From an uncultured delta proteobacterium (GTDB lineage: Bacteria > Desulfobacterota > RBG-13-43-22), in assembly GCA_963790475.1 (NCBI GenBank), contig CAWBOS010000006.1:544001-608000 (forward strand): a stretch of DNA of 64,000 bases. The letters run 5' to 3'. How positions within the stretch are numbered: position 1 is the first letter of the stretch; the number at the start of each line of letters is the position of its first letter. The position numbers were made by a program, and so were the translations under genes. The notes under the pieces are model-generated. The model saw nothing but the letters and a program-made list of their open reading frames with translations. It searched no databases and had not been told where the DNA came from. Below, piece after piece: positions 1-64,000 of this stretch.

Positions 1-193
1 GGATGTTACCTTACTCGAAAGGTATCTCCCACCTTGTGATCGTCTGCTCGCATCCAAATGGGTCAAAGACGGTATGCCATGCAGTCTCCTCATGGAATTC
101 AAGATTGGACAGCCAGTGATTGGTTCTGCTGAATTACCCGATTGGGATGAAATTATCGTCGTTCTGCATAAGTTTAGGAGATTTGTAAGGCAA

Positions 194-290
194 GGGTCAG
201 GTCTATACTGTTGCACTTTTATCTGAGCATTTAAAAATCGAAGGAGATATTATTGATGCTTGAATGCGCTTAAGGGAACATCATCAAGGG
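194..290 (+). repeat. ~97-bp direct repeat, copy 1 (starts GGGTCAGGTCTATAC)
   Basis: First 31 nt and an internal 30-nt block (AAAATCGAAGGAGATATTATTGATGCTTGA) are identical to 1412-1509. Confidence 0.85.
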
Positions 291-430
291 GTAAAAAGTT
301 AATATCTTCATTCGTGGCGACGGCCTGATCACCTCTGAATCCTTTTTAGAAACAGCCACTGTCCCTAAGTTTATAAGTATAAATTATTATATCGCGAGCC
401 AAATCATACCCATCGCAACAAGGAGTCCTA

Positions 431-1380
431 ATGGTACCAAAAGTCGGTCTGGCCCTGGGCGGCGGCGCGGCCAGGGGCCTTGCCCATCTCGGCGTACTTA
501 AAGTTTTGGAAGACGCCAAGATTCCTATCCATATCATAACCGGCACCAGCCTCGGGGCTATGGTCGGAGGACTCTATGCTTCCCGACCGGATGCCGCCTA
601 TTGGATGGGGCGGGTCGAAGAATTCCTCTTCAGCTTCCAGTCGCGAAAGACCCGTCTGGAGTTCATCCGCAAACTGGAGGAGGTTGATGATAATTGTGGA
701 TTTTTTACCGATATGGCCAACCTGGTTCGCAAGAGTTTTTTCTGGGGTGTTACCGCCACCAAATCGGCCTTCATCTCCGAAAAAGAATATGAAGAATTCC
801 TTAATCCTCTGATCCCCGATATCGCTATCGAGGAGACCCAAATACCCTTCGGTTGCGTGGCTACGGACATCCGGAAGGCCGCCCGCGTTCTCTATACCCA
901 AGGCTCACTCCGACGGGCGATCAGTGCCAGTTGTGCGCTGCCCGGGATATTCCCTCCGGTAAAAGACGGGGATCTGTTGCTGGTGGATGGTGGATGGGTG
1001 GAGTGTTTGCCCGCCCGCAGCGCAAGGGAAAGGGGGCCCAAGTCATCATAGGCGTAGACCTGTCGAGCGAGACCCAGAGGTTTGCCGGGGGATCCGGACT
1101 GGATATTATCCTGCGTTCGGATGCCGTCACCCGGATTTATCTGAACGACCTTTTGCTCGCCGATGCGGATGTGCTTATTCTCCCCAACGTGGACGGATGT
1201 CAGTGGGCCGATTTCAGCGGTCCCCGGGAGCTCTTCCGAGCGGGAGAGAAGGCTGCCCTCGAAAGTCTTCCCGCCATTCATAAGGCCGTGCATAAAAGGG
1301 CTCTTTCCCGAAAGGCCCTGGCAGAACGGTTCAAGACGATCAGGGATAAATGTATAGAAACCTTTGCAGCAGGGAAGTAG
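431..1380 (+). CDS. Patatin-like phospholipase (apparent frameshift at G-run ~1032-1036)
   Basis: GGGAARG, GTSLG and DGG motifs in ORF 431-1051; the C-terminus (AQVIIGVDLS...ADVLILP) continues in the 853-1380 frame; AGGAG RBS. Confidence 0.85.
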
Positions 1381-1411
1381 GCGGATTTTATAAATTCGGC
1401 TGGAGTAGGAG

Positions 1412-1509
1412 GGGTCAGGTCTATACTGTTGCACTTTTATCTATGGATTTCAAAATCGAAGGAGATATTATTGATGCTTGATTGCCGTTTAAAAGAACAT
1501 CACCAAGGG
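1412..1509 (+). repeat. ~97-bp direct repeat, copy 2
   Basis: Near-identical to 194-290; the two copies flank the patatin gene. Confidence 0.85.
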
Positions 1510-1616
1510 AACAGCGAAAAAGGGGACGGATTTATTTTACCTCTTTCTTTGGTCTTCTCCGACTTTGACATTTCACCCGCCTTTGGATTTTCTTTTCAAT
1601 TAGATCAACAAATCAG

Positions 1617-1840
1617 ATGCTGCCGGTCACCCGGCCCCGCTGGAGTGATTGGCAGATTAGTTCCCATTCTCCCGCAGGAATAGCATCTCACCCAAGCCTC
1701 CCCCCGGTCGGCCAGATCAAAGCCGCAAGCGTGGCGCATCGGGGACAAGCCTTCTCTGCGCAGCGGGTCCTCGCGGGATGGCGGCTCGGGCCGAAAGGCG
1801 CGCAGAAGGTCGGCTTAAAGGATTCCCCATGCCCCCATAG
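1617..1840 (+). ncRNA. Candidate structured ncRNA, unassigned family
   Basis: GC-rich island in an AT-rich spacer; GATGCT/AGCATC closes a two-hairpin domain; long rod 1736-1832 with a GCC-GAAA-GGC tetraloop; TTGACA at 1565-1570 upstream. Confidence 0.45.
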
Positions 1841-1941
1841 ATGACAAACCCAATCCTCTCATTGAGGATATACCGAAGTATCTCGTGGAGGTTCAAGATG
1901 ATCACGATTGAGTAACTTTGCTCAATCATTGAGTAATTTAT

Positions 1942-1970
1942 TTGAACAGCTTAAAGAGATGTGATATAGG
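1942..1970 (+). promoter_or_regulatory. Putative sigma70 promoter of the FAD oxidoreductase gene
   Basis: TTGAAC-17 bp-TATAGG with extended TG. Confidence 0.4.
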
Positions 1971-2063
1971 TCTTTTGTGTGCTATAAACGCCTTGGTGCA
2001 TGATCAAGACACGGACATTACCTCCGACCGGAAATCGGAATCCAATTTTATGCTCCGGGAATC

Positions 2064-3458
2064 GTGACCACTATGTCTAATTCATACGATGTCATCATTA
2101 TCGGTACGGGACCGGCCGGGATTTTCGCCGCCTTGGAGCTCATTAAGAATCCCCGGCTGAAAATCCTGATGATCGAGAAGGGCAGCGACATCAAGGGAAG
2201 AAGTTGTCCCATGGCCGAGACCGCGATTCCCTGTATTCAGTGCGACCTTTGCAGCCTCCTCTGCGGCTGGGGGGGGGCCGGGGCCTATAGCGATGGGAAA
2301 CTCACTCTGTCATCGGAATTCGGCGGACGGCTTAAGGAATATCTTTCCGAGGAAGATCTGGCCCAATGGATCCAATATGTCGATTCGGTTTATTGCTCAT
2401 TCGGGGCCGGAGGAGATATTCACGGCCAGGATATTGAAGCCCTGTCCCGTTTGAAGAAGAAAGCCGCCGGATATAACCTGGAGTTGATTCCTGCCCGGAT
2501 CAGGCACATCGGCACAGACCTCTGCGGAGATGTCCTGCGGAAGATCCGGGAGGAGTTGGACGGCAAAGTCGACCTCATTTTCGATACGCCGGTACAACAG
2601 ATCCGGACCGCCGATGGGCTTATTTCCGAGGTCAGGACCAAAGACGGGAAGATCTTTGAGGGCAGGTTTGTTATTATCGCTATCGGCCGGGAGGGGTCTT
2701 CCTGGCTTTCCGGCGAAGCAAAAAGGCTGGGGCTATCGGTCCAGAAAAATCCGGTGGATATCGGGGTAAGGGTTGAACTGCCGGCGGCGATCATGAAAGA
2801 GATAACCGATGTGGCTTATGAGGGGAAGTTCATCTATTTCTCGAAAAGATTTCAGGACAAAATCAGAACCTTCTGTATGAATCCCTATGGAGAAGTGGTC
2901 AAGGAATACAGCGAGGGTATATTCAGCGTCAACGGGCACAGCTACAAAAACAAAAGGACGGAGAACACCAACTTCGCGCTCCTGGTGAGCACCGATTTCA
3001 CGCGGCCCTTTAATGATCCTATATCCTATGGAAAATACATCGCCGGCCTGGCCAACCTGCTTGGCGGCGGAGTTATCGTCCAGCGGCTGGGTGATCTGAA
3101 GATGGGCCGACGATCTACATCGGAGAGAATAGTCGAGGGCTCAGTGCGGCCCACCCTGGAAGACGCCACTCCGGGAGACCTGAGTTTCGTACTGCCCTAC
3201 CGGCATCTCAGCAATCTTATGGAGATGCTCGAGGCCCTCGATAACGTGGCTCCGGGAGTAAATTCCGGTGATACGCTTCTTTACGGCGTGGAAGTGAAGT
3301 TCTACTCCATGAAGCTCAAGCTAACCCCCAGCCTCGAAACAGAAGTCAAGAATCTTTTTGCCATCGGGGACGGTGCCGGAGTAACCCGCGGCCTGATCCA
3401 GGCCTCGATTTCAGGGGTTATAACTGCGTGTGAGGTTTTAAAAAGAGTGGAGGAGTAA
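2064..3458 (+). CDS. FAD-dependent oxidoreductase (COG2509-like)
   Basis: GTGPAG dinucleotide motif, GWGGAGAYSDGKL, C-terminal GDGAGVTRG; start may be the ATG at 2073. Confidence 0.85.
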   Translation: MTTMSNSYDVIIIGTGPAGIFAALELIKNPRLKILMIEKGSDIKGRSCPMAETAIPCIQCDLCSLLCGWGGAGAYSDGKLTLSSEFGGRLKEYLSEEDLAQWIQYVDSVYCSFGAGGDIHGQDIEALSRLKKKAAGYNLELIPARIRHIGTDLCGDVLRKIREELDGKVDLIFDTPVQQIRTADGLISEVRTKDGKIFEGRFVIIAIGREGSSWLSGEAKRLGLSVQKNPVDIGVRVELPAAIMKEITDVAYEGKFIYFSKRFQDKIRTFCMNPYGEVVKEYSEGIFSVNGHSYKNKRTENTNFALLVSTDFTRPFNDPISYGKYIAGLANLLGGGVIVQRLGDLKMGRRSTSERIVEGSVRPTLEDATPGDLSFVLPYRHLSNLMEMLEALDNVAPGVNSGDTLLYGVEVKFYSMKLKLTPSLETEVKNLFAIGDGAGVTRGLIQASISGVITACEVLKRVEE

Positions 3459-3649
3459 ACGTTTCTATTTTTCCTCTTGATCCTGTCTTTTTATTTCCTT
3501 ATACTCTTTCCATCAAAAAGAGAGTTTCTTTAGGCGGGAAATCTCGTCCGAGCGGGACAAAGTCTTGAACCAGCCTTTGTCTGATTTAAAGCATCTATTG
3601 TTCTATTGCGAGCCTAAGGCAGGCTGAGCTGAAGAAAGGGGGATCTATC

Positions 3650-4210
3650 ATGAATCGGGCCCAAAAGAATTTTGTAGTGGTTGTCGTTATTTTTACCTTA
3701 ATTTTGTCATTAACACCTTTTACCTTGCAGGCGGCCTCTGATGAAAAATTAAACGAGACCGTATTCTCCGGGGATCTCCAATCCGTAAAGAGTTTGCTTG
3801 ATAAAGGAGCCAATGTCAACGAAAGGGATGCTCAGTTTGGCGTCACCCCACTCCATACGGCAGCATTTCACGGTTATACGGAAATCGTTAAGCTTTTATT
3901 GAGAAAAGGGGCGGAGGTTAATGCCAAAGACCAGGAAGGGGAGACCCCATTGATTGCCGCCCTGGCCAACGGGCATACTGAAATAGGCGAACTCCTGATA
4001 AACAAAGGCGCCACGGTAAATATAGCTACGAAAAAAGGCTGGACCCCTTTACATTTTGCAGCATCCCAGGGCGACGAAGATCTTGTGAGACTTCTAATTG
4101 AAAAAGGGGCAGATATAAAGGCCAAAACGAATGACGGAAAGACTCCTTCGGATTTAGCGATGGCTGCCGGTCATAAAGAAATGGCCGCTTTTCTTGAAAA
4201 AGGGAAGTGA
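3650..4210 (+). CDS. Secreted ankyrin-repeat protein
   Basis: Signal peptide followed by GxTPLH/GxTPLI ankyrin repeats. Confidence 0.9.
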   Translation: MNRAQKNFVVVVVIFTLILSLTPFTLQAASDEKLNETVFSGDLQSVKSLLDKGANVNERDAQFGVTPLHTAAFHGYTEIVKLLLRKGAEVNAKDQEGETPLIAALANGHTEIGELLINKGATVNIATKKGWTPLHFAASQGDEDLVRLLIEKGADIKAKTNDGKTPSDLAMAAGHKEMAAFLEKGK

Positions 4211-4224
4211 GAAAACAAATCAGA

Positions 4225-4791
4225 TTATTGTAGTTTTTTAACCCACTTGACCAGCGCGACCAGAAGTTCTTTGACTTTTTCCCGTGTTGTTTCGTCGGTA
4301 AGTCTGCCCGTTGCATCAAATTTATTTTCGGCGAAAGGCACCATAATCTCCGGGCGGTTGAGGGGAAAGGCATTAAGAAAGACCATGGACTGCCTCAGGT
4401 GATACTGGGCCCGAGCCGTACCGAGCATTCCGATGGATGCGCCCATGATGGCCACGGGTTTTTCTTCAAAGGGGCTCGTCCCATAAGGTCTGGAGACGGC
4501 GTCGATGGCGTTTTTCAGAACTCCGGGAATGGAATAATTATATTCCGGAGTCACTATAAGAAGCCCATCGGCCGTTTTTATCTTGGCCTTAAGTTCTTTT
4601 ACTTTCTCATGGGGGGTATTCTCCAGGTCCTGATTGAAGGGGGGGATACCCTCAAGATCGAATATTTCCAGTTCCATTTCTCCCGGAACAACCTCTGCCG
4701 CAGTCCGTAACAGCATTTTGTTAAAGGACCCTTTCCGAAGACTTCCGGCAAAACCAAGTACTTTAATTTTTTCGTTTCCTTTTTCTGCCAT
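4225..4791 (-). CDS. NADPH-dependent FMN reductase (ChrR/SsuE-like)
   Basis: GSLRKGSFN and TPEYNYSIPGVLKNAID motifs; GGAGG RBS. Confidence 0.92.
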   Translation of the reverse strand: MAEKGNEKIKVLGFAGSLRKGSFNKMLLRTAAEVVPGEMELEIFDLEGIPPFNQDLENTPHEKVKELKAKIKTADGLLIVTPEYNYSIPGVLKNAIDAVSRPYGTSPFEEKPVAIMGASIGMLGTARAQYHLRQSMVFLNAFPLNRPEIMVPFAENKFDATGRLTDETTREKVKELLVALVKWVKKLQ

Positions 4792-5030
4792 GTCCGACCT
4801 CCTTTTTTCCTCAGGATGTTTTTAAAAGCTCTCCCGGAAAATAATCCCAGCCCCCTTCCGTTTCCTTCGCGCTATAAAACCAAAATAATACAGCACCTGA
4901 AGGATGTCAAATCCCGGGAAACATTTTCACCTGCGAAGTAGGGGGCAGCGGCAGGGAAGTAGGCCTGTTCCTCGACTTTTCGGGCAATTATCTGTTAAAT
5001 AGTGTCGATCCAGAAATAACGAATGTGAAA

Positions 5031-5537
5031 CTAAATAATGATCTCCACTTCAGCCTCGATTTCCACCGGGATGTTGAAGGGCAGTTCGGCCAGGCCTACT
5101 GCCGAACGGGCATGATCCCCTCGTACGGGCCCATACAATTCAAAAATCAGATCGGAGAAACCATTGATCACCGCAGGCAGTTGATTGAACCCCGGGGCGG
5201 CACTGACCATCCCGAAGACCCGCAGCCAGGCGGCGATCCGGTCCAGATCCCCCAGGGTCCTTTTTAAATCGCCGAGGATGGATAAGGCGGTCAATCCGGC
5301 TGCCTGATAGCCTTGTTCCAATGATACCTCGGCCCCTACCTTGCCCAGAGGTTGGGCTATGGAACCGTCGGGATTCTGGGGCGGATGGCCGGAAATAAAA
5401 GCCCGGTTCCCTCTGATCCGAACCCAGGAAAAAGGCAGTTTCACCCCGGCCGGGGCCTTAACCGGCTCGGGTAAAACCAGCCCCATGGCTTTCAGTTTTT
5501 CTTCCACATTGAGGGAGTTTTCTTTGTTTCCCGTCAT
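5031..5537 (-). CDS. RidA/YjgF family protein
   Basis: HARSAVG...LPFNIPVEIE signature; ATG at 5537 after AAGGAGG. Confidence 0.88.
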   Translation of the reverse strand: MTGNKENSLNVEEKLKAMGLVLPEPVKAPAGVKLPFSWVRIRGNRAFISGHPPQNPDGSIAQPLGKVGAEVSLEQGYQAAGLTALSILGDLKRTLGDLDRIAAWLRVFGMVSAAPGFNQLPAVINGFSDLIFELYGPVRGDHARSAVGLAELPFNIPVEIEAEVEIII

Positions 5538-5547
5538 AAACACTACC

Positions 5548-5589
5548 TCCTTGACCTTGAACAAAAATGAACCCATTTCAAAGGTCTCA
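5548..5589. mobile_element. Truncated copy (one end) of the 142-bp MITE
   Basis: CCTTGACCTTGAACAAAAATGAACCCATTTCAAAGGTCTC matches the end of 5667-5808. Confidence 0.65.
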
Positions 5590-5666
5590 AATGATTTGCT
5601 GAATTACTGGATTTATTTCCAAGAACCTCTCGTTCCGTTTAATTTTTTAAAATAATCCAATCCCCT

Positions 5667-5808
5667 GCGACCTTTGAAAAACGCCCCCTTTTGCCCAATC
5701 TTTGCGTCAGACTCAAATTTTAATCCTCGAAATACAAAATGTATTCCTTTGGTTAAAATTTTCGTCTTCCTTGACCTTGGACAAAATTGAACATTTTTCA
5801 AAGGTCTC
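5667..5808. mobile_element. 142-bp MITE, copy 1
   Basis: Terminal IRs GCGACCTTTGAAAAA / TTTTTCAAAGGTCTC; homologous (inverted) to 22228-22369. Confidence 0.8.
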
Positions 5809-5926
5809 CCCCGATGGCCGGCCAAAGGGTTAAATATCGACTTCTCGTCTTTCTTTTGATATAAGCATTTTATGGTAGTTGAAAAACGGCCAAGAACTCA
5901 AGAGAAAAAAAGATGAGCCTTCTATT

Positions 5927-6024
5927 ATCGATGAACTCGTAAAAAGTCGCCGAAAGCCCATCTTCGTCATTCCAACGAAAGTCGGAATCCATCCCGCGGG
6001 ATAGATGGGCCTTTTTCAGCAATC
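5927..6024. repeat. GTCATTCC-family palindromic repeat / composite MITE remnant
   Basis: GATGAACTCGTAAAAAGTC + GTCATTCCAACGAAAGTCGGAATCC; related copies at 12838, 24434 and 37660. Confidence 0.6.
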
Positions 6025-6033
6025 TGTAATGGA

Positions 6034-7320
6034 TCAGGACATCCGGTTAATCCCGGCCAGGGTCGAATCGGCCACAGTTTTTAGACCGTCGGCCCTATCC
6101 CTTTCATCCCCTAATCTGGCCAGGGTTTCTTTTATCCTTTGCCGTCTTTCCTTGCGGTCTTCATTGACCAGGGGGCCGCCTCCGTGTTGTTCCCGGTATA
6201 TCCTTATCAGAAGATCGGCCATCTCCTTGGGATTGTAGCCGGAGGCCTTCCAGTGGAACAATTCTTTGATAAAACCGGTATAGGCCTTTTCCTTTAAGGC
6301 CTTAACCTGCCTGGAAAGATTCTCGGATTTTAAGATGGATTTTTTTTCACTCATGGAATAACCCAGTTCAACCAGGAGATCACGGTCGCAAAGAAAACAC
6401 AAAGGAATCATACGGGTCCCTAAAAAATCTTCCCCGTGCCCGGGCATGACCCGGATCAGGCTGAATCCGTGCTTGAGGGCCTCTTTGGCCTGAGTGTCCT
6501 GGATTCGAGGGTCTCTTCTAATCCGTTTCTGCCCGCTTATAATCCCCCTCAGTTGACGGGAGGCCATTCTCATATGCAGAGAAAAGGCCCTGAAGCTTTT
6601 GGAAAAAAGAGGACCGTGCATTAACCATAAATCACCGGAAAAGAGGATATGATTGGCCGGCCGTTCCCCGGCCGGTTGGTTATCATGACGATGGTGAAGA
6701 CTGTGCGGTCCGTAATGGACGATGATTTGGTCGGGGCTGTGCATGGTGTCGCTCTCGGGACAAGCCAGGATCTCCAGGTGGCCGGCGCCTCCAATAGGAA
6801 TGGATTTAGAGAGGAAGGGAAAATCCAGGCCATCGATAGCCGCTGACGGATTGCCTTCACGGGGAGATAGATATTCAACACGGCACCGGCGAAGCCGGGC
6901 AGGTTCAAACCCTCTTAACCACAGCCGGTCTTCCGCGGTTAAAGGTCCTTCGATGAAATTCCGGAAGTTGGCATGGACCAGGATGGTTGCGCCGGATTTT
7001 AGGGCCAGCAGATCGGACAGACCGCAATGATCGTGATGACGATGGGTGATCATAATTCTTTCAATCCCTTCGGGATTTATTCCTTGATCCACCAAAATAG
7101 ACTCTATCCGGTCCCGATACATGGGATCCCCGGTATCAATCAAGGTGTGACGCCTGGCCCCCTTGTGGTGATAGCTGAAAACATAGAAGTTCGCGCCACG
7201 ATTGAAAAAGAAACAGGTCAGAACCGTACCGGCATCATCCACCGGCTCGGAGGTGACTTTAAAAGGATCTTCAGGCTGGTTGGCGATTACTTTTGCGGAA
7301 ATAGGGTCAGGATCGGTCAT
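6034..7320 (-). CDS. Metallo-beta-lactamase-fold hydrolase
   Basis: LIDTG, THRHHDHCG, FSGD and PGHG motifs. Confidence 0.85.
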   Translation of the reverse strand: MTDPDPISAKVIANQPEDPFKVTSEPVDDAGTVLTCFFFNRGANFYVFSYHHKGARRHTLIDTGDPMYRDRIESILVDQGINPEGIERIMITHRHHDHCGLSDLLALKSGATILVHANFRNFIEGPLTAEDRLWLRGFEPARLRRCRVEYLSPREGNPSAAIDGLDFPFLSKSIPIGGAGHLEILACPESDTMHSPDQIIVHYGPHSLHHRHDNQPAGERPANHILFSGDLWLMHGPLFSKSFRAFSLHMRMASRQLRGIISGQKRIRRDPRIQDTQAKEALKHGFSLIRVMPGHGEDFLGTRMIPLCFLCDRDLLVELGYSMSEKKSILKSENLSRQVKALKEKAYTGFIKELFHWKASGYNPKEMADLLIRIYREQHGGGPLVNEDRKERRQRIKETLARLGDERDRADGLKTVADSTLAGINRMS

Positions 7321-7540
7321 TTTTCTTCTCTTGGTTTTGGGAAGCTGTTTATTGTAATGGGAAACGGCGTTCGGGAAGGTCGTTGGTCCATGAAGAAAGA
7401 CATTGGTCTTTGGAGACGTTTAAATCCTATGTGAACGCTTTGAGATGGACTGAGTATAAAATAGCCCATTGGAGTGGTCAAGAAGAAAAAATGAAGGCAA
7501 GCTTTTGATTTTCAGTTTTAAGAATATTGAAGGCTGGTAA

Positions 7541-7864
7541 TTAAGCGTATAGGTCAATCGTATTTTGTTTCTGCGGTTTTCTTCGGGCAAGATTATGGTA
7601 TTGACTAAAAGCATTTTTCAACCGGAAGTCAGGCGGGTGAGGAAATTGGTTTGACAGGTCAGGCTGATCAACAATTTCCTGAAATTCAACGTCGATAAAA
7701 CGGAAATTTCCAAAAAATGAATACCCTTTGATTAAAAGCGCTTGAGCGGAAGCCGTTTGAGCGGCTGGAGACGTCTCTTGGGAAGGCTGTGGCCCCAGGT
7801 CAGGTTTTTCCCTGAAGGGGCGCTGTGAGGATCTGGAAGGTACGAGGGGAAAATTCATTAACAT
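7541..7864 (-). CDS. Hypothetical small protein (107 aa)
   Basis: Longest ORF lying wholly within a 700-bp gap; low-complexity N-terminus and an ...IDLYA C-terminal tail. Confidence 0.35.
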   Translation of the reverse strand: MLMNFPLVPSRSSQRPFREKPDLGPQPSQETSPAAQTASAQALLIKGYSFFGNFRFIDVEFQEIVDQPDLSNQFPHPPDFRLKNAFSQYHNLARRKPQKQNTIDLYA

Positions 7865-8027
7865 CCACAGCCGTTTTTTGTTAACTCCTTGAGTTGCCTG
7901 GTAAAAACATAACCTTGTCTCTAAATCCCATTTTTTGTATTTAATATTTAATCAAAACCTGATAAAAAGGTCAATAAAAAAATGCGGTTACAGCAAATCC
8001 GGTTTGAATTAAACAAACGAGGGAAAA

Positions 8028-9290
8028 ATGGATAAACCCAAGTTGCATTATGGATGGATCGTAATCCTTATGGGCCTTTTGGTCCTGATCGGGGCCCATG
8101 GATTTGGACGTATGTCTTATACCTTGATCCTTCCGGCCATGAAAGACGGGCTACATTTTACTTATACCCAACTGGGACTGATCGGCACCGGGAATTTTAT
8201 CGGCTATTTGTTTATGGCCTTGATCGGCGGGGCCTTGGCCGCGCGTTTCGGGTCGCGCTTGACCATCACCCTGGGCCTGGTCTTTATGGGGGTGACCATG
8301 TTTATGACCGGTCTGACCCAGGATTTTGAGATGGCTTTTACCATGCGACTGCTGACCGGCTTGGGTCACGGGGCCGCCTACATCCCGGCCATGGCTTTGG
8401 GTTCGGCCTGGTTCGCCACCCGACGGCGGGGCCTGGCTACCGGCATTGTAACCGCCGGAACCGGAATCGGCACTGTGATTGCCAGCTTGGTCATCCCCAT
8501 CATCCTCAAGTCCCAAGGGGTCGAGGGATGGCGTTATACCTGGTATTTACTGGGTGGGGCCATGCTTATTATCGCTGTTCTGGTCGGCCTGTTCATTCGG
8601 AGCCGGCCGGAAGATATGGACCTCCGCCAGGTGGGAGCAGAGGCAGACACCCCTAAGTTACCACAGGCTTCTTCGTCATCCAAAATCCTGAATTGGGGAG
8701 AGGTTTATAAAGTCAAGGCCGTCTGGTATCTGGGCTTGGTTTATTTCATGTACGGCTTTTCTTATATTATTTATATGACTTTTTTTGCCGCCTACCTGAT
8801 CAAAGAGTTGGGAATGACCCCGGCCAAGGCGGGGGGTTTATGGGCCCTGGCCGGGGGATTAAGTATTCTGTGCGGGGTAATCTGGGGAGGCCTTTCGGAT
8901 TATCTGGGCCGAGCCAGAGGGGCGGCCTTGGCTTATCTGATCCTGACGATCTCTTATCTCTTATTCGCCCTGATCCAGTCCGCCCCGGGGTATTATTTAT
9001 CGGCCGTGTTTTTCGGCCTCAGCGCCTGGAGCATACCGACTATCATGGCCGCCACTGCCGGTGATATCGTTGGCCCCAGACTGGCCCCGGCCGGTCTCGG
9101 TTTTGTCACCCTCTTTTTCGGTATAGGCCAGGCCCTGGGACCGATGATCGGCGGCTTTCTTTCAGATGTCACCCATTCCTTTTCCATCCCCTTCCTTTTG
9201 GCCGGCGGGGTTTCCATCCTCGGCGGCCTGATGGCTTTGGGAATCAAAACCAAAACAAGATCATCCGCCAATCTTCCAGAGAAGCTTTGA
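8028..9290 (+). CDS. MFS transporter (YbfB/YjiJ-like)
   Basis: About 12 hydrophobic segments, GFGRMSYTLILPAM, GGLSDYLGR. Confidence 0.9.
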   Translation: MDKPKLHYGWIVILMGLLVLIGAHGFGRMSYTLILPAMKDGLHFTYTQLGLIGTGNFIGYLFMALIGGALAARFGSRLTITLGLVFMGVTMFMTGLTQDFEMAFTMRLLTGLGHGAAYIPAMALGSAWFATRRRGLATGIVTAGTGIGTVIASLVIPIILKSQGVEGWRYTWYLLGGAMLIIAVLVGLFIRSRPEDMDLRQVGAEADTPKLPQASSSSKILNWGEVYKVKAVWYLGLVYFMYGFSYIIYMTFFAAYLIKELGMTPAKAGGLWALAGGLSILCGVIWGGLSDYLGRARGAALAYLILTISYLLFALIQSAPGYYLSAVFFGLSAWSIPTIMAATAGDIVGPRLAPAGLGFVTLFFGIGQALGPMIGGFLSDVTHSFSIPFLLAGGVSILGGLMALGIKTKTRSSANLPEKL

Positions 9291-9378
9291 ACCTCTTGCC
9301 TTGTCTTAATATTTTTGTAACAATTTTGCACTTTGAAAAAGGGTAAGAATAATTCTGGCTCCAATGATTCCAAAGACT

Positions 9379-9456
9379 AAATCCCCCTCGATCCCCCTTT
9401 TCCAAAGGGGGAAGCTTGACCCCTCCCTTTGAAAAAGGGAGGTCGGGAGGGATTTT
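9379..9456. repeat. CCCCCTTT..AAAGGGGG palindromic repeat between convergent genes
   Basis: Nested hairpins CCCCCTTT-TCC-AAAGGGGG and CCTCCCTTT-GAA-AAAGGGAGG; related copy at 34870-34916. Confidence 0.7.
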
Positions 9457-9534
9457 TTATGGTTTTTCAAACAGCTAAATTGATACGTATTTTTTAAGAA
9501 AGGATAAATCGTCTCTCAAACAGGTATCGGGCGT

Positions 9535-11040
9535 TTAACAAAAAAATGGGGCATGATTGGAGGTGAAAAAAGGAGGGTTCCGGCGGAGGATGGGGGCAAT
9601 GGCCGGATGTCTTTTAAATTCCCGATCCAGAAATTGGCGGACTATGTTGCGGTGCCACCCCAGAGGGTGCCGAAACTGCCGGTAAAGGGAGAGATCCCCC
9701 TCATAAAAATCTTCTGTTTCCATATTCATCGAGTCAAGGCTATGGATGGGCAGATTGAAAATGGCCAGATTCAAAAATCCGATCGACTGGTGATGTCGAA
9801 CAATGAAATCAAGGGTATGCCTGGCCCGCAAGAGGTCTTCGGCCGGCGTTCCGAATAACAAATACACGTAAGAGGCCACCCCAGCTTTTTTTAAATTCCG
9901 CAAGACCGTCGATGCCCTGCCCAGGTCAATCCCCTTGCCCATGCGGTCCAGGACCGTTTGATCCCCTGATTCCAAGCCCAGTTTGAGCATCAGACACCCC
10001 GAACGCTTTAAGGCCAGGCAAAAATCCAGGTCGGTCAACTCGTCGTACAGGCGAGCAAAACCATACCAGGGGGCTGAGATGGGGGTTTGGCACAACTGCC
10101 TGAGCAAAGCCGGGCTTACCGCATTATCAAGCAGGTGAACCAAAACGGGTTTTGTTTCCGGAATGAGGGCCTCCAGATCGGTGATAACCTGGCGGGGCGG
10201 GATCGGTCGATACTGATTTCCTTCGGCGCACTCGGGGCAAAAGGAACAACGATTCCAATAGCAGCCGCTGGAGGCGCTGTAGGGAAGAATAAATCCGGGA
10301 GACAGATAACGGCTTCCGGAAAAGACCGCATAATCCGGTCGGTAATCGGCTTCGGTCGTCTCTATCCCTTGACTGGAGAGCAAGGGTTTCTCCCCCGGCC
10401 CGGGAATCAGCTCATCAATCAGCCCGGCAAATGGATTACGCCATCGGGGGCCGGACATCCAGGAGGTAACCAATCCGCCGCCCATGATGATCTTCAGGCC
10501 CGGGGCCCTTTTACGTATATATCCGGCCATGGCCAAGGCGCACAAGGCCTGGCTGAGGTAATTAAGGGAAAAACCGATCAGAGAAGGTTGCCGGTCTTTG
10601 AGCAAGCCATCGAGGCGGGCACTGAAGTAATCGAAAAAGGGGTTTTGCTCGGGATTTTCCGCAGCCCGGATCAGATCTGCGCTGCGGACCGGGGAAAACC
10701 GCTGGTCTGTGTAATTGACCAGCGTCAATGCTCCATCAAATTGGGGCGGGGCTTTTTGCACGATCCGGTTAATGTCCATCACGGTTTTTTTATAACGATC
10801 CAGGTTCATAAAGGCTTGGCCGTCGAATAGGGCCGCCATATTGGAATGAAGGTGGCGGGCAGCCCGCCGGGTCCACGGGTCGGGGCCATCTACCGGCTTA
10901 TCAATACGGTGGAGGAGGGCCTCGATATTGGCGTCAATGAGGTGATGGCTGATGTGGTGGCGGGTCAAGGCACCGGCCAACTTGGCCAGGCCGGCAGGGG
11001 GTTCGCCCGGCTTAGCCACCGGAGGATAGATCAATAGCAT
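9535..11040 (-). CDS. B12-binding-domain radical SAM protein
   Basis: LLIYPP N-terminus, CYWNRCSFC, GLESG. Confidence 0.88.
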   Translation of the reverse strand: MLLIYPPVAKPGEPPAGLAKLAGALTRHHISHHLIDANIEALLHRIDKPVDGPDPWTRRAARHLHSNMAALFDGQAFMNLDRYKKTVMDINRIVQKAPPQFDGALTLVNYTDQRFSPVRSADLIRAAENPEQNPFFDYFSARLDGLLKDRQPSLIGFSLNYLSQALCALAMAGYIRKRAPGLKIIMGGGLVTSWMSGPRWRNPFAGLIDELIPGPGEKPLLSSQGIETTEADYRPDYAVFSGSRYLSPGFILPYSASSGCYWNRCSFCPECAEGNQYRPIPPRQVITDLEALIPETKPVLVHLLDNAVSPALLRQLCQTPISAPWYGFARLYDELTDLDFCLALKRSGCLMLKLGLESGDQTVLDRMGKGIDLGRASTVLRNLKKAGVASYVYLLFGTPAEDLLRARHTLDFIVRHHQSIGFLNLAIFNLPIHSLDSMNMETEDFYEGDLSLYRQFRHPLGWHRNIVRQFLDREFKRHPAIAPILRRNPPFFTSNHAPFFC

Positions 11041-11295
11041 GGGGTCCTTATTTCCTGAACTATTTTGACTCGGGTTTCCTTAATTCTCAAATTTCTGCTG
11101 GCGTCCCTGCAGAGTGTCATCAATTTATGCGCTGTGGCAGTCAGACCCTCAAGAGGTTGAATATCTAACGTTGAGCTATTTAGCAAGCTATAATTTTACC
11201 GAACGGACATACCAGAAAAAACCTCCTTGCTCCTGAGAAAAAAATCATGCCTGTGAATTTGTCTAAAGTGAAGAGAGCCAGAAAATAGAAATGTC

Positions 11296-11325
11296 TTGAC
11301 TTACAAATTCGCCATCACCTATATT
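11296..11325 (+). promoter_or_regulatory. Putative sigma70 promoter
   Basis: TTGACT-18 bp-TATATT upstream of AAGGAGG-TTG at 11392. Confidence 0.45.
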
Positions 11326-11391
11326 TTACACTTCAAAATAAAATCATGATTGATCCGTTATGCCGGAAGATTTTTTTAAGGAGGTTCGCCA

Positions 11392-12831
11392 TTGTCTCAC
11401 CCTTTGGAGAAACTTTTAAACCCGGGATCCATCGCCGTTGTCGGATCCTCCAACAACCCCAACTCGGCCGGATATAACTTTACGGCTTCGCTCCTCAAGT
11501 ACGGTTTTAAAGGAAAGATTTATCCGGTGAATCCGAGATATTCAGAGATCCTGGGTCTTAAGGCCTACCCGACCGTAAGAGACATCCCCAGTTCAGTGGA
11601 TTATGTCATCTCCGCAGTATCTGCCCCGCTGGTTCCGGCTATGATGGAAGACTGCTCGCATAAAGGAGTTAAGCTAATACATCTTTTTACCGCCCGGTTC
11701 AGCGAGACCGGTCGACCGGATGCCGCCAAACTGGAGCAGGAAGTGCTTCAATTGGCCAAAGGTTACGGCATACGTCTGATTGGCCCGAACTGCATGGGTC
11801 TCTTTTTCCCACGTTTGGGAATCTCTTTTAGTGATGCCATGCCTCATGAGCAGTCCGGCCCGGTGGGGCTGATCTCTCAGAGCGGTCAGGCGGTAGAAGA
11901 AATCGTCCGTTCGGCCTCCCTGATGGGCGTTTATTTCAGCAAAGCGATCAGTTATGGAAACGCTCTGGATTTCAATGAGTGTGATTTCTTGGACTACCTG
12001 GCCCAGGACCGGGAGACCAGGTTGATCTTGATGTATATCGAAGGACTGCGAGACGGCCGCAGATTCTTCGAGGCCTTGCGTAAAGCAACGGCCTTAAAAC
12101 CGGTGGTGATACTCAAAGGCGGCCGGGGTCAGGCGGGGGCTCGAGCAGTCGCATCCCACACCGCTTCTTTGGCCGGGTCCGCTGATTTGTTGGAAGCCGC
12201 TCTGGCCCAGGCCGGCGCTGTTTCCGCGGACAGCATGGAGGAATTCATCGACCTGGCGGTCACCTTTCACTATTTGCCGCCGATGAAGGATTTTGGAGTC
12301 GGGGTGGTCGGAGGGGCCGGCGGCGCCAGTGTACTGGCAGCGGATCAATGCGAGGCAGCCGGTCTGGATGTGATCCCCATACCGCCTGAGATTCGGGAGG
12401 AACTTAAGAACAAAGGGATCAGCATCTGGGACTGGATCGGCAATCCTGTGGACCATTCCATCCGGGAGGACACCAACTTCAATCACGGCAATATCGTGGA
12501 GATGATGGCCAGGAATGATAAATTTGATCTTTTGATCATTATGTTCAATGAACCCCATCATGAAAGACAAAGAGGAATGACGGCTGACAATTACCTCGAA
12601 GAATATCGCTTTGAGGACTATAAACCGAAACCGGTGATGGCGATAGTTCCGGACCGATGTCTGGGCATCGACCACTATGCGGACTGGAACTGGAAGATCA
12701 TTTACGAGATGAGGACCAAGCTTTTGGCCGGCGGTATTCCTTTCTATTCTTCGATCGGCCGGGCGGCGAGAGCAGCAAAAAAGGTCGTCGAATATTACCA
12801 AAAGGTTGGGAAAGTCAGTTCATTGAAGTAA
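11392..12831 (+). CDS. Acyl-CoA synthetase (NDP-forming) alpha-type, CoA-binding protein
   Basis: SIAVVG, IGPNCMG, SQSG and ASHTASLAG (phospho-His) motifs; no ATP-grasp domain. Confidence 0.88.
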   Translation: MSHPLEKLLNPGSIAVVGSSNNPNSAGYNFTASLLKYGFKGKIYPVNPRYSEILGLKAYPTVRDIPSSVDYVISAVSAPLVPAMMEDCSHKGVKLIHLFTARFSETGRPDAAKLEQEVLQLAKGYGIRLIGPNCMGLFFPRLGISFSDAMPHEQSGPVGLISQSGQAVEEIVRSASLMGVYFSKAISYGNALDFNECDFLDYLAQDRETRLILMYIEGLRDGRRFFEALRKATALKPVVILKGGRGQAGARAVASHTASLAGSADLLEAALAQAGAVSADSMEEFIDLAVTFHYLPPMKDFGVGVVGGAGGASVLAADQCEAAGLDVIPIPPEIREELKNKGISIWDWIGNPVDHSIREDTNFNHGNIVEMMARNDKFDLLIIMFNEPHHERQRGMTADNYLEEYRFEDYKPKPVMAIVPDRCLGIDHYADWNWKIIYEMRTKLLAGGIPFYSSIGRAARAAKKVVEYYQKVGKVSSLK

Positions 12832-12837
12832 GTAATG

Positions 12838-12996
12838 TTAACAAGTTCGTAAAAAGTCGACGAAACCTGAGTTGTGTCATTCCGGTCCCGCATCAGGTGC
12901 GGGATAGACTCCAGCCGGAATCCAGTAATTTATTGTAGTTGAAATTTTCCTGGACCCCGGCTTTCGCCGGGGTGACGAATTTTACGATTCCATCAA
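12838..12996. repeat. GTCATTCC-family palindromic repeat/MITE
   Basis: TCGTAAAAA...TTTTACGA ends enclosing GTCATTCCGG...CCGGAATCCAG...CTGGACCCCGGCTTTCGCCGGGGTGAC. Confidence 0.7.
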
Positions 12997-13054
12997 TTTA
13001 AGGATAAAAACTAAATTAACCGAACCAAAAGTTCGAATACTGAGAGGAGAAATT

Positions 13055-13855
13055 ATGAGTGGACGATTAAATGGAAAGATAGCAGTCATTACCGGGGGGA
13101 CCAGCGGTATTGGTGAAGCCACGGCCGAAGTGTTCGCGGCTGAGGGTGCCAAAGTCGTTATCGCCGGCCGTTCGGAAGAAAAGGGAACCCAAATTGCAAA
13201 ACGTTTGGGTTCAAACGTTGTTTATCAACGAACCGACGTCACCAGCGAGCAGGAAATAAAGGCCTTAATTGATGCGGCCGTAGCCCGTTTCGGGCGTCTG
13301 GACTGCCTGTTCAATAATGCCGGCGGTCCCACCCCCGGGACCCTGGAAACCGTAACCCAAGAAAATTTAATTTACAGCATGAACCTGCTACTGGGCGGCC
13401 CCATTTTTGGGATCAAGTACGCTACGCCGGTGATGAAGGCTCAAGGTGGGGGCTGTATTATCAATACCTCAAGCATCGCCGCTATAAGAACAAATCAGGG
13501 CCAATACCTATACAGCGTGGCTAAAGCCGGGGTGACCCAACTGACTAAATTGGCCGGCGTGGAACTCGGCCCCTTTGGTATTCGGGTAAATTGTATCTCG
13601 CCCGGGGCTATCGCCACTCCGATTTTTTGGGGCGGTTCCCAGGTGGCGAATACCCTCGATCCGGCAGCCAATGCCCGTAAAATGGAAAAACTGAAACAAA
13701 ACCTGATCAAGGCTACACCCTTGGGAAGGGCCGGGCTGGATAAAGATATCGCCATGGCAGCCCTCTTCCTGGCCAGCGATGAAGGAAGTTTCGTAAACTG
13801 CCACGACCTTGTGGTGGACGGCGGCAGGACTTCGTTATTTTACAACGCCCTTTAG
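13055..13855 (+). CDS. Short-chain dehydrogenase/reductase
   Basis: TGGTSGIG, NNAG and YSVAK motifs. Confidence 0.93.
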   Translation: MSGRLNGKIAVITGGTSGIGEATAEVFAAEGAKVVIAGRSEEKGTQIAKRLGSNVVYQRTDVTSEQEIKALIDAAVARFGRLDCLFNNAGGPTPGTLETVTQENLIYSMNLLLGGPIFGIKYATPVMKAQGGGCIINTSSIAAIRTNQGQYLYSVAKAGVTQLTKLAGVELGPFGIRVNCISPGAIATPIFWGGSQVANTLDPAANARKMEKLKQNLIKATPLGRAGLDKDIAMAALFLASDEGSFVNCHDLVVDGGRTSLFYNAL

Positions 13856-13864
13856 AACTCATAC

Positions 13865-14097
13865 AGGCAATAGGCAATAGGCGAGAGGCTATAGGAAAAT
13901 AAAAAATCGGAAAACAGGATGTCCTAAGCCCCTTATCTATCGCCCCCGTGAAGGTTTTTCATGCTTTGTGGAGACCCTTTGGGGCATGCGGATAAATCTA
14001 AAAAGAGTGCTCGATGATTACTGGTTTCGAGGATTCAAGGGTTTTAACTTCCATGCTTTTCCCTTGAGCCCTAGAACCCATGACTCCTTGAACCCTT
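13865..14097. repeat. Short tandem heptamer/octamer repeats
   Basis: AGGCAAT-AGGCAAT-AGGCGAG-AGGCTAT, then GAGGATTCAAGGG...CCCTAGAACCC...CCTTGAACCC. Confidence 0.45.
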
Positions 14098-14181
14098 AAA
14101 ATAATTTTTATACTTCGTGTCGCCCCCGGGGCATATGAGTTAGTAAAAAGCAATCTACCGAATTCCATAAGGAGGAATCTC

Positions 14182-14754
14182 ATGAAAAAGTCCATCGGTG
14201 CAAAAACCGTGGTTTACCCCACCCCAGTCTTTGTGGTGGGGACTTATAACCAGGAAGGCAAACCCAACGTCATGACCGCGGCCTGGGGCGGAATTTGCTG
14301 TTCCGTTCCCCCTTGCGTAGCGATTGCCCTGCGGGAGGCGACCTACACCTACGGCAATCTAATAACGCAAAAAGCCTTCACCATCAGCCTGCCCAGCGAG
14401 TCGTATCTCAAGGAAGCGGATTACTTCGGCATGGCTTCCGGAAAAAACGAAGACAAATTCGCTGCCACAGGGCTTACGCCCATCAAGAGCGATCTGGTGA
14501 ATGCCCCTTACGTCAAGGAGTTCCCTTTTGTATTGGAGTGCAAGGTGATCCACCACTTCAAAATCGGTTTGCACACCCAATTCATCGGTGAAATCCTGGA
14601 CATCAAGGTGGAGGAAGAGGTGCTGGGCGAGAAAGGGCCGGACATCACCAAGATAAAACCGGTTCTCTGGGCTCCGGACAGTCGGGGTTATTACGGAGTC
14701 GGCCATTTATTGGGAAAAGCTTTTTCACTGGGTAAGGATTTTTTAAAAGAATAG
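14182..14754 (+). CDS. Flavin reductase family protein (flavoredoxin-like)
   Basis: [34 protein letters not shown]. Confidence 0.9.
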
Positions 14755-14835
14755 AATTAAACAATCTTTTTCTGAAAGAAAATATTTTCGTATCAATTTT
14801 GCTTTTTGAAATGATTTCATTTAAATCAGAATCTA

Positions 14836-15027
14836 TTCACCACAGAGACACCGAGGACACAGAGAAGTTCTCTTTTTCTTCGGCGGGAGAAACCGCCAAA
14901 GAAAAACCAACCTGTCGCTTCGCGAACAAGACACCGGGTGCCGCAGACAGACTGGTTTTCAAGAATCGGCATTCCCCGATTTTTGAAAAAACAAGAGTCT
15001 CTGTGCTCTCTGTGTCTCTGTGGTGAA
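14836..15027. repeat. ~190-bp structured REP-like element, copy 1 (intact)
   Basis: Long terminal IR TTCACCACAGAGACACCGAGGACACAGAG / CTCTGTGCTCTCTGTGTCTCTGTGGTGAA with internal hairpins. Confidence 0.85.
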
Positions 15028-15083
15028 AAGAGTTTCAAACACCTGAAGGAAGACAAATTTTTTTTCATTGTGTTCTAAAATTC

Positions 15084-15944
15084 TCAATTGTCGAGCATCC
15101 CCCATCGCTTAAATTCGGCCATGATCTTCGAAGCCTCTTGAACCATCTCGTCAATGTACTGTTTCACAGATTTAACCGAGGTGACCACTCCGGCGGCCAG
15201 GGAGTGTTGTCCTCCGTGATCCATGTGGTAAACCTTCCTGCGGAACTCGGCATCCAGGATGTCCTGCCCGACAATCTTATTTTTAAGTTTGTCCGGGACG
15301 TTAAATTCCTTTGTAGCCATAAAGGCGGTCCCCATGTAGATGCCTACGGCACCCATAGCCAGAGCAGCGACAAGGCCTCGCGCATCGCCGATTCCTCCGG
15401 CGGCGATCAAAGGTACTTTAATAAGACGCCTGCCCATGGTCATGTTGACAAGGGTTGTGTTCTGGTTGGGGTTTTTGTAGCCTGTCCCTTCCAGGCCGAC
15501 GATGACCACGGCATCAACCCCCTTTTGGGCTATGGATACGGCGTGTTCGATCGTCGCACACTTATGAATCCAGTTGCACCCTTTTTCCTTAAATCTGTGC
15601 CCGATAACAGACCCGTCATAAGCCGAGGTAAAGACGGTCCGTATCCCTTCCTCCATGGTTATCTTGACGAATTCTTCATGATAGGCATTGTCGAACTTGG
15701 TGTCCTTCATTAAGGTGAAGTTGACGGCAAAGGGTTTGTCGGTCATCGACTTAGCCCGTTTGATGTCTTCGGCAAAGGCCTCCGGGTTCTTGTAGCAAAT
15801 TGTGGTCAGAATACCGAGACCGCCGGCTTCAGAAACGGGTGCGGCTATTTGGGAGGTCCCGGTTCCCGGCCAGCCGAAGGCCCCTTGAATGATGGGGTAT
15901 TGAACCCCAAGCATCCTGGTCAGTACATTATCGAATTTCATCAA
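15084..15944 (-). CDS. Nitronate monooxygenase / FabK-like FMN oxidoreductase
   Basis: YPIIQG, AGGLG, IAAGGIGDARG and MGTAF motifs. Confidence 0.88.
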   Translation of the reverse strand: MMKFDNVLTRMLGVQYPIIQGAFGWPGTGTSQIAAPVSEAGGLGILTTICYKNPEAFAEDIKRAKSMTDKPFAVNFTLMKDTKFDNAYHEEFVKITMEEGIRTVFTSAYDGSVIGHRFKEKGCNWIHKCATIEHAVSIAQKGVDAVVIVGLEGTGYKNPNQNTTLVNMTMGRRLIKVPLIAAGGIGDARGLVAALAMGAVGIYMGTAFMATKEFNVPDKLKNKIVGQDILDAEFRRKVYHMDHGGQHSLAAGVVTSVKSVKQYIDEMVQEASKIMAEFKRWGMLDN

Positions 15945-16017
15945 TCGCTCCTCTCATTCTTGTCGTCGCCCTCAAGAAAGGAATTTCAATTTAAATATTC
16001 CGGATTTCCCCGGTCGA

Positions 16018-17202
16018 TCAGGCCAAAGCACCACGGGTGCGATCCTGTTTAAAATCTTCAACACCCGGAACAGCAACCATATCGATGGCCTTGAATTTGC
16101 CGCAGGCCACCGCACACTGGGCACAGCCGATGCAGCGGGCCGGATCATGCAAATAGGTATGGTTTTTTACGTCCACGGTGACGGCTCCCATGGGACAGGC
16201 CAAGGCGCATTTGCCGCAATAATTACAATTCTCAAAGTCGACCCGGGGCATAAAATGCGGAGGGGCAATGACCCCCGGCATATTGAATTCCGTGATAATG
16301 CGCATCATATGACAACAACACCCGCAGCAGGAACAGGACGATCCCCCGGTTTGCGGGTCCTGGGCCGTAATCCAGGTCACCAGGCCGCTCGCCTCGGCCT
16401 CGGCTTTGATTTCCAGGGCTTCTTTCATTTCGACGCGTCGGAATTTCCCTTTTTGGATAAGACGATCAGCCGAAACCCCCAGGGCCATACATACTTCTTT
16501 GGGCCGGTCACAGCCTCTTCCCGCCAACTCTTCCACGATTCGACATTGGCAAAGGGTCACGCCGAAGGAATTGTATCGAGAAAAAATTTCTTCCAGCTTG
16601 TCTGAGGGATAAGCCATGGGATTGGAGGCGATGGTCTGCCCAATGGGCAGGTATTTAACAGAGGGCTTCAACTTTCCCCAGTAATCGGTTCCATAACCGG
16701 TTTCATAAAGGGCCGCAAATAATTCGCTGAAACGGCGATGCCATTCGGTCAGGGTATCCATGGTGGTGCGCATCAACACCAGTTCAAAAGATCCGGCGGC
16801 CAAGGGCAAATTGGTATATTTCCGGTTTTCTCCGGAGCCGAAGCTTAACAGGATACTCTTTTCATTGGCCAGCCTTTCCAGAATCGGGCGTACCTCTTCG
16901 AGCGGCCGATGGGCGGCCGCCGCTACCGATTCGGCCGTCTCCCTGGCTCGCGGTCCAACATGCCGGGCGATGGATGCTTCTTCCTCGGTGAAGGTATGTA
17001 ACATCAAAGCGATCAGCTCATCACAGATCGGGGGACCGGCCAGCTTGGGGCTGGAAAAGACCTCGGCAATGTCCAAGTGGGCCTTGGACACGCCGGGATA
17101 GTCATTCCTGGTCTTGGCGATTACCGTTTTTCCTTTAGGTTCACGCGGTCCGATAATCCCGCTGTTGATTTGGATCATTCGATTTCCAGGCTTTTGGGTC
17201 AT
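16018..17202 (-). CDS. 4Fe-4S dicluster domain protein with Cys-rich middle region
   Basis: CQCR, CSCCGCCCH, CNYCGKCALACP, CIGCAQCAVAC. Confidence 0.85.
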   Translation of the reverse strand: MTQKPGNRMIQINSGIIGPREPKGKTVIAKTRNDYPGVSKAHLDIAEVFSSPKLAGPPICDELIALMLHTFTEEEASIARHVGPRARETAESVAAAAHRPLEEVRPILERLANEKSILLSFGSGENRKYTNLPLAAGSFELVLMRTTMDTLTEWHRRFSELFAALYETGYGTDYWGKLKPSVKYLPIGQTIASNPMAYPSDKLEEIFSRYNSFGVTLCQCRIVEELAGRGCDRPKEVCMALGVSADRLIQKGKFRRVEMKEALEIKAEAEASGLVTWITAQDPQTGGSSCSCCGCCCHMMRIITEFNMPGVIAPPHFMPRVDFENCNYCGKCALACPMGAVTVDVKNHTYLHDPARCIGCAQCAVACGKFKAIDMVAVPGVEDFKQDRTRGALA

Positions 17203-17414
17203 AGCCTTTGCTCTCTCCCTTCATTATTTAATGATAATAATATTAATCGATCAAATCGCCAGGGTCAATTTATTAATTAATCATTAACCATCAAAAGGTG
17301 GCGAAGGGATTGAATAAATTTTAGAGTGAAGTCTTAATAGACTTTCTAATTAAAAGAAAAAATGTATAATAGGGCATAAATAGAATCGAGAAATGAACTG
17401 AGGTTCTCCGACTC

Positions 17415-18331
17415 ATGAAAGTCTTTATCACCGGCGGAACAGGGTTTATAGGTACTCACCTGACCAGACAATTAACCGCTCAGGGTTTTCAGGTGACCCT
17501 GTTGACCCGGTCCATCAAACCGGGCCGTTTTTTGCCTCGGGGGGCCCATTATCTGGAGGGCGATCCTACCCGACCCGGCCCCTGGCAAAATGAGGCCGCC
17601 ACCCATGAAATCTTCATTAATCTGGCCGGGGCATCGATCTTCCAGCGCTGGACCGCTGAATATAAAATTGCCCTTCGGCAAAGTCGTATCCAGACCACTC
17701 GTAATTTGGTTCAAGCCTTTTCTCTGGATAAGGGGGGGGAAAGGTTTTAATAAGCACCTCGGCTGTCGGATATTATGGCTTTCACCAGGATGAAGAATTG
17801 GACGAAGAGGCCCCTGCCGGAACTGATTTTTTGGCCTTATTAGCTCGGGATTGGGAAAATGAGGCTATGAAAGCGGAGGAGCGCGGGGTCCGGGTGATCC
17901 GAAGCCGGTTCGGAATTGTTCTGGGGCATAAAGGAGGGGCACTGGATCAGATGGCGTCCCTTTTTAATAAAGGTTTGGGCAGTCGTCTGGGAAATGGCCA
18001 GCAGTGGTTTTCCTGGATTCATCAGCAGGATTTGAGTGATGCTCTGCTTTTTCTTATAAATCAGAAAGGATTTTCCGGACCGGTGAACTGCACTTCCCCT
18101 TATCCGGTTCAAAACCGCGAACTGACCAGGCTTCTCGGGGAGGTGTTGAGGAGACCAACCATTCTTCCGCCGGTGCCCGGATTTATGCTCAGGTTGATTC
18201 TAGGGGAATTCGGCAATGTTCTGTTGAAAGGACAGCGGGTCCTGCCCGGGAAACTGATGTCCCTGGGTTATGTTTTCCGGTTTCCCCTTATAAAAGATGC
18301 CCTTAACGACCTTTTGAAAAAAACGAAGTAG
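17415..18331 (+). CDS. TIGR01777-family NAD-dependent epimerase (frameshift at G8 17732-17739)
   Basis: TGGTGFIG and INLAG; KVLISTSAVGYYG continues into the 17798 frame; GNGQQWFSWIH. Confidence 0.85.
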
Positions 18332-18809
18332 ATTCTGATAAATCCCCTTCATTCCCTTTTTTCCAAGCCCACTCTAAATGATTGAAATTTTTTGCCCCTT
18401 TTTACTCCCATTTGGGCAACAGGTTCCGCCTTCAGTGGGATTTGCCGGCAAACTCCAAAAATTCACAGTCCCCTGTCTGGATTCCTTCCCTGAAGGGAAA
18501 ACTTCAAATAGGTTGGGCAATTTTTTCCCGGAGGAATGAAAAAATTTCCTATCCTGCAGAAGGCCTCCCTGTCTTAAGAAAAACAAATTTTGTGACCTGC
18601 ACAGAATTTTTTGATTTACGAATCTCTTTCCAAGAAATCGCAAGAATCTGTAATTAAATGGAATTAATACAAATTTTAGGGAAAGTTGCCTCGGCACCAA
18701 AACGGGTGGGAAGGACATTCACTTGGTTTATTCAGGTAGGCACATTTTTTGAATTATAGATGCGCAACAGACAGTTGCAGAAACCCTGAAAAATTAAGGA
18801 GGGAATCCA

Positions 18810-19385
18810 ATGAATGCCATAAACGGAGTCAATTTTGGATTTTCAGTACAATTAGGGGATACGAATTATGACAGCGCCCAAAACTTGAACACTTCAGAAA
18901 CAGGGAATACCCAGGAAACCAATTCATTTCTTTCTATCTTAAATCTCTTGGATACCAATGCTGATGGAAAGATAGATACCGACGAATTGAAATTCGGTGC
19001 CGGTTTTATGATCAACAATCTGGCCCAGGCTAAGGATCAGGATGGCGATCAGGCCCTTAGTGCCCAAGAATTAGAGGTCTCCCCGGGCGTTGTTTCTCAA
19101 TTGGATACCGATTCTGATCAAAAGTTGAGTGCCGGGGAAATGATAACAGCAACTGATAAGATTATTGACGGGTTGGTCCCGGTCCTGGACACCAACGGTG
19201 ACGGTGCCTTAAGTCGGGAGGAGTTGGCTGTTTTTGAATTGCTTTTTACCGGAAATACCCATCAGACTGCAAGAAATGAACAAGGACAGGCCACCAACGG
19301 ACAAGCTGCCGAGGCCTATCAGTCCGTGGAATCGGACCCGGTGACCGCCAACCGGACCAACAATCTGGTCAGCCTGCAGGCTTAA
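18810..19385 (+). CDS. EF-hand domain protein
   Basis: Four DxD/NxD loops (DTNADGKIDTDE, DQDGDQALSAQE, DTDSDQKLSAGE, DTNGDGALSREE); AAGGAG RBS. Confidence 0.85.
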   Translation: MNAINGVNFGFSVQLGDTNYDSAQNLNTSETGNTQETNSFLSILNLLDTNADGKIDTDELKFGAGFMINNLAQAKDQDGDQALSAQELEVSPGVVSQLDTDSDQKLSAGEMITATDKIIDGLVPVLDTNGDGALSREELAVFELLFTGNTHQTARNEQGQATNGQAAEAYQSVESDPVTANRTNNLVSLQA

Positions 19386-19445
19386 TCGGTCTATATAATC
19401 ATCAGCGGTAAAAAAGTAATGGCCGGATAGGACGCTATCCAGCCA

Positions 19446-19916
19446 TTACCTCACAATTTCTCCAACCAGATCTATGGCACGCACCTTTCGAATACATTCA
19501 GGGCAATAATCCCGATCCAGAGGAACCTCCAGAGAGTTATCAACTCTGGTCTGGAAATAATCCAAGAAGGCCTTGAAGGCAAAGGGACGTCCGCAGGAAC
19601 GGCATTTGACCAGCTCCAAACTATTCTCGATATCTCCGCTCTCTTTCTTGTCGCCTTTCAAGATTGCTAATAAGGTTTTAATTGGAAGCGGGCTGGTTTG
19701 TCCCACCGGACATAAAGAGGCTTGACGCATGGTATGAACGAGATTTTCCAATTGTTCCAATTCGGTTCCCTTATGCTGATCCCCGGAAATAGCAGTAAGT
19801 AACCTAAACATTTTGGGTAATCCCAGCCGGCAGGGGACACAATGTCCGCAGGACATGGTCAGGCAGAATTTGATATAATTCCTAGCACTTTTTATTAATT
19901 TATCTCCATTATTCAT
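19446..19916 (-). CDS. Small NuoF-type 4Fe-4S-binding domain protein with C-terminal Cys pairs
   Basis: SCGHCVPCRLG...SLCPVG, then CRSCG...CPEC. Confidence 0.75.
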   Translation of the reverse strand: MNNGDKLIKSARNYIKFCLTMSCGHCVPCRLGLPKMFRLLTAISGDQHKGTELEQLENLVHTMRQASLCPVGQTSPLPIKTLLAILKGDKKESGDIENSLELVKCRSCGRPFAFKAFLDYFQTRVDNSLEVPLDRDYCPECIRKVRAIDLVGEIVR

Positions 19917-20052
19917 CCTCTGCCTTCTTTTTCCGATTGGTTCTCCGTTTTTTTTTATGAGCCACAGGGCTAACAAAAAACATAACAGCATCCAGATACT
20001 TTTAAAAGCAGTTTTTTATTTTGCATTGAAAAGAATACCGGGAAAAATATTC

Positions 20053-20081
20053 TTGCCTTAACCATTAACAATTTCTATGAT
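20053..20081 (+). promoter_or_regulatory. Putative sigma70 promoter of the Mo-enzyme operon
   Basis: TTGCCT-17 bp-TATGAT. Confidence 0.5.
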
Positions 20082-20108
20082 GGTAATTTATAGATAGAAG
20101 TTAAGAAG

Positions 20109-22212
20109 ATGGATATGAGAAAAGAAATTTATAGCCTTTGCTTTATGTGTTCAGTCCGTTGTCCGATTCAGGTGACCGTGGAGAAGGGAAAGATCGTTTG
20201 GCTACAGGGGAATCCTCATGTGCCGGGGATTGATGGGGCCATGTGTGCCAAAGGATCTGCCGGGCTGATCATGCAAAACGATGCAGAACGTCCCCCACTA
20301 TCCCATGATACGCATCGGCCCTCGGGGGTCAGGGCAGTGGAAGCAGGCCACTTGGGAAGAGGCCCTAAATTTCATAGCCGACAAGCTGAAAGAGATCATC
20401 AGACAATACGGCCCCCAAAGTGTGGTTTGGGGAGAGCGGGCCAATTTGATCACCGACCTGAGCAAAACTTTTATGAAGGCCCTGGGCTCCCCCAATCATT
20501 TCACCCATGACAGCCTGTGTAAAGGCTCCCTGAATACGGCCTTCCGTTCACTGACCGGCTATCCGGACACCCGGATCGGCCTCGATTATAAAAATACGCG
20601 CCATATCGTTTTGTACGGCCGGAATATTTTTGAATCCCTGGAGATCAAAGCGGTCAATCAACTGATGGAAGCCCTGGATAAGGGGGCCAAAATGACTTAT
20701 CTCGATCCGAGAGTCACGGTCACCGCTGCCAAGTCCCATCGGTATCTCCAGATTCGTCCGGGGACTGACCTGGCCTTCAATTACGCCTTGATACATGTCA
20801 TCCTCAAAGAAAATCTCTATGACCGGGATTTTGTAAGCCGCTGGATTTCCGGTTTTAAGGAACTTCGGATTTTTGTTGAGCCCTACACTCCTGAATGGTC
20901 TGAAAAGGAAACCGAAATCCCGGCCCAGCAAATCATCGACCTGGCCCGAGAGATGAGTGCCGTCAAACCGGCCTGCATTTTCCACTTCGGGTACCGCGCC
21001 TCCCACCATACCTATGAATGTTATTTCCGGCGCTCTATTATCATCTTAAACGCCCTGATGGGGAGTATCGAGGCCAAGGGAGGTTTGTTCATTAAGAAAG
21101 ACTTGAGGGATGTCGGGATTAAAGGGGTCCGGAGATTCGCCGAAGGAGATTTTCCCAAACCCCAGGCCGACCGATTTGACGGTGCCGGAAATAAAAAATT
21201 TCCCATCGTTGATCCGGGCAATGGAGTGGCCCAGATGTTCCCTTTGGCCGTCCTGAAGGAAGATCCTTATCCGATCAAGGCTTTTTTTTGTTACCGCTTT
21301 GAACCTTTTCATTCCCTCCCGGATCAGAACCTGACTAAAAAAGCCCTTGAGAAACTGGACCTCATCGTGGTCATAGATATCAATTACAGCGAGACGGCCT
21401 GGAACGCCGATGTGATTCTGCCGGAATCCACCTACCTGGAAAGAACCGATCCGGTGCAGATGGTCCCGGGCCTGAAACCTCAAATTTTCTTGCGACAGCA
21501 AGCGCTGCCTCCACGGTCCGACAGCAAACCCGGTTGGGAGATCCTCAAGGGATTGGCCGATCGTTTAGGAATAGGGGGGCATTTTCCTTTTAATACCATT
21601 GAAGAATTGCTGGAGATACAACTTCAAGACACCGGGGTGCGGAAAGAGGACTTTCAAAAGAAAGGCTTTGTTATTTTATCGGACAAAGAAATCTTTTGGG
21701 ATCGAAAAGAAGGGATCGAGTTCAAGACCCCTTCAGGAAAGATCGAACTGGTTTCCAGCTTATTGGAAGAAAACGGTTTTTCCTCTTTTCCACCTTATGA
21801 ACCGGTGCCGCCTCCTTCCGAGGGTTGTTTTCGATTAACCGTTGGGCGATGTGCGGTTCATACCCATGGGTCCACGGAAAACAATCCCTATTTAAATGAA
21901 CTGGTGCCGGAAAACCGGCTTTGGATCAACACCCAGGCTGCTCAAGGATTGGGTATTCAAGACGGCGACCTGGTTGAAGTGGCTTCCAATCAGGGAAAGG
22001 AACGAATCCGGGCTTTGGTGACCGATTATATTCACCCGGAAGCGGTCTTTATGCTTCACGGATTCGGGCGCCGGGTACCGGCCCAAACCCGTTGTCTCAA
22101 TCGCGGGGCTTGTGACGCCGTGCTTCAGGAAAACATCTCCGATCCGGTAGGGGGAAGCCCGGCGTTGCATCATACTCTGGTGACCATAAGACCGTTGATG
22201 AAAGATACATAA
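20109..22212 (+). CDS. Mo/W-bisPGD oxidoreductase catalytic subunit, PsrA/PhsA-like, no Tat leader (frameshift at C5 20292-20296)
   Basis: CFMCSVRC...CAKG FS0 motif; THDSLC putative Cys ligand; ADVILPESTYLER; HTHGST. Confidence 0.85.
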
Positions 22213-22227
22213 ATACATAGATACATA

Positions 22228-22369
22228 GAGACCTTTGAAAAATGTCCGATTTTGGTCAAGGTCAAGGAAGCCGAAAATTTCAACCGCAGGGATATATGAA
22301 ATATTTCGAGGATTGAAATTAGAGCCTGACGCAGAGATTGGGCAAAAGGGGGCATTTTTCAAAGGTCTC
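22228..22369. mobile_element. 142-bp MITE, copy 2, with 5-bp flanking duplication ACATA
   Basis: Perfect IR GAGACCTTTGAAAAATG / CATTTTTCAAAGGTCTC; ACATA at 22223-22227 and 22370-22374. Confidence 0.85.
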
Positions 22370-22382
22370 ACATAGGAAGTGT

Positions 22383-22895
22383 ATGAGTCAATACTATCTA
22401 TCCCATGACCCCAATAAATGCATTGCCTGCTATTCTTGTGAGGTGCATTGCAAAACCAAAAACGGCCTGCCGGTTGGGCCGCGTTTTTGCCAAATCATGA
22501 CGGTCGGTCCTAAAATGGTGGGGGGGCTTCCGCGACTGGGGTTGGTCTTTATGCCCTGTTTCCATTGCGAGAAACCCTGGTGTGTGGCCGCTTGTCCCAC
22601 CGGGGCCATGCAGAAAAGGGCCAAGGACGGAATAGTCTTTGTGGAAGCGGCCCTATGCGTAGGATGTAAATGCTGCATCACGGCCTGTCCCTGGGGGGCA
22701 CCACAGTGGAATCCCGAAACCCGTAAAACGGTTAAATGCGATTACTGCCTGGATCGGGTCGATGCCGGTCTTAAACCGGCCTGCGTGACCAAGTGTGTCA
22801 CCCATTGCCTGGATTTCGGAATCATAACCGATGATACCAGCCAAAAAAAAAGGGATTTCTTTGCCAAGGCCCTGGCCTTTGAATTAATGGATTGA
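22383..22895 (+). CDS. 4x4Fe-4S electron-transfer subunit (PsrB/DmsB-like)
   Basis: CIACYSCEVHC, CFHCEKPWCVAACP, CVGCKCCITACP, KCDYC; true start is the ATG at 22383 after the MITE. Confidence 0.9.
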   Translation: MSQYYLSHDPNKCIACYSCEVHCKTKNGLPVGPRFCQIMTVGPKMVGGLPRLGLVFMPCFHCEKPWCVAACPTGAMQKRAKDGIVFVEAALCVGCKCCITACPWGAPQWNPETRKTVKCDYCLDRVDAGLKPACVTKCVTHCLDFGIITDDTSQKKRDFFAKALAFELMD

Positions 22896-22918
22896 ATCAA
22901 TAGAAAGAGAATGGCGTT

Positions 22919-24360
22919 ATGAGTACAAAAATTGGGATCATCGGGGCCGGGCCGGGGGGCTATATCGCCGCCATTAGGGCCGCTCAATTGGGGGCCCAGG
23001 TTACGGTCATCGAGCAGGAAGCTATCGGTGGTACCTGCCTGAACTGGGGTTGTATCCCAACCAAGACCATCAGAACGACAGCCGAACTCATTGAACAATT
23101 TCACCGGGCGAAAGAATTCGGCATCGATCTGGAAGGCAGTTTCCGGCCCAACATGGAACGGATCATGACCCGAAAAAATGAGGTCATCCGGACTTTGGCC
23201 CAGGGGATCAAGAAAATATTTGAGAGTTATAAAATTCAATATATAAAGGGGACGGCCTTCATTGAGGATCCCAAGAGAATTTTGGTAACAGGCCGGGATG
23301 AAAAAACACTGGCAATCGAAGCGGACAAGATCATCATCGCCTCGGGCTCAAAGCCCCTGGTCTTTCCGGCCTTTCCCTTTGACGGCCAATACATCCTTTC
23401 CAGCACTGACGCCTTATTATTGCAGGAAATCCCCGAATCCATTTTAATCATAGGCGGAGGGGTAATCGGCTGTGAATTCGCTTTCATTTTTAAGGCCCTG
23501 GGCAGCCAGGTGACCGTGGTGGAGGCCTTACCGCGAACGCTCGGCCTCCCCTCCATCGACAACGATTGTTCGACCATCATCCAGCGGGAGATGAAAAAAC
23601 GAAAAATAAAAGTCATTCTTGACAAAACAGTAGAGAAGACCGAGATTCAAAACGGCCGGGTCCGAGTGACTATCGGTCCCTCTCCCTTTCTCAAGGAAGT
23701 TAAAGAAAAAGACCGCACCCCTTTGGAAACGGAAGTGCAGAAGGTCCTGGTTTCCATCGGGAGGGAGTCCAATGCCGAGGCCTTGGGTTTGAATCGGCTC
23801 GGGGTGGAACTGGATTCAAAAAGTTGGATCAAAGCCAACGAACGGCTGGAGACCAATGTTGACGGTATTTATGCCATCGGCGACGCCCTGGGTCCTTCAA
23901 AAATAATGCTGGCCCATGCGGCTTCCACCGAAGGGATCATTGCCGTTGAAAACATAATGGGTCATGACCGGACCATGAATTATGAACTGGTCCCATCAGC
24001 CATTTTTACCTTTCCGGAGGTGGCCGATGTGGGGCTGACCGAATCCCAGGCCAAGGAAAGGGGACATGAGGTGCGCTCCGACAGTTTTCAATTTCGAACG
24101 TTGGGCAAACCCCAGGCCATGGGTGAGATCGTCGGCCAGGTCAAGATCGTTTCCGAGTCCCGAAATGGGAAAATTCTGGGAGTCCATATCGTCGGCCCCC
24201 AGGCCACGGACCTCATTGCCGAAGGGACCCTGGCCATCCGGTTGGGGGCCACGGTCGAAGACCTGGCCCATACCATCCATGCCCATCCCACTTTGGCCGA
24301 AGCCCTGATGGAAACGGCCCCAAGGCCATGGGGGCCGGTATGCATGGGTTGAAAGACTGA
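22919..24360 (+). CDS. lpdA: Dihydrolipoamide dehydrogenase (likely frameshift near 24320; corrected end KAMGAGMHGLKD)
   Basis: GAGPGG, GGTCLNWGCIPTK, GGGVIGCE and HAHPTLAE motifs. Confidence 0.92.
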
Positions 24361-24433
24361 AATTGGCGTTTGGTAAATCAACATCGACGAAGTTTTGTCA
24401 ATCTTTCTATGACTACCGAAAATTCCCCGGCCC

Positions 24434-24472
24434 GTCACCTCGGCGAAAGCCGGGGTCCAGTCCGGAATGACG
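24434..24472. repeat. GTCATTCC-family palindromic repeat
   Basis: GTCACCTCGGCGAAAGCCGGGGTCCAG...CCGGAATGAC. Confidence 0.55.
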
Positions 24473-24959
24473 GAAATGGGCTTTTGATGTATTATTCGAA
24501 TGCAACTGAATCTTATGACCATTGCCAAATGCGAAGAGAAATCCGTTTCCGTCGCCATTGAGGAAATTGAGCCGGCCCAGTGGGCTGAAAAGGTGTACCG
24601 GCCTGATATTCTGGATAACGAAGTCAACCTCTATGAAAAATGGGCTATGATCCTTTTGGATAGGTCCGAAGATAAACCAGCCCGAAAGCCATAGACGGAA
24701 AATACAGCCCGACCAGGTCTATATTACAATTTGATCTTTCCTGTCTTAAATTGTCCCGACCAGTATTTGGGTTGATGTACAGTGCCCAATTCTTCTTGCG
24801 GCTTACACCTACCTAATGTTTTAAAAAAACAGCCCCGAGACTCAACGATTACGATTAGAACTCTGCAATCTAACCCCCCATCGTATGAAGAGGCAACGAA
24901 GATCTTTACAATTTGTTTTGAGGCGATAAAGGATTAGGGCTTTATTTCGGAAATAGGAT

Positions 24960-26480
24960 TTAACTTATTTGAAATAGGTAATCACTTATTTGAAAAAGAG
25001 TAAGCCCCTTTTGACGTAATTTTTCTGCTACCTTTGAATCCAGGCAATAAACCGATAATCCATACGGAACCTGAACCCTTTCCTCAGGCAAATAAAGGGG
25101 GGCCTTTTTATAAACATATTTTTGTATTGCTTCTGGGTCAAAATGAAAATTAAGAAATATATTTCGTTTTTCTTCAATTCCCAATCCAATAAAGTAATAC
25201 CAGAAAGTTTCTGATATTTCGTAATTTTCTGCTGATACAATTAATGAATTTTTCCCAACTTTATTTATAATTGTCTCAACAAATATTTTTTCTTGAAAAT
25301 GAGTTCGAAGTGAAATCTTTGAATAATTTGTAAAGAAGAACCAAACAGGAAAGATAAATATAAGCACATAAGAAATTATCTTAAGGGGATACCATCTTAT
25401 TAAATGTTTCCATAAGGCTGATAGTCCGGCAGCAATAACTAATGTTATTATGAAATAACTGGGTATAAAATAGACAAAAATATCTCCAATAGCATAATTT
25501 AAGGCATAAAATAAATTGCCGAGAAAAACGAGCACAATGAAAAGCAATAATTTACTTTTTTTAATATTCCATAGTCCGATTAGGAATAATGGAAGAAGAA
25601 AATGGAATTCATTTTTAACCAATCTAAAATACATTGGAATTTGTTCATAAATGAATTGGTGAAAAGTATAAGCAAACATTCTATTCTTGAATTGAGCCCC
25701 AGTAACATACCATAATAAAGTTTTCAAATCCGGGGTTGCCATTTCGACATATGTTTTTCGGGGAGAATAATAAACTATAAAAAGATACGAATACTGGAGA
25801 ATCCCAAGACAGACCATGAGAAATATAAATGATATTATCTTATATTTAACAAATATGGTTTTGTCTGTCTGCAAAATCAAAATAAATATCGCAGGCAACA
25901 TGGTAATCATCGTTAAATGATTACCAAACGAGAAAGCATAAAATCCTAAGGCCAAAAAAAGATGTTTGTTCAAAAGAGACTGATGCCATAATATTAGATA
26001 TTTTGTTACCAAGACAACGAACAGCAGGTTAAGCGTATAAACCTCGGCAATAATTGACTGAGACCAAAGAGTGTAAGTGAAACCAAAAACCAAACAAGAA
26101 CTTATTGAAATTGATCGGTTAAAATTAAGAATTAATAATATGTGGTAGGTAAAAACAAGGCTTAATGACGCATAAATTGCCGAAAGGAGATTTGCTTTGA
26201 AGGCTAAAGATCCGAATGGGAAAAGATGAGTGAACAGAAAGTTTAATAAAATATATAATGGATATCCCGTTGCGTGAGGAGTCCCAAGGACATAACCTAC
26301 AAATTGAAATTTAGCCGTATCTCCTTGGCCAACATTTGGTAACAGAGAAAAATAATAACCTAAGAAACTAATTCCAAAAATCAAAAGGGATTCAAATTTT
26401 TTCCCCCAGTTTGAAAGTTGTTTATCATAGATATTGCTCATATAACTTATTGAATCAGGTAAACCAGCTTCTTCCTTCAC
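24960..26480 (-). CDS. DUF2723/TMEM260-like GT-C membrane glycosyltransferase (AT-rich)
   Basis: GDTAKFQ, LGTPHATGYPLY, WSQSIIAEVYTLN, GNH motifs; multiple TM helices. Confidence 0.8.
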   Translation of the reverse strand: MKEEAGLPDSISYMSNIYDKQLSNWGKKFESLLIFGISFLGYYFSLLPNVGQGDTAKFQFVGYVLGTPHATGYPLYILLNFLFTHLFPFGSLAFKANLLSAIYASLSLVFTYHILLILNFNRSISISSCLVFGFTYTLWSQSIIAEVYTLNLLFVVLVTKYLILWHQSLLNKHLFLALGFYAFSFGNHLTMITMLPAIFILILQTDKTIFVKYKIISFIFLMVCLGILQYSYLFIVYYSPRKTYVEMATPDLKTLLWYVTGAQFKNRMFAYTFHQFIYEQIPMYFRLVKNEFHFLLPLFLIGLWNIKKSKLLLFIVLVFLGNLFYALNYAIGDIFVYFIPSYFIITLVIAAGLSALWKHLIRWYPLKIISYVLIFIFPVWFFFTNYSKISLRTHFQEKIFVETIINKVGKNSLIVSAENYEISETFWYYFIGLGIEEKRNIFLNFHFDPEAIQKYVYKKAPLYLPEERVQVPYGLSVYCLDSKVAEKLRQKGLTLFQISDYLFQIS

Positions 26481-26713
26481 TACAGGTTGATATTTTTTAT
26501 CTCAGTTAGCAGTATGTATTCCCGGTGGTGCTACGATATTTGGACCAAGCATCCGATGACTTCAATACTCCCAGAAGAGAAAATCCGTATTTCTTTTTTC
26601 CATATCACAATTATTGGGGAAATACTATGAAGGAATACGGTTTGAACTCTACTGTTTTATTCAAAAGGGGAGGTTGAGGACTACAGGAAGCTGTCAACAC
26701 CCTTCTGCTCTAT

Positions 26714-27049
26714 CTAAACATGAGCAGCTTTACCCAAAACCTCTTCTGCCCATTGATTAAGACTTTTGCCTGAGGTTTTTGCCATGGCAAGAGCTTTGGC
26801 ATGTGTCTCAGGAGAAACGCGGAGCATCATCTTGCCGGATGCTGCCTTCAAGGGTTTGCGGCCTGTGGCTGCGCAATCTGCGATATAATGATCAATAGCG
26901 GCCTGGAAGTCACCCCGGAGCTTTTTTACGGTTTCTCCCTGGAAGGTTATGTTATCGACAATTCCTATAATTTTTCCGGTAAAGATATTGTCCCTTTGAT
27001 CAAATTCGATTCGTGCCGTATACCCTTTATAGGTCATTATGTTCTTCAT
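26714..27049 (-). CDS. hicB: HicB-family antitoxin
   Basis: MTYKGYTARIEFD...ITFQGETV...SGKMMLRV...SLNQW; GGAGG RBS. Confidence 0.88.
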   Translation of the reverse strand: MKNIMTYKGYTARIEFDQRDNIFTGKIIGIVDNITFQGETVKKLRGDFQAAIDHYIADCAATGRKPLKAASGKMMLRVSPETHAKALAMAKTSGKSLNQWAEEVLGKAAHV

Positions 27050-27093
27050 GGTGTTACCTCCAATTGTCTTAGCCACTCCCGCAGTTCTTCAAT
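27046..27093 (-). pseudogene. hicA: 3' remnant of hicA toxin
   Basis: IEELREWLRQLEVTP* overlaps the hicB ATG (ATGA); the upstream part is absent. Confidence 0.6.
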
Positions 27094-27442
27094 GTCGAAA
27101 AATACAATTCCTCCTCGTGTAGTAACTTAGGAATAGAATTCTACTCAAACTGGATAGAATATTTCGTAATAGCTTAGATAATTAAAACAACTATTTTCAC
27201 CGCTGAGACGCCGAGGGCGCAGAGATGAAATATTTTTTTCCTTTCTGTTGAGAGGCCAGAAAGGAAAAAACTTTCGCTACCCTACGGGTAATGATTTGGC
27301 CGAAGGCCAGAGCTGGTTTAAACAATCCCGCTTCTCACGGGATTGAACAAAAATGATTCTCTCTGCGTCCTTTGCGTCTGGTTTATTGTTGTCAAGAGTT
27401 TTTTAAATATTATTAAACAAACTGGTAACTATCTTAGAGTGA

Positions 27443-27590
27443 CACCTTGCCCAACTCTGGTAATTTGAGAGTCTCAACAGAGCTCTAACCTTGCTTTATT
27501 GGGGTTAAGGTGCAAGCGGAGAGTTATTTAAGCTCTGCGAGAAGGTCGACTTAGTCGCCTTAGATGCCGCAAACGATAATCTCTCCGCTT
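27443..27590 (-). ncRNA. Predicted IS110 bridge RNA (target-binding and donor-binding loops)
   Basis: Two stem/internal-loop/hairpin modules; loop sequences CGGCAUCU/CGCAGAG match the target and AGCAAGGU/ACCAG match the donor. Confidence 0.8.
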
Positions 27591-27605
27591 ACACGCTAAG
27601 AAGGT

Positions 27606-28865
27606 CTAAGCAGCCAGTTTTAACGTTGCTCCTTTTGAATAATTTTCCATATATTCGTTATGATCACGCACCAAGGCAAAAATAACACCGAGAAGCTTCC
27701 GGGCAATGGCTACCAGGGCCTTGATCTTGGGCATTCCTTGATCCAGATGCCTTTGATAGGCCGTATGCATCACTCCCCCTTTTCGAACCGTATTGATAGC
27801 GGCAAAAAAGAGGATTTTCCTAAGAAGCGACCGGCCTCTTTTGGATATATGACGATTCCCTTGGTGCCTTCCAGAACTGATTTCAAAGAGGTTCAGTCCG
27901 GCCAACTTCAGGACTTCAGCCAGCGTATGAAATTTACGAAAATCCCCGACTTCTCCAATCAGTCCGGCGGTGGTAACCTCTCCTATCCCTTTCAAGGACA
28001 GAATCGAATGACTATAGGGGATCTCGGGAAGAAGGGCCGCCATCTCCTGTTCCGCCTTCTCAATAAACTGGTCAGAAGATTCAATCTCAGAAAGAAGTTC
28101 TCGTATCTCAAAAAGAATCGCCTTGCGGCCTTCTTGAAGACCTACGGAATGGCCAGCGGCCGCATAAAGGGCCGGGGCTCGCTCTTTATCCAGCTTCCCT
28201 CGGCTAACCCGTCTCAGCGTGGCCCTCAAGGTCCCAAGACCACATTGGATAATATCTTCCGGGCACGGATAATGCCGCAACAGATATTGGGCACTGCGGG
28301 TTTTAATATTCTTCATCACTTGCAGAAACTCGGGGAAGACAATAAAGACCAAATCCTGAATCTGGTTCAAAAGGCCCGTTCGTCTTCGTATGGCTCTCTC
28401 CCTGGCATGGGTCAGTCGGCGAAGTTCAGCTGCCGCGCCTTCGGGAATGACCACGGTAAGGGCATGACCCAGCTCAATAATATCCGCAATGACTTTGGGA
28501 TCTTTCCTATCCGTCTTATTGGGCGAGTTACCCTGGACTTCCTTCAACTTCTTCGTATGCATAGGATTAACCTGAACCAGTGTCACCGGCCGTTTCATCA
28601 GAAAATGTTGCAAGGGTTCTCCATAAGACCCGGTGGATTCAAAACCAACCACGATTTCTTCCAAGTGATTGGCCTCTTTGGCCTCAACCATCCGATTCCA
28701 AAATTTCGTAAATCCTTGATCATTATTGAAAAACTCAAAAGGTTTGATTTCCGTCCGGTCTGGACAGCGGCCATATCCCATATTGGTCGTTTTGCCTATG
28801 TCCACGGTACCGATAAGGGTTTTTTCATTGACCTTCTTAAGTTTTTTTGTTTCAATCTTATTCAT
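27606..28865 (-). CDS. IS110-family DEDD transposase/recombinase
   Basis: VDIGK, FESTG, KTDRKD (DEDD); GIGEVT; SSG catalytic-Ser motif; ISKRGRSLLR; AAGGAG RBS. Confidence 0.95.
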   Translation of the reverse strand: MNKIETKKLKKVNEKTLIGTVDIGKTTNMGYGRCPDRTEIKPFEFFNNDQGFTKFWNRMVEAKEANHLEEIVVGFESTGSYGEPLQHFLMKRPVTLVQVNPMHTKKLKEVQGNSPNKTDRKDPKVIADIIELGHALTVVIPEGAAAELRRLTHARERAIRRRTGLLNQIQDLVFIVFPEFLQVMKNIKTRSAQYLLRHYPCPEDIIQCGLGTLRATLRRVSRGKLDKERAPALYAAAGHSVGLQEGRKAILFEIRELLSEIESSDQFIEKAEQEMAALLPEIPYSHSILSLKGIGEVTTAGLIGEVGDFRKFHTLAEVLKLAGLNLFEISSGRHQGNRHISKRGRSLLRKILFFAAINTVRKGGVMHTAYQRHLDQGMPKIKALVAIARKLLGVIFALVRDHNEYMENYSKGATLKLAA

Positions 28866-29274
28866 GGCTATACTCCTTTCCTTGGTTTGGGTTTAACCAA
28901 CTTGCAAATTGGACCTCAAATCAAGAAAGAGTATAGCCTTTTTTGTACGGCTTAACTACTTTCTAAAATATAGCAAGCTCTGCGGTGAATAAAATTTTGT
29001 TCCGGCTTGTCCGGGTTAGGGACTGCAAAGATCGTTTCAAAAACGCGTCGGTGTTTTGCCTTCATACCAAGCTCATAGCACTTTAACCTGGTTCGTGCAA
29101 GCAATATTTGATAGCGTAAAGTCCAAACAACCCGATAACGCTATGGAAAAATTATTACTTCAAATACACTAACTTCATGCCTACCAGTGAGAGATGCACA
29201 GCGGTCGTTTTCTTTTTCTCCTTGATCCGTCATTTCCCCTGTTTTATACTCTCTCCAATATCAAAGGAGAGCTT

Positions 29275-32018
29275 ATGACCAATCTTACAAAAAATTCCGA
29301 TACCTATTGGCCTCTCGGGATGCTCCCAGTCCTCGGCTCTACAATCCCCGAGAGCATGCAGGCCTTGACCATTCACCGAGACGAATACGGCCCTCCCAGC
29401 CAGGTGATCCGGATGGAAACAGTCCCCACTCCGCTCCTGAGGGATAACGATAGCGGTCGTGTTCTGGTGGCGATTCTGGCTCCGGACCCAATTACAACAC
29501 CAATTTTGCCGCTCTGGGACTTCCGGTCCCTGTTTTCGGCCGAGGTGATTCGGCTACCATCCATATTCCCGGAAGTGATGCCCTGGGGATCGTGGTTGAT
29601 GCCGGTTCCGCGGTCACCCGGGTCAAAGTCGGACAGGTGGTTATTCTGGACTCCTGGACCGGCCGAAGCATCCGAGGCTATGAAACCCATGACGGGTTTA
29701 ATGCCCAATTCGCCGTAGTCGATGAGGGACGGGCCATACCGGTCCCGGAATCTCTGCAAAGTCATTCTCCCGAGAGCCTGGCCGCCATGCTGCTGACTTA
29801 CGCAACGGCCTATCGGGCCATCGTTGAGCGGCTGAAAGTTCGGCCAGGTGAATCAGTGCTGATTATGGGCGGGGGAAAGGGAACCAGTTTTGCCGGCGCC
29901 CAATTGGCCAAAGCCATAGGGGCCCGGGTGATCCTTATGGGCTCCAATCCGACACTCGTCAACAGCTTGATTTCCCGGGGTCTGGCCGACGCCTTTGTGG
30001 ACCGCCGGGCTTTTGACCCGAATGTTTTTGGGGTCATCGACCAGAACCTTTCCTGGACCCAATGGGAGTCAAAGACCGAATCTTTTCGCCGGGCCGTTCG
30101 GCAAGCCAACAACGGCCACCTGGTGGATAAGGTATTCGAACATACCGGAGGAGCGAATTTCCCTTTGCTCATCTCCGCCCTGGCCCCCGGCGGCACACTG
30201 GCTTTCTTCGGGGCCACAGGCAAGGGGCTGAAAGGCGAGTACAAGGAGACCTTCTTCTATGAAGGCCGCCGTTTCGTCATGGATGCCCGCTGGGTCTGGA
30301 TGCGTCAGAAACAGATCCTTTTCCGCCGAGGGTCGGCCGAGCACATTTTAGAAGCGGCGGGTTTGCTTCCCGGCCGGAAGGTGCTGGTCTGGGGAGCCGA
30401 TCAATACGCCCGGCACTTTATCCGGGCCGCATTGAACCGGTCCGCCCAAGTGGCGGTTATCGCTTCGCAGACCAGGGAGAAAAAGGACATTTCCCGAGTG
30501 ATCCGCATGGGCATCCCTCCCGATCACATCCTCGATCGTGACGTTTTTGTGCTGCCTGCGGACATGCCCGACCCGCTGACCGAAAAAGGAGAACCCAATC
30601 CCGCCTATGGTCCGGAATATATGAGACATGCCCAGGCCCTCGGCAAGGCCCTGTGGACCCTGTTCGGTCCCCGGCAGAGCCCGGACCTGGTTGTGGAAAG
30701 GACCGACCAGAGCACCTTGCACTTCAGTACCTTTGTGGCCCGTGACTTTGATGAGAATGATGTGCAGCAGTGCGGCACTGTGGTGGTCCGGGGCAAATCC
30801 GATCTTACCATCCGCGGATCGCATATGTTTTCTTCCGCGCAGGCGGCCGATGTCGTTCGCCTGCTCGGCAGCGGAACGCTGGAGATGGAACAGGATGATC
30901 TGGAAATAACCGATCTGGCGGGGATTCCCGGCCTGCAACAGAAAATGTTGGACGGGGTTATGAAAAAGCCCAAAGGCGTAGCCCTGGTCCAGGCCGATCG
31001 TCCCGGCCGCACTATCGCCGGCTATGAATCGGCCTTCCGGGGAGAGGAGGTCATGGCGGCCGATCCGGCAGAAGATCGGTTGATCGACGTCCGGTTGATC
31101 AAAGGAGTGGCCGTGGTGACTCTCACCCGGCCTGAAGCGCTGAACGCCTTGAATGCGGCCCTGGTTTCCCAGTTGAGCGATCTGGTCCGAGAGGTCGCGG
31201 AGCATCAGACCATTTCCAACCGACCGGTAAAGGCCCTGGTTATCACCGGGGCCGGGCGGTCCTTTGTCGCCGGGGCCGACGTGAATGCCTTTCGAGGCAG
31301 CCCGGAAATTATCGGGGCCTTTGCCCGTAAAAACATTGCCGTATTTTCGGACCTGGAAAATCTCCCGATTCCGGTGATAGCCCTTGTTGACGGCTTCGGT
31401 CTGGGCGGGGGGAACGAGCTGGCCATGAGCGCCCACTACCGGATCGTTACTGAAAATGCCCGCCTGGGACAGCCGGAGGTCAAGCTGGGCATTATCCCCG
31501 GCTATGGAGGATTACAACGCCTGCCCCGGCTGATCGGCCCGATCAAGGCGGCGCAGATGTGCATCAATGGGGAGCCGATCGACAGCTATGAGGCCCTGGA
31601 AATAGGGTTGGCCGATGAACTCGTCCCCTCGGCAACAGCCCTGCCGCGGGCCATTGCCATAGCCCGGCAGTTCATTGAAGGGCAGCGGCGCATACCGCCC
31701 AAGGATTGGGATATCCGGGGAGAAAAACAAGGCGAAGAGCTTAAGGCCCTTTTATCCCGCCCCGTGGTTCGCGAGTTGATGGCCGCTCCGACGCCCAAGC
31801 AAAGCGAGGCCGGGGATCTGCGTGCTGTTCGTATGGCCTCGGCCCGCGATACTCTGGCGGCCATACAATATGGGTATGAGCACGGGTTCGAAGAGGGGTT
31901 AAGTAACGATGCCATACTCTTCGGCCGGATAGCCGCCTCCCCCGGGGGTCAGGAATGGATCGATCGTTTCCTGGCCAAGGACCCTCTTCAGGGCTCGTTT
32001 CTGACCCTGTTGCCGTGA
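29275..32018 (+). CDS. Enoyl-CoA reductase (Ccr/Pcs-like MDR) - enoyl-CoA hydratase fusion, ~914 aa (frameshift ~29481)
   Basis: Corrected GPNYNTNFA, IRGYETHDG, TAYRA, IRGSHMF; C-terminal crotonase FVAGAD, GGGNELA, GQPEVKLG; AAGGAGA RBS. Confidence 0.8.
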
Positions 32019-32196
32019 ACTGATTTTAGCTGGAATGCATTTATCCCCGGTCATCAAGATCAATACTGGACAGGTTGCCTTTGCACTTGATTGTATTGAA
32101 TTCTTCTGGCCTATGATTAGAGTAAATCAGATTTCCAGGAAACAATCTAACATAAACTTTACCCAAAAAGACAAGGGTTAAGAAGGAGACTTTTCT

Positions 32197-33750
32197 ATGG
32201 TTTGGGAACCAGAAGTAGATGAACTGAAACGTCGACGTCATCTTGCTGAGCAAATGGGAGGTTCGGAAGCTGTCGCCCGTCAACATGCCCGCGGCAAACT
32301 GACCGTGAGGGAGAGGGTCGCCGCTTTAGCCGACCCGGCCTCTTTTGAGGAAATAGGGGTCCTGGCCGGAAGCGCCACTTATGATGGCGGTAAACTGGTG
32401 GATTTTACCCCGGCAAATTCGGTAGCGGGTTTGTGCAGTTTGAATGGACGAAAGGTTGTTGTCAGCGGTGGGGATTTTACCGTACGGGGCGGGGCGGCAG
32501 ACGCATCCGTCGGTCGCAAATCCTATTACGCCCAGGAAATGGCCTATCAGTGGCGTTTGCCTTATATTCGTCTTCTTGACGCCACCGGAGGCAGTGTACG
32601 CACCTTTGAGCAGCTTGGCCGTACCTATATTCCCGATAACCCCGGTACGTTCACTGCCCAACGCCTGCTGAGCACGGTACCGGTGGTCTCGGCCGCCTTA
32701 GGTTCTGTCGCCGGACTTCCGGCGATAGAGGCCTGTCTCGCCCATTTCAACTTGATGGTTAAAGGAACTACTCAGGTTTTTGCCGGCGGGCCGCCGGTAG
32801 TAAAGGCCGCGCTGAATTATGATATTACCAAAGAAGAACTGGGGGATGAACGGACACAGATCTATCAGGGCGGCGTCATTGATAACCTGGCAAAAGATGA
32901 AGAAGAGGCCTTCACGATGATTCGGCGTTTTCTCAGTTACCTGCCCGAGAATGTTTGGGAGATGCCGCCGCGTACCGAGCCGACCGACGACCCAAACCGT
33001 CGTGAGGATGAATTGCTTTCCGCCATACCCAGAGAAACAAAAAAGGTGTACGACCCCCACAAGATTCTGAAATATGTCCTTGATAAAGATTCTTTTTTTG
33101 AGATTGCCCCCTTCTATGGGAGGGCACGCGTTATCGGCTTGGCCAGAGTGAATGGCTATCCGGTGGGCGTGATGATCAACAACCCCATGTTTCTGGGTGG
33201 TTCGATGGATGTGGCCGCCGGAGATAAGGTTATCCGTTTCATGCAACTATGCAATACCTTTCATCTGCCCATGGTCTATTTTGCCGATGAGCCCGGATTT
33301 ATGGTCGGCCTCGATGCCCAAAAGCAAGGAGTAGTGCGCGCCGGGGCCAGGGTGGTTTGCGTTCTCTGCGAAACGCAAATGCCCTGGATAAGCTTCATTA
33401 CCCGGCAGCTTTATGGGGTGGCCGGCGGACTTCATCTGCGACCGGGGGGAATGTATCGCCGCTACGCCTGGCCTTCCGTCAACTGGGGTTCCATGCATAT
33501 TGAAGGAGGGGCTACTGCGGCCTACCGTCGTGAGATTCAGGCTGCACCGGACCCTGAAGCCAAACGGGAGGAGATTGAAGGCCGCCTAAAGGCCATAGCT
33601 TCTCCCTTCAGGACCGCCGAGGCCTTTAATATCGAAGATATTATTGATCCACGGGATACCCGGCCGTTACTATGCGGTTTTGTGGAGATGGCCCAAAAAG
33701 AAATAAAGAGGCAACTCGGTCCGGCGCCCGGTTACAGCTACCGTCCCTAA
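32197..33750 (+). CDS. Acyl-CoA carboxylase/decarboxylase carboxyltransferase (beta) subunit
   Basis: GKLTVRER, GDFTVRGG, KEELG, DEPGFMVG, IIDPRDTR. Confidence 0.9.
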   Translation: MVWEPEVDELKRRRHLAEQMGGSEAVARQHARGKLTVRERVAALADPASFEEIGVLAGSATYDGGKLVDFTPANSVAGLCSLNGRKVVVSGGDFTVRGGAADASVGRKSYYAQEMAYQWRLPYIRLLDATGGSVRTFEQLGRTYIPDNPGTFTAQRLLSTVPVVSAALGSVAGLPAIEACLAHFNLMVKGTTQVFAGGPPVVKAALNYDITKEELGDERTQIYQGGVIDNLAKDEEEAFTMIRRFLSYLPENVWEMPPRTEPTDDPNRREDELLSAIPRETKKVYDPHKILKYVLDKDSFFEIAPFYGRARVIGLARVNGYPVGVMINNPMFLGGSMDVAAGDKVIRFMQLCNTFHLPMVYFADEPGFMVGLDAQKQGVVRAGARVVCVLCETQMPWISFITRQLYGVAGGLHLRPGGMYRRYAWPSVNWGSMHIEGGATAAYRREIQAAPDPEAKREEIEGRLKAIASPFRTAEAFNIEDIIDPRDTRPLLCGFVEMAQKEIKRQLGPAPGYSYRP

Positions 33751-34015
33751 AAACCATAACACCCTTCCGAAGGGAAATTTTCGATCTTAAGGGGATACAG
33801 GGGCGGGAAATATCCCGATAAAAATCCTGTACCCTTTACCGGATTCTAAAAAAATGACAGCGGGGGTCGAGAGCAGACCCCTTTCCCAATTTTTGAGGCA
33901 TTTTATTTCGATCCATGATGCCTCCTTTATATAAAAAAAAGGCCAGGTCTGCCCTTGACCCCTGCTGTAGATTTGAATTCATCTTCTAAAAAAGGTTTTC
34001 CTGAGCGCGGGTTTT

Positions 34016-34693
34016 TTACCATCCTTCGGGGGCATCCGGATTCCAGCCGATACCCAGGAGAGAATCCCCGCGGTCACGGTTCACCTCCCTGAAAGGCAGC
34101 CATTCCTCTTCTTCAACCTTGATGTCCATTTTTGGATATCCGATAGGTTTGCCCTTTCCTACTACTACAAATGTCTCCGGATCCAGGTGAACGCCATACA
34201 GTTCAGCCACACGAAACCCGACCTCTTTGTGCCATTCGGAAGGGGCTTGACCGTATTTGGGGACGACGGTGGGGTTTCCGCGCATGATGCGGAAACTGGC
34301 CGGATGGGCCATACGGCCGCAGGCCAGTGACCTGCTCCCCGTTCTCACCAGACCACTCTCCCTGATGGCCAGGGATTCAAGGTGAGCAAAAAGTCCCAGA
34401 CGTCGATAGCCCGGGGCAATGCAGCATATACCAGCCAGAATAACACATTGGGGTTCGACCATTCGCGGGAGAGGGGTTATGACGGCATCTGCAAGGGCGA
34501 ATCCCACCGCGGTTGCCTGATCGTGGGCCAGGGCCAAAAATCGGAGTGTGGTCAATGACTGGTCGAGGTAACTGTGATTGGCCTGCTCATAGGCCAGATC
34601 GAAAAGGCCATGGATAGTCTGTAGGTCGGTGGTGGTCAATTCAGAAGTTTGAATGACACCGGTATGCAAATTTTGGAGAATCGACGATTTCAC
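34016..34693 (-). CDS. Hypothetical GNAT-fold protein
   Basis: ICCIAPGYRRLGL resembles the acetyl-CoA-binding motif A. Confidence 0.65.
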   Translation of the reverse strand: MKSSILQNLHTGVIQTSELTTTDLQTIHGLFDLAYEQANHSYLDQSLTTLRFLALAHDQATAVGFALADAVITPLPRMVEPQCVILAGICCIAPGYRRLGLFAHLESLAIRESGLVRTGSRSLACGRMAHPASFRIMRGNPTVVPKYGQAPSEWHKEVGFRVAELYGVHLDPETFVVVGKGKPIGYPKMDIKVEEEEWLPFREVNRDRGDSLLGIGWNPDAPEGW

Positions 34694-34869
34694 CTGTTTT
34701 TCCCCTTGATCCTCTTCTTATCCTATTTTATACTCTTTCCGAGATAAGGCAAGAGCTTAACAAATTGGATAAAGTCTTTTGAAAATTGCATCGGAGAGGT
34801 TATTATTAGGTAGTGGCGTTTTTGTTTCTATTGGCGAGTTTTACTTTAGGTTAAGTCCTCCGACTGCCA

Positions 34870-34916
34870 AATCCTCCCCAGCCCCCCTTTGCTAAAGGGG
34901 GGAGAGGGGGGATTTT
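34870..34916. repeat. CCCCCTTT..AAAGGGGG palindromic repeat
   Basis: CCCCCCTTT-GCT-AAAGGGGGG hairpin; same family as 9379-9456. Confidence 0.65.
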
Positions 34917-34983
34917 TATGCTTTCAGATAAATAGGTTGGCGATTTTTTCTGTGCCTTTTCGGATGAGAAAGGAATCTTTAAT

Positions 34984-36051
34984 ATGACACCAAAACGAGT
35001 GGTGGTGATTGAGGGCGATGACGCCGCTCCTGAAGCGGTAAAACCGACTATGGGAATCCTTGACCAACTGAAACTGAACATCGATTGGCTGACCCCTCCC
35101 ATCGGCGATCAAGCCAAGCAACTATACGGCTCAACTTTTCCCGAACAGGCGCGCCGGGCCATCGATGAATCCGATGCCACTTTTTTCGGGGCGGCCAGCG
35201 GTAAGAGCACGGCCGCTTTGTTTTATCTGCGCTTCGGCAAACGTACCTATGCCAATGTGCGGCCGGTAAAATGGCTGCCGGGATTCAAAAGCCCCCTGGC
35301 CGATCCCAAAGGCCTGGACCTGGTGATTATCAGGGAAAATTTAGAAGACCTCTACCTTGGGGTGGAGGGTGAGATCACGGACCTGGATTCTTTAAACCTG
35401 ATCAGCCCCTTCACCAAAGAGAGAATTTCGGACATGGCCCCCGGCCGCTACGCGCTCAAAGTCATCACCGAAAAAGGGACTGCCCGGGTAACCCGGTTTG
35501 CCTTTGAACTGGCTCGAAAACGAAAAGGGCAGGGTCATCCCGGCAAGGTGACTTGCGCTACCAAGCACAATATGCTTTTCCGGAGTGACGGTTTTTTCAG
35601 GGAGGTGGCCCAAAAAATCGCCAAGTCCTACCCGGACATTGTCTTTGAAAGCCTGATTGTGGATGATTTCGCCCACCGGCTGGCCGCTAATCCCCAACAA
35701 TTTGATGTGGCGGTTATGCCCAACTTATATGGGGATATACTATCGGATATGGCCGGGGGCCTGATTGGAGGATTAGGACTGGCCCCCAGCGGCTGTTATG
35801 GTGATGACTACGCCTACTTCGAACCGGTGCACGGCACTGCACCGGATATTGCCGGAAAAAATATTATCAATCCTACAGCGACGATTCTTTCCGCAGCGAT
35901 GATGTTGGACTATTTGGGATTTAAACCGGAGGCCGAACGGATCGAGAAGGCTGTCGAAAAGGTTTACGCCGAAGGCCGCACCCTTCCTCGGGATCAGGGC
36001 GGATCGGCCACCACTGATGAATTCGCCGCTGCGGTCAAAGACTATTTGTGA
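34984..36051 (+). CDS. Isocitrate/isopropylmalate dehydrogenase family
   Basis: IIRENLEDLY, NLYGDILSD and EPVHGTAPDIAG motifs. Confidence 0.92.
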   Translation: MTPKRVVVIEGDDAAPEAVKPTMGILDQLKLNIDWLTPPIGDQAKQLYGSTFPEQARRAIDESDATFFGAASGKSTAALFYLRFGKRTYANVRPVKWLPGFKSPLADPKGLDLVIIRENLEDLYLGVEGEITDLDSLNLISPFTKERISDMAPGRYALKVITEKGTARVTRFAFELARKRKGQGHPGKVTCATKHNMLFRSDGFFREVAQKIAKSYPDIVFESLIVDDFAHRLAANPQQFDVAVMPNLYGDILSDMAGGLIGGLGLAPSGCYGDDYAYFEPVHGTAPDIAGKNIINPTATILSAAMMLDYLGFKPEAERIEKAVEKVYAEGRTLPRDQGGSATTDEFAAAVKDYL

Positions 36052-36171
36052 CCCTTCTACCGATCACTCCCTTCGACCGAGGCGGAGGTGACCATCTCGC
36101 TGCAATTCTTTAGGACCGCTGTAATAACGGTCATAGCCAGGAATTAACCACCTATGTGACAGGAGGTATTT

Positions 36172-37596
36172 ATGAAAGAGGTCTTCGCCTATTTTCTTAC
36201 TTTCCTGCTCTTGTTTTTTACATCAGTTCCTCTGATGGCCCTGGAGAGGCAGACCAGCACCCAGGAAGACCAGACTGCACTGGAAATAACAGTTTACAAC
36301 AGCAATCTGGGACTGGTTAAGGATCAAAGGCAAATAAAATTGGGGAGCGGGATACAGGAACTCAAGTTTATGGATGTGGCTTCCCAAATCATTCCCACCA
36401 GCGTCAGCATAAAATCCTTTCAGGAAGGCGATCCTTTTACGGTCCTGGAACAAAATTATGAATATGACCTGTTAAGCCCCAGGAAGCTGCTGGATAAGTA
36501 TGTGGGCAAGGAGGTTAAACTTTTTACCAAAAACCCCTATACCGAGAGGGAGGAAGTGGTTTCAGCCACCTTGCTGGCCAATAATGAGAACCAACCGGTA
36601 TTTCAAATCGGGCGGGATATCACCTTTAATCATCCGGGCCGGATCCTTTTTCCGGAAATCCCCAAGGATCTCATCTCCAAACCTACTTTGATTTGGCTGT
36701 TGAAAAATAGCGTGACCCATCCGCAAAAGATTGAGGCCCTCTATCTGACCAACGGTATCAACTGGAAATCGGATTATGTTCTGGTCCTGAATGCAGAGGA
36801 TACCCAGGCCGATTTATCGGGCTGGGTGACTATCGATAACAAAAGCGGCGCCACTTATCCAAATGCCGGTCTTAAGTTAGTGGCCGGGGACATCAACCGG
36901 GTTCAGGAAGATTTTCAAAGGGCCAAGAAGGCCATGGCCGCCCCCAGGGAGGCCGCGGCCCCCCAGTTTAGGGAGGAATCGTTCTTTGAATATCATATCT
37001 ATTCTCTGGAGAGGAAGACGACCCTGAAAGAAAATCAGACCAAACAGATCAGTCTTTTGAATGCGGACCGAATTCCAGTATCCAAGGAATTTATCTATCG
37101 AGGTTCCTCTTATTATTATCGGAACAAACAGGGGGAAATCATCACCAACCAGAAAGTCGGGGTCTTTATCCAAATCTCCAATTCCAAAGACCACCATCTG
37201 GGGATGCCCTTGCCCAAAGGGACGGTTCGGGCCTATAAACGGGATTCGGACGGCAGTCTCCAGTTGGTCGGAGAAGACTTGATCGACCATACCCCGAAAG
37301 ATGAAAAGATCAGGCTCAAACTGGGGGAGGCCTTTGATCTAAAGGCGGAAAGAAAACAGATCCAGTGGGAAAAAATCGCTTCCGACACCTATGAATCGGC
37401 TTATGAGGTTACTCTTCGCAACCACAAGAAAGAAGATGTGGTTATCCGGGTGATTGAGCCTTTACCAGGAGACTGGAAGGTTCTGGAGAATTCGCAGGCC
37501 TATACCAAGCTCGATGCCTCAACCATCGCCTTTGACGTACCGGTCCCCAAAGACAAGGAAAGCAAGCTCAAATATCGAGTTAGGGTTAGATTCTGA
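36172..37596 (+). CDS. Secreted DUF4139-domain protein
   Basis: Signal peptide; TVYNSNLGLVKD, LEQNYEYDL, GMPLPKG, IDHTPKDE. Confidence 0.85.
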   Translation: MKEVFAYFLTFLLLFFTSVPLMALERQTSTQEDQTALEITVYNSNLGLVKDQRQIKLGSGIQELKFMDVASQIIPTSVSIKSFQEGDPFTVLEQNYEYDLLSPRKLLDKYVGKEVKLFTKNPYTEREEVVSATLLANNENQPVFQIGRDITFNHPGRILFPEIPKDLISKPTLIWLLKNSVTHPQKIEALYLTNGINWKSDYVLVLNAEDTQADLSGWVTIDNKSGATYPNAGLKLVAGDINRVQEDFQRAKKAMAAPREAAAPQFREESFFEYHIYSLERKTTLKENQTKQISLLNADRIPVSKEFIYRGSSYYYRNKQGEIITNQKVGVFIQISNSKDHHLGMPLPKGTVRAYKRDSDGSLQLVGEDLIDHTPKDEKIRLKLGEAFDLKAERKQIQWEKIASDTYESAYEVTLRNHKKEDVVIRVIEPLPGDWKVLENSQAYTKLDASTIAFDVPVPKDKESKLKYRVRVRF

Positions 37597-37659
37597 TGAC
37601 CCCTAAAAAGTAGTCGCCAAGCCCTGCCCCGGAAAGTTTCAATCCGGGGGTGAAAACCG

Positions 37660-37704
37660 GTCCCGCCAAAGGCGGGATGGATTCCGACTTTCGTCGGAAT
37701 GACG
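37660..37704. repeat. GTCATTCC-family palindromic repeat
   Basis: TCCCGCCAAAGGCGGGA + GGATTCCGACTTTCGTCGGAATGAC (inverse of the 5967 copy). Confidence 0.6.
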
Positions 37705-37773
37705 ACAATGGTCTTTCGGTGATTTTGGGGCCGTATCTACGAAAAAAACCTCAGGAGATATAAGGACGCCCCC

Positions 37774-38052
37774 TCAGATCCTTTTGGTCCTCTCCAGCTT
37801 CATGGTCACCAGATTGTAGGAATCAGGGCATTGGGCCTGAATAGTATCGCCTTGCCACCAGGGGAGATTTCCTCCAAACTGGAAAGTGGATAGATTGGGA
37901 AAGATGTCATGATAAAAGTAGCCGCACAAGCCGGCCGGGTTGTGACAACTGATCTCAAAGGTTTCACCCACTTGATGCCCGGCACTGCATTTCCCCTTCA
38001 CCCCGGTAATAGTGGCTACCACCTTTTGTCCGATGCCTGGATCTTTAGCCAT
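37774..38052 (-). CDS. TIGR04076-family small Cys protein
   Basis: GKCSAGHQVGETF, GLCGYFYHDIFP, QCPD; AAGGAG RBS. Confidence 0.8.
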   Translation of the reverse strand: MAKDPGIGQKVVATITGVKGKCSAGHQVGETFEISCHNPAGLCGYFYHDIFPNLSTFQFGGNLPWWQGDTIQAQCPDSYNLVTMKLERTKRI

Positions 38053-38146
38053 TTACTGTATCTCCTTTCCGATCGATTGAACATTTTTCAAAGGTCTCCA
38101 TTAGTGGTGAAAATAGTAAGAAATTAAAGCGGAGTTGTCAATCTAG

Positions 38147-39040
38147 TTATAACCCCCGCATCCATTCCGGTCTCAAGCCCACTCCGCCTTGAATGGCCTT
38201 CTGGATCAAGGCCAGGGCCGGTTCCTTGCCCCCCGGGTACCGGACCTTTATGGGCAGGTAGTTGGAGGCATGATTGGAATAAAAAAGCCCACGGGATAGC
38301 TGGGTGGCGGCCACCATTTCACCCAACTCGGTTAAAAGCTGGGGAACTGTAAGGGGTTGAAATTTTCCTCCGGCATAGTCCTGCCCCAATAAAGTATTCG
38401 GCAGCACCATGACCGTTAAGGCCCCCACAAAATCAGGGTCCATTTCGGTCAACAACGAACCCGTTTCCCGAGCGTGCTCCAGAGACATATCCGGACCGGC
38501 AATGCCCAACAATACTGTGACCGAAAGTTTGATCCCGGCCTTTTTTATGCGCCTTCCCTGAAGGATCAAATTCTCCCGGGAGGTCCCTTTGCAGATGGTT
38601 TTAAGGAGTTCCGGATGACCGGTCTCCACTCCCAGATAAACAATCCCCAGGCCCAGCCCTTTCAGGTGTTTTAATTCCTCATCGCTTTTCATGCGGATGC
38701 TTTTGGCATTGGCGTAAAGCCCGACCCTCTTCACCCAGGGCAAATGTTCCCTAATCCGTTCCAGGATCCAAACCAGCCGTTTTTGGGGGATGATCAGGGC
38801 ATCTCCATCCATGAGAAAAACCTTGTCCTGTCTCCTGCAATACCTCGACGCAAAGCGAATGTCTTTCAAAATCCGCTCGTCCGTCTTTATCCGAAAGCGT
38901 TTGTCCTTATATGTTCCACAAAAAGAACACTTGTTATGAGAACAGCCCACGGTGACCTGGAGAAGGATACTGAAGGCTTCACTGGGGGGGCGGATGACCG
39001 TTCCCTCATAATCCATTTCCTCTTCTTGAACTTCAGACAT
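38147..39040 (-). CDS. Radical SAM protein
   Basis: IRPPSEA...GCSHNKCSFC; SNHASNY. Confidence 0.9.
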   Translation of the reverse strand: MSEVQEEEMDYEGTVIRPPSEAFSILLQVTVGCSHNKCSFCGTYKDKRFRIKTDERILKDIRFASRYCRRQDKVFLMDGDALIIPQKRLVWILERIREHLPWVKRVGLYANAKSIRMKSDEELKHLKGLGLGIVYLGVETGHPELLKTICKGTSRENLILQGRRIKKAGIKLSVTVLLGIAGPDMSLEHARETGSLLTEMDPDFVGALTVMVLPNTLLGQDYAGGKFQPLTVPQLLTELGEMVAATQLSRGLFYSNHASNYLPIKVRYPGGKEPALALIQKAIQGGVGLRPEWMRGL

Positions 39041-39161
39041 CGAGAACCCTCAATAATTTTTAGGAATCTATAATATTTTCGTTAGTTGGACACAAAAAGT
39101 ATGATCGATTCCATAAATAAAATCAACTTTTTTCACGATGGTATGGCTGGTTATCAAATGC

Positions 39162-39400
39162 TTTTTTGCCACAGACCCGCACGGACAAAAGCCGGACAGA
39201 AGCTTATCTCTCACAGAGCGCACAGAGACACAGGAACCAATCTTTTCATTGCGGTTGAGAGGACCGCAATGAAAAACAAGCTCGGCGCTGATGCGCACAC
39301 TGACCGAAGGCCTGAGGGGTTATGAAAAATCGGCCTCTCCCCGATTTTTCATGAAATATGGTCGTCTTCCTCTTGTCCTGCCTTTGTCGGTGGCAAAAAA
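39162..39400. repeat. Structured REP-like element, copy 3 (composite, lacks the canonical right arm)
   Basis: TCACAGAGCGCACAGAGACACAG arm and the same internal hairpin order as copies 1 and 2; outer IR TTTTTTGCCAC/GTGGCAAAAAA. Confidence 0.7.
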
Positions 39401-39442
39401 GAAATTGTTTTTCTTTTTTCAAAACCGCTTTGGGTAAAAAAA

Positions 39443-40195
39443 TCAGATTTCCTGCAGGAGAGAAAGGAAGGCATCCCAGTCGGAGACCCGGAGGACCCCT
39501 TGGCTGAGAATTTCATCCGACTCGGAGGTGAGGCCGGGTATGCTTGGTAAATGGTTGTCCTGCACATAGGTCATCCAGACCGGTCTGAGGCCGGATTGGG
39601 TAGCCCCAAGGACATCGGGGTCCAGTGAGTCGCCCACATACAAGATTTGATGTTTTTCAAATCCGAGATTTTCCGCCAGCATCTCAAAGACCAGGGGATG
39701 GGGTTTCCGATACCCTATCTCCCCTGAGACCAGGACCGTTTCAAAGAAAGGCGCCAGCCCCAACTGATCGAGAAGACCCGCAACCGCCGGAGCGTGGGTA
39801 AAGTTGGACAGAAGTCCCAGACGGTAATGCCCTTGGAGTTGGTTAAGCATTTCGACTGTCTTGGGAATGGGCCGACAATAATCAAAGAAAGCCGAAAAAT
39901 AGGCCTCCACTGCTTTGGAAATGGAGGCATCATCCGGAGCGACGCTTTGCCCCAGAGAGTTCAAGGCGGCGCTTATCCAGAAACGATTATGCGTCTCTTT
40001 TCCATTAGACTTGCTTTCGGTGACGAACCGTATGGCCGCTTCCCGATAGGCCTTCCGGAAGGGGTCCGGTTCAAAGGTGATTCCGCTCCGTTCAAGGCTT
40101 CCGGTCAGCCGCTGCATGGCTTCACCCAGTGCCCCCGGATCGGCGGTAATCAGGGTATTGAACAGATCGAAGCCGATGGCTTTTATAGTATTCAT
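39443..40195 (-). CDS. HAD-family hydrolase
   Basis: FDLFNTL, LLSN, KPHP and VGDSLDPDV motifs. Confidence 0.9.
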   Translation of the reverse strand: MNTIKAIGFDLFNTLITADPGALGEAMQRLTGSLERSGITFEPDPFRKAYREAAIRFVTESKSNGKETHNRFWISAALNSLGQSVAPDDASISKAVEAYFSAFFDYCRPIPKTVEMLNQLQGHYRLGLLSNFTHAPAVAGLLDQLGLAPFFETVLVSGEIGYRKPHPLVFEMLAENLGFEKHQILYVGDSLDPDVLGATQSGLRPVWMTYVQDNHLPSIPGLTSESDEILSQGVLRVSDWDAFLSLLQEI

Positions 40196-40351
40196 GGATT
40201 TCTTTTTATAAGAAAGAAAGGGAAAAGGCAAGACCTTTAGATTAAAGTAATGATAAAAGTAATGATTGACTCCTGTTGCGCTTACCGATAATATTTGGCA
40301 TTAAAAAAAAAGAAAACCCATCTTCCTTATTATTCTTCAATCCAAAGCAAA

Positions 40352-41821
40352 ATGGTTTTCAGCTCACTCCTTTTCCTTTTTTTATTCTTGCCCATCATTG
40401 CAACCGCCCATTTTATTACTTGGAAAAAAGGACGCAATTTTTTTCTGTTGGCGGCAAGCCTCTTCTTTTATACCTGGGGCGAAAAGCAGTTTATCCTGGT
40501 TATTCTTGTTTCCATCCTATTCAATTATCTCCTGGCCATCCTGATGGACACTTTCCTGAAATCACAGCCGGCGAAATCAAGAGGAGCCAAGATCGTTTTA
40601 TGTATCGCCGTTATCTTCAATATTGGAATGCTGGGCTTTTTCAAATACACCAATTTTTTTTTGGTGAATTTCAACAGGATCATCCATTCGTTGGGACTAT
40701 CCTATACCTTCACCTTTTCGATCCTCCACCTGCCCCTTGGCATCTCTTTTTTTACCTTTAGGGCACTATCCTACATAATTGATGTCTACAAGCGGAGGGT
40801 GACCTGTTCGAAGAATCTGGTGACCCTGTCTCTCTACCTGTCCTTTTTCCCTTTAGCCATAGCCGGTCCCATTGTCCGTTATAGCGAAATGGCTGCTCAG
40901 CTGGTAAAACGGGTTATTACCCCGGAGACGTTCTTGATTGGAATGAGGCGATTCATTATCGGACTAGGCAAGAAATGTCTGATCGCCAATACAATGGCTT
41001 CCGTTGTCGACCGGATATTTGCCCTATCCCCCGACCGGATACCCTGGGAAATCGCCTGGCTGGGAATCCTTGGTTATACCCTTCAGATCTATTTTGATTT
41101 TTCGGGCTACTCCGACATGGCGATCGGCCTAGGCAGGATGTTTGGTTTCGACTTCCTGGAAAACTTCAATTACCCTTATATCTCCCAGTCCATCAGAGAG
41201 TTCTGGAGGAGATGGCACATTTCCCTATCCACCTGGTTTCGAGATTACCTCTATATCCCCTTAGGCGGAAATCGTGTCCAGCCCTACAGGATATATAGAA
41301 ACCTGATCATCGTCTTCCTGCTCTGCGGGTTGTGGCATGGTGCCCAGTGGACTTTCGTTATCTGGGGGCTGTGGCATGGATTTTTTATTGTTTTGGAGCA
41401 TCTTGGATTCGGCAGGCTGATCGATTCATTGTGGAAACCTTTGAGACATCTGTATGCCCTGCTGGTCGTCATCTTCGGTTGGGTATTCTTCCGTTCGGAA
41501 TCTCTATCCTATGCCATGGCCTATTTTCAGACTTTGTTGGGGTTGACGAAGGGAAACGGGTTGGAATATCCCCTGGCTTTATTTATGAATAGGGAAATTG
41601 CCGCAGCCCTCTGTGCCGGTGTGATCTTTTCCGCACCGGTTGTAGCTTTTGCCGACCGGCTGAAAAAGAAGGTTCTCACTCGATCCGGTACATTTTGCAT
41701 TGGGTTTGTAGATAATGGAGTCTCCATCGGATATGCGATTATTTTGGGGGTTATTCTTGCCGCATCAGTCATGTCATTAGCCGGTGGAACCTATAATCCC
41801 TTCATCTATTTCAGATTTTGA
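40352..41821 (+). CDS. MBOAT O-acyltransferase (AlgI/PatA/DltB-like)
   Basis: PLGISFFTF, YFDFSGYSDMAIG, FWRRWHISLS, GLWHGA, NPFIYFRF. Confidence 0.92.
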   Translation: MVFSSLLFLFLFLPIIATAHFITWKKGRNFFLLAASLFFYTWGEKQFILVILVSILFNYLLAILMDTFLKSQPAKSRGAKIVLCIAVIFNIGMLGFFKYTNFFLVNFNRIIHSLGLSYTFTFSILHLPLGISFFTFRALSYIIDVYKRRVTCSKNLVTLSLYLSFFPLAIAGPIVRYSEMAAQLVKRVITPETFLIGMRRFIIGLGKKCLIANTMASVVDRIFALSPDRIPWEIAWLGILGYTLQIYFDFSGYSDMAIGLGRMFGFDFLENFNYPYISQSIREFWRRWHISLSTWFRDYLYIPLGGNRVQPYRIYRNLIIVFLLCGLWHGAQWTFVIWGLWHGFFIVLEHLGFGRLIDSLWKPLRHLYALLVVIFGWVFFRSESLSYAMAYFQTLLGLTKGNGLEYPLALFMNREIAAALCAGVIFSAPVVAFADRLKKKVLTRSGTFCIGFVDNGVSIGYAIILGVILAASVMSLAGGTYNPFIYFRF

Positions 41822-41831
41822 TGGGTCGAGG

Positions 41832-42938
41832 ATGAAAATCCCCCAATCATTTATCTCCAACAAAACCGTTTCCCGGCAAACCTTTGAAGGTTCAAAGGGG
41901 ACCGGCCTGAGACTATTCTTGATCGGTTTATTTTTCTTTGTCCTGTGGCTGCCCCTGATAGATATGGCATTCCACGTTTTGCCGGGAACTGAAAATACTG
42001 AAAAAAGAACCCTGGCTACGGCCCCGGAATTAGGATGGAAAAAATTTCCTGATTTTCCCAAAAACTTCGAACGCTATTTCGATGACCGGTTTGGCGGTCG
42101 AAATCTCCTTGTCCGCTTCAACAATTACATCCATGTCAAATGGTTCAAGGTCTCCCCTCTTAAGAGTGTCCTGGTTGGGAAAGAGGGCTGGCTCTTTTAT
42201 GCCCTGGATAAGGGCATCAATGATTACCGAGGCCTGGCCGCCTTTTCACCGGAACACCTGGAGACGATCCGCCGGAATATCCTCAAACAGAAGGCTTGGC
42301 TGCAAGGGAAAGGTATTCGCTTTGTTATCTTAATAGCCCCAAACAAGCATACGATCTATCCTGAATATTTACCCGAGGGGATTACCCGGGTGAATCGGAA
42401 AACAAGATTGGACCAAATATTCGAATACTTGAACCAGGACGAAAAGAAGGTTTTTGTCGATGTCAGGAAGGAACTTGTTGAAGGGAAAAAAGAAGGGTTG
42501 GTTTATTCGAAGACCGACACCCACTGGAACAGTTATGGGGCTTTTATTGCTTATCAGAAGACCATGAAAGCCTTGTCAAAAAGTTTTACCTATTCGGCTC
42601 CCCTGACTGTTTCCAATTTTTGGGTTTCGATTAAACCCAGCCATGGCCTGGGAGACCTGGCGGTCATGTTATCCTTAAATGGGAGACTTAAAGACCAGGA
42701 AGTGGACTTGAAATTGAAAGATGATTCATTGGTCCCTAAAAAGAAAATCCCCAAGGCTGTCATCCTCCACGACTCCTTTATTTTCTCCCTAAAACCTTTT
42801 CTGGGATACCATTTCGATCAGATAATTCTACAACACTGGGGGGAGAGGGGATTCGATTATCGTTTGATGGAGCAAGAAAAACCGTCGGTGGTCATCTTTC
42901 AAGTAGCCGAACGCCGCCTTGATGCCTTGCTCAAGTAG
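41832..42938 (+). CDS. AlgJ/AlgX-like SGNH O-acetyltransferase
   Basis: N-terminal TM helix, GKEGWLF, PNKHTIYPE, TDTHWN, HDSF. Confidence 0.85.
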   Translation: MKIPQSFISNKTVSRQTFEGSKGTGLRLFLIGLFFFVLWLPLIDMAFHVLPGTENTEKRTLATAPELGWKKFPDFPKNFERYFDDRFGGRNLLVRFNNYIHVKWFKVSPLKSVLVGKEGWLFYALDKGINDYRGLAAFSPEHLETIRRNILKQKAWLQGKGIRFVILIAPNKHTIYPEYLPEGITRVNRKTRLDQIFEYLNQDEKKVFVDVRKELVEGKKEGLVYSKTDTHWNSYGAFIAYQKTMKALSKSFTYSAPLTVSNFWVSIKPSHGLGDLAVMLSLNGRLKDQEVDLKLKDDSLVPKKKIPKAVILHDSFIFSLKPFLGYHFDQIILQHWGERGFDYRLMEQEKPSVVIFQVAERRLDALLK

Positions 42939-43019
42939 AGAGGGCGGAAGAGGATATCTTTTGATAACTTCCCTTAGCGCTTCTCTTGCCTGGAATGATA
43001 TTGGGGATCCTGTTCTGAA

Positions 43020-44042
43020 TTACCACTTGGCGTAGTGTTCTTCGGTAAAGCCGGAGGCGTCTTGCAGTTCCCAGACCTGATCCCCGTCCTGTAAGGTCCC
43101 TTCAAACCGGCCAAAAGGCTGATGAAATTTGCTGACGATGAGGCCGACATTTGTATTCGCCGACCGCTTACCCTCGGGCAGGAACCGGAGGCGGACCCGA
43201 CCGTCGTTCGATTCGATGCGCCAGGGCTTCAGGAGGTCCAGGTCGTCATACCGAAAATCCACCACATCAGTCTTGACCAGACGGCCATTGACCCAGAATA
43301 CGTTTTCCGTAAATCCCGTTTCGTTGACCCCCTGGACCAGATTGAAACCGATACGGTTCCCTTCCTTGTCTAAGCCGCCGCCGGAGGACCAGTTCCAGAA
43401 GGTTTGCCGGGCCAGGTAACCCAGCGTATAATCCCGGACACCGAAAGAATTTTCTTCTTGAATATCCCAGGAAATGTCCTGGTGGCTTATCGTCCCCCGG
43501 ACAGGGAGGCCTGCTTCCTTGTGGGTGTAGTTAAAGCCTTTCAGCCCCACTCGGGTCAGGCAGACCAGGGGGTCCTTAACCTTTTGGAAAGAAAGGTTGA
43601 CGGAAAGCTTCCCCTTGATTATCCCTTCGATGGTCAGGGTTTCGGGATCACTTATCATCCGGACCGTTGTTTTCCCGGTCTCGAAATGGATTTCCCCGGT
43701 CAGCGAAGTCCCCTTAAAGATCGCGGCTCCTCCGCCAGGGGTGAGAATATTATATTCGCTGATCCGGCCGCTGCGACGGTCAAAAAGATAGGCGAATAGA
43801 TTGCACATATACCCGAGGCGGACGACGGCTAGGCCGAAGATGAGGTCGTTGTTGCAGAGACCGAGGTATTCCCATCGTTTGATCCGGTAATTCAAAATCC
43901 AGCTCCTGGTGAAAGAGGCTCGGTCTTTTGCGCCGTGAGGACGGAAATCGTTCAGATTGAGAGAGGTCAGGGGCCTTTTGTAGATGCCGAAACGAGGTCG
44001 CCCATCGACGCCGATCAAGGAGTTTTCTTCTGCCGGATTCAT
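43020..44042 (-). CDS. DUF2804-family protein
   Basis: IKRWEY, WNWSSG, ENVFWVNG, FHQPFGRFEG, EEHYAKW. Confidence 0.85.
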   Translation of the reverse strand: MNPAEENSLIGVDGRPRFGIYKRPLTSLNLNDFRPHGAKDRASFTRSWILNYRIKRWEYLGLCNNDLIFGLAVVRLGYMCNLFAYLFDRRSGRISEYNILTPGGGAAIFKGTSLTGEIHFETGKTTVRMISDPETLTIEGIIKGKLSVNLSFQKVKDPLVCLTRVGLKGFNYTHKEAGLPVRGTISHQDISWDIQEENSFGVRDYTLGYLARQTFWNWSSGGGLDKEGNRIGFNLVQGVNETGFTENVFWVNGRLVKTDVVDFRYDDLDLLKPWRIESNDGRVRLRFLPEGKRSANTNVGLIVSKFHQPFGRFEGTLQDGDQVWELQDASGFTEEHYAKW

Positions 44043-44101
44043 CTTTTCCCCTACATTTAGTTTCAGGATATTGACCGTTACCTCACCCCGAACGGATCCC
44101 T

Positions 44102-45376
44102 TTACATCATCCAGGTGGGTCTTTCCGCTATCCATTGCTTGACCGTGGAGTGCAGCCAATCTTCCAGTCCTCTGGCCAGATAAAAAGTGGGAAAAAGCAA
44201 ATGGGTGGTTTTTGTAATTACCCCCTCCTGAAGGGCGATCCGGGCCAGCGGTGTATCCGGATAAATTCGGATACCGGCCGTTATCTTGACCCCTTCCAGG
44301 GGTAAGGCATCGGCAAATTTCAGGCTTTCTTCCACCGTCGCTTTAGTTTCCCCCGGGCCGCCCAAGAGGAGAAAGCCCATACGTCTGATGCCCTGTTCTC
44401 CAAGAACTTGAGAAGTTCGACGCACATCATCGAGAGAAAAATGTTTATTCAGGGCACGGAGCACACTTGGGGAACCGCTTTCAAACCCGATGCTGGCATC
44501 CTGACAGCCGGCCTCGGCCATCAGTTTTGCCAATTCGGCATCGACCTTTCCGGGGTAGAGGATGCATACCCAGCGGGGTTTTGATTTAAGGCCTTTAAGT
44601 TGCCGGCACAAGGCTTTGGCATAGTCCGGCGGGAGATTAAAGATGTTATCGGTAAAATAAAACTGTTCCAGTCCGGCTTCCATCTGTCGGTTGATGTCCT
44701 CAGCCACCGCTTCCGGAGAACGCTTTCGAATCGTTTTTCCTTCGATAGTCGCGGTGGAGCAGTAACTGCAATCCATGGGACAGCCCCGTCGTGTCTGCAC
44801 GGTCATCCAGTATTTCTTGAGATCCCTGCCGGAGCTGAACCAGGAAAAGACATCCTGCCAGGGCAGGGCATCCAGTTGCGGCACAAAGGTCCTTTGGCCC
44901 TGGAGGCCTTTGCCCCGAAGATAAAGACCGGGGAGTCCGGAAAGGTCTTCTTTCCGATGCAGTCGATCTACCAGTTGGGGGAATATGGCTTCCCCCTCTC
45001 CCAGAATACCCATGTCGGCCTCCAGGTACTCGAGAGTCTGTTCGGGAAATATGCTGAAGCCGGCCCCGCCAAGAACGATAGGGGCGGAGGAGAATTGACG
45101 GCATAAGGAAACAATCTCCTTGTTGCGGTCCAAAAGAAAACGGGCCGGTTCCATCTTCTGATCGTCGATGTTTCTTATCGACAGGCCGATTACTTCAGGA
45201 TTAAAAGTACTGATCCCAACCCGAACGGATTCAATGGGGTTCTCTTCTTCCATCAGATCCAAAAGCGTTACCTCATGCCCGGCCTTCTTGGTAGCGGCGG
45301 CTACACAAGCCAATCCCAAAGGCAAGGTACGCATATGGATCTCTTCACGATTGGCAGAAATTAATAATACTCTCAT
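44102..45376 (-). CDS. B12-binding-domain radical SAM protein
   Basis: PLGLACV, SIRNID, RGCPMDCSYC, GPGET. Confidence 0.9.
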   Translation of the reverse strand: MRVLLISANREEIHMRTLPLGLACVAAATKKAGHEVTLLDLMEEENPIESVRVGISTFNPEVIGLSIRNIDDQKMEPARFLLDRNKEIVSLCRQFSSAPIVLGGAGFSIFPEQTLEYLEADMGILGEGEAIFPQLVDRLHRKEDLSGLPGLYLRGKGLQGQRTFVPQLDALPWQDVFSWFSSGRDLKKYWMTVQTRRGCPMDCSYCSTATIEGKTIRKRSPEAVAEDINRQMEAGLEQFYFTDNIFNLPPDYAKALCRQLKGLKSKPRWVCILYPGKVDAELAKLMAEAGCQDASIGFESGSPSVLRALNKHFSLDDVRRTSQVLGEQGIRRMGFLLLGGPGETKATVEESLKFADALPLEGVKITAGIRIYPDTPLARIALQEGVITKTTHLLFPTFYLARGLEDWLHSTVKQWIAERPTWMM

Positions 45377-45444
45377 GGGGACTCCAGCAGACGGTTCTTA
45401 CTTGACCTAAAAATTAATATTGACTATTCCGGATACTGTTACTC

Positions 45445-45936
45445 TTAAACTGATCCTTTATGAATCGGGAGGGTTTGTTTGTTGGTCAAAAAGTCCTGCA
45501 AAAGCCGAACATGGCGTTTTTCTTCTTCAATGATCCGGTCAATCTGGTTCAGGGTCTGTTCATCTTCGATAAAGGCGCTGAGCATTTCATAAAAAAGGAC
45601 GGTGTCCTTTTCAAATTCTATTGACAAGGTAAGCAAACTATCAAGGTCCTCTATCCTTGAGAAATCAGCCTCATCAATGGAAAAGGTGTGATCCCCCAGG
45701 ACCCCTTGCAGGACGGCCTTGCCCATTTCCTCTAACTGGGGATCTTCGAGATCGGTCTTCGTATTTTCTTTGAGCCGTGGAAACCATTTTTCATGTTCGG
45801 CCTCTTCGTCGGCCAGCCACCCGAGCATAGAGGCCAAAGCAGGGTCAGTTACCTGCTGCTGTGCCTTTCGATAGGCCTTTTGTCCGTTGGTTTCGATACG
45901 GACGGCCAGATCGATAATTTCGCCCAAAGTGAACAT
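45445..45936 (-). CDS. Ferritin-like/rubrerythrin family protein
   Basis: Paired E...EExEH and E...EEKRH motifs. Confidence 0.85.
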   Translation of the reverse strand: MFTLGEIIDLAVRIETNGQKAYRKAQQQVTDPALASMLGWLADEEAEHEKWFPRLKENTKTDLEDPQLEEMGKAVLQGVLGDHTFSIDEADFSRIEDLDSLLTLSIEFEKDTVLFYEMLSAFIEDEQTLNQIDRIIEEEKRHVRLLQDFLTNKQTLPIHKGSV

Positions 45937-45944
45937 CTTCCAGA

Positions 45945-46142
45945 TTAACTCGCCACGGCATATTCTACTGACCTTGGATTTTCAATTCGTTTTGACGCAT
46001 CCAAGATCTCCATGCCCACAATATTACCGTCCTTATCATAATCGAGAATGATACCTGGCTTGTCTTCATCACTTTCCTCGATAGAGGCACTGCTAAAAAG
46101 GATGCGCAAGACGTCCACTTCTGGGTCATAGGTTACTTTCAT
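45945..46142 (-). CDS. DUF2283-family putative antitoxin
   Basis: MKVTYDPEVDVLRI...LDYDKDGNIVGMEILDAS. Confidence 0.88.
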   Translation of the reverse strand: MKVTYDPEVDVLRILFSSASIEESDEDKPGIILDYDKDGNIVGMEILDASKRIENPRSVEYAVAS

Positions 46143-46205
46143 GACACCCTCCAATATTTCAAAATCTTACTGGTTCGATAAGCCGTGATCACCATAGCTA
46201 CCATT
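46139..46205 (-). pseudogene. 3' remnant of a DUF4258/RelE-like toxin
   Basis: MVITAYRTSKILKYWRVS* overlaps the DUF2283 ATG (ATGA); the 5' part is missing. Confidence 0.55.
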
Positions 46206-46243
46206 CTTAATAAAATTTGCTATGTTCGATCTCAGATCTCCTG

Positions 46244-46903
46244 TTATATTTCGTTCTTCTCAAGGAAGCTATAGTAGGTCGTTCGGTTAAAGATAATATG
46301 ATCGAGGAGTTTGATGCCCAAGATCTCTCCTGCTGATTGGAGCTGTTTGGTGATTTCAATGTCTTCTTTGCCGGGTTCCACATTTCCCGACGGGTGGTTG
46401 TGGGCAATGATGACCGCGCTGGCCCGGTCCGTTATGGCATCGGCAAAAACCTCGCGGGGGTGGACATGGGTCTTGTTGACCAACCCAACGGAGATGACCC
46501 GCACGGCTATGACTTCATTGGAACCATTTAAGGAAACGCAGAGAAAATGTTCCTGCTTTCTGTCGGCGTAATGCTGAATCAAGGGGAGCACCTCGGCCGG
46601 AAAACTTATTTTAAACCCTTCCGGTTTAATCCTTCTTCGGGCAAATTCAAGAGCAGCAGAAATCAGGGTTGCTTTGGCCGGTCCCATGCCGGCAATACTC
46701 TGCAGGGCCTTACAATCGGGCGTCCCTCCATTAGAATCAATGGCGGTTAAGACCTGGCCGGCAACGGACATCACATCATGCCCTTCAATTCCCCTGCCGA
46801 GAAGAATTGCGATAAGTTCTACGTCGGACAAAGCCTGCGGCCCTTTCTTCATTAGCTTTTCCCTCGGCCTTTCATCCGGTGGAATGTCTTTGACCCGTTT
46901 CAT
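46244..46903 (-). CDS. radC: RadC (JAB domain) protein
   Basis: RPREKL, HPREVF, AHNHPSG and LLDHII motifs. Confidence 0.93.
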   Translation of the reverse strand: MKRVKDIPPDERPREKLMKKGPQALSDVELIAILLGRGIEGHDVMSVAGQVLTAIDSNGGTPDCKALQSIAGMGPAKATLISAALEFARRRIKPEGFKISFPAEVLPLIQHYADRKQEHFLCVSLNGSNEVIAVRVISVGLVNKTHVHPREVFADAITDRASAVIIAHNHPSGNVEPGKEDIEITKQLQSAGEILGIKLLDHIIFNRTTYYSFLEKNEI

Positions 46904-47006
46904 TGACCTTTACCTTGGTATATTCTATGCGCAGTAGGAAATTGCAGCACATAGCAAATACTATATTTTTCCCTCGGTGATATTTGGAAATTCAAACCTA
47001 TATTGA

Positions 47007-47510
47007 TTAAAAGGTCCATTTTTCTTCTTTAATTAAATCAGGAATCCCTATCCATTCCACAGAGAATTCATCGCAGATGTTTGGAATCTTAAGCTTATGT
47101 TGTTTTTTGGGTTGGGAAAGAGGAAGGCTTAAAGAGGGATGTTCTCCTGTTACTACTGTCCAGCTATGTGCTTTAGCGGTAGCAACGACAAAGGGATCTG
47201 CGAGATTCCTTCCTTTTGCAGTCCAGTCAGGATAATTTGAAGATATTTCCTTTAAAGCTTCTTGCGTTATTATGTCAGGATCAATAAATGCTTCCGGGTA
47301 AATTTTTTTTATTTTCTTGATCCACTGTGCAACGGAATGGGTTTTTTTTGTCGCTTCCTGGGCAACTAAAACCGGGATTTTAAGCCGACCGGTTTCAATC
47401 ATCTCCTCAAGACGTTTCCAGAAAGAAGGGAAAAGGTCCGGCGGATACCATCTTATACCGGCATCAAAAAGAGCGCTTGTATCAAAACAATAAATTTTGT
47501 TATGCGCCAT
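47007..47510 (-). CDS. DUF4411 (PIN-like) protein
   Basis: DTSAL...YPPDLFPSFW...ADPFVVA...VVTGE...KIPNIC. Confidence 0.85.
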   Translation of the reverse strand: MAHNKIYCFDTSALFDAGIRWYPPDLFPSFWKRLEEMIETGRLKIPVLVAQEATKKTHSVAQWIKKIKKIYPEAFIDPDIITQEALKEISSNYPDWTAKGRNLADPFVVATAKAHSWTVVTGEHPSLSLPLSQPKKQHKLKIPNICDEFSVEWIGIPDLIKEEKWTF

Positions 47511-48702
47511 GTCTAAAAATTATTGCTCTGCCAAATAATTCCTCTTCTACCGGTCCCATATGTTTAAGATTGATCCCGGTAAGGGAAGCAACATCGGCGG
47601 TCGTTATTAAATCTTCGTAAAGTGCATTAAGTACCAGCTTAGCGTATGTCCTACCAATTTTATTTAGGATACGGTATTTATATGGGACAGGTGCGGATTT
47701 TTCTTTTTTTCTCACCCGATACAATTCATATTCTTTTAAGAAATCCTTTCGTCTTGAAAGATAATGATTTTGATTGGTCTTTCCTAATTCCAATAATCTA
47801 AGAAGCATCGCTTCCCTACTTACCGAATACCGCTGCGCCAAAGGAAAAAGCTTATCTTCCGGCCATTCTGTTTTTCTGTTTGCGGTGTTCACCTCGGATT
47901 CTTCAAGAAGGTAATTCTTCGGCATGAGGATTCCTGAAGCTACCCGGTTGCAGAAAATCTCAGTTATTGAATCAGTGGTGTTTTCGTCCAAAGAGTAATC
48001 TAAAGGATTGCACACCCCGGCACTGTTAATGGCAAGGTGAACTAACTCATGCATTAATGTAAAGATTCGCCCCGCATCGGTATCCTGACCATTTAGGAGA
48101 ATTACAGGGACACCCTCCCCTCCAATGGAAACACCTCGAAAAATATTTAAACTTATCCTTTCGGAAGAAAAAACCAGGATCCCAAGCTGCTCTATTTTTT
48201 CGGTCCAAATTTTCCTGGCAATTGCATTATTTCTCCAATCAAATTGTTCTTGGAGGCTTACCTTTAGGACATCTCTCAGTTTTTCAGATCCCTCTTCGGG
48301 GTCTTCAGACAAATTGACAGAAGGATATGAGTGTAAGCCTCTCTCCCCAAATTCTTCCAAAAGATCAAGCGCATCTTCCCGTAACCGTTGTACACGGCGG
48401 ATTTCTTTATTGAGAATGGGATCGATATAGCCCGGAATATCTGCAACCTGTCTAAAGTCATGAGGAAGCGGCTCATCGGTTGGTAAATCCGATAAATAAA
48501 AAATCGCCGGGGGCTGGGAGTATTTTTCTGCTATGGTATATAATTGTTTAACTGACGGGTATTTTTCACCATTTTCCCAGGAAGTTAGTTTATCTTTCGA
48601 GATGTTGATCTTTTTCGCCGCGACACCAGGGTCCAAACCAATGCGTTCTCTGGCCCATTTTAGGATTTTAGGATTTATTATTGCTTCTGTTCTCGTTTGC
48701 AT
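47500..48702 (-). CDS. XRE-HTH + ImmA/IrrE (M78) Zn-metallopeptidase
   Basis: LKWARER...SWENGEKYPS HTH; FTLMHELVH; EIFCN. Confidence 0.92.
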   Translation of the reverse strand: MQTRTEAIINPKILKWARERIGLDPGVAAKKINISKDKLTSWENGEKYPSVKQLYTIAEKYSQPPAIFYLSDLPTDEPLPHDFRQVADIPGYIDPILNKEIRRVQRLREDALDLLEEFGERGLHSYPSVNLSEDPEEGSEKLRDVLKVSLQEQFDWRNNAIARKIWTEKIEQLGILVFSSERISLNIFRGVSIGGEGVPVILLNGQDTDAGRIFTLMHELVHLAINSAGVCNPLDYSLDENTTDSITEIFCNRVASGILMPKNYLLEESEVNTANRKTEWPEDKLFPLAQRYSVSREAMLLRLLELGKTNQNHYLSRRKDFLKEYELYRVRKKEKSAPVPYKYRILNKIGRTYAKLVLNALYEDLITTADVASLTGINLKHMGPVEEELFGRAIIFRHGA

Positions 48703-48865
48703 ACTTGTTTCTAAGAAGAGCTATTATAAATAATAATCCCCATATTCCCACAATCAAATCTTTTCGTCAATTCAACTTTTAGGGTCTTTGTTTTGGCCCC
48801 GACTCAGATTTTGATCTTCAGTTTGAGAAGATAAATGGGGGGATATTTCTTACATTTTTCTCCCA

Positions 48866-49651
48866 TTATTTTGCAAGATAATACCAGTGTTGCTTTCCAG
48901 GAATGGTTTCTAAATTTAAAGGAGAACAAATCATATTGTCAACTTCGTCCATGATTTGAACCACTAACTGGCTTAATTGAAGAGCTGACAGTAAAGACCA
49001 CTCAACTTTATCTCCAATCTTTATCTTTCTGTCATAATTGATAAATTCAGAGGCTGCAACTTCACATAATTCCTTATCAGCCATATTAGAGTTATGAACA
49101 GCGACATTTCTCAATTCGAAAAAAAAGTTTATGCAGGGTTTATATGATGGATGAAAGTTATGTTTAAATATATCTTCTACAAAGTTCAGACCACGACCAA
49201 GCTTTTTCCACATAAAATTTTTAACATTATGGGGCTTGGCATTGCCTGTCTTATGCTTTTTTGAAAAGGCATCGACCTTTTCTGGAAATCTATTTATGGT
49301 TTCTCTTATGATTTCCGAAAAATATTTCTCGTAGCCACCTAATATTTTGACAGCAGCCCCAAAGGAGGAAAATTCTCTGACTAAGGGTTGGTATTCTCCG
49401 ATTGCACCATCTGAAAGTGAAAATGTAATTGTGAATCCAGAAAACTCGAATCTGTACCAGTCGTCAACAACGTCCGGGGCCTTCGATCTCATAAGCTTTT
49501 GTAGCTCCTCGGCCCGATCTACCCAAAAGTGGGTAAAATTGTTGGCATACATTACTGTTTTTATTATATTGTTACAAGACCAGTAAATGTTGCTTCTTTG
49601 AACGATTCCCAGCTTCCCGTTTAAAAATCCATCTTTATTTATCCCAGACAT
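48866..49651 (-). CDS. Hypothetical HEPN-like protein
   Basis: RNVAVH (RxxxxH) motif in a helical context; AT-rich; start uncertain (49651 ATG). Confidence 0.65.
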   Translation of the reverse strand: MSGINKDGFLNGKLGIVQRSNIYWSCNNIIKTVMYANNFTHFWVDRAEELQKLMRSKAPDVVDDWYRFEFSGFTITFSLSDGAIGEYQPLVREFSSFGAAVKILGGYEKYFSEIIRETINRFPEKVDAFSKKHKTGNAKPHNVKNFMWKKLGRGLNFVEDIFKHNFHPSYKPCINFFFELRNVAVHNSNMADKELCEVAASEFINYDRKIKIGDKVEWSLLSALQLSQLVVQIMDEVDNMICSPLNLETIPGKQHWYYLAK

Positions 49652-49757
49652 TGATTTTATCTCGTTTTTCTTTGATTCTTTTAAATAATTCAGATGCTGG
49701 TTCGTCGTTTGGGTCTTGGGGGACGAGTTCACCACGAAATTTTTTGATCTTTTTCAT
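49635..49757 (-). CDS. 40-aa ORF encoding a second HsdS C-terminal tail (MKKIKKFRGELVPQDPNDEPASELFKRIKEKRDKINVWDK)
   Basis: Translated by hand; GAGGTG precedes the ATG; 49699-49739 is 35/41 identical to hsdS 51343-51383. Confidence 0.6.
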   Translation of the reverse strand: MKKIKKFRGELVPQDPNDEPASELFKRIKEKRDKINVWDK

Positions 49758-49773
49758 TTTCACCTCATTCCCT

Positions 49774-51279
49774 CTATTTTTGAAAAATTTTCCCCTTCGT
49801 TCGTCCTGTATCGGATATATACTCAGAAATCCTTGCCTGTTCAGAAGGCAAATCTTTAATTATATTAAAATGTGTTCTGAGATAATCTCGGTTAAGGTTT
49901 GTTTCTTCTATATCCCAATGCAAAACCCTTGCGATTACCCTTTCCAGAATGCACAACATATGCTCCTTGGCCATAAATAGCGCTCCAACCAAATCCCGGG
50001 GAAAGGGATCTCCATGAATAAGATTGTTCCTAATATCGACAAGTCCTGCTACCTCTCTTTCACGGAATATCGGCCATAAATCCGAAAGGTCGACTGAATA
50101 TTTCTCACAAAACACCTCAAACGCTTCTCGAAGAGACACACGATTCAATTCGTTAAGTTTTCGGTTAATAGATTTCCTTTGTTCATTTCCAAGCTTAGGG
50201 TTTCTCGAGTTTTTAATACATTCCTCGAGATACAATCTTAAAGCAGACCAGTCTTTTTTTGATAAAACAAATTCAATATTTTCCCTCCTTCTGAAATCAA
50301 GGATGAGCGTTTCAAGCCCTGAGAACATTCTCAGGAAGGAAGCTTCTATCGTATGTGGCGTTACTGGCGAAATGGAATAAAGGGCGTTACGAAGTGATAA
50401 CTTATTCTCGAACTGCAAGAATATTGGATAACATGTATTCATAAATTTTTCAAATAATTGGATATCTATTACACCATCATTAAATCTTTTTTCATTATCA
50501 TTCTCAGGGAATATGTAGTTTCCTCGGTAAAAAGTCGTGTACGCACTATTATCGCTGGCGGTCCATCCAGAGCAGACTGTCCTTTGCCTTGCGGCAAATG
50601 ATGCGATAAGCAGGAAGTCATCAATAACCTGCAATACGCTATTTTTCAGTTTTGTTGTATCATCAGCGGGAATATCCAGTTCTGTACACGCGGCTAAAAA
50701 AGACCACTGTATTAAATCGCCATTTTTGGCGGTTTTATCTTTAAAATGCTTTTCAAATACAAGTCTGACGTTATCTTTTATTGTGAATTCAAGGTTCTTT
50801 ACCATCTCATTTTTAATTTCACCTGTGTACAACCTGGAACGTGCCATTAAGGGAGGTGTTAGTAGCCAATTCGGGCTGATCCAGAAAACTATCCTGGTTT
50901 TCATCTGATCATCATCATTTCTAAGATGATGGATAATGTGGAGGTCATGTGGATCGCCAGGGATGGTAATCTCAGGTTTACCATCACCCCAGTATTTTGT
51001 TGAACTTTTTGAAAAATAGATTTCGGGTGCTTCAATAGTAGTTTCGATCTTTTTGTCAAAATCGTAAACGTAGGCCTTTAGCGCTCCTCTATGGGAATCC
51101 ATTATTTTGGTTCCATCTTCTTTCGAAGGTTTAAGTACAACATAAGGTCTATCTTGGATTCTTTCAGGTAAGAATATCTTGCATGGCACGTCATTAATTT
51201 CAACGCCATTCATAACCAATGTGGCTTTGACAAGATAATTTTCTTCGCGGTCAAGTTCTGATATCTTGGTATCTCTCAA
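49774..51279 (-). CDS. ApeA-like HEPN protein (large N-terminal domain + C-terminal HEPN)
   Basis: FLRMFSGLETL...IRNNLIHG (RxxxxH); 501 aa; AT-rich. Confidence 0.7.
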   Translation of the reverse strand: MRDTKISELDREENYLVKATLVMNGVEINDVPCKIFLPERIQDRPYVVLKPSKEDGTKIMDSHRGALKAYVYDFDKKIETTIEAPEIYFSKSSTKYWGDGKPEITIPGDPHDLHIIHHLRNDDDQMKTRIVFWISPNWLLTPPLMARSRLYTGEIKNEMVKNLEFTIKDNVRLVFEKHFKDKTAKNGDLIQWSFLAACTELDIPADDTTKLKNSVLQVIDDFLLIASFAARQRTVCSGWTASDNSAYTTFYRGNYIFPENDNEKRFNDGVIDIQLFEKFMNTCYPIFLQFENKLSLRNALYSISPVTPHTIEASFLRMFSGLETLILDFRRRENIEFVLSKKDWSALRLYLEECIKNSRNPKLGNEQRKSINRKLNELNRVSLREAFEVFCEKYSVDLSDLWPIFREREVAGLVDIRNNLIHGDPFPRDLVGALFMAKEHMLCILERVIARVLHWDIEETNLNRDYLRTHFNIIKDLPSEQARISEYISDTGRTKGKIFQK

Positions 51280-51308
51280 AATATATCCTTTATATTGAGG
51301 GATTCTAT

Positions 51309-52631
51309 CTATCTCAAAATCCTCTCAGAGATTTTGATCACCGGTTCATCGTTCGGGTCCTGGGGGATGAGTTCGCCGCGAAAGGCTTTGGTCAGAATGG
51401 ATTGGGTGAGTTTGTCCACCTGGGCCTTTGCCTTCTGGTAACGAGCCTCAATGCGGTCGGCGAGGGCAAAGAGTTCTTCCATCCGCCGGACGATTTCATG
51501 TTGTTCTTCCTTGGGAGGGACAGGGATAGGGAAGTTGGCTACGTCGGCCAGACTCAGGTTTGCCCGTGCCACGTCAACTTTTTCAGCATGCATGTGGTCT
51601 ATAAGTGAGGGCGAATTTAAAACGTAGAGAATATATTTTCCGAGGACATTTTTCCTTAGTCTAATCAGGGCTACTGCTTGATTTATGTTTGCCAATTCGG
51701 GAGATTCAAATATGGCTGACCTTCCTATTGAAGCCCCCACAATATTGGTCAATAGGTCTCCGATCTTTAGAACGGATTTCGGTTGAATATCATTAATTTT
51801 TAATTCAACGTATTTCTTTTTATCCTCTAAAAGCATCTTGCCATTTCCGATATTTTCACTGGTTACAAAAAGAACTCCCCGGTCAGTATATTCTACTCCC
51901 TGCCACTTTGGAGATGCACCTTTTGTGATTAAAGTGGAAAGGTCAGCAAGAGGAAGAATAGACCAAGATTGCGGCAGATCGTTTTCCGTTATATCTTCCT
52001 TCCTCCAATCTGTCGTGAGGCGGCCGGAGCAGGCGGTGGCGAGGACGGATTGGCGAAATCGTTTGAGGAGGATGGCAATCTTTTCAAGACGTGTCCGGCT
52101 GGATTCGACTTTCTCCAGAAGTTTTTCCAGCTTTGCTACGATACGGCGCTGCTCTGCCCATGGAGGAAGAGGAATTTTTGACTCTCGAATAAAGGAAACG
52201 GGTACGCGTAGTTGCCCAGCCGTCCCTGTAAAATTCTGCGCTGCATTACGTCGAAACGACTCCTGATGAATGAAAAAGTAAATATATTTTGGGGCTATAC
52301 CTTCTTTCGGTCGAAGAACATGGAGCTCAGTCGTGCCGCAACCCAAGCCGTTTCGTAGCCCACTTGCAACAGCGGCTTTGCCATTCTCCATGCAAGGCGT
52401 TATCTTGGCAAATAAGACATCTCCTTCAGCGAAATGGGTGTAACCTTTTCGCACCTTACCTAACGGCCTCTCTTCTTCGAATTTGAATCGATAGTCAAAT
52501 TCACTCAAAGCGGGCATCGGCGCAAACGTAACGGGCAAAGAATTATCAAGATTCGTGGGATGGCGCGGATTAATTTGAGTGATACTCTCCAGACTGGCGA
52601 TTGTCCACCCTACCGGCAATTCTTGATTCAT
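51309..52631 (-). CDS. hsdS: Type I RM specificity subunit
   Basis: LPVGW, two TRDs, IPLPPWAEQRRIV / PVPPKEEQHEIV repeats, AFRGELIPQDPNDEP. Confidence 0.95.
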   Translation of the reverse strand: MNQELPVGWTIASLESITQINPRHPTNLDNSLPVTFAPMPALSEFDYRFKFEEERPLGKVRKGYTHFAEGDVLFAKITPCMENGKAAVASGLRNGLGCGTTELHVLRPKEGIAPKYIYFFIHQESFRRNAAQNFTGTAGQLRVPVSFIRESKIPLPPWAEQRRIVAKLEKLLEKVESSRTRLEKIAILLKRFRQSVLATACSGRLTTDWRKEDITENDLPQSWSILPLADLSTLITKGASPKWQGVEYTDRGVLFVTSENIGNGKMLLEDKKKYVELKINDIQPKSVLKIGDLLTNIVGASIGRSAIFESPELANINQAVALIRLRKNVLGKYILYVLNSPSLIDHMHAEKVDVARANLSLADVANFPIPVPPKEEQHEIVRRMEELFALADRIEARYQKAKAQVDKLTQSILTKAFRGELIPQDPNDEPVIKISERILR

Positions 52632-54043
52632 TCCTCCACGCCCTCTTCCTTATCCAGCAATTCCACTATATCCCTCAAACCATCCACCACCGCTTCCAAT
52701 TCCGTTATTGCCTCAGCGGCCAGGTCCTGCGGTTCGGGCAGGTCATTGGCGTCTTCGATGGATTCGTCTCTGAGCCAGGTTATGTCGAGCTTGTAGTTAC
52801 GGTCTTTGATGTCTTTTGTATGAAATCTTCTGAACCGGCCCTGTTCGCTGGTATCTTTTCTTTTGCTTTGTCCGTTGGGGTCTTTACCGTAAGCTGCCTC
52901 GAATTCGGCAAAGTGTTCCGGTGTCAGAGGGCGTTCCTTTTTGGTGATGCCGGGGACATTGGAGCGGGCATCGAATATCCAGACATGCTCCGTTTTTATG
53001 CCTTTTTGGAAAAAGATGACATTGGCTTTTACGCCGGGGCTGTAGGGGGTAAAGGTCCCCCTGGGCAGACGCAGAATGGTGTGGAGATTGCAGTCTTGCA
53101 TGAGGATTTCAAAAACCTCACCTGCTTTGTCTTCAAAAAGGCAGTTGTCGGGTAGGACAATGGCTGCCCGGCCTCCTTCCTTGAGGATATTCATGACATG
53201 CTGGACAAAATTGAGCTGTTTGTTGCTGGTGGCAATGGTAAAGTCATCCCGCTCCGGGGCCTGATTGGCCCCCTTGGTGCCGAAAGGTGGATTGGTCAGG
53301 ACGCAACTGTGCAGTTTTCCCCGGTAGGGTTCATAGATAGCGTCCCCGAGATAGATATGAGGTTCCAGGCCATGAAGAAAAAGGTTCATCAGGGAAAGAC
53401 GTCTGGGACGGGGCACCAGCTCCTGTCCGTAATAGGTCTTGGTCTTTATCCGTTTGGCCTTATCCCGTTCGATGGCCCCTCCGGTGATCTCCATTAGCCA
53501 CTCATAAGCGCACATCAGAAAGCCCCCAGTGCCGCAGGCCGGGTCACAGATGGTGAATTCCGGGTTGGACCGGGGATCGGGCTTCATGACCCGGACAATG
53601 GATTTGATCAGGACCCTGGGGGTGAAGTATTGTCCTGCACCCTTCTTACCCTCGCTGGCCGCCTTTTCCAGAAGACCTTCGAAGGCCGCCCCTTTGACAT
53701 CGACATCGAGGGCCGACCACTCTTCTACATCGATCATGGTAATGAGACGCTTGAGATTTACCGGATTATTAAAGCGGGGTACTGACTGGGTGAAGATGTC
53801 ACCAAGCAGGCCCTTTTCATTACGCAATTTGCGAAGTATCTCCGAGTATAGATCGATCAGGGCCGGGCCGGATTCTTTCTTTAGGGCCTCCCAGGTGCAG
53901 CCATTAGGGATAGTGATCCCTTTTTCGTCGGCCATTTTGAGAAAAAGCAGATAGGTGAGCTGTTCGATGTAATCGCCGTAATCTACGCCGTCATGTCTTA
54001 GAGTGTGACAAAATCCCCAGAGTTTATTGACAATATCCGTCAA
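52628..54043 (-). CDS. hsdM: Type I RM N6-adenine methyltransferase
   Basis: GQYFTPR, DPACGTGG and NPPF motifs. Confidence 0.96.
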   Translation of the reverse strand: MTDIVNKLWGFCHTLRHDGVDYGDYIEQLTYLLFLKMADEKGITIPNGCTWEALKKESGPALIDLYSEILRKLRNEKGLLGDIFTQSVPRFNNPVNLKRLITMIDVEEWSALDVDVKGAAFEGLLEKAASEGKKGAGQYFTPRVLIKSIVRVMKPDPRSNPEFTICDPACGTGGFLMCAYEWLMEITGGAIERDKAKRIKTKTYYGQELVPRPRRLSLMNLFLHGLEPHIYLGDAIYEPYRGKLHSCVLTNPPFGTKGANQAPERDDFTIATSNKQLNFVQHVMNILKEGGRAAIVLPDNCLFEDKAGEVFEILMQDCNLHTILRLPRGTFTPYSPGVKANVIFFQKGIKTEHVWIFDARSNVPGITKKERPLTPEHFAEFEAAYGKDPNGQSKRKDTSEQGRFRRFHTKDIKDRNYKLDITWLRDESIEDANDLPEPQDLAAEAITELEAVVDGLRDIVELLDKEEGVEE

Positions 54044-54055
54044 GGCCGTTCCTTT

Positions 54056-56740
54056 CTATGCGGCCACCGCATAGTTGATGTCGTTAATCCATTTCGCCAG
54101 ATCGTTGTTGAAGACTGTGTTGGCCCTCGTCCGTCCTCCATGCCGTTCAAAAACGGGAAGGGTGTCGAAGTCGCCCAGATCGATGGTCAGGTTCTCAACA
54201 AGGTGATTTCTTATGTATTCAAGCCAGTTCTTTTGTTCTTCGGTAAGGGAAAGGCCGGCGGTTACTTTGGCAACAGCCCGGTCCACCCGCTCCTGGGCCG
54301 AGATAATCGGCTCCTCCTCCCTGGCGGCATGCTTTACCATGGAGATAATATCCGCCAGGGCCTTTTTATAAATCAGCCGATGGGCCTTTTGTAGTTCCTT
54401 CTCGGGAAATCTATTGAGGTTCAATTTCACTCTTAGTTCTTTCAGAACCTCTGCGTTCCATTGCTTCGGCTTTTCAGTTAGAATTTTGATGGCCTCAATC
54501 TGCTCCGGATTTTCCCTTACAAAACGGGCAAAGGCCTCCAGGTAATCTTCGGGTTTCTGATAGTCTGGGCCGACACGGATCATGACATCCGAGGATACGG
54601 TATCCTCTATCTCATATCCCACAACAAAGGTCCGCTTGGCCCGCTCATAATTGACCAGCAAGTCCTGAAAGTCTTTCTGGCGAAGGAGGGCCAGGATATT
54701 GTTAAAATCGCTCTTGATTTTTTCCGGCAACTCTCTGGCAAATTTACCGAGGTCACCATCCGGGATAAAAATACTGAATTTCTCCCGGGCCTGCCCGCTC
54801 ATGGTGCGATCAATGCGGTGGAGCCGCTTGACCAGGACCTTGGTATAATAATCCCGGTCGATGTTCTGATAAATGTTTTCAATGACCTGGGCGATGGGCA
54901 CGGGTTCCTGGCTGGGGATCTGGACATCAAAGTCGGTGGTGTTCTTGAAATATTCAATCAGTGTGCCATCGAAACAATCGAAGATGACAAATTTTTCTTT
55001 ATTGATGAGGTCGCATTTTCTTGTTCCCCGGCCGAGCATCTGCACCCAAAGGATCCTTGACTTGACGGGTCGCAGGAAAACGATGAACTCCAAAGCGGGA
55101 ATATCAACGCCTGTGGAGAGCATATCGACGGTCACCACGATTTTAGGGTTCGGTCGGTTCCTGAACTCCCGTATCTTCTGCAGAGGGCGGTCCACCGTGG
55201 GACTTCCAGTGATCTTCTGGACAAAACTGTCGCCCTGACCGAATTCTTCCCGGCAGATTCGAACGATCTGGTCGGCATGCGAGGTGTGGGGCAGGTCATT
55301 GGAGGCAAAGATGAGCGTTTTAGGAAAACGGCCATATTCATTTTCGTGGGCATAGGCGTATCGGGCGAGCTCTTTGATAATCTTTCGGTTGCTGTCCGGG
55401 GAGGTAATTTTTACCTCAATTTCTTCGGTGGCATACTGGCGCTCATCCTCGAGATGGTCGAAGGTTTCCACTCCGGTATCCGTGTCGATGAGGCCTACCT
55501 GCTCCCCCTCTTTGAGGAAGGCCCCTTTCATGCGCACGTCGGACCTGATCTTGACCGCCTCATAATCGACCAGCCAACCATCAAGCACGGCCTCTTCCAT
55601 CGAGTAACGGTAGATTACTTCATTGAAAAGAGACAGAGTGTGGAGGGCCGGGGTGGCCGTGAGACCAATCTTCACGGCATCGAAATGGTTCATAACGCCT
55701 CGCCAAACGGCATCATCCCTGGCCGTGTATCCGCGGTGACATTCATCGGCGATAATCAGATCAAAGGCATGGATGGGAATGTCCAGCTTATCCGCCTCGT
55801 CTTCATAATCAGGATCACTCCGGTTTTGGGAAAAAGCGGATTCAAATCCAAAGAGATTAATGGCCATCCGTTGGATGGTGGAGACATAGACAAAGGTATG
55901 GGAGGTCTGCGGAGCAGTCAGATAGGCATTGGGCAGCACCTTGGGATCGAAGGGCTTGTCCTCATCGAAATCTTCACGGCGGAAGCGCTGGCTGTAGACT
56001 TCATATTCCTGATCGAACTTATGGCCCCCAGGGGTATTGAAGGAAGCGAATTCCCGAACCGCCTGGGCGGCGAGAGCCCGTCGATCAACCAGAAAGAGAA
56101 CCCGTCGGACGCATTTGGCCTGGAGGAGACGATAGATTTGAGAAACGGTGAGAAAGGTCTTGCCGGTTCCTGTGGCCATAGCCACCAGCATGGACCGCTT
56201 GCCTTGACTGATGGCCGTTTCGATGGCCTTGACGGCCTTTTCCTGGTATGGTCGTATCCCCTCGATATCGATAGGGGTATCTTTTAGATGAGCGTATCTG
56301 GTAGTGCCGTCATTCTCCAAGAATTCTTCGAGGGCCTCGGCGGTGTGAAAATGGAACAACTGACGGGAAAGGTTTTTTTCGTCTCTGACATCAATGTGCC
56401 AGATCACCTCCCCATTGGTAGCGTAAAGAAACGGCACCCGATAACCGTCCCAATTTCCAATACCTTGGAAGACCCCTCTGGCGTACCGCTTGGCTTGTTC
56501 CAGAACACTGTAGGGGCCGACCCCGACCTTCTTGGCCTCGATAATACCGAGCAGCTTGCCCTTCACAAAAAGGGCATAATCAGCCGGGCCGTTGGCAGTG
56601 GGATATTCTTCAACGGCGCACCTTTGGAGGCTTTTAGTATCCAGCCCCTCGGAGTATTTGATAATCTTCCAGGGCGGATGGAGTGACTTCAGTTTTTTAT
56701 CGATTCTTTCTTTTCTGGTTTGCCACTCATATTCAGTCAT
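54056..56740 (-). CDS. hsdR: Type I RM restriction subunit
   Basis: ADY...IIEAKK nuclease motif; ATGTGKT, DECHR, LTATP, QMLGRGTR helicase motifs. Confidence 0.96.
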   Translation of the reverse strand: MTEYEWQTRKERIDKKLKSLHPPWKIIKYSEGLDTKSLQRCAVEEYPTANGPADYALFVKGKLLGIIEAKKVGVGPYSVLEQAKRYARGVFQGIGNWDGYRVPFLYATNGEVIWHIDVRDEKNLSRQLFHFHTAEALEEFLENDGTTRYAHLKDTPIDIEGIRPYQEKAVKAIETAISQGKRSMLVAMATGTGKTFLTVSQIYRLLQAKCVRRVLFLVDRRALAAQAVREFASFNTPGGHKFDQEYEVYSQRFRREDFDEDKPFDPKVLPNAYLTAPQTSHTFVYVSTIQRMAINLFGFESAFSQNRSDPDYEDEADKLDIPIHAFDLIIADECHRGYTARDDAVWRGVMNHFDAVKIGLTATPALHTLSLFNEVIYRYSMEEAVLDGWLVDYEAVKIRSDVRMKGAFLKEGEQVGLIDTDTGVETFDHLEDERQYATEEIEVKITSPDSNRKIIKELARYAYAHENEYGRFPKTLIFASNDLPHTSHADQIVRICREEFGQGDSFVQKITGSPTVDRPLQKIREFRNRPNPKIVVTVDMLSTGVDIPALEFIVFLRPVKSRILWVQMLGRGTRKCDLINKEKFVIFDCFDGTLIEYFKNTTDFDVQIPSQEPVPIAQVIENIYQNIDRDYYTKVLVKRLHRIDRTMSGQAREKFSIFIPDGDLGKFARELPEKIKSDFNNILALLRQKDFQDLLVNYERAKRTFVVGYEIEDTVSSDVMIRVGPDYQKPEDYLEAFARFVRENPEQIEAIKILTEKPKQWNAEVLKELRVKLNLNRFPEKELQKAHRLIYKKALADIISMVKHAAREEEPIISAQERVDRAVAKVTAGLSLTEEQKNWLEYIRNHLVENLTIDLGDFDTLPVFERHGGRTRANTVFNNDLAKWINDINYAVAA

Positions 56741-56850
56741 GTGGGACCCTTTAATAAGGCTTGAAAGGGGGAGTTGATAACAGGGTTTTCGAGGCTAACC
56801 TGTCTCACTTGTCGGGCTCCTGAAAGAGGAAATATTTAGTTGATACAAAG

Positions 56851-58257
56851 GAGCCTCTTGCAAAAGTCTATTTTTAGGGAATAGACAAGCATAAAGAGTG
56901 AGCCTCAGCGGTGGTTCTGTGTTAAGATGATGTTTAGAAAGAACACAAAAAAACACAGGAGACACCGATGAAGCTCTGGAAAAAAGTATCATGGTTAAGG
57001 GGTAGATTGCAACAAGGTTTATTTTCCGATTTAGAAGAATGTTGGGAACAGCCTTTGACTGAAAAAGAGGAACGGCTGGTGACGATATTGGAACTGGTTG
57101 AGGTTGAAAGATATGTTCCCCGGAGTTCTTTAAATCAGTGGATGGGGAGGAAGATCCTTGAGCGCCAAGCGATAGCGCGGGCTTTTGTGGCCAAGACGGT
57201 CTATAACCATTCCTTCACCAGATCAACCATTGAACATTTGAAAACGACGTCTAATGTAAGACGCATCTGCGGGTTCGAAAAGGTATCCGACATTCCCTCT
57301 GAGGCCACTTTTTCCAGGGCCTTTGCGGAGTTTGCCGAAGGGGGGCTTGGCGAAAAAGTTCACGAAGCCCTGGTGGAACGTTGTTTAAAGCCGGAACTGG
57401 TTGGTCATATATCCCGAGACGCAACGGCCATAGAAGGTCGGGAAAAGCCGACTAAGAAGCCTGTAAAAGAAAAGCCTGCGCCGAAGAAGAGAGGACGTCC
57501 AGTCAAGGGAGAACTCCGTGATTCCAAGGAAGACAAACGCTTGACCAGGCAACGAGAGCAATCAGTTGAAGAGGCCTTAAAAGAATTGCCGGTTTACTGC
57601 GACGTAGGGACCAAGAAGAACTCCAAAGGGTACAAAGAGACCTGGGTCGGGTATAAACTCCATGCCGATGTTAATGATTGCGGATTGCCGGTGAGTGTCG
57701 TCTTGACCGCAGCATCGCTTCATGACAGCCAGGTCGCTATACCGTTAATGAAGATGACTAGTTCCAAGGTGGATTATCTTTATGATTTGATGGATGCCGC
57801 TTATGACGCTGGATCTATCTATGCAATCAGCAGAGCTCTGGGACATGTGCCCATTATCGACAAGAACTTCCGCGGTAAGGATGTGATCCCTATGGCTCCC
57901 CACGAGGCCAGAAGATTTAATGGAAGGACAGCATCAGAACGGTTCAATAGCCGGTTAAAAGAAGAGTTCGGTGCCAAGAATGTCATGGTCCGAGGAGCCT
58001 TGAAAGTCAATCTCCATCTCATGTTTGGCGTCCTGGCGCTCTTTGCGGATCAGTTGATAAAGTTGGCTTCCTGAGTAAATTTTCAAAGAACGGGGTGAAA
58101 AGTTCAGGTCAGGAGGAGAACTATGCCTGAAAATTGTTACCAAAGTCTCAAATCTGACTATCGTCGTTAAGAAAGACCCAAAATTCCTAAATCGACTGGG
58201 ATAACCGCCTGCTGATATATTTCATCATGCAGTTTTTATAAGTTTTGCAAAAGGTTC
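56851..58257 (+). mobile_element. IS5/IS1182-like insertion sequence, 1407 bp, 4-bp target duplication AAAG
   Basis: Imperfect 17-bp IRs GAGCCTCTTGCAAAAGT / AGTTTTGCAAAAGGTTC; AAAG at 56847-50 and 58258-61. Confidence 0.88.
56968..58074 (+). CDS. DDE transposase
   Basis: PSEATFSR, RDATAIE, GYKLH, MDAAYD, RTASERFNSRLK. Confidence 0.93.
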   Translation: MKLWKKVSWLRGRLQQGLFSDLEECWEQPLTEKEERLVTILELVEVERYVPRSSLNQWMGRKILERQAIARAFVAKTVYNHSFTRSTIEHLKTTSNVRRICGFEKVSDIPSEATFSRAFAEFAEGGLGEKVHEALVERCLKPELVGHISRDATAIEGREKPTKKPVKEKPAPKKRGRPVKGELRDSKEDKRLTRQREQSVEEALKELPVYCDVGTKKNSKGYKETWVGYKLHADVNDCGLPVSVVLTAASLHDSQVAIPLMKMTSSKVDYLYDLMDAAYDAGSIYAISRALGHVPIIDKNFRGKDVIPMAPHEARRFNGRTASERFNSRLKEEFGAKNVMVRGALKVNLHLMFGVLALFADQLIKLAS

Positions 58258-58276
58258 AAAGGGGTTTAATAATTAA

Positions 58277-58936
58277 TCAACAACCCTCCATGGCCTTCCT
58301 GAATCTGGCGATCGTCTCCCGGTAATCCGGGGTATGAAAGACGGCCGAGCCGGCTACGACCACATCGGCCCCGGCCTTGCAAACCAAAGCGACGTTGTCC
58401 GGCGTTATTCCCCCGTCCACTTCGATTTCCACGGAAAGTTTTCTGGTGGTGATCATTTGTTTAAGGGCTTGAATCTTTTTCACGGCACCGGGGATAAATT
58501 TCTGGCCCCCGAATCCGGGATTGACGCTCATGATTAAGACGATATCCACCTCGGTTAAGATCTGATCAAGAAAGGAAATTGGGGTGGAGGGATTAATGAC
58601 CACCGCCGGTTTGACCGAATGTTCCCGGATCAGGGAGACTGAGCGGTGAAGGTGCGGGCAGGTCTCAAAGTGCACCGCCAGGATATCGGCCCCGGCTTTG
58701 GCAAAGTCAGGAATATAGCGGTCCGGATTTTCGATCATCAAATGGACATCCAAAGGAATTTTAGTGACCCTGCGAACGGCTTCCACCACCACCGGTCCAA
58801 TGGTGATATTGGGCACAAAATGGCCGTCCATAACGTCGACATGAATGTAATCGGCTCCGGCCGCTTCCACGGCCTGCACTTCTTCTTTCAATCTGCCGAA
58901 ATCGGCGGACAGTATGGAGGGGGCAATACGTTTCAT
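58277..58936 (-). CDS. rpe: Ribulose-phosphate 3-epimerase
   Basis: IAPSILSADF, HVDVMDGHFVPN, MSVNPGFGGQ, EVDGG. Confidence 0.97.
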   Translation of the reverse strand: MKRIAPSILSADFGRLKEEVQAVEAAGADYIHVDVMDGHFVPNITIGPVVVEAVRRVTKIPLDVHLMIENPDRYIPDFAKAGADILAVHFETCPHLHRSVSLIREHSVKPAVVINPSTPISFLDQILTEVDIVLIMSVNPGFGGQKFIPGAVKKIQALKQMITTRKLSVEIEVDGGITPDNVALVCKAGADVVVAGSAVFHTPDYRETIARFRKAMEGC

Positions 58937-59016
58937 AATCACCTCTTTTATTAAGGGCTTCGTAAAAAGCCCATTTTTAAGTCTCTCTATTTCTTGCTTG
59001 ATTTCTTACAGGAGTT

Positions 59017-60372
59017 TCATCCCGTCTTTTTAAGCCGGGCGGCAAAAAAACCGTCCATCCGATGAGTTGGAGGCCAGGTCTGGTAGCAACCCCGGGTGTC
59101 CATTAATTCCCGGGCTTTTTCTGGAAGGAAAGGAGATACATCCTCCAGAATGAAATCCGGATTTTCCTGTAAAAAATTTTGAATGACGTCTTGATTTTCT
59201 TCCCGACTCAGGGTGCAAGTGCAATAAACCAGAATCCCTTTTGATTTAAGCCATCCGGCCCCGTTTTGCAAGAACTTGTTTTGCATACGGGCCAGGCGGG
59301 GGCTGTCTTCCGGTCCAAGTCTCCATTTGAGGTCCGGATTGCGTCCTATGACCCCCCAACCCGAACAGGGGGCATCAATCAGGATTCGGTCAAAGATCCG
59401 GGCTGTCTTCGAAAACAGGTCTTCTTTCAGACCATTTTCTGCCAGGCCCTGAATGATGCCGATTCCCAATCTTCCGGTGTTTTCCAAAAGGGCTTTTATC
59501 TTTTCAGGATGAAGGTCAACGGCCATAATATTCCCCTGATCGTTCATCAATTGGGCCAGATGACCGGCTTTCCCTCCTGCTCCGGCACAAAGATCCAAGA
59601 TCCTCTCCCCCGGTTGGGGATCAAGAATCGGGGCAATCATCTGGGAGGCTTCATCCTGGATTTGAAAGATGCCTTGTTGATGCAATTCATCCAGGAACAG
59701 CGGCCTTTTTGGCCCTTCAATCCTAATCCCGACACTCGAGTAAGAAGTGGCTTCCAGCGCCAGGGCCTTGGATTTTAGTCTTTCCAAAAGTTGTTGCCGG
59801 TTGATTTTCAGCGTGTTGACCCGGATGGTATAAGGTGGAATTTGATTGTTGGACTCACACAAAGCCTGGGTCTTTTCAAAACCGAAGGTTTCCAGCCATC
59901 GTTCCACCAGCCAGGTGGGGTGAGAGAAATTTACCGCCAGATAAGAAACCGGATCCTCCCGGGTGGGGAAGGAAAGGACTTGTCTCCTTCGATCCAGGGA
60001 CCGTAATACAGCGTTGACAATATTAGCTGTCCAGGGCTCACGACCCGATTTGGCCAGCTTTACCGATTCATTGACCGCTGCGGAAACGGGGATCCGGGAA
60101 AGAAAAAGGATTTGGAAGACCCCCAGTCTCAAAACAAACAAAGTCCTCAGGGATAACTTTTCCAAGCGGGTTAGGGATAATTGCCTCAGGACCCAGTCAA
60201 TTTTACCCTGCCAGCGCAGGACCCCGTATACCAGTTGATAAATAAGGGAACGGTCCACTGGTTTGATCTGGGGATATTTTTCCAGCAGGTCCCTTAAAAG
60301 CTGATCCGGATATGTCCCGGTTCGATGCCAGGAAAGAAGGACCTGAAGGGCTAAGGATCGGGCATTGCTCAT
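59017..60372 (-). CDS. rsmB: 16S rRNA m5C967 methyltransferase
   Basis: NusB-like N-terminus, QDEAS, DLCAGAGGK, DAPCSG, YCTCT. Confidence 0.95.
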   Translation of the reverse strand: MSNARSLALQVLLSWHRTGTYPDQLLRDLLEKYPQIKPVDRSLIYQLVYGVLRWQGKIDWVLRQLSLTRLEKLSLRTLFVLRLGVFQILFLSRIPVSAAVNESVKLAKSGREPWTANIVNAVLRSLDRRRQVLSFPTREDPVSYLAVNFSHPTWLVERWLETFGFEKTQALCESNNQIPPYTIRVNTLKINRQQLLERLKSKALALEATSYSSVGIRIEGPKRPLFLDELHQQGIFQIQDEASQMIAPILDPQPGERILDLCAGAGGKAGHLAQLMNDQGNIMAVDLHPEKIKALLENTGRLGIGIIQGLAENGLKEDLFSKTARIFDRILIDAPCSGWGVIGRNPDLKWRLGPEDSPRLARMQNKFLQNGAGWLKSKGILVYCTCTLSREENQDVIQNFLQENPDFILEDVSPFLPEKARELMDTRGCYQTWPPTHRMDGFFAARLKKTG

Positions 60373-61334
60373 CTGAACCCTAACCGGTCTCCGACTTTGA
60401 TGGAAAACCCCCGAAGCAATTCTTTGGAGGACATCGGCCGGCGCCCCTCCATTTGAACTTCCATCAGCGAAATGAGTCCCTGTCCGGTGCGGACTTGGAT
60501 TGTTTCATCCCTTAGGGAATGGATTGTTCCCGGAATTCCTCGAGTTTCAATTGACTCAAACCCTGCCCGGTGAATAAGCATTCTTTTTCCGTGAAGAAAG
60601 GTAAAGGCCCCGGGCCAGGGAGACAGACCTCGTATCCAATGGTCAATTTCTACGGCCGGGAGGTCCCAGCGGATCTCCCCCTGGGCCTTTTTTAGAGGAG
60701 GGGCATAGCTTGCCAGGGAAGAGTCCTGCGGTTGCGGAATAAGAGTGCCTTCGCGAAGTAAGTTCAGTGTTCGCAACAATACTCGTCCCCCTTGTTCTGA
60801 AAGTCGATCATGGAGGCTTTGGGCCGTATCGGTTTCAGTAATGGGATCCCTTTCCTGCAGCAAAATGTCTCCGGTATCCATACCCGGATCCAGGCGCATG
60901 GTGGTGATTCCGGTTTCCTTTTCCCCCGAGATAATAGCCCATTGGATCGGGGCCGCTCCCCGATACTTGGGGAGCAAGGAGGCATGGACATTAATGGCCC
61001 CCCAGGTTGGGATATTGAGAACCGCCTGTGGAAGGATCAGTCCATAGGCGACAACAATCAATAAATCCGGTTTTTGTTCGGCCAGTTGGTCCTGAACAAA
61101 ACTTTCTTTCAAAGAGACTGGCTGAAATACAGGCAGGTGATAGGAAAGGGCCCGCTCCTTTACCGGAGAAGGTGCGGATTTTCTACCCCTCCCTTTGGGA
61201 CGGTCCGGCTGGGTATAGACCGAAATCACTTCTTCCCCGGCTTCCAGTAGAGCCGTTAGTGAGGGCAGGGCAAAATCCGGGGTGCCCATGAAGATGAGAC
61301 GGGAATAGCTGGTCGGTCGCTGAAAAAGGCCCAT
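60369..61334 (-). CDS. fmt: Methionyl-tRNA formyltransferase
   Basis: FMGTPDFA, TQPDRPKGRG, NVHASLLPKYRGAAPIQ. Confidence 0.97.
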   Translation of the reverse strand: MGLFQRPTSYSRLIFMGTPDFALPSLTALLEAGEEVISVYTQPDRPKGRGRKSAPSPVKERALSYHLPVFQPVSLKESFVQDQLAEQKPDLLIVVAYGLILPQAVLNIPTWGAINVHASLLPKYRGAAPIQWAIISGEKETGITTMRLDPGMDTGDILLQERDPITETDTAQSLHDRLSEQGGRVLLRTLNLLREGTLIPQPQDSSLASYAPPLKKAQGEIRWDLPAVEIDHWIRGLSPWPGAFTFLHGKRMLIHRAGFESIETRGIPGTIHSLRDETIQVRTGQGLISLMEVQMEGRRPMSSKELLRGFSIKVGDRLGFR

Positions 61335-61435
61335 CTACTTTGTTGTCCTCATCCCTCGTCATTGCGACGTACTTTTATGTACGCCTCATTCCTCAGGACT
61401 TCGGACGCCTCGTATCTAGACCTTTTTGACCAACC
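61315..61435. mobile_element. 121-bp MITE-like palindromic element overlapping the fmt start
   Basis: Imperfect IRs GGTCGCTGAAAAAGG / CCTTTTTGACCAACC; central CGTAC..GTACG hairpin; end sequence AGATGGGCCTTTTTCAGC recurs at 6003-6020. Confidence 0.65.
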
Positions 61436-61463
61436 TTGGAAGAAGGAGTTTTTTCGCATTCCA

Positions 61464-61982
61464 TTAGGTAGCTTCACTCTGGTTTTTTAGTTTCTTCTGG
61501 ACCCTCTTTTTGTAAAGGGCCCGCTTCAGGGCGCTGATGCGATCAATGAAAAGGATTCCATCCAGGTGATCGATCTCATGCTGCAAAACCGTGGCCAGGA
61601 CACCTTCCCCGCAAATCTCCACCGGTTGTCCCTTGGCATCCAACCCGCGGACCTTAACCTTGGCCTTTCTTTTGACCTCTGAAAAATACTCCGGTACGCT
61701 TAAGCAGCCTTCTTCTAATATCTGCTCTCCCTCGGACTCAATAATTTCAGGATTAATCAGAAAGGAGGGATTTCGGCCCTCTTCCCTGGGTGTAACATCA
61801 AAGACGATGATCCGTATCGTTTTTCCTACTTGGGTGGCGGCCAGACCGATACCGGGGGCTTGATACATGGTCTCGATCATATCTTCGATCAGCTTATGTA
61901 ACGAGGGGTCTATATCCTGTACAGGTTCTGCTTTTAGTTGAAGGTTTGGATCAGGGTATTTGCAAATTTCAAGAACAGCCAT
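61464..61982 (-). CDS. def: Peptide deformylase
   Basis: GIGLAATQ, EGCLS and QHEIDHL motifs. Confidence 0.97.
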   Translation of the reverse strand: MAVLEICKYPDPNLQLKAEPVQDIDPSLHKLIEDMIETMYQAPGIGLAATQVGKTIRIIVFDVTPREEGRNPSFLINPEIIESEGEQILEEGCLSVPEYFSEVKRKAKVKVRGLDAKGQPVEICGEGVLATVLQHEIDHLDGILFIDRISALKRALYKKRVQKKLKNQSEAT

Positions 61983-62044
61983 CTGAAAACTTTCTAAAAA
62001 ATAAGAATTTTATCGGCCTCTGGCCTCGTGCCTATCGACCATCT

Positions 62045-64000
62045 TTATAACATATCCACCGGATCAACATCCAGGATAATTTGAACTCCCGTGCCCTTTA
62101 ACAGCACCCTTTCCGCTTCCCGGATCAAGGTAGCCGCCTGATGCAATATCCGGTTGTTTTCTCCTTTTAACAAAACCTGCCAGCGATATCGTCCTTTGAT
62201 CTTGGCGATCGGGGCCGGAACCGGCCCTAATAATTCCAATGAGGAGTTCCAATTATTTTTCTGGGCTTCTTTTCTTAACAACCGGCTTGTTTTTTCTATT
62301 ATCTCAATTACTTCTGTTTCCTGGTTTCCCTGAAAAAGGCAATTGATCAGTCGGGAGAAAGGCGGGTATTTCAAGGACCGTCGAAATCGGATTTCCTGGT
62401 TATAAAACCCCAAATAATCATGCTGACCGACGTATTTAAAAATATAATGATCAGGATTAAAGGTTTGAAGATAAACTTGGCCCGGGTGGATTCCACGGCC
62501 GGCCCGACCGGCCACTTGGGCCAGGAGTTGAAAGGTTCTTTCTCCGGCCCGAAAATCAGGCCAGTTCAGCGAAAGGTCGGCACACAGCACCCCGATCAGG
62601 GTTACCTGGGGGAAATCATGGCCCTTAGTGATCATCTGTGTCCCGATCAGGATATTGGTTGTTTGATCTTCAAATTTTTTCAGGATTTTAAAATGGGCCC
62701 CTTTTCGAGCCACCGTATCCCCGTCCATCCGGTCGATGGAGGCCTTGGGGAAAAGACCGGCCAGTTCCTTTTCCACCTTTTCCGTGCCCATGCCCAGGGC
62801 CTTGACCCCTTCCAGAAGACAGGAAGGACAACGCAACGGCATCGGCATATGGTAACCGCAGGTATGACAGAGGAGCCGGCCCTCCCGGGCGTGATAGGTC
62901 AGGGTCAGAGAGCAGTTGCGGCATTTGACGACTTCACCGCAAAGGGTGCAGAGGATCAGGGTATCAAACCCCCGGCGGTTCAGGAAAAGCAGGGTTTGCC
63001 TCCCTTGCTCCAGGTTGCGGCCAATGGCTTCTTCAAGGAGGGGAGAGAATAGAGGGATTTTTCGGCCCCGACGAACTTCTTTCATGTCGATCAGTTTTAT
63101 TTCCGGCAAGGTTTGTTCCTGGACCCGCTTGTTGATCCCCAGGTAACCGATCTTTTTATTTCTTCGCAGATAAAGGGTGGATATCGACGGGGTGGCCGAT
63201 CCCAGAACCACCACGGACGAAGCCTGCCGCCCCCGGACCAGGGCCAGATCCCGGGCATTATAACGCAGGGAGTCGCTCTGTTTATAAGAAGAATCGTGCT
63301 CCTCATCGACCACGATCAGTCCCAGAGAACCCAAAGGAGCGAAGATGGCTGATCGGGTTCCAATGACTATCGGGCATAAACCTTTCTGAATCCGTCGCCA
63401 TTGATCTAACCGTTCTCCGGGGTTCAGGCCGCTATGGAGCAGGGCGATCTTATCCCCGAAACGAAGACGAAACCGACCCTCCATCAGGGGAATCAGACCG
63501 ATTTCAGGGACCAGAATCAGAGCCTGATGCCCCTGCTCAACCGTTTCAGCCGCTGCCCGCAAATACACCTCGGTTTTTCCCGATCCGGTGACCCCATGAA
63601 GGAGCAAAGTTTGATAGGAGCCGGATTTGAGCGCTTCGCCGATCCGGGTCAAAGCCTGTTCCTGCTCCCCGGTCAAGACAAAAGGACCATTTTCTTGAAC
63701 CAGGATCTCCCCCAAGGGATCACGCCAGCAGACCTGTTCTCGGATTTCAATCAATCCTTTCCGACCCAGAGTGGTCAGGCGCTGGTTCGATAGCGGAAAA
63801 TTTATCCTGAGATTTTTTAAAGGTAAACCGGGCAACGGGGCAAGAAATTCAAAAAGGGAATGATCTTTGGTTGGAAAATTTTCCTTTTGAAAATTGACCC
63901 CCGGATAAAGCCATCTTTCTTTTTTGAGACGGGCGGTCTCCTTTTTCTCGCGGGTAATTTGCAGAATCCAGCCCCGGGCTTCAAAATATTTCAAGATCCT
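62045..64000 (-). CDS. priA: Primosomal protein N' (5' end outside the window)
   Basis: GVTGSGKT, DEEH, SATP, four CxxC Zn motifs, QVAGRAGR, DVDP. Confidence 0.96.
   Translation of the reverse strand, partial: RILKYFEARGWILQITREKKETARLKKERWLYPGVNFQKENFPTKDHSLFEFLAPLPGLPLKNLRINFPLSNQRLTTLGRKGLIEIREQVCWRDPLGEILVQENGPFVLTGEQEQALTRIGEALKSGSYQTLLLHGVTGSGKTEVYLRAAAETVEQGHQALILVPEIGLIPLMEGRFRLRFGDKIALLHSGLNPGERLDQWRRIQKGLCPIVIGTRSAIFAPLGSLGLIVVDEEHDSSYKQSDSLRYNARDLALVRGRQASSVVVLGSATPSISTLYLRRNKKIGYLGINKRVQEQTLPEIKLIDMKEVRRGRKIPLFSPLLEEAIGRNLEQGRQTLLFLNRRGFDTLILCTLCGEVVKCRNCSLTLTYHAREGRLLCHTCGYHMPMPLRCPSCLLEGVKALGMGTEKVEKELAGLFPKASIDRMDGDTVARKGAHFKILKKFEDQTTNILIGTQMITKGHDFPQVTLIGVLCADLSLNWPDFRAGERTFQLLAQVAGRAGRGIHPGQVYLQTFNPDHYIFKYVGQHDYLGFYNQEIRFRRSLKYPPFSRLINCLFQGNQETEVIEIIEKTSRLLRKEAQKNNWNSSLELLGPVPAPIAKIKGRYRWQVLLKGENNRILHQAATLIREAERVLLKGTGVQIILDVDPVDML

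What the first reader, a model, noticed from the sequence alone, without database searches (positions are those of the whole stretch)
27378..28979. Complete IS110 with a readable 3' bridge RNA programmed against the host's REP-like palindrome
Seen: the IS interrupts a palindrome at TTTGCGT-CT-CTGCGG, with CT at both junctions. Downstream of the transposase stop, the minus strand folds into two modules. Module 1 (27514-27590, stem AAGCGGAGAG/CUCUCCGCUU) has loop strands CGGCAUCU and CGCAGAG. The first is 7/8 identical to the repeat's other arm (CGGCGTCT) but only 5/8 to the occupied site; the second is an exact complement of CTCTGCG. Module 2 (27443-27512) has AGCAAGGU (7/8 to donor AGCAAGCT) and ACCAG (complement of donor CTGGT). 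Known: IS621-type bridge RNAs use this left/right guide layout around a CT core, and IS621 targets REP sequences. Inferred: this is a separate programmable bridge recombinase. Its RNA lies 3' of the gene, it lacks obvious IS1111-style subterminal IRs, its CT core is on the strand opposite the ORF, and its right target guide is 7 nt.
Basis: partly seen in the sequence, partly recalled or inferred. Interest (0 to 1): 0.88.

Follow-up and report, generated by a model that had tools for sequence, protein, structure and literature searches.

The report
Bridge-RNA insertion sequence in host repeat
This is an intact, recently active IS110-family jumping gene whose own small RNA, encoded after the transposase gene, reads a short host repeat and steers insertion there; the mechanism is already known, but this is a separate lineage with useful natural variation.

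Summary
The finding holds. Window 27380-28977 is a 1598-bp IS110-family element with CT at both junctions. It carries a 419-aa DEDD transposase on the minus strand and a ~157-nt two-module RNA between the stop codon and the element end.

Ten near-identical copies lie in the genome. All sit at TTTGCGT-CT-YTGYG, and 9 of 10 are inside one intergenic repeat family.

In 24 relatives (46-67% identity) the donor ends are constant and the targets differ.
- RNA stems: 26 of 39 pairs show compensatory changes.
- Target loop: both strands track each element's own flanks.
- Donor loop: one nucleotide tracks the target base next to the core (32 of 35 loci), as IS621 handshake guides do.

- The site is not a palindrome. 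It is the second/third of three tandem 9-mers beside a hairpin.
- The left guide is UUUGCGGC, not CGGCAUCU. The match to the "other arm" is incidental.
- A 3' RNA and reversed guide order are published for IS1111-type elements.

What is less usual is the mix of a long transposase, no long subterminal repeat and a 3' RNA. I file it as a new member of a known kind, of moderate interest.

The parts
27378..27379 (.). Core dinucleotide CT (AG on the ORF strand), left junction copy
   Evidence: Present at both junctions of all 10 copies. AG flanks both ends in the relatives.
27380..28977 (-). IS body, 1598 bp, without terminal inverted repeats or target duplication other than the shared core
   Evidence: 10 copies: 9 at 100% and 1 at 99.94% identity. 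Flanks diverge outside the repeat.
28978..28979 (.). Core dinucleotide CT, right junction copy
27606..28865 (-). Transposase (bridge recombinase), 419 aa. Putative catalytic residues D22, E76, D119, D122 and S331.
   Evidence: Pfam PF01548 (E = 2.5e-24) and PF02371 (E = 5.7e-20). NCBIfam NF033542, 216 bits against a cut-off of 140. The alignment to IS621 chain 8wt6_A covers the E, D..D and SG motifs. The N-terminal D lies outside the aligned stretch and is assigned by motif only.
27435..27592 (-). Bridge RNA (two stem / internal loop / stem modules), span used in alignment A1
   Evidence: RNAalifold consensus of 24 relatives. 98.4% of cells paired, 26 of 39 pairs with changes on both sides, 0 of 500 shuffles reach this. 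G-U pairs fit only the ORF strand.
27514..27590 (-). Target-binding loop module (outer stem, internal loop, inner hairpin 27542-27561)
27562..27574 (-). 5' strand of the target loop, GUUUGCGGCAUCU. UUUGCG (27568-27573) has the sense of the window + strand TTTGCG. C27566 pairs with the first core position.
   Evidence: The equivalent loop strand in 18 relatives pairs with their own flank: mean longest run 7.2 against 4.6 for non-cognate pairs, p = 9e-9. Table.
27533..27540 (-). 3' strand of the target loop, UCGCAG-AG. It pairs with + strand CT-YTGCG (28978-28984).
   Evidence: The 6 nt before the invariant AG match the cognate flank at 5.2 of 6 on average (n = 20) against 2.8 for non-cognate pairs (n = 420), p = 3e-10.
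27531..27532 (-). Target-loop handshake dinucleotide CU, complementary to donor ..AG before the core (28976-28977)
   Evidence: C is invariant in the 24 aligned relatives and the donor end ..CAAG is invariant. The role is inferred by analogy with IS621 (passages of PMC11208158).
27443..27512 (-). Donor-binding loop module
   Evidence: Loop strands are invariant across relatives, as are the element ends.
27490..27496 (-). 5' strand of the donor loop, AAGCAAG. AGCAAG pairs with the ORF-strand end CTTGCT (28972-28977).
   Evidence: Read directly from the sequence. Invariant in 24 of 24 relatives. No covariation test is possible because the donor never varies.
27455..27461 (-). 3' strand of the donor loop, ACCAG (= ORF-strand end ACC + core AG), followed by the handshake dinucleotide AG (27455-27456)
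   Evidence: The first handshake base equals the ORF-strand base just right of the core in 32 of 35 loci and 19 of 22 distinct elements; 1 of 10000 permutations reaches this.
27390..27395 (-). -35 half (TTGACA) of the promoter that forms only when the ends are joined in a circle
   Evidence: TTGACx, a 17-nt spacer and TAnnnT are present in 20 of 21 distinct joined ends of relatives. Inferred; no circle was observed.
28967..28972 (-). -10 half (TATATT) of the junction promoter
28866..28938 (-). 5' UTR hairpin GGCUAUACUC.../...GGAGUAUAGCC that pairs the Shine-Dalgarno sequence next to the start codon
   Evidence: Inverted repeat I20, 13 nt, 92% complementary. Both arms are visible in the printed 5' UTRs of most of the 21 relatives. 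Not tested statistically.
27323..27377 (+). Host repeat unit, left part: hairpin 27323-27345, A-rich spacer, 9-mers 27360-27368 and 27369-27377
   Evidence: 80 unoccupied units within 3 mismatches of the 19-nt site, plus 10 occupied sites (9 in full repeat units).
28978..28988 (+). Host repeat unit, right part: third 9-mer CTCTGCGGT and GA

Best explanation
Window 27380-28977 is an intact, recently active IS110-family insertion sequence that moves by bridge-RNA-guided recombination.

The RNA and how it reaches the transposase. The transposase (minus strand, 419 aa) binds a ~157-nt RNA. This RNA is probably cut from, or read as, the 3' end of the transposase's own transcript (27435-27592, minus strand).

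Target loop. In the frame where the core reads CT (window + strand):
- The 3' strand CGCAG-AG pairs with the top strand CT-YTGCG.

Donor loop. AGCAAG and ACC-AG hold the joined element ends (..AGCAAG-CT-GGT..) in the same geometry.

Handshake bases. The first dinucleotide 3' of each 3' guide pairs with the other DNA after top-strand exchange:
- CU in the target loop pairs with donor AG.
- A in the donor loop pairs with target T7.
This biases the reaction toward insertion and makes T at position 7 obligatory.

Life cycle. Joining the ends in a circle assembles a TTGACA / 17 nt / TATATT promoter that drives the transposase and RNA.

Shown here: copy number and site specificity, RNA structure, and guide-target and handshake covariation.

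Inferred: transcription and processing of the RNA, the circular intermediate, and the chemistry, the last by homology with IS621.
For: - Domains: PF01548 and PF02371, plus NF033542 'IS110 family RNA-guided transposase'.
- Catalytic residues: the E, D..D and SG motifs align with IS621.
- Insertion sites: 10 of 10 copies lie at YTTTGCGT/CTCTGCGT-CT-YYGYG. One (C6:14567) lacks the rest of the repeat, so only about 15 bp is read.
- Relatives: donor ends are conserved and targets differ.
- RNA structure: 98.4% of cells paired, 26 of 39 pairs compensatory, 0 of 500 shuffles; sliding the partners drops pairing to 35-49%.
- Guide against cognate flank versus non-cognate flank: p = 3e-10 and 9e-9.
- Handshake base equals the target base in 32 of 35 loci, with 1 of 10000 permutations reaching this.
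- Own genome: the base before the core is T in 10 of 10 occupied sites but in only 20 of 80 empty sites (Fisher p = 5e-6).
- Among sites otherwise identical: T in 6 of 6 occupied against 2 of 38 empty (p = 4e-6).
- Site variants at guide positions are G-U-compatible: Y at position 10, TTGTG, CTGTG.
- A junction promoter is present in 20 of 21 distinct relatives.
Against: - No direct evidence of the RNA. The two RNA-library runs hold only contigs 85-99% like the region, from relatives, and cannot show transcription.
- No promoter-like or terminator-like site on the minus strand inside the element.
- Donor-loop pairing is short (6 and 5 nt) and cannot be tested by covariation because the donor never varies.
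- In the contiguous register the left guide carries a G opposite A at position 7 in all 10 sites. It would fit the 21 unoccupied G-variant sites better. I explain this by the handshake, but a bulged pairing is equally possible.
- The register of the 5' loop strand relative to the core shifts by 1-2 nt among relatives (L042, L046, L051, L060, L062).
- Three loci break the handshake rule: L046, L048 and L071.
- Relatives are phylogenetically related, so the p-values overstate independence.
Confidence: 0.9

Rival explanations
1. The obligatory T before the core is read by the left guide through a bulged pairing, not by the donor-loop handshake base. UUUGCG and UCU would pair with TTTGCG-TCT while GCA loops out. 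The reader's loop string ended in this same UCU.
For: UUUGCG[GCA]UCU matches TTTGCGTCT 9 of 9 once 3 nt are skipped. L049 shows a similar split, AGCU[ACA]UCAU against AGCT-TCAT. Discontiguous guide pairing is reported for the IS621 right donor guide (passage of PMC11208160). This also explains why G-variant sites are empty.
Against: Most relatives pair contiguously and lack a terminal CU after the guide. Their loops end AUU, AUA or UUU. The handshake rule holds in 32 of 35 loci across A, G and U types, which the bulge model does not predict. The two models are not mutually exclusive.
Confidence: 0.3
2. The element is an ordinary member of the IS1111 group, so nothing about its layout is unusual.
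For: The RNA lies downstream of the gene, and the top-strand-pairing guide lies 5' of the bottom-strand guide. Both are described for IS1111-type seekRNAs (sections 9 and 12 of PMC11187229; passages of PMC11208160).
Against: - The transposase is 419 aa, against 330-350 aa given for IS1111 transposases (section 6 of PMC11187229).
- The longest exact inverted match between the first and last 60 nt is 5 nt, at unequal distances from the tips. None of the 25 longest of 151 inverted pairs joins the two ends.
- tblastn gives full-length matches (92-95% coverage) to long IS110-family proteins. Two of these have their longer non-coding gap upstream.
- Several 322-aa-class enterobacterial proteins match over only 29-35% of the query, at the C-terminus.
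- No tree with labelled references was built.
Confidence: 0.15
3. One reading: the left guide is CGGCAUCU and is programmed for the other arm of the repeat (CGGCGTCT), so the occupied sites are second-best targets.
For: CGGCAUCU matches CGGCGTCT 7 of 8. That neighbouring unit exists at about 27197-27215 with T before CT.
Against: In relatives, the flank-tracking nucleotides are the ~8 nt that follow GAUUAUC, not the last 8 nt of the loop. The other-arm site (CTCGGCG-T-CT-CAGCG) is empty and also mismatches the 3' guide. All 10 insertions are at TTTGCGT/TCTGCGT sites.
Confidence: 0.03
4. The 3' structure is only an mRNA 3'-end or stability element, and the protein alone recognises the target.
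For: No RNA data. No independent promoter was found.
Against: Loop nucleotides change together with the flanks while the stems are kept. This is not expected of a stability element. The family is named RNA-guided in NCBIfam.
Confidence: 0.02

Closest known systems
IS621 and the IS110-group bridge RNA system (Durrant 2024, PMC11208160; Hiraizumi 2024, PMC11208158; PMC13626964)
   Same: - DEDD plus Tnp domain recombinase.
- One RNA with a target loop and a donor loop.
- In the CT frame, the 5' loop strand pairs with the bottom strand (8 nt here; 8-9 in IS621) and the 3' strand pairs with the top strand including the core (7 nt here; 4-7 in IS621).
- Handshake bases lie 3' of the right guides.
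- By my reading of the sequence, there are 0-1 handshake pairs before exchange and 3 after. quotes the IS621 pattern as one before and three after.
- Promoter formed at the circle junction.
- A repeated extragenic host element as target.
- ATA...TAT flanking the donor site.
   Different: - The RNA lies downstream of the gene.
- RNA and gene are transcribed from the strand on which the core reads AG.
- The transposase is 419 aa against 328, with only E = 4e-8 similarity, limited to parts of both domains.
- The left guide pairs with only the first core base in most relatives.
- Rfam release 15 has no matching family.
IS1111-type seekRNA elements (ISEc11, ISKpn4, ISPa11; Siddiquee 2024, PMC11187229)
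   Same: A downstream non-coding region encodes the guide RNA. The top-strand match is 5' of the bottom-strand match. A junction promoter forms. Each lineage has its own target.
   Different: No 7-17-bp subterminal inverted repeats. The transposase is about 80 aa longer. That paper mentions IS110-type elements with a downstream non-coding region only as exceptions. I could not see its figures or supplements to learn whether this clade is among them.
ISPpu9/ISPpu10 of Pseudomonas putida (PMC12288879, passages)
   Same: IS110-family elements inserted at one position of a REP family, often in inverted REP pairs, with AG at both boundaries on the gene strand.
   Different: ISPpu9 is assigned to the IS110 group. 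Its downstream sRNA Ssr9 is dispensable and mobile on its own, and no junction promoter forms. Here the RNA model finds no orphan copies: all 10 matches lie inside IS copies.

Membership tests
IS110 family (bridge/seek RNA-guided DEDD transposons, broad sense) | N-terminal DEDD RuvC-like domain plus C-terminal Transposase_20 domain with the SG serine | tested here: met
   PF01548 at residues 21-178 and PF02371 at 287-371. NF033542 scores 216 bits against a cut-off of 140. E76, D119, D122 and S331-G332 align with IS621. D22 is assigned by motif only.
IS110 family (bridge/seek RNA-guided DEDD transposons, broad sense) | Site-specific insertion without terminal inverted repeats or target duplication; a core dinucleotide is shared by donor and target | tested here: met
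   10 of 10 copies are at one sequence with CT on both sides. Empty sites carry a single CT.
IS110 family (bridge/seek RNA-guided DEDD transposons, broad sense) | Non-coding RNA with two internal loops whose strands pair with both strands of target and donor | tested here: met
   Structure covariation. Target-loop covariation. Donor loop complementary to invariant ends; covariation cannot be tested for the donor.
IS110 family (bridge/seek RNA-guided DEDD transposons, broad sense) | Circular intermediate with a junction promoter; RNA bound by the transposase | not testable with these tools
   Only the promoter halves are seen: TTGACA, 17 nt, TATATT, in 20 of 21 distinct relatives.
IS110 group (IS621-like) | Bridge RNA in the left end, upstream of the gene | tested here: not met
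   The upstream non-coding region is 112 bp and holds only a Shine-Dalgarno hairpin. The RNA lies in the 226-bp downstream region.
IS110 group (IS621-like) | Handshake guide covariation between each loop and the non-cognate DNA | tested here: met
   Donor-loop base against target position 7: 32 of 35 loci. The target-loop C and the donor G are both invariant.
IS110 group (IS621-like) | Short 2-3-bp subterminal inverted repeat (ATA...TAT) flanking the donor site | tested here: inconclusive
   ATA and TAT are present in this element and most relatives. Some relatives have ACA with TAT (listing). No statistical test was made.
IS1111 group | Subterminal inverted repeats of 7-17 bp | tested here: not met
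   The longest exact inverted match between the terminal 60-nt stretches is 5 nt, at unequal distances. None of the 25 longest inverted pairs joins the two ends (126 shorter pairs were not shown).
IS1111 group | Longer non-coding region and guide RNA downstream of the gene; top-strand guide 5' of bottom-strand guide | tested here: met
   compared with sections 9 and 12 of PMC11187229.
IS1111 group | Transposase of 330-350 aa that clusters with IS1111 in phylogeny | tested here: inconclusive
   The length is 419 aa, outside that range. No tree with labelled references was built. The tblastn coverage pattern points toward long IS110-type proteins.

The most novel reading that the evidence does not exclude
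This element and its roughly 25 relatives (in Nitrospirota, Desulfobacterota and others) form an uncharacterised lineage of bridge recombinases.

Its features are a long IS110-type transposase with a 3' bridge RNA read from the strand opposite the CT core, a fixed donor site and a fixed 157-nt scaffold. The target loop has been naturally reprogrammed at least 22 times, mostly onto tandem 8-9-nt host repeats.

In this lineage the handshake base, not left-guide complementarity, decides which repeat variant is used. The 21 sites that fit the left guide perfectly stay empty, while the sites that fit the handshake are filled.
Probability: 0.35. Interest if true: 0.6.

Novelty: new member of a known kind. 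Interest (0 to 1): 0.45.

Why it matters
Bridge recombinases are being developed as programmable tools for inserting, excising and inverting DNA. Most mechanistic knowledge comes from IS621 and a few relatives.

This lineage offers a natural series for study: one scaffold and one donor, at least 22 different target loops, and their real insertion sites. It also offers an in-genome competition experiment, with 90 candidate sites of which 10 are filled. That experiment points to the handshake position as a specificity determinant.

The lineage extends the IS621 rules (guide geometry, handshake, junction promoter) to a long-transposase group with a 3' RNA.

For genome annotation, it explains 10 identical insertions and flags a family of about 90 intergenic repeats as their landing pads.

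Tried and rejected
Rfam. I scanned 27000-29400 at E up to 10. It returned five weak matches, all far below their gathering scores. None was a bridge RNA family. A hairpin hit at 28859-28944 is the 5' UTR stem.

Expression. One search for RNA runs found two metatranscriptome runs that hold 9% and 5% of the sampled words. The laid contigs, 85-99% alike, cover 27300-27596 and short ends. They come from relatives and cannot show transcription, 5' or 3' ends, or strand. I draw no conclusion from them.

Promoters and terminators. The scan found 2 promoter-like sites, both on the + strand, against 2.2 expected, and no terminator. This was uninformative.

Covariance model R1. It found no orphan RNA genes in the own genome; all 10 hits lie inside IS copies. 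It found nothing in four more distant IS110-family loci: best score 6.0 bits, E = 1.6. The scaffold is therefore confined to the 46-67% identity clade as far as tested.

Group assignment. I considered a tree against labelled IS110 and IS1111 references. I dropped it because no labelled reference sequences could be fetched. PDB hits give no protein ids, and the plasmid annotation mostly says only 'IS110 family transposase'.

Supplements. Supplementary tables of PMC11208160 and PMC11187229 list RNA position per ISfinder entry and could show whether this clade is already catalogued.

Rows dropped before counts:
- L033 and L053: contig ends inside the RNA.
- L034: my pattern failed on its variant stem. 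By eye it fits.
- L055, L072 and L073: no intact ORF or no ends.
- L070: the same loops as L032, counted once.
- Loci without a left or right flank were left out of the respective test.

Errors of mine:
- The first pattern for the right end and the first pattern for the loop were too strict. I relaxed them.
The count is 6 of 10 and the test was redone.
Full report
What is there

The sequence and ORF list show a 419-aa ORF on the minus strand, 27606-28865. It carries the two domains of IS110-family transposases: PF01548 at residues 21-178 (E = 2.5e-24) and PF02371 at 287-371 (E = 5.7e-20). It also reaches NCBIfam NF033542 'IS110 family RNA-guided transposase', with 216 bits against a cut-off of 140.

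The only solved relatives are IS621 (E = 4e-8) and ISCro4 (E = 1e-5). The alignment covers the E, D..D and SG catalytic motifs, which here are E76, D119, D122 and S331-G332. D22 in VDIGK is assigned by motif only.

Boundaries and copies

A search of the window's own genome (6.34 Mb, 20 contigs) finds 10 copies of 27380-28977. Nine are 100% identical and one is 99.94% identical over 1598 bp.

All ten have CT immediately outside both ends. All ten have the same short flanks and unrelated sequence further out. The element is therefore 1598 bp plus one shared core dinucleotide. It has no terminal inverted repeats and no other duplication, and it has spread recently.

On the window + strand the sites read as follows:
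- Left of the core: CTTTGCGT in 9 copies and CTCTGCGT in 1.
- Core: CT.
- Right of the core: TTGCGG (4), CTGCGG (3), TTGTGG (1), CCGCGG (1) and CTGTGT (1).

The target

Nine of the ten sites lie in a repeat family. Each unit has a hairpin with one of several stem sequences, then an A-rich spacer, then three tandem 9-mers and TGA. The IS sits at the boundary of the second and third 9-mers.

Eighty unoccupied units lie within 3 mismatches of the 19-nt site.

The tenth copy (C6:14567) has only the ~15-bp site and no hairpin. What is recognised is therefore the short sequence, not the repeat's structure.

The site itself is a direct repeat, not a palindrome. Its site, CTCGGCG-T-CT-CAGCG, is empty.

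The RNA

The 226 nt between the stop codon and the element end fold significantly better than shuffles: -70.3 kcal/mol, z = -3.88, 0 of 200.

A scan of one genome per species returned 43 loci encoding relatives of the transposase. Forty-two of them share 46-67% identity with it. They come from Nitrospirota, Desulfobacterota and other phyla, and several genomes hold 2-7 copies.

Their ends are nearly constant. On the gene strand they read AG-CTTGCTAT... and ...TTGACnnnAATAAACC-AG. The flanks differ from element to element.

An alignment of the 3' region of 24 distinct relatives gives a consensus of two modules, each a stem, an internal loop and a stem. The test of that structure gave:
- 98.4% of 927 cells paired.
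- 26 of 39 pairs with changes on both sides.
- 0 of 500 column shuffles reaching the observed values.
- 35-49% pairing when the partners are slid by 1-3 columns.

Frequent G-U pairs fit only the gene strand.

Rfam release 15 has no matching family.

Guides

In every relative the first internal loop has the form GAUUAUC-[variable ~8 nt + 3-5 nt]-inner hairpin-C-[variable 5-6 nt]-AG-C.

The 3' strand. The 6 nt before the invariant AG have the sense of the gene-strand left flank. Cognate pairs match at 5.2 of 6 on average (n = 20). Non-cognate pairs match at 2.8 (n = 420). Mann-Whitney p = 3e-10.

The 5' strand. It is complementary to the gene-strand right flank. The mean longest paired run is 7.2 for cognate pairs (n = 18) and 4.6 for non-cognate pairs (n = 378), p = 9e-9.

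For this element the strands are UCGCAG-AG (27533-27540) and UUUGCGGC (27566-27573). The variation seen among its own ten sites at guide positions is G-U compatible, with one exception (CCGCG).

The comparative data place the guide 4 nt further 5', and there it matches the occupied site at 7 of 8. The register between guide and core shifts by 1-2 nt in some relatives: L042, L046, L051, L060 and L062.

Donor loop

The second loop carries AAGCAAG (27490-27496) and ACCAG (27457-27461). Both are invariant in all 24 relatives. AGCAAG is complementary to the element end CTTGCT, and ACCAG has the same sense as the other element end ACC plus the core AG. Because the donor never varies, this assignment rests on complementarity, position and analogy.

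Handshake

In IS621, the two bases 3' of the right guides pair with the other DNA after top-strand exchange, and this sets the direction of the reaction (passages of PMC11208158, and of PMC13626964).

Here the base after ACCAG equals the gene-strand base just right of the core in 32 of 35 loci:
- G-G in 18 loci.
- A-A in 9 loci.
- T-T in 5 loci.
- Exceptions: L046, L048 and L071.

At the level of distinct elements it holds in 19 of 22, and 1 of 10000 permutations reaches this.

The C after the target-loop AG is invariant, as is the donor G that it would pair with.

By my reading of the sequence, this element has 0-1 handshake pairs before exchange and 3 after. This is close to the pattern quoted for wild-type IS621, one pair before and three after.

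A natural competition experiment

Among the 80 empty sites, the base before the core is G in 28, C in 21, T in 20 and A in 11. All 10 occupied sites have T (Fisher p = 5e-6).

Restricting to sites that are otherwise TTTGCG-N-CT-YTGCGG:
- Occupied: 6 of 6 have T.
- Empty: 2 T, 21 G, 10 C and 5 A (p = 4e-6).

The left guide read contiguously (UUUGCGGC) fits the G sites perfectly, yet none of them is used. T is exactly what the donor-loop handshake A requires.

A bulged pairing, UUUGCG[GCA]UCU, would also demand T. I cannot separate the two explanations from sequence alone.

Other anatomy

Joining the ends places TTGACA, a 17-nt spacer and TATATT together. The same arrangement is present in 20 of 21 distinct relatives. 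This is the junction promoter described for the family (passages of PMC12288879, and section 12 of PMC11187229).

The 112-nt 5' UTR holds a hairpin that pairs the Shine-Dalgarno sequence (I20). Its arms recur in the relatives.

No subterminal inverted repeat exists. The longest exact inverted match between the terminal 60-nt stretches is 5 nt, and none of the 25 longest inverted pairs links the ends.

Model R1, built from the alignment, finds only the 10 IS-borne copies in the genome.

Comparison with what is known

Bridge or seek RNAs of the IS110 family are established. I read passages of PMC11208160 and sections 6, 9, 12 and 13 of PMC11187229.

Viewed with the core as CT, this element has the IS621 geometry: 5' strand to the bottom strand, 3' strand to the top strand including the core, and handshake bases 3' of the right guides.

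Viewed along the gene, it has the IS1111-type layout: the RNA downstream and the top-strand guide first.

It fails two IS1111 criteria, the 7-17-bp subterminal repeats and the 330-350-aa transposase length.

Its best matches among 72,556 plasmids are long IS110-family proteins. The top hit has 35.6% identity and others have about 27% over 92-95% of the length. Two of them have the longer non-coding gap upstream.

Several 322-aa-class enterobacterial proteins match only the C-terminal third.

Siddiquee et al. note that some IS110-type elements have a downstream non-coding region (section 6). I could not see their figures or supplements to learn whether this clade is among them, and I built no labelled tree. 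The subgroup is therefore unresolved.

Searches for later surveys found nothing that describes this clade: 'bridge RNA' + IS1111 + IS110, seekRNA, and 'bridge recombinase' + IS1111 + downstream from 2025. That is weak evidence that it is not in print.

Verdict

This is a real and well-supported bridge-RNA insertion sequence. It is a new member of a known kind, possibly a distinct sublineage. Its value lies in the natural reprogramming series and the site-choice data rather than in a new mechanism.

Noticed in passing
window 27197-27285, 27305-27379 and 28978-28988; G000 genome-wide: An intergenic repeat family with about 90 units. Each unit is a hairpin with at least three different stem sequences, an A-rich spacer and three tandem 9-mers (YCTYTGCGN) ending in TGA. 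Here two units face each other. Its function is unknown, and Rfam gave no match in the scanned stretch.
   Followed up: partly
L041, L050-L052, L057, L060-L069, L071, L032/L070 (flanks listed): Relatives also land in short tandem repeats. Examples are (CGCGAAGG)n-like, (CACGAAGA)n-like and (AGGGTTC)n repeats, and GGTTAGGG. The two halves of each target resemble one another, so the two guide strands of a target loop are partly complementary to each other. They pair with each other in the single-sequence fold.
   Followed up: no
window 28866-28938 (minus strand); relatives: A conserved 5' UTR hairpin pairs GGAG and the bases up to the start codon. It is probably a translational block on the transposase. 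Some relatives use GTG or TTG directly after the same stem.
   Followed up: partly
L042-L045 (3' non-coding region 503 nt), L058-L062 (about 320 nt), L032/L034 (345-368 nt): In several relatives 100-300 nt of extra sequence lies between the bridge RNA and the right end. In L058-L062 it includes a long GC-rich hairpin. It may be passenger or regulatory sequence; I did not examine it.
   Followed up: no
L046, L047, L048: Copies of one element sit at sites that differ by a 2-nt offset right of the core (AG-GGTCTGTGA against AG-TCTGTGA). Only L047 fits the handshake base. L046 and L048 share 1.8 kb of upstream flank and may be one duplicated locus.
   Followed up: no
window 27300-27596, runs X1 and X2: Soil and ice metatranscriptome assemblies contain contigs 85-99% like the repeat, right end and bridge-RNA part of the element. 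This indicates that close relatives occur in those samples. It is not evidence of transcription.
   Followed up: partly
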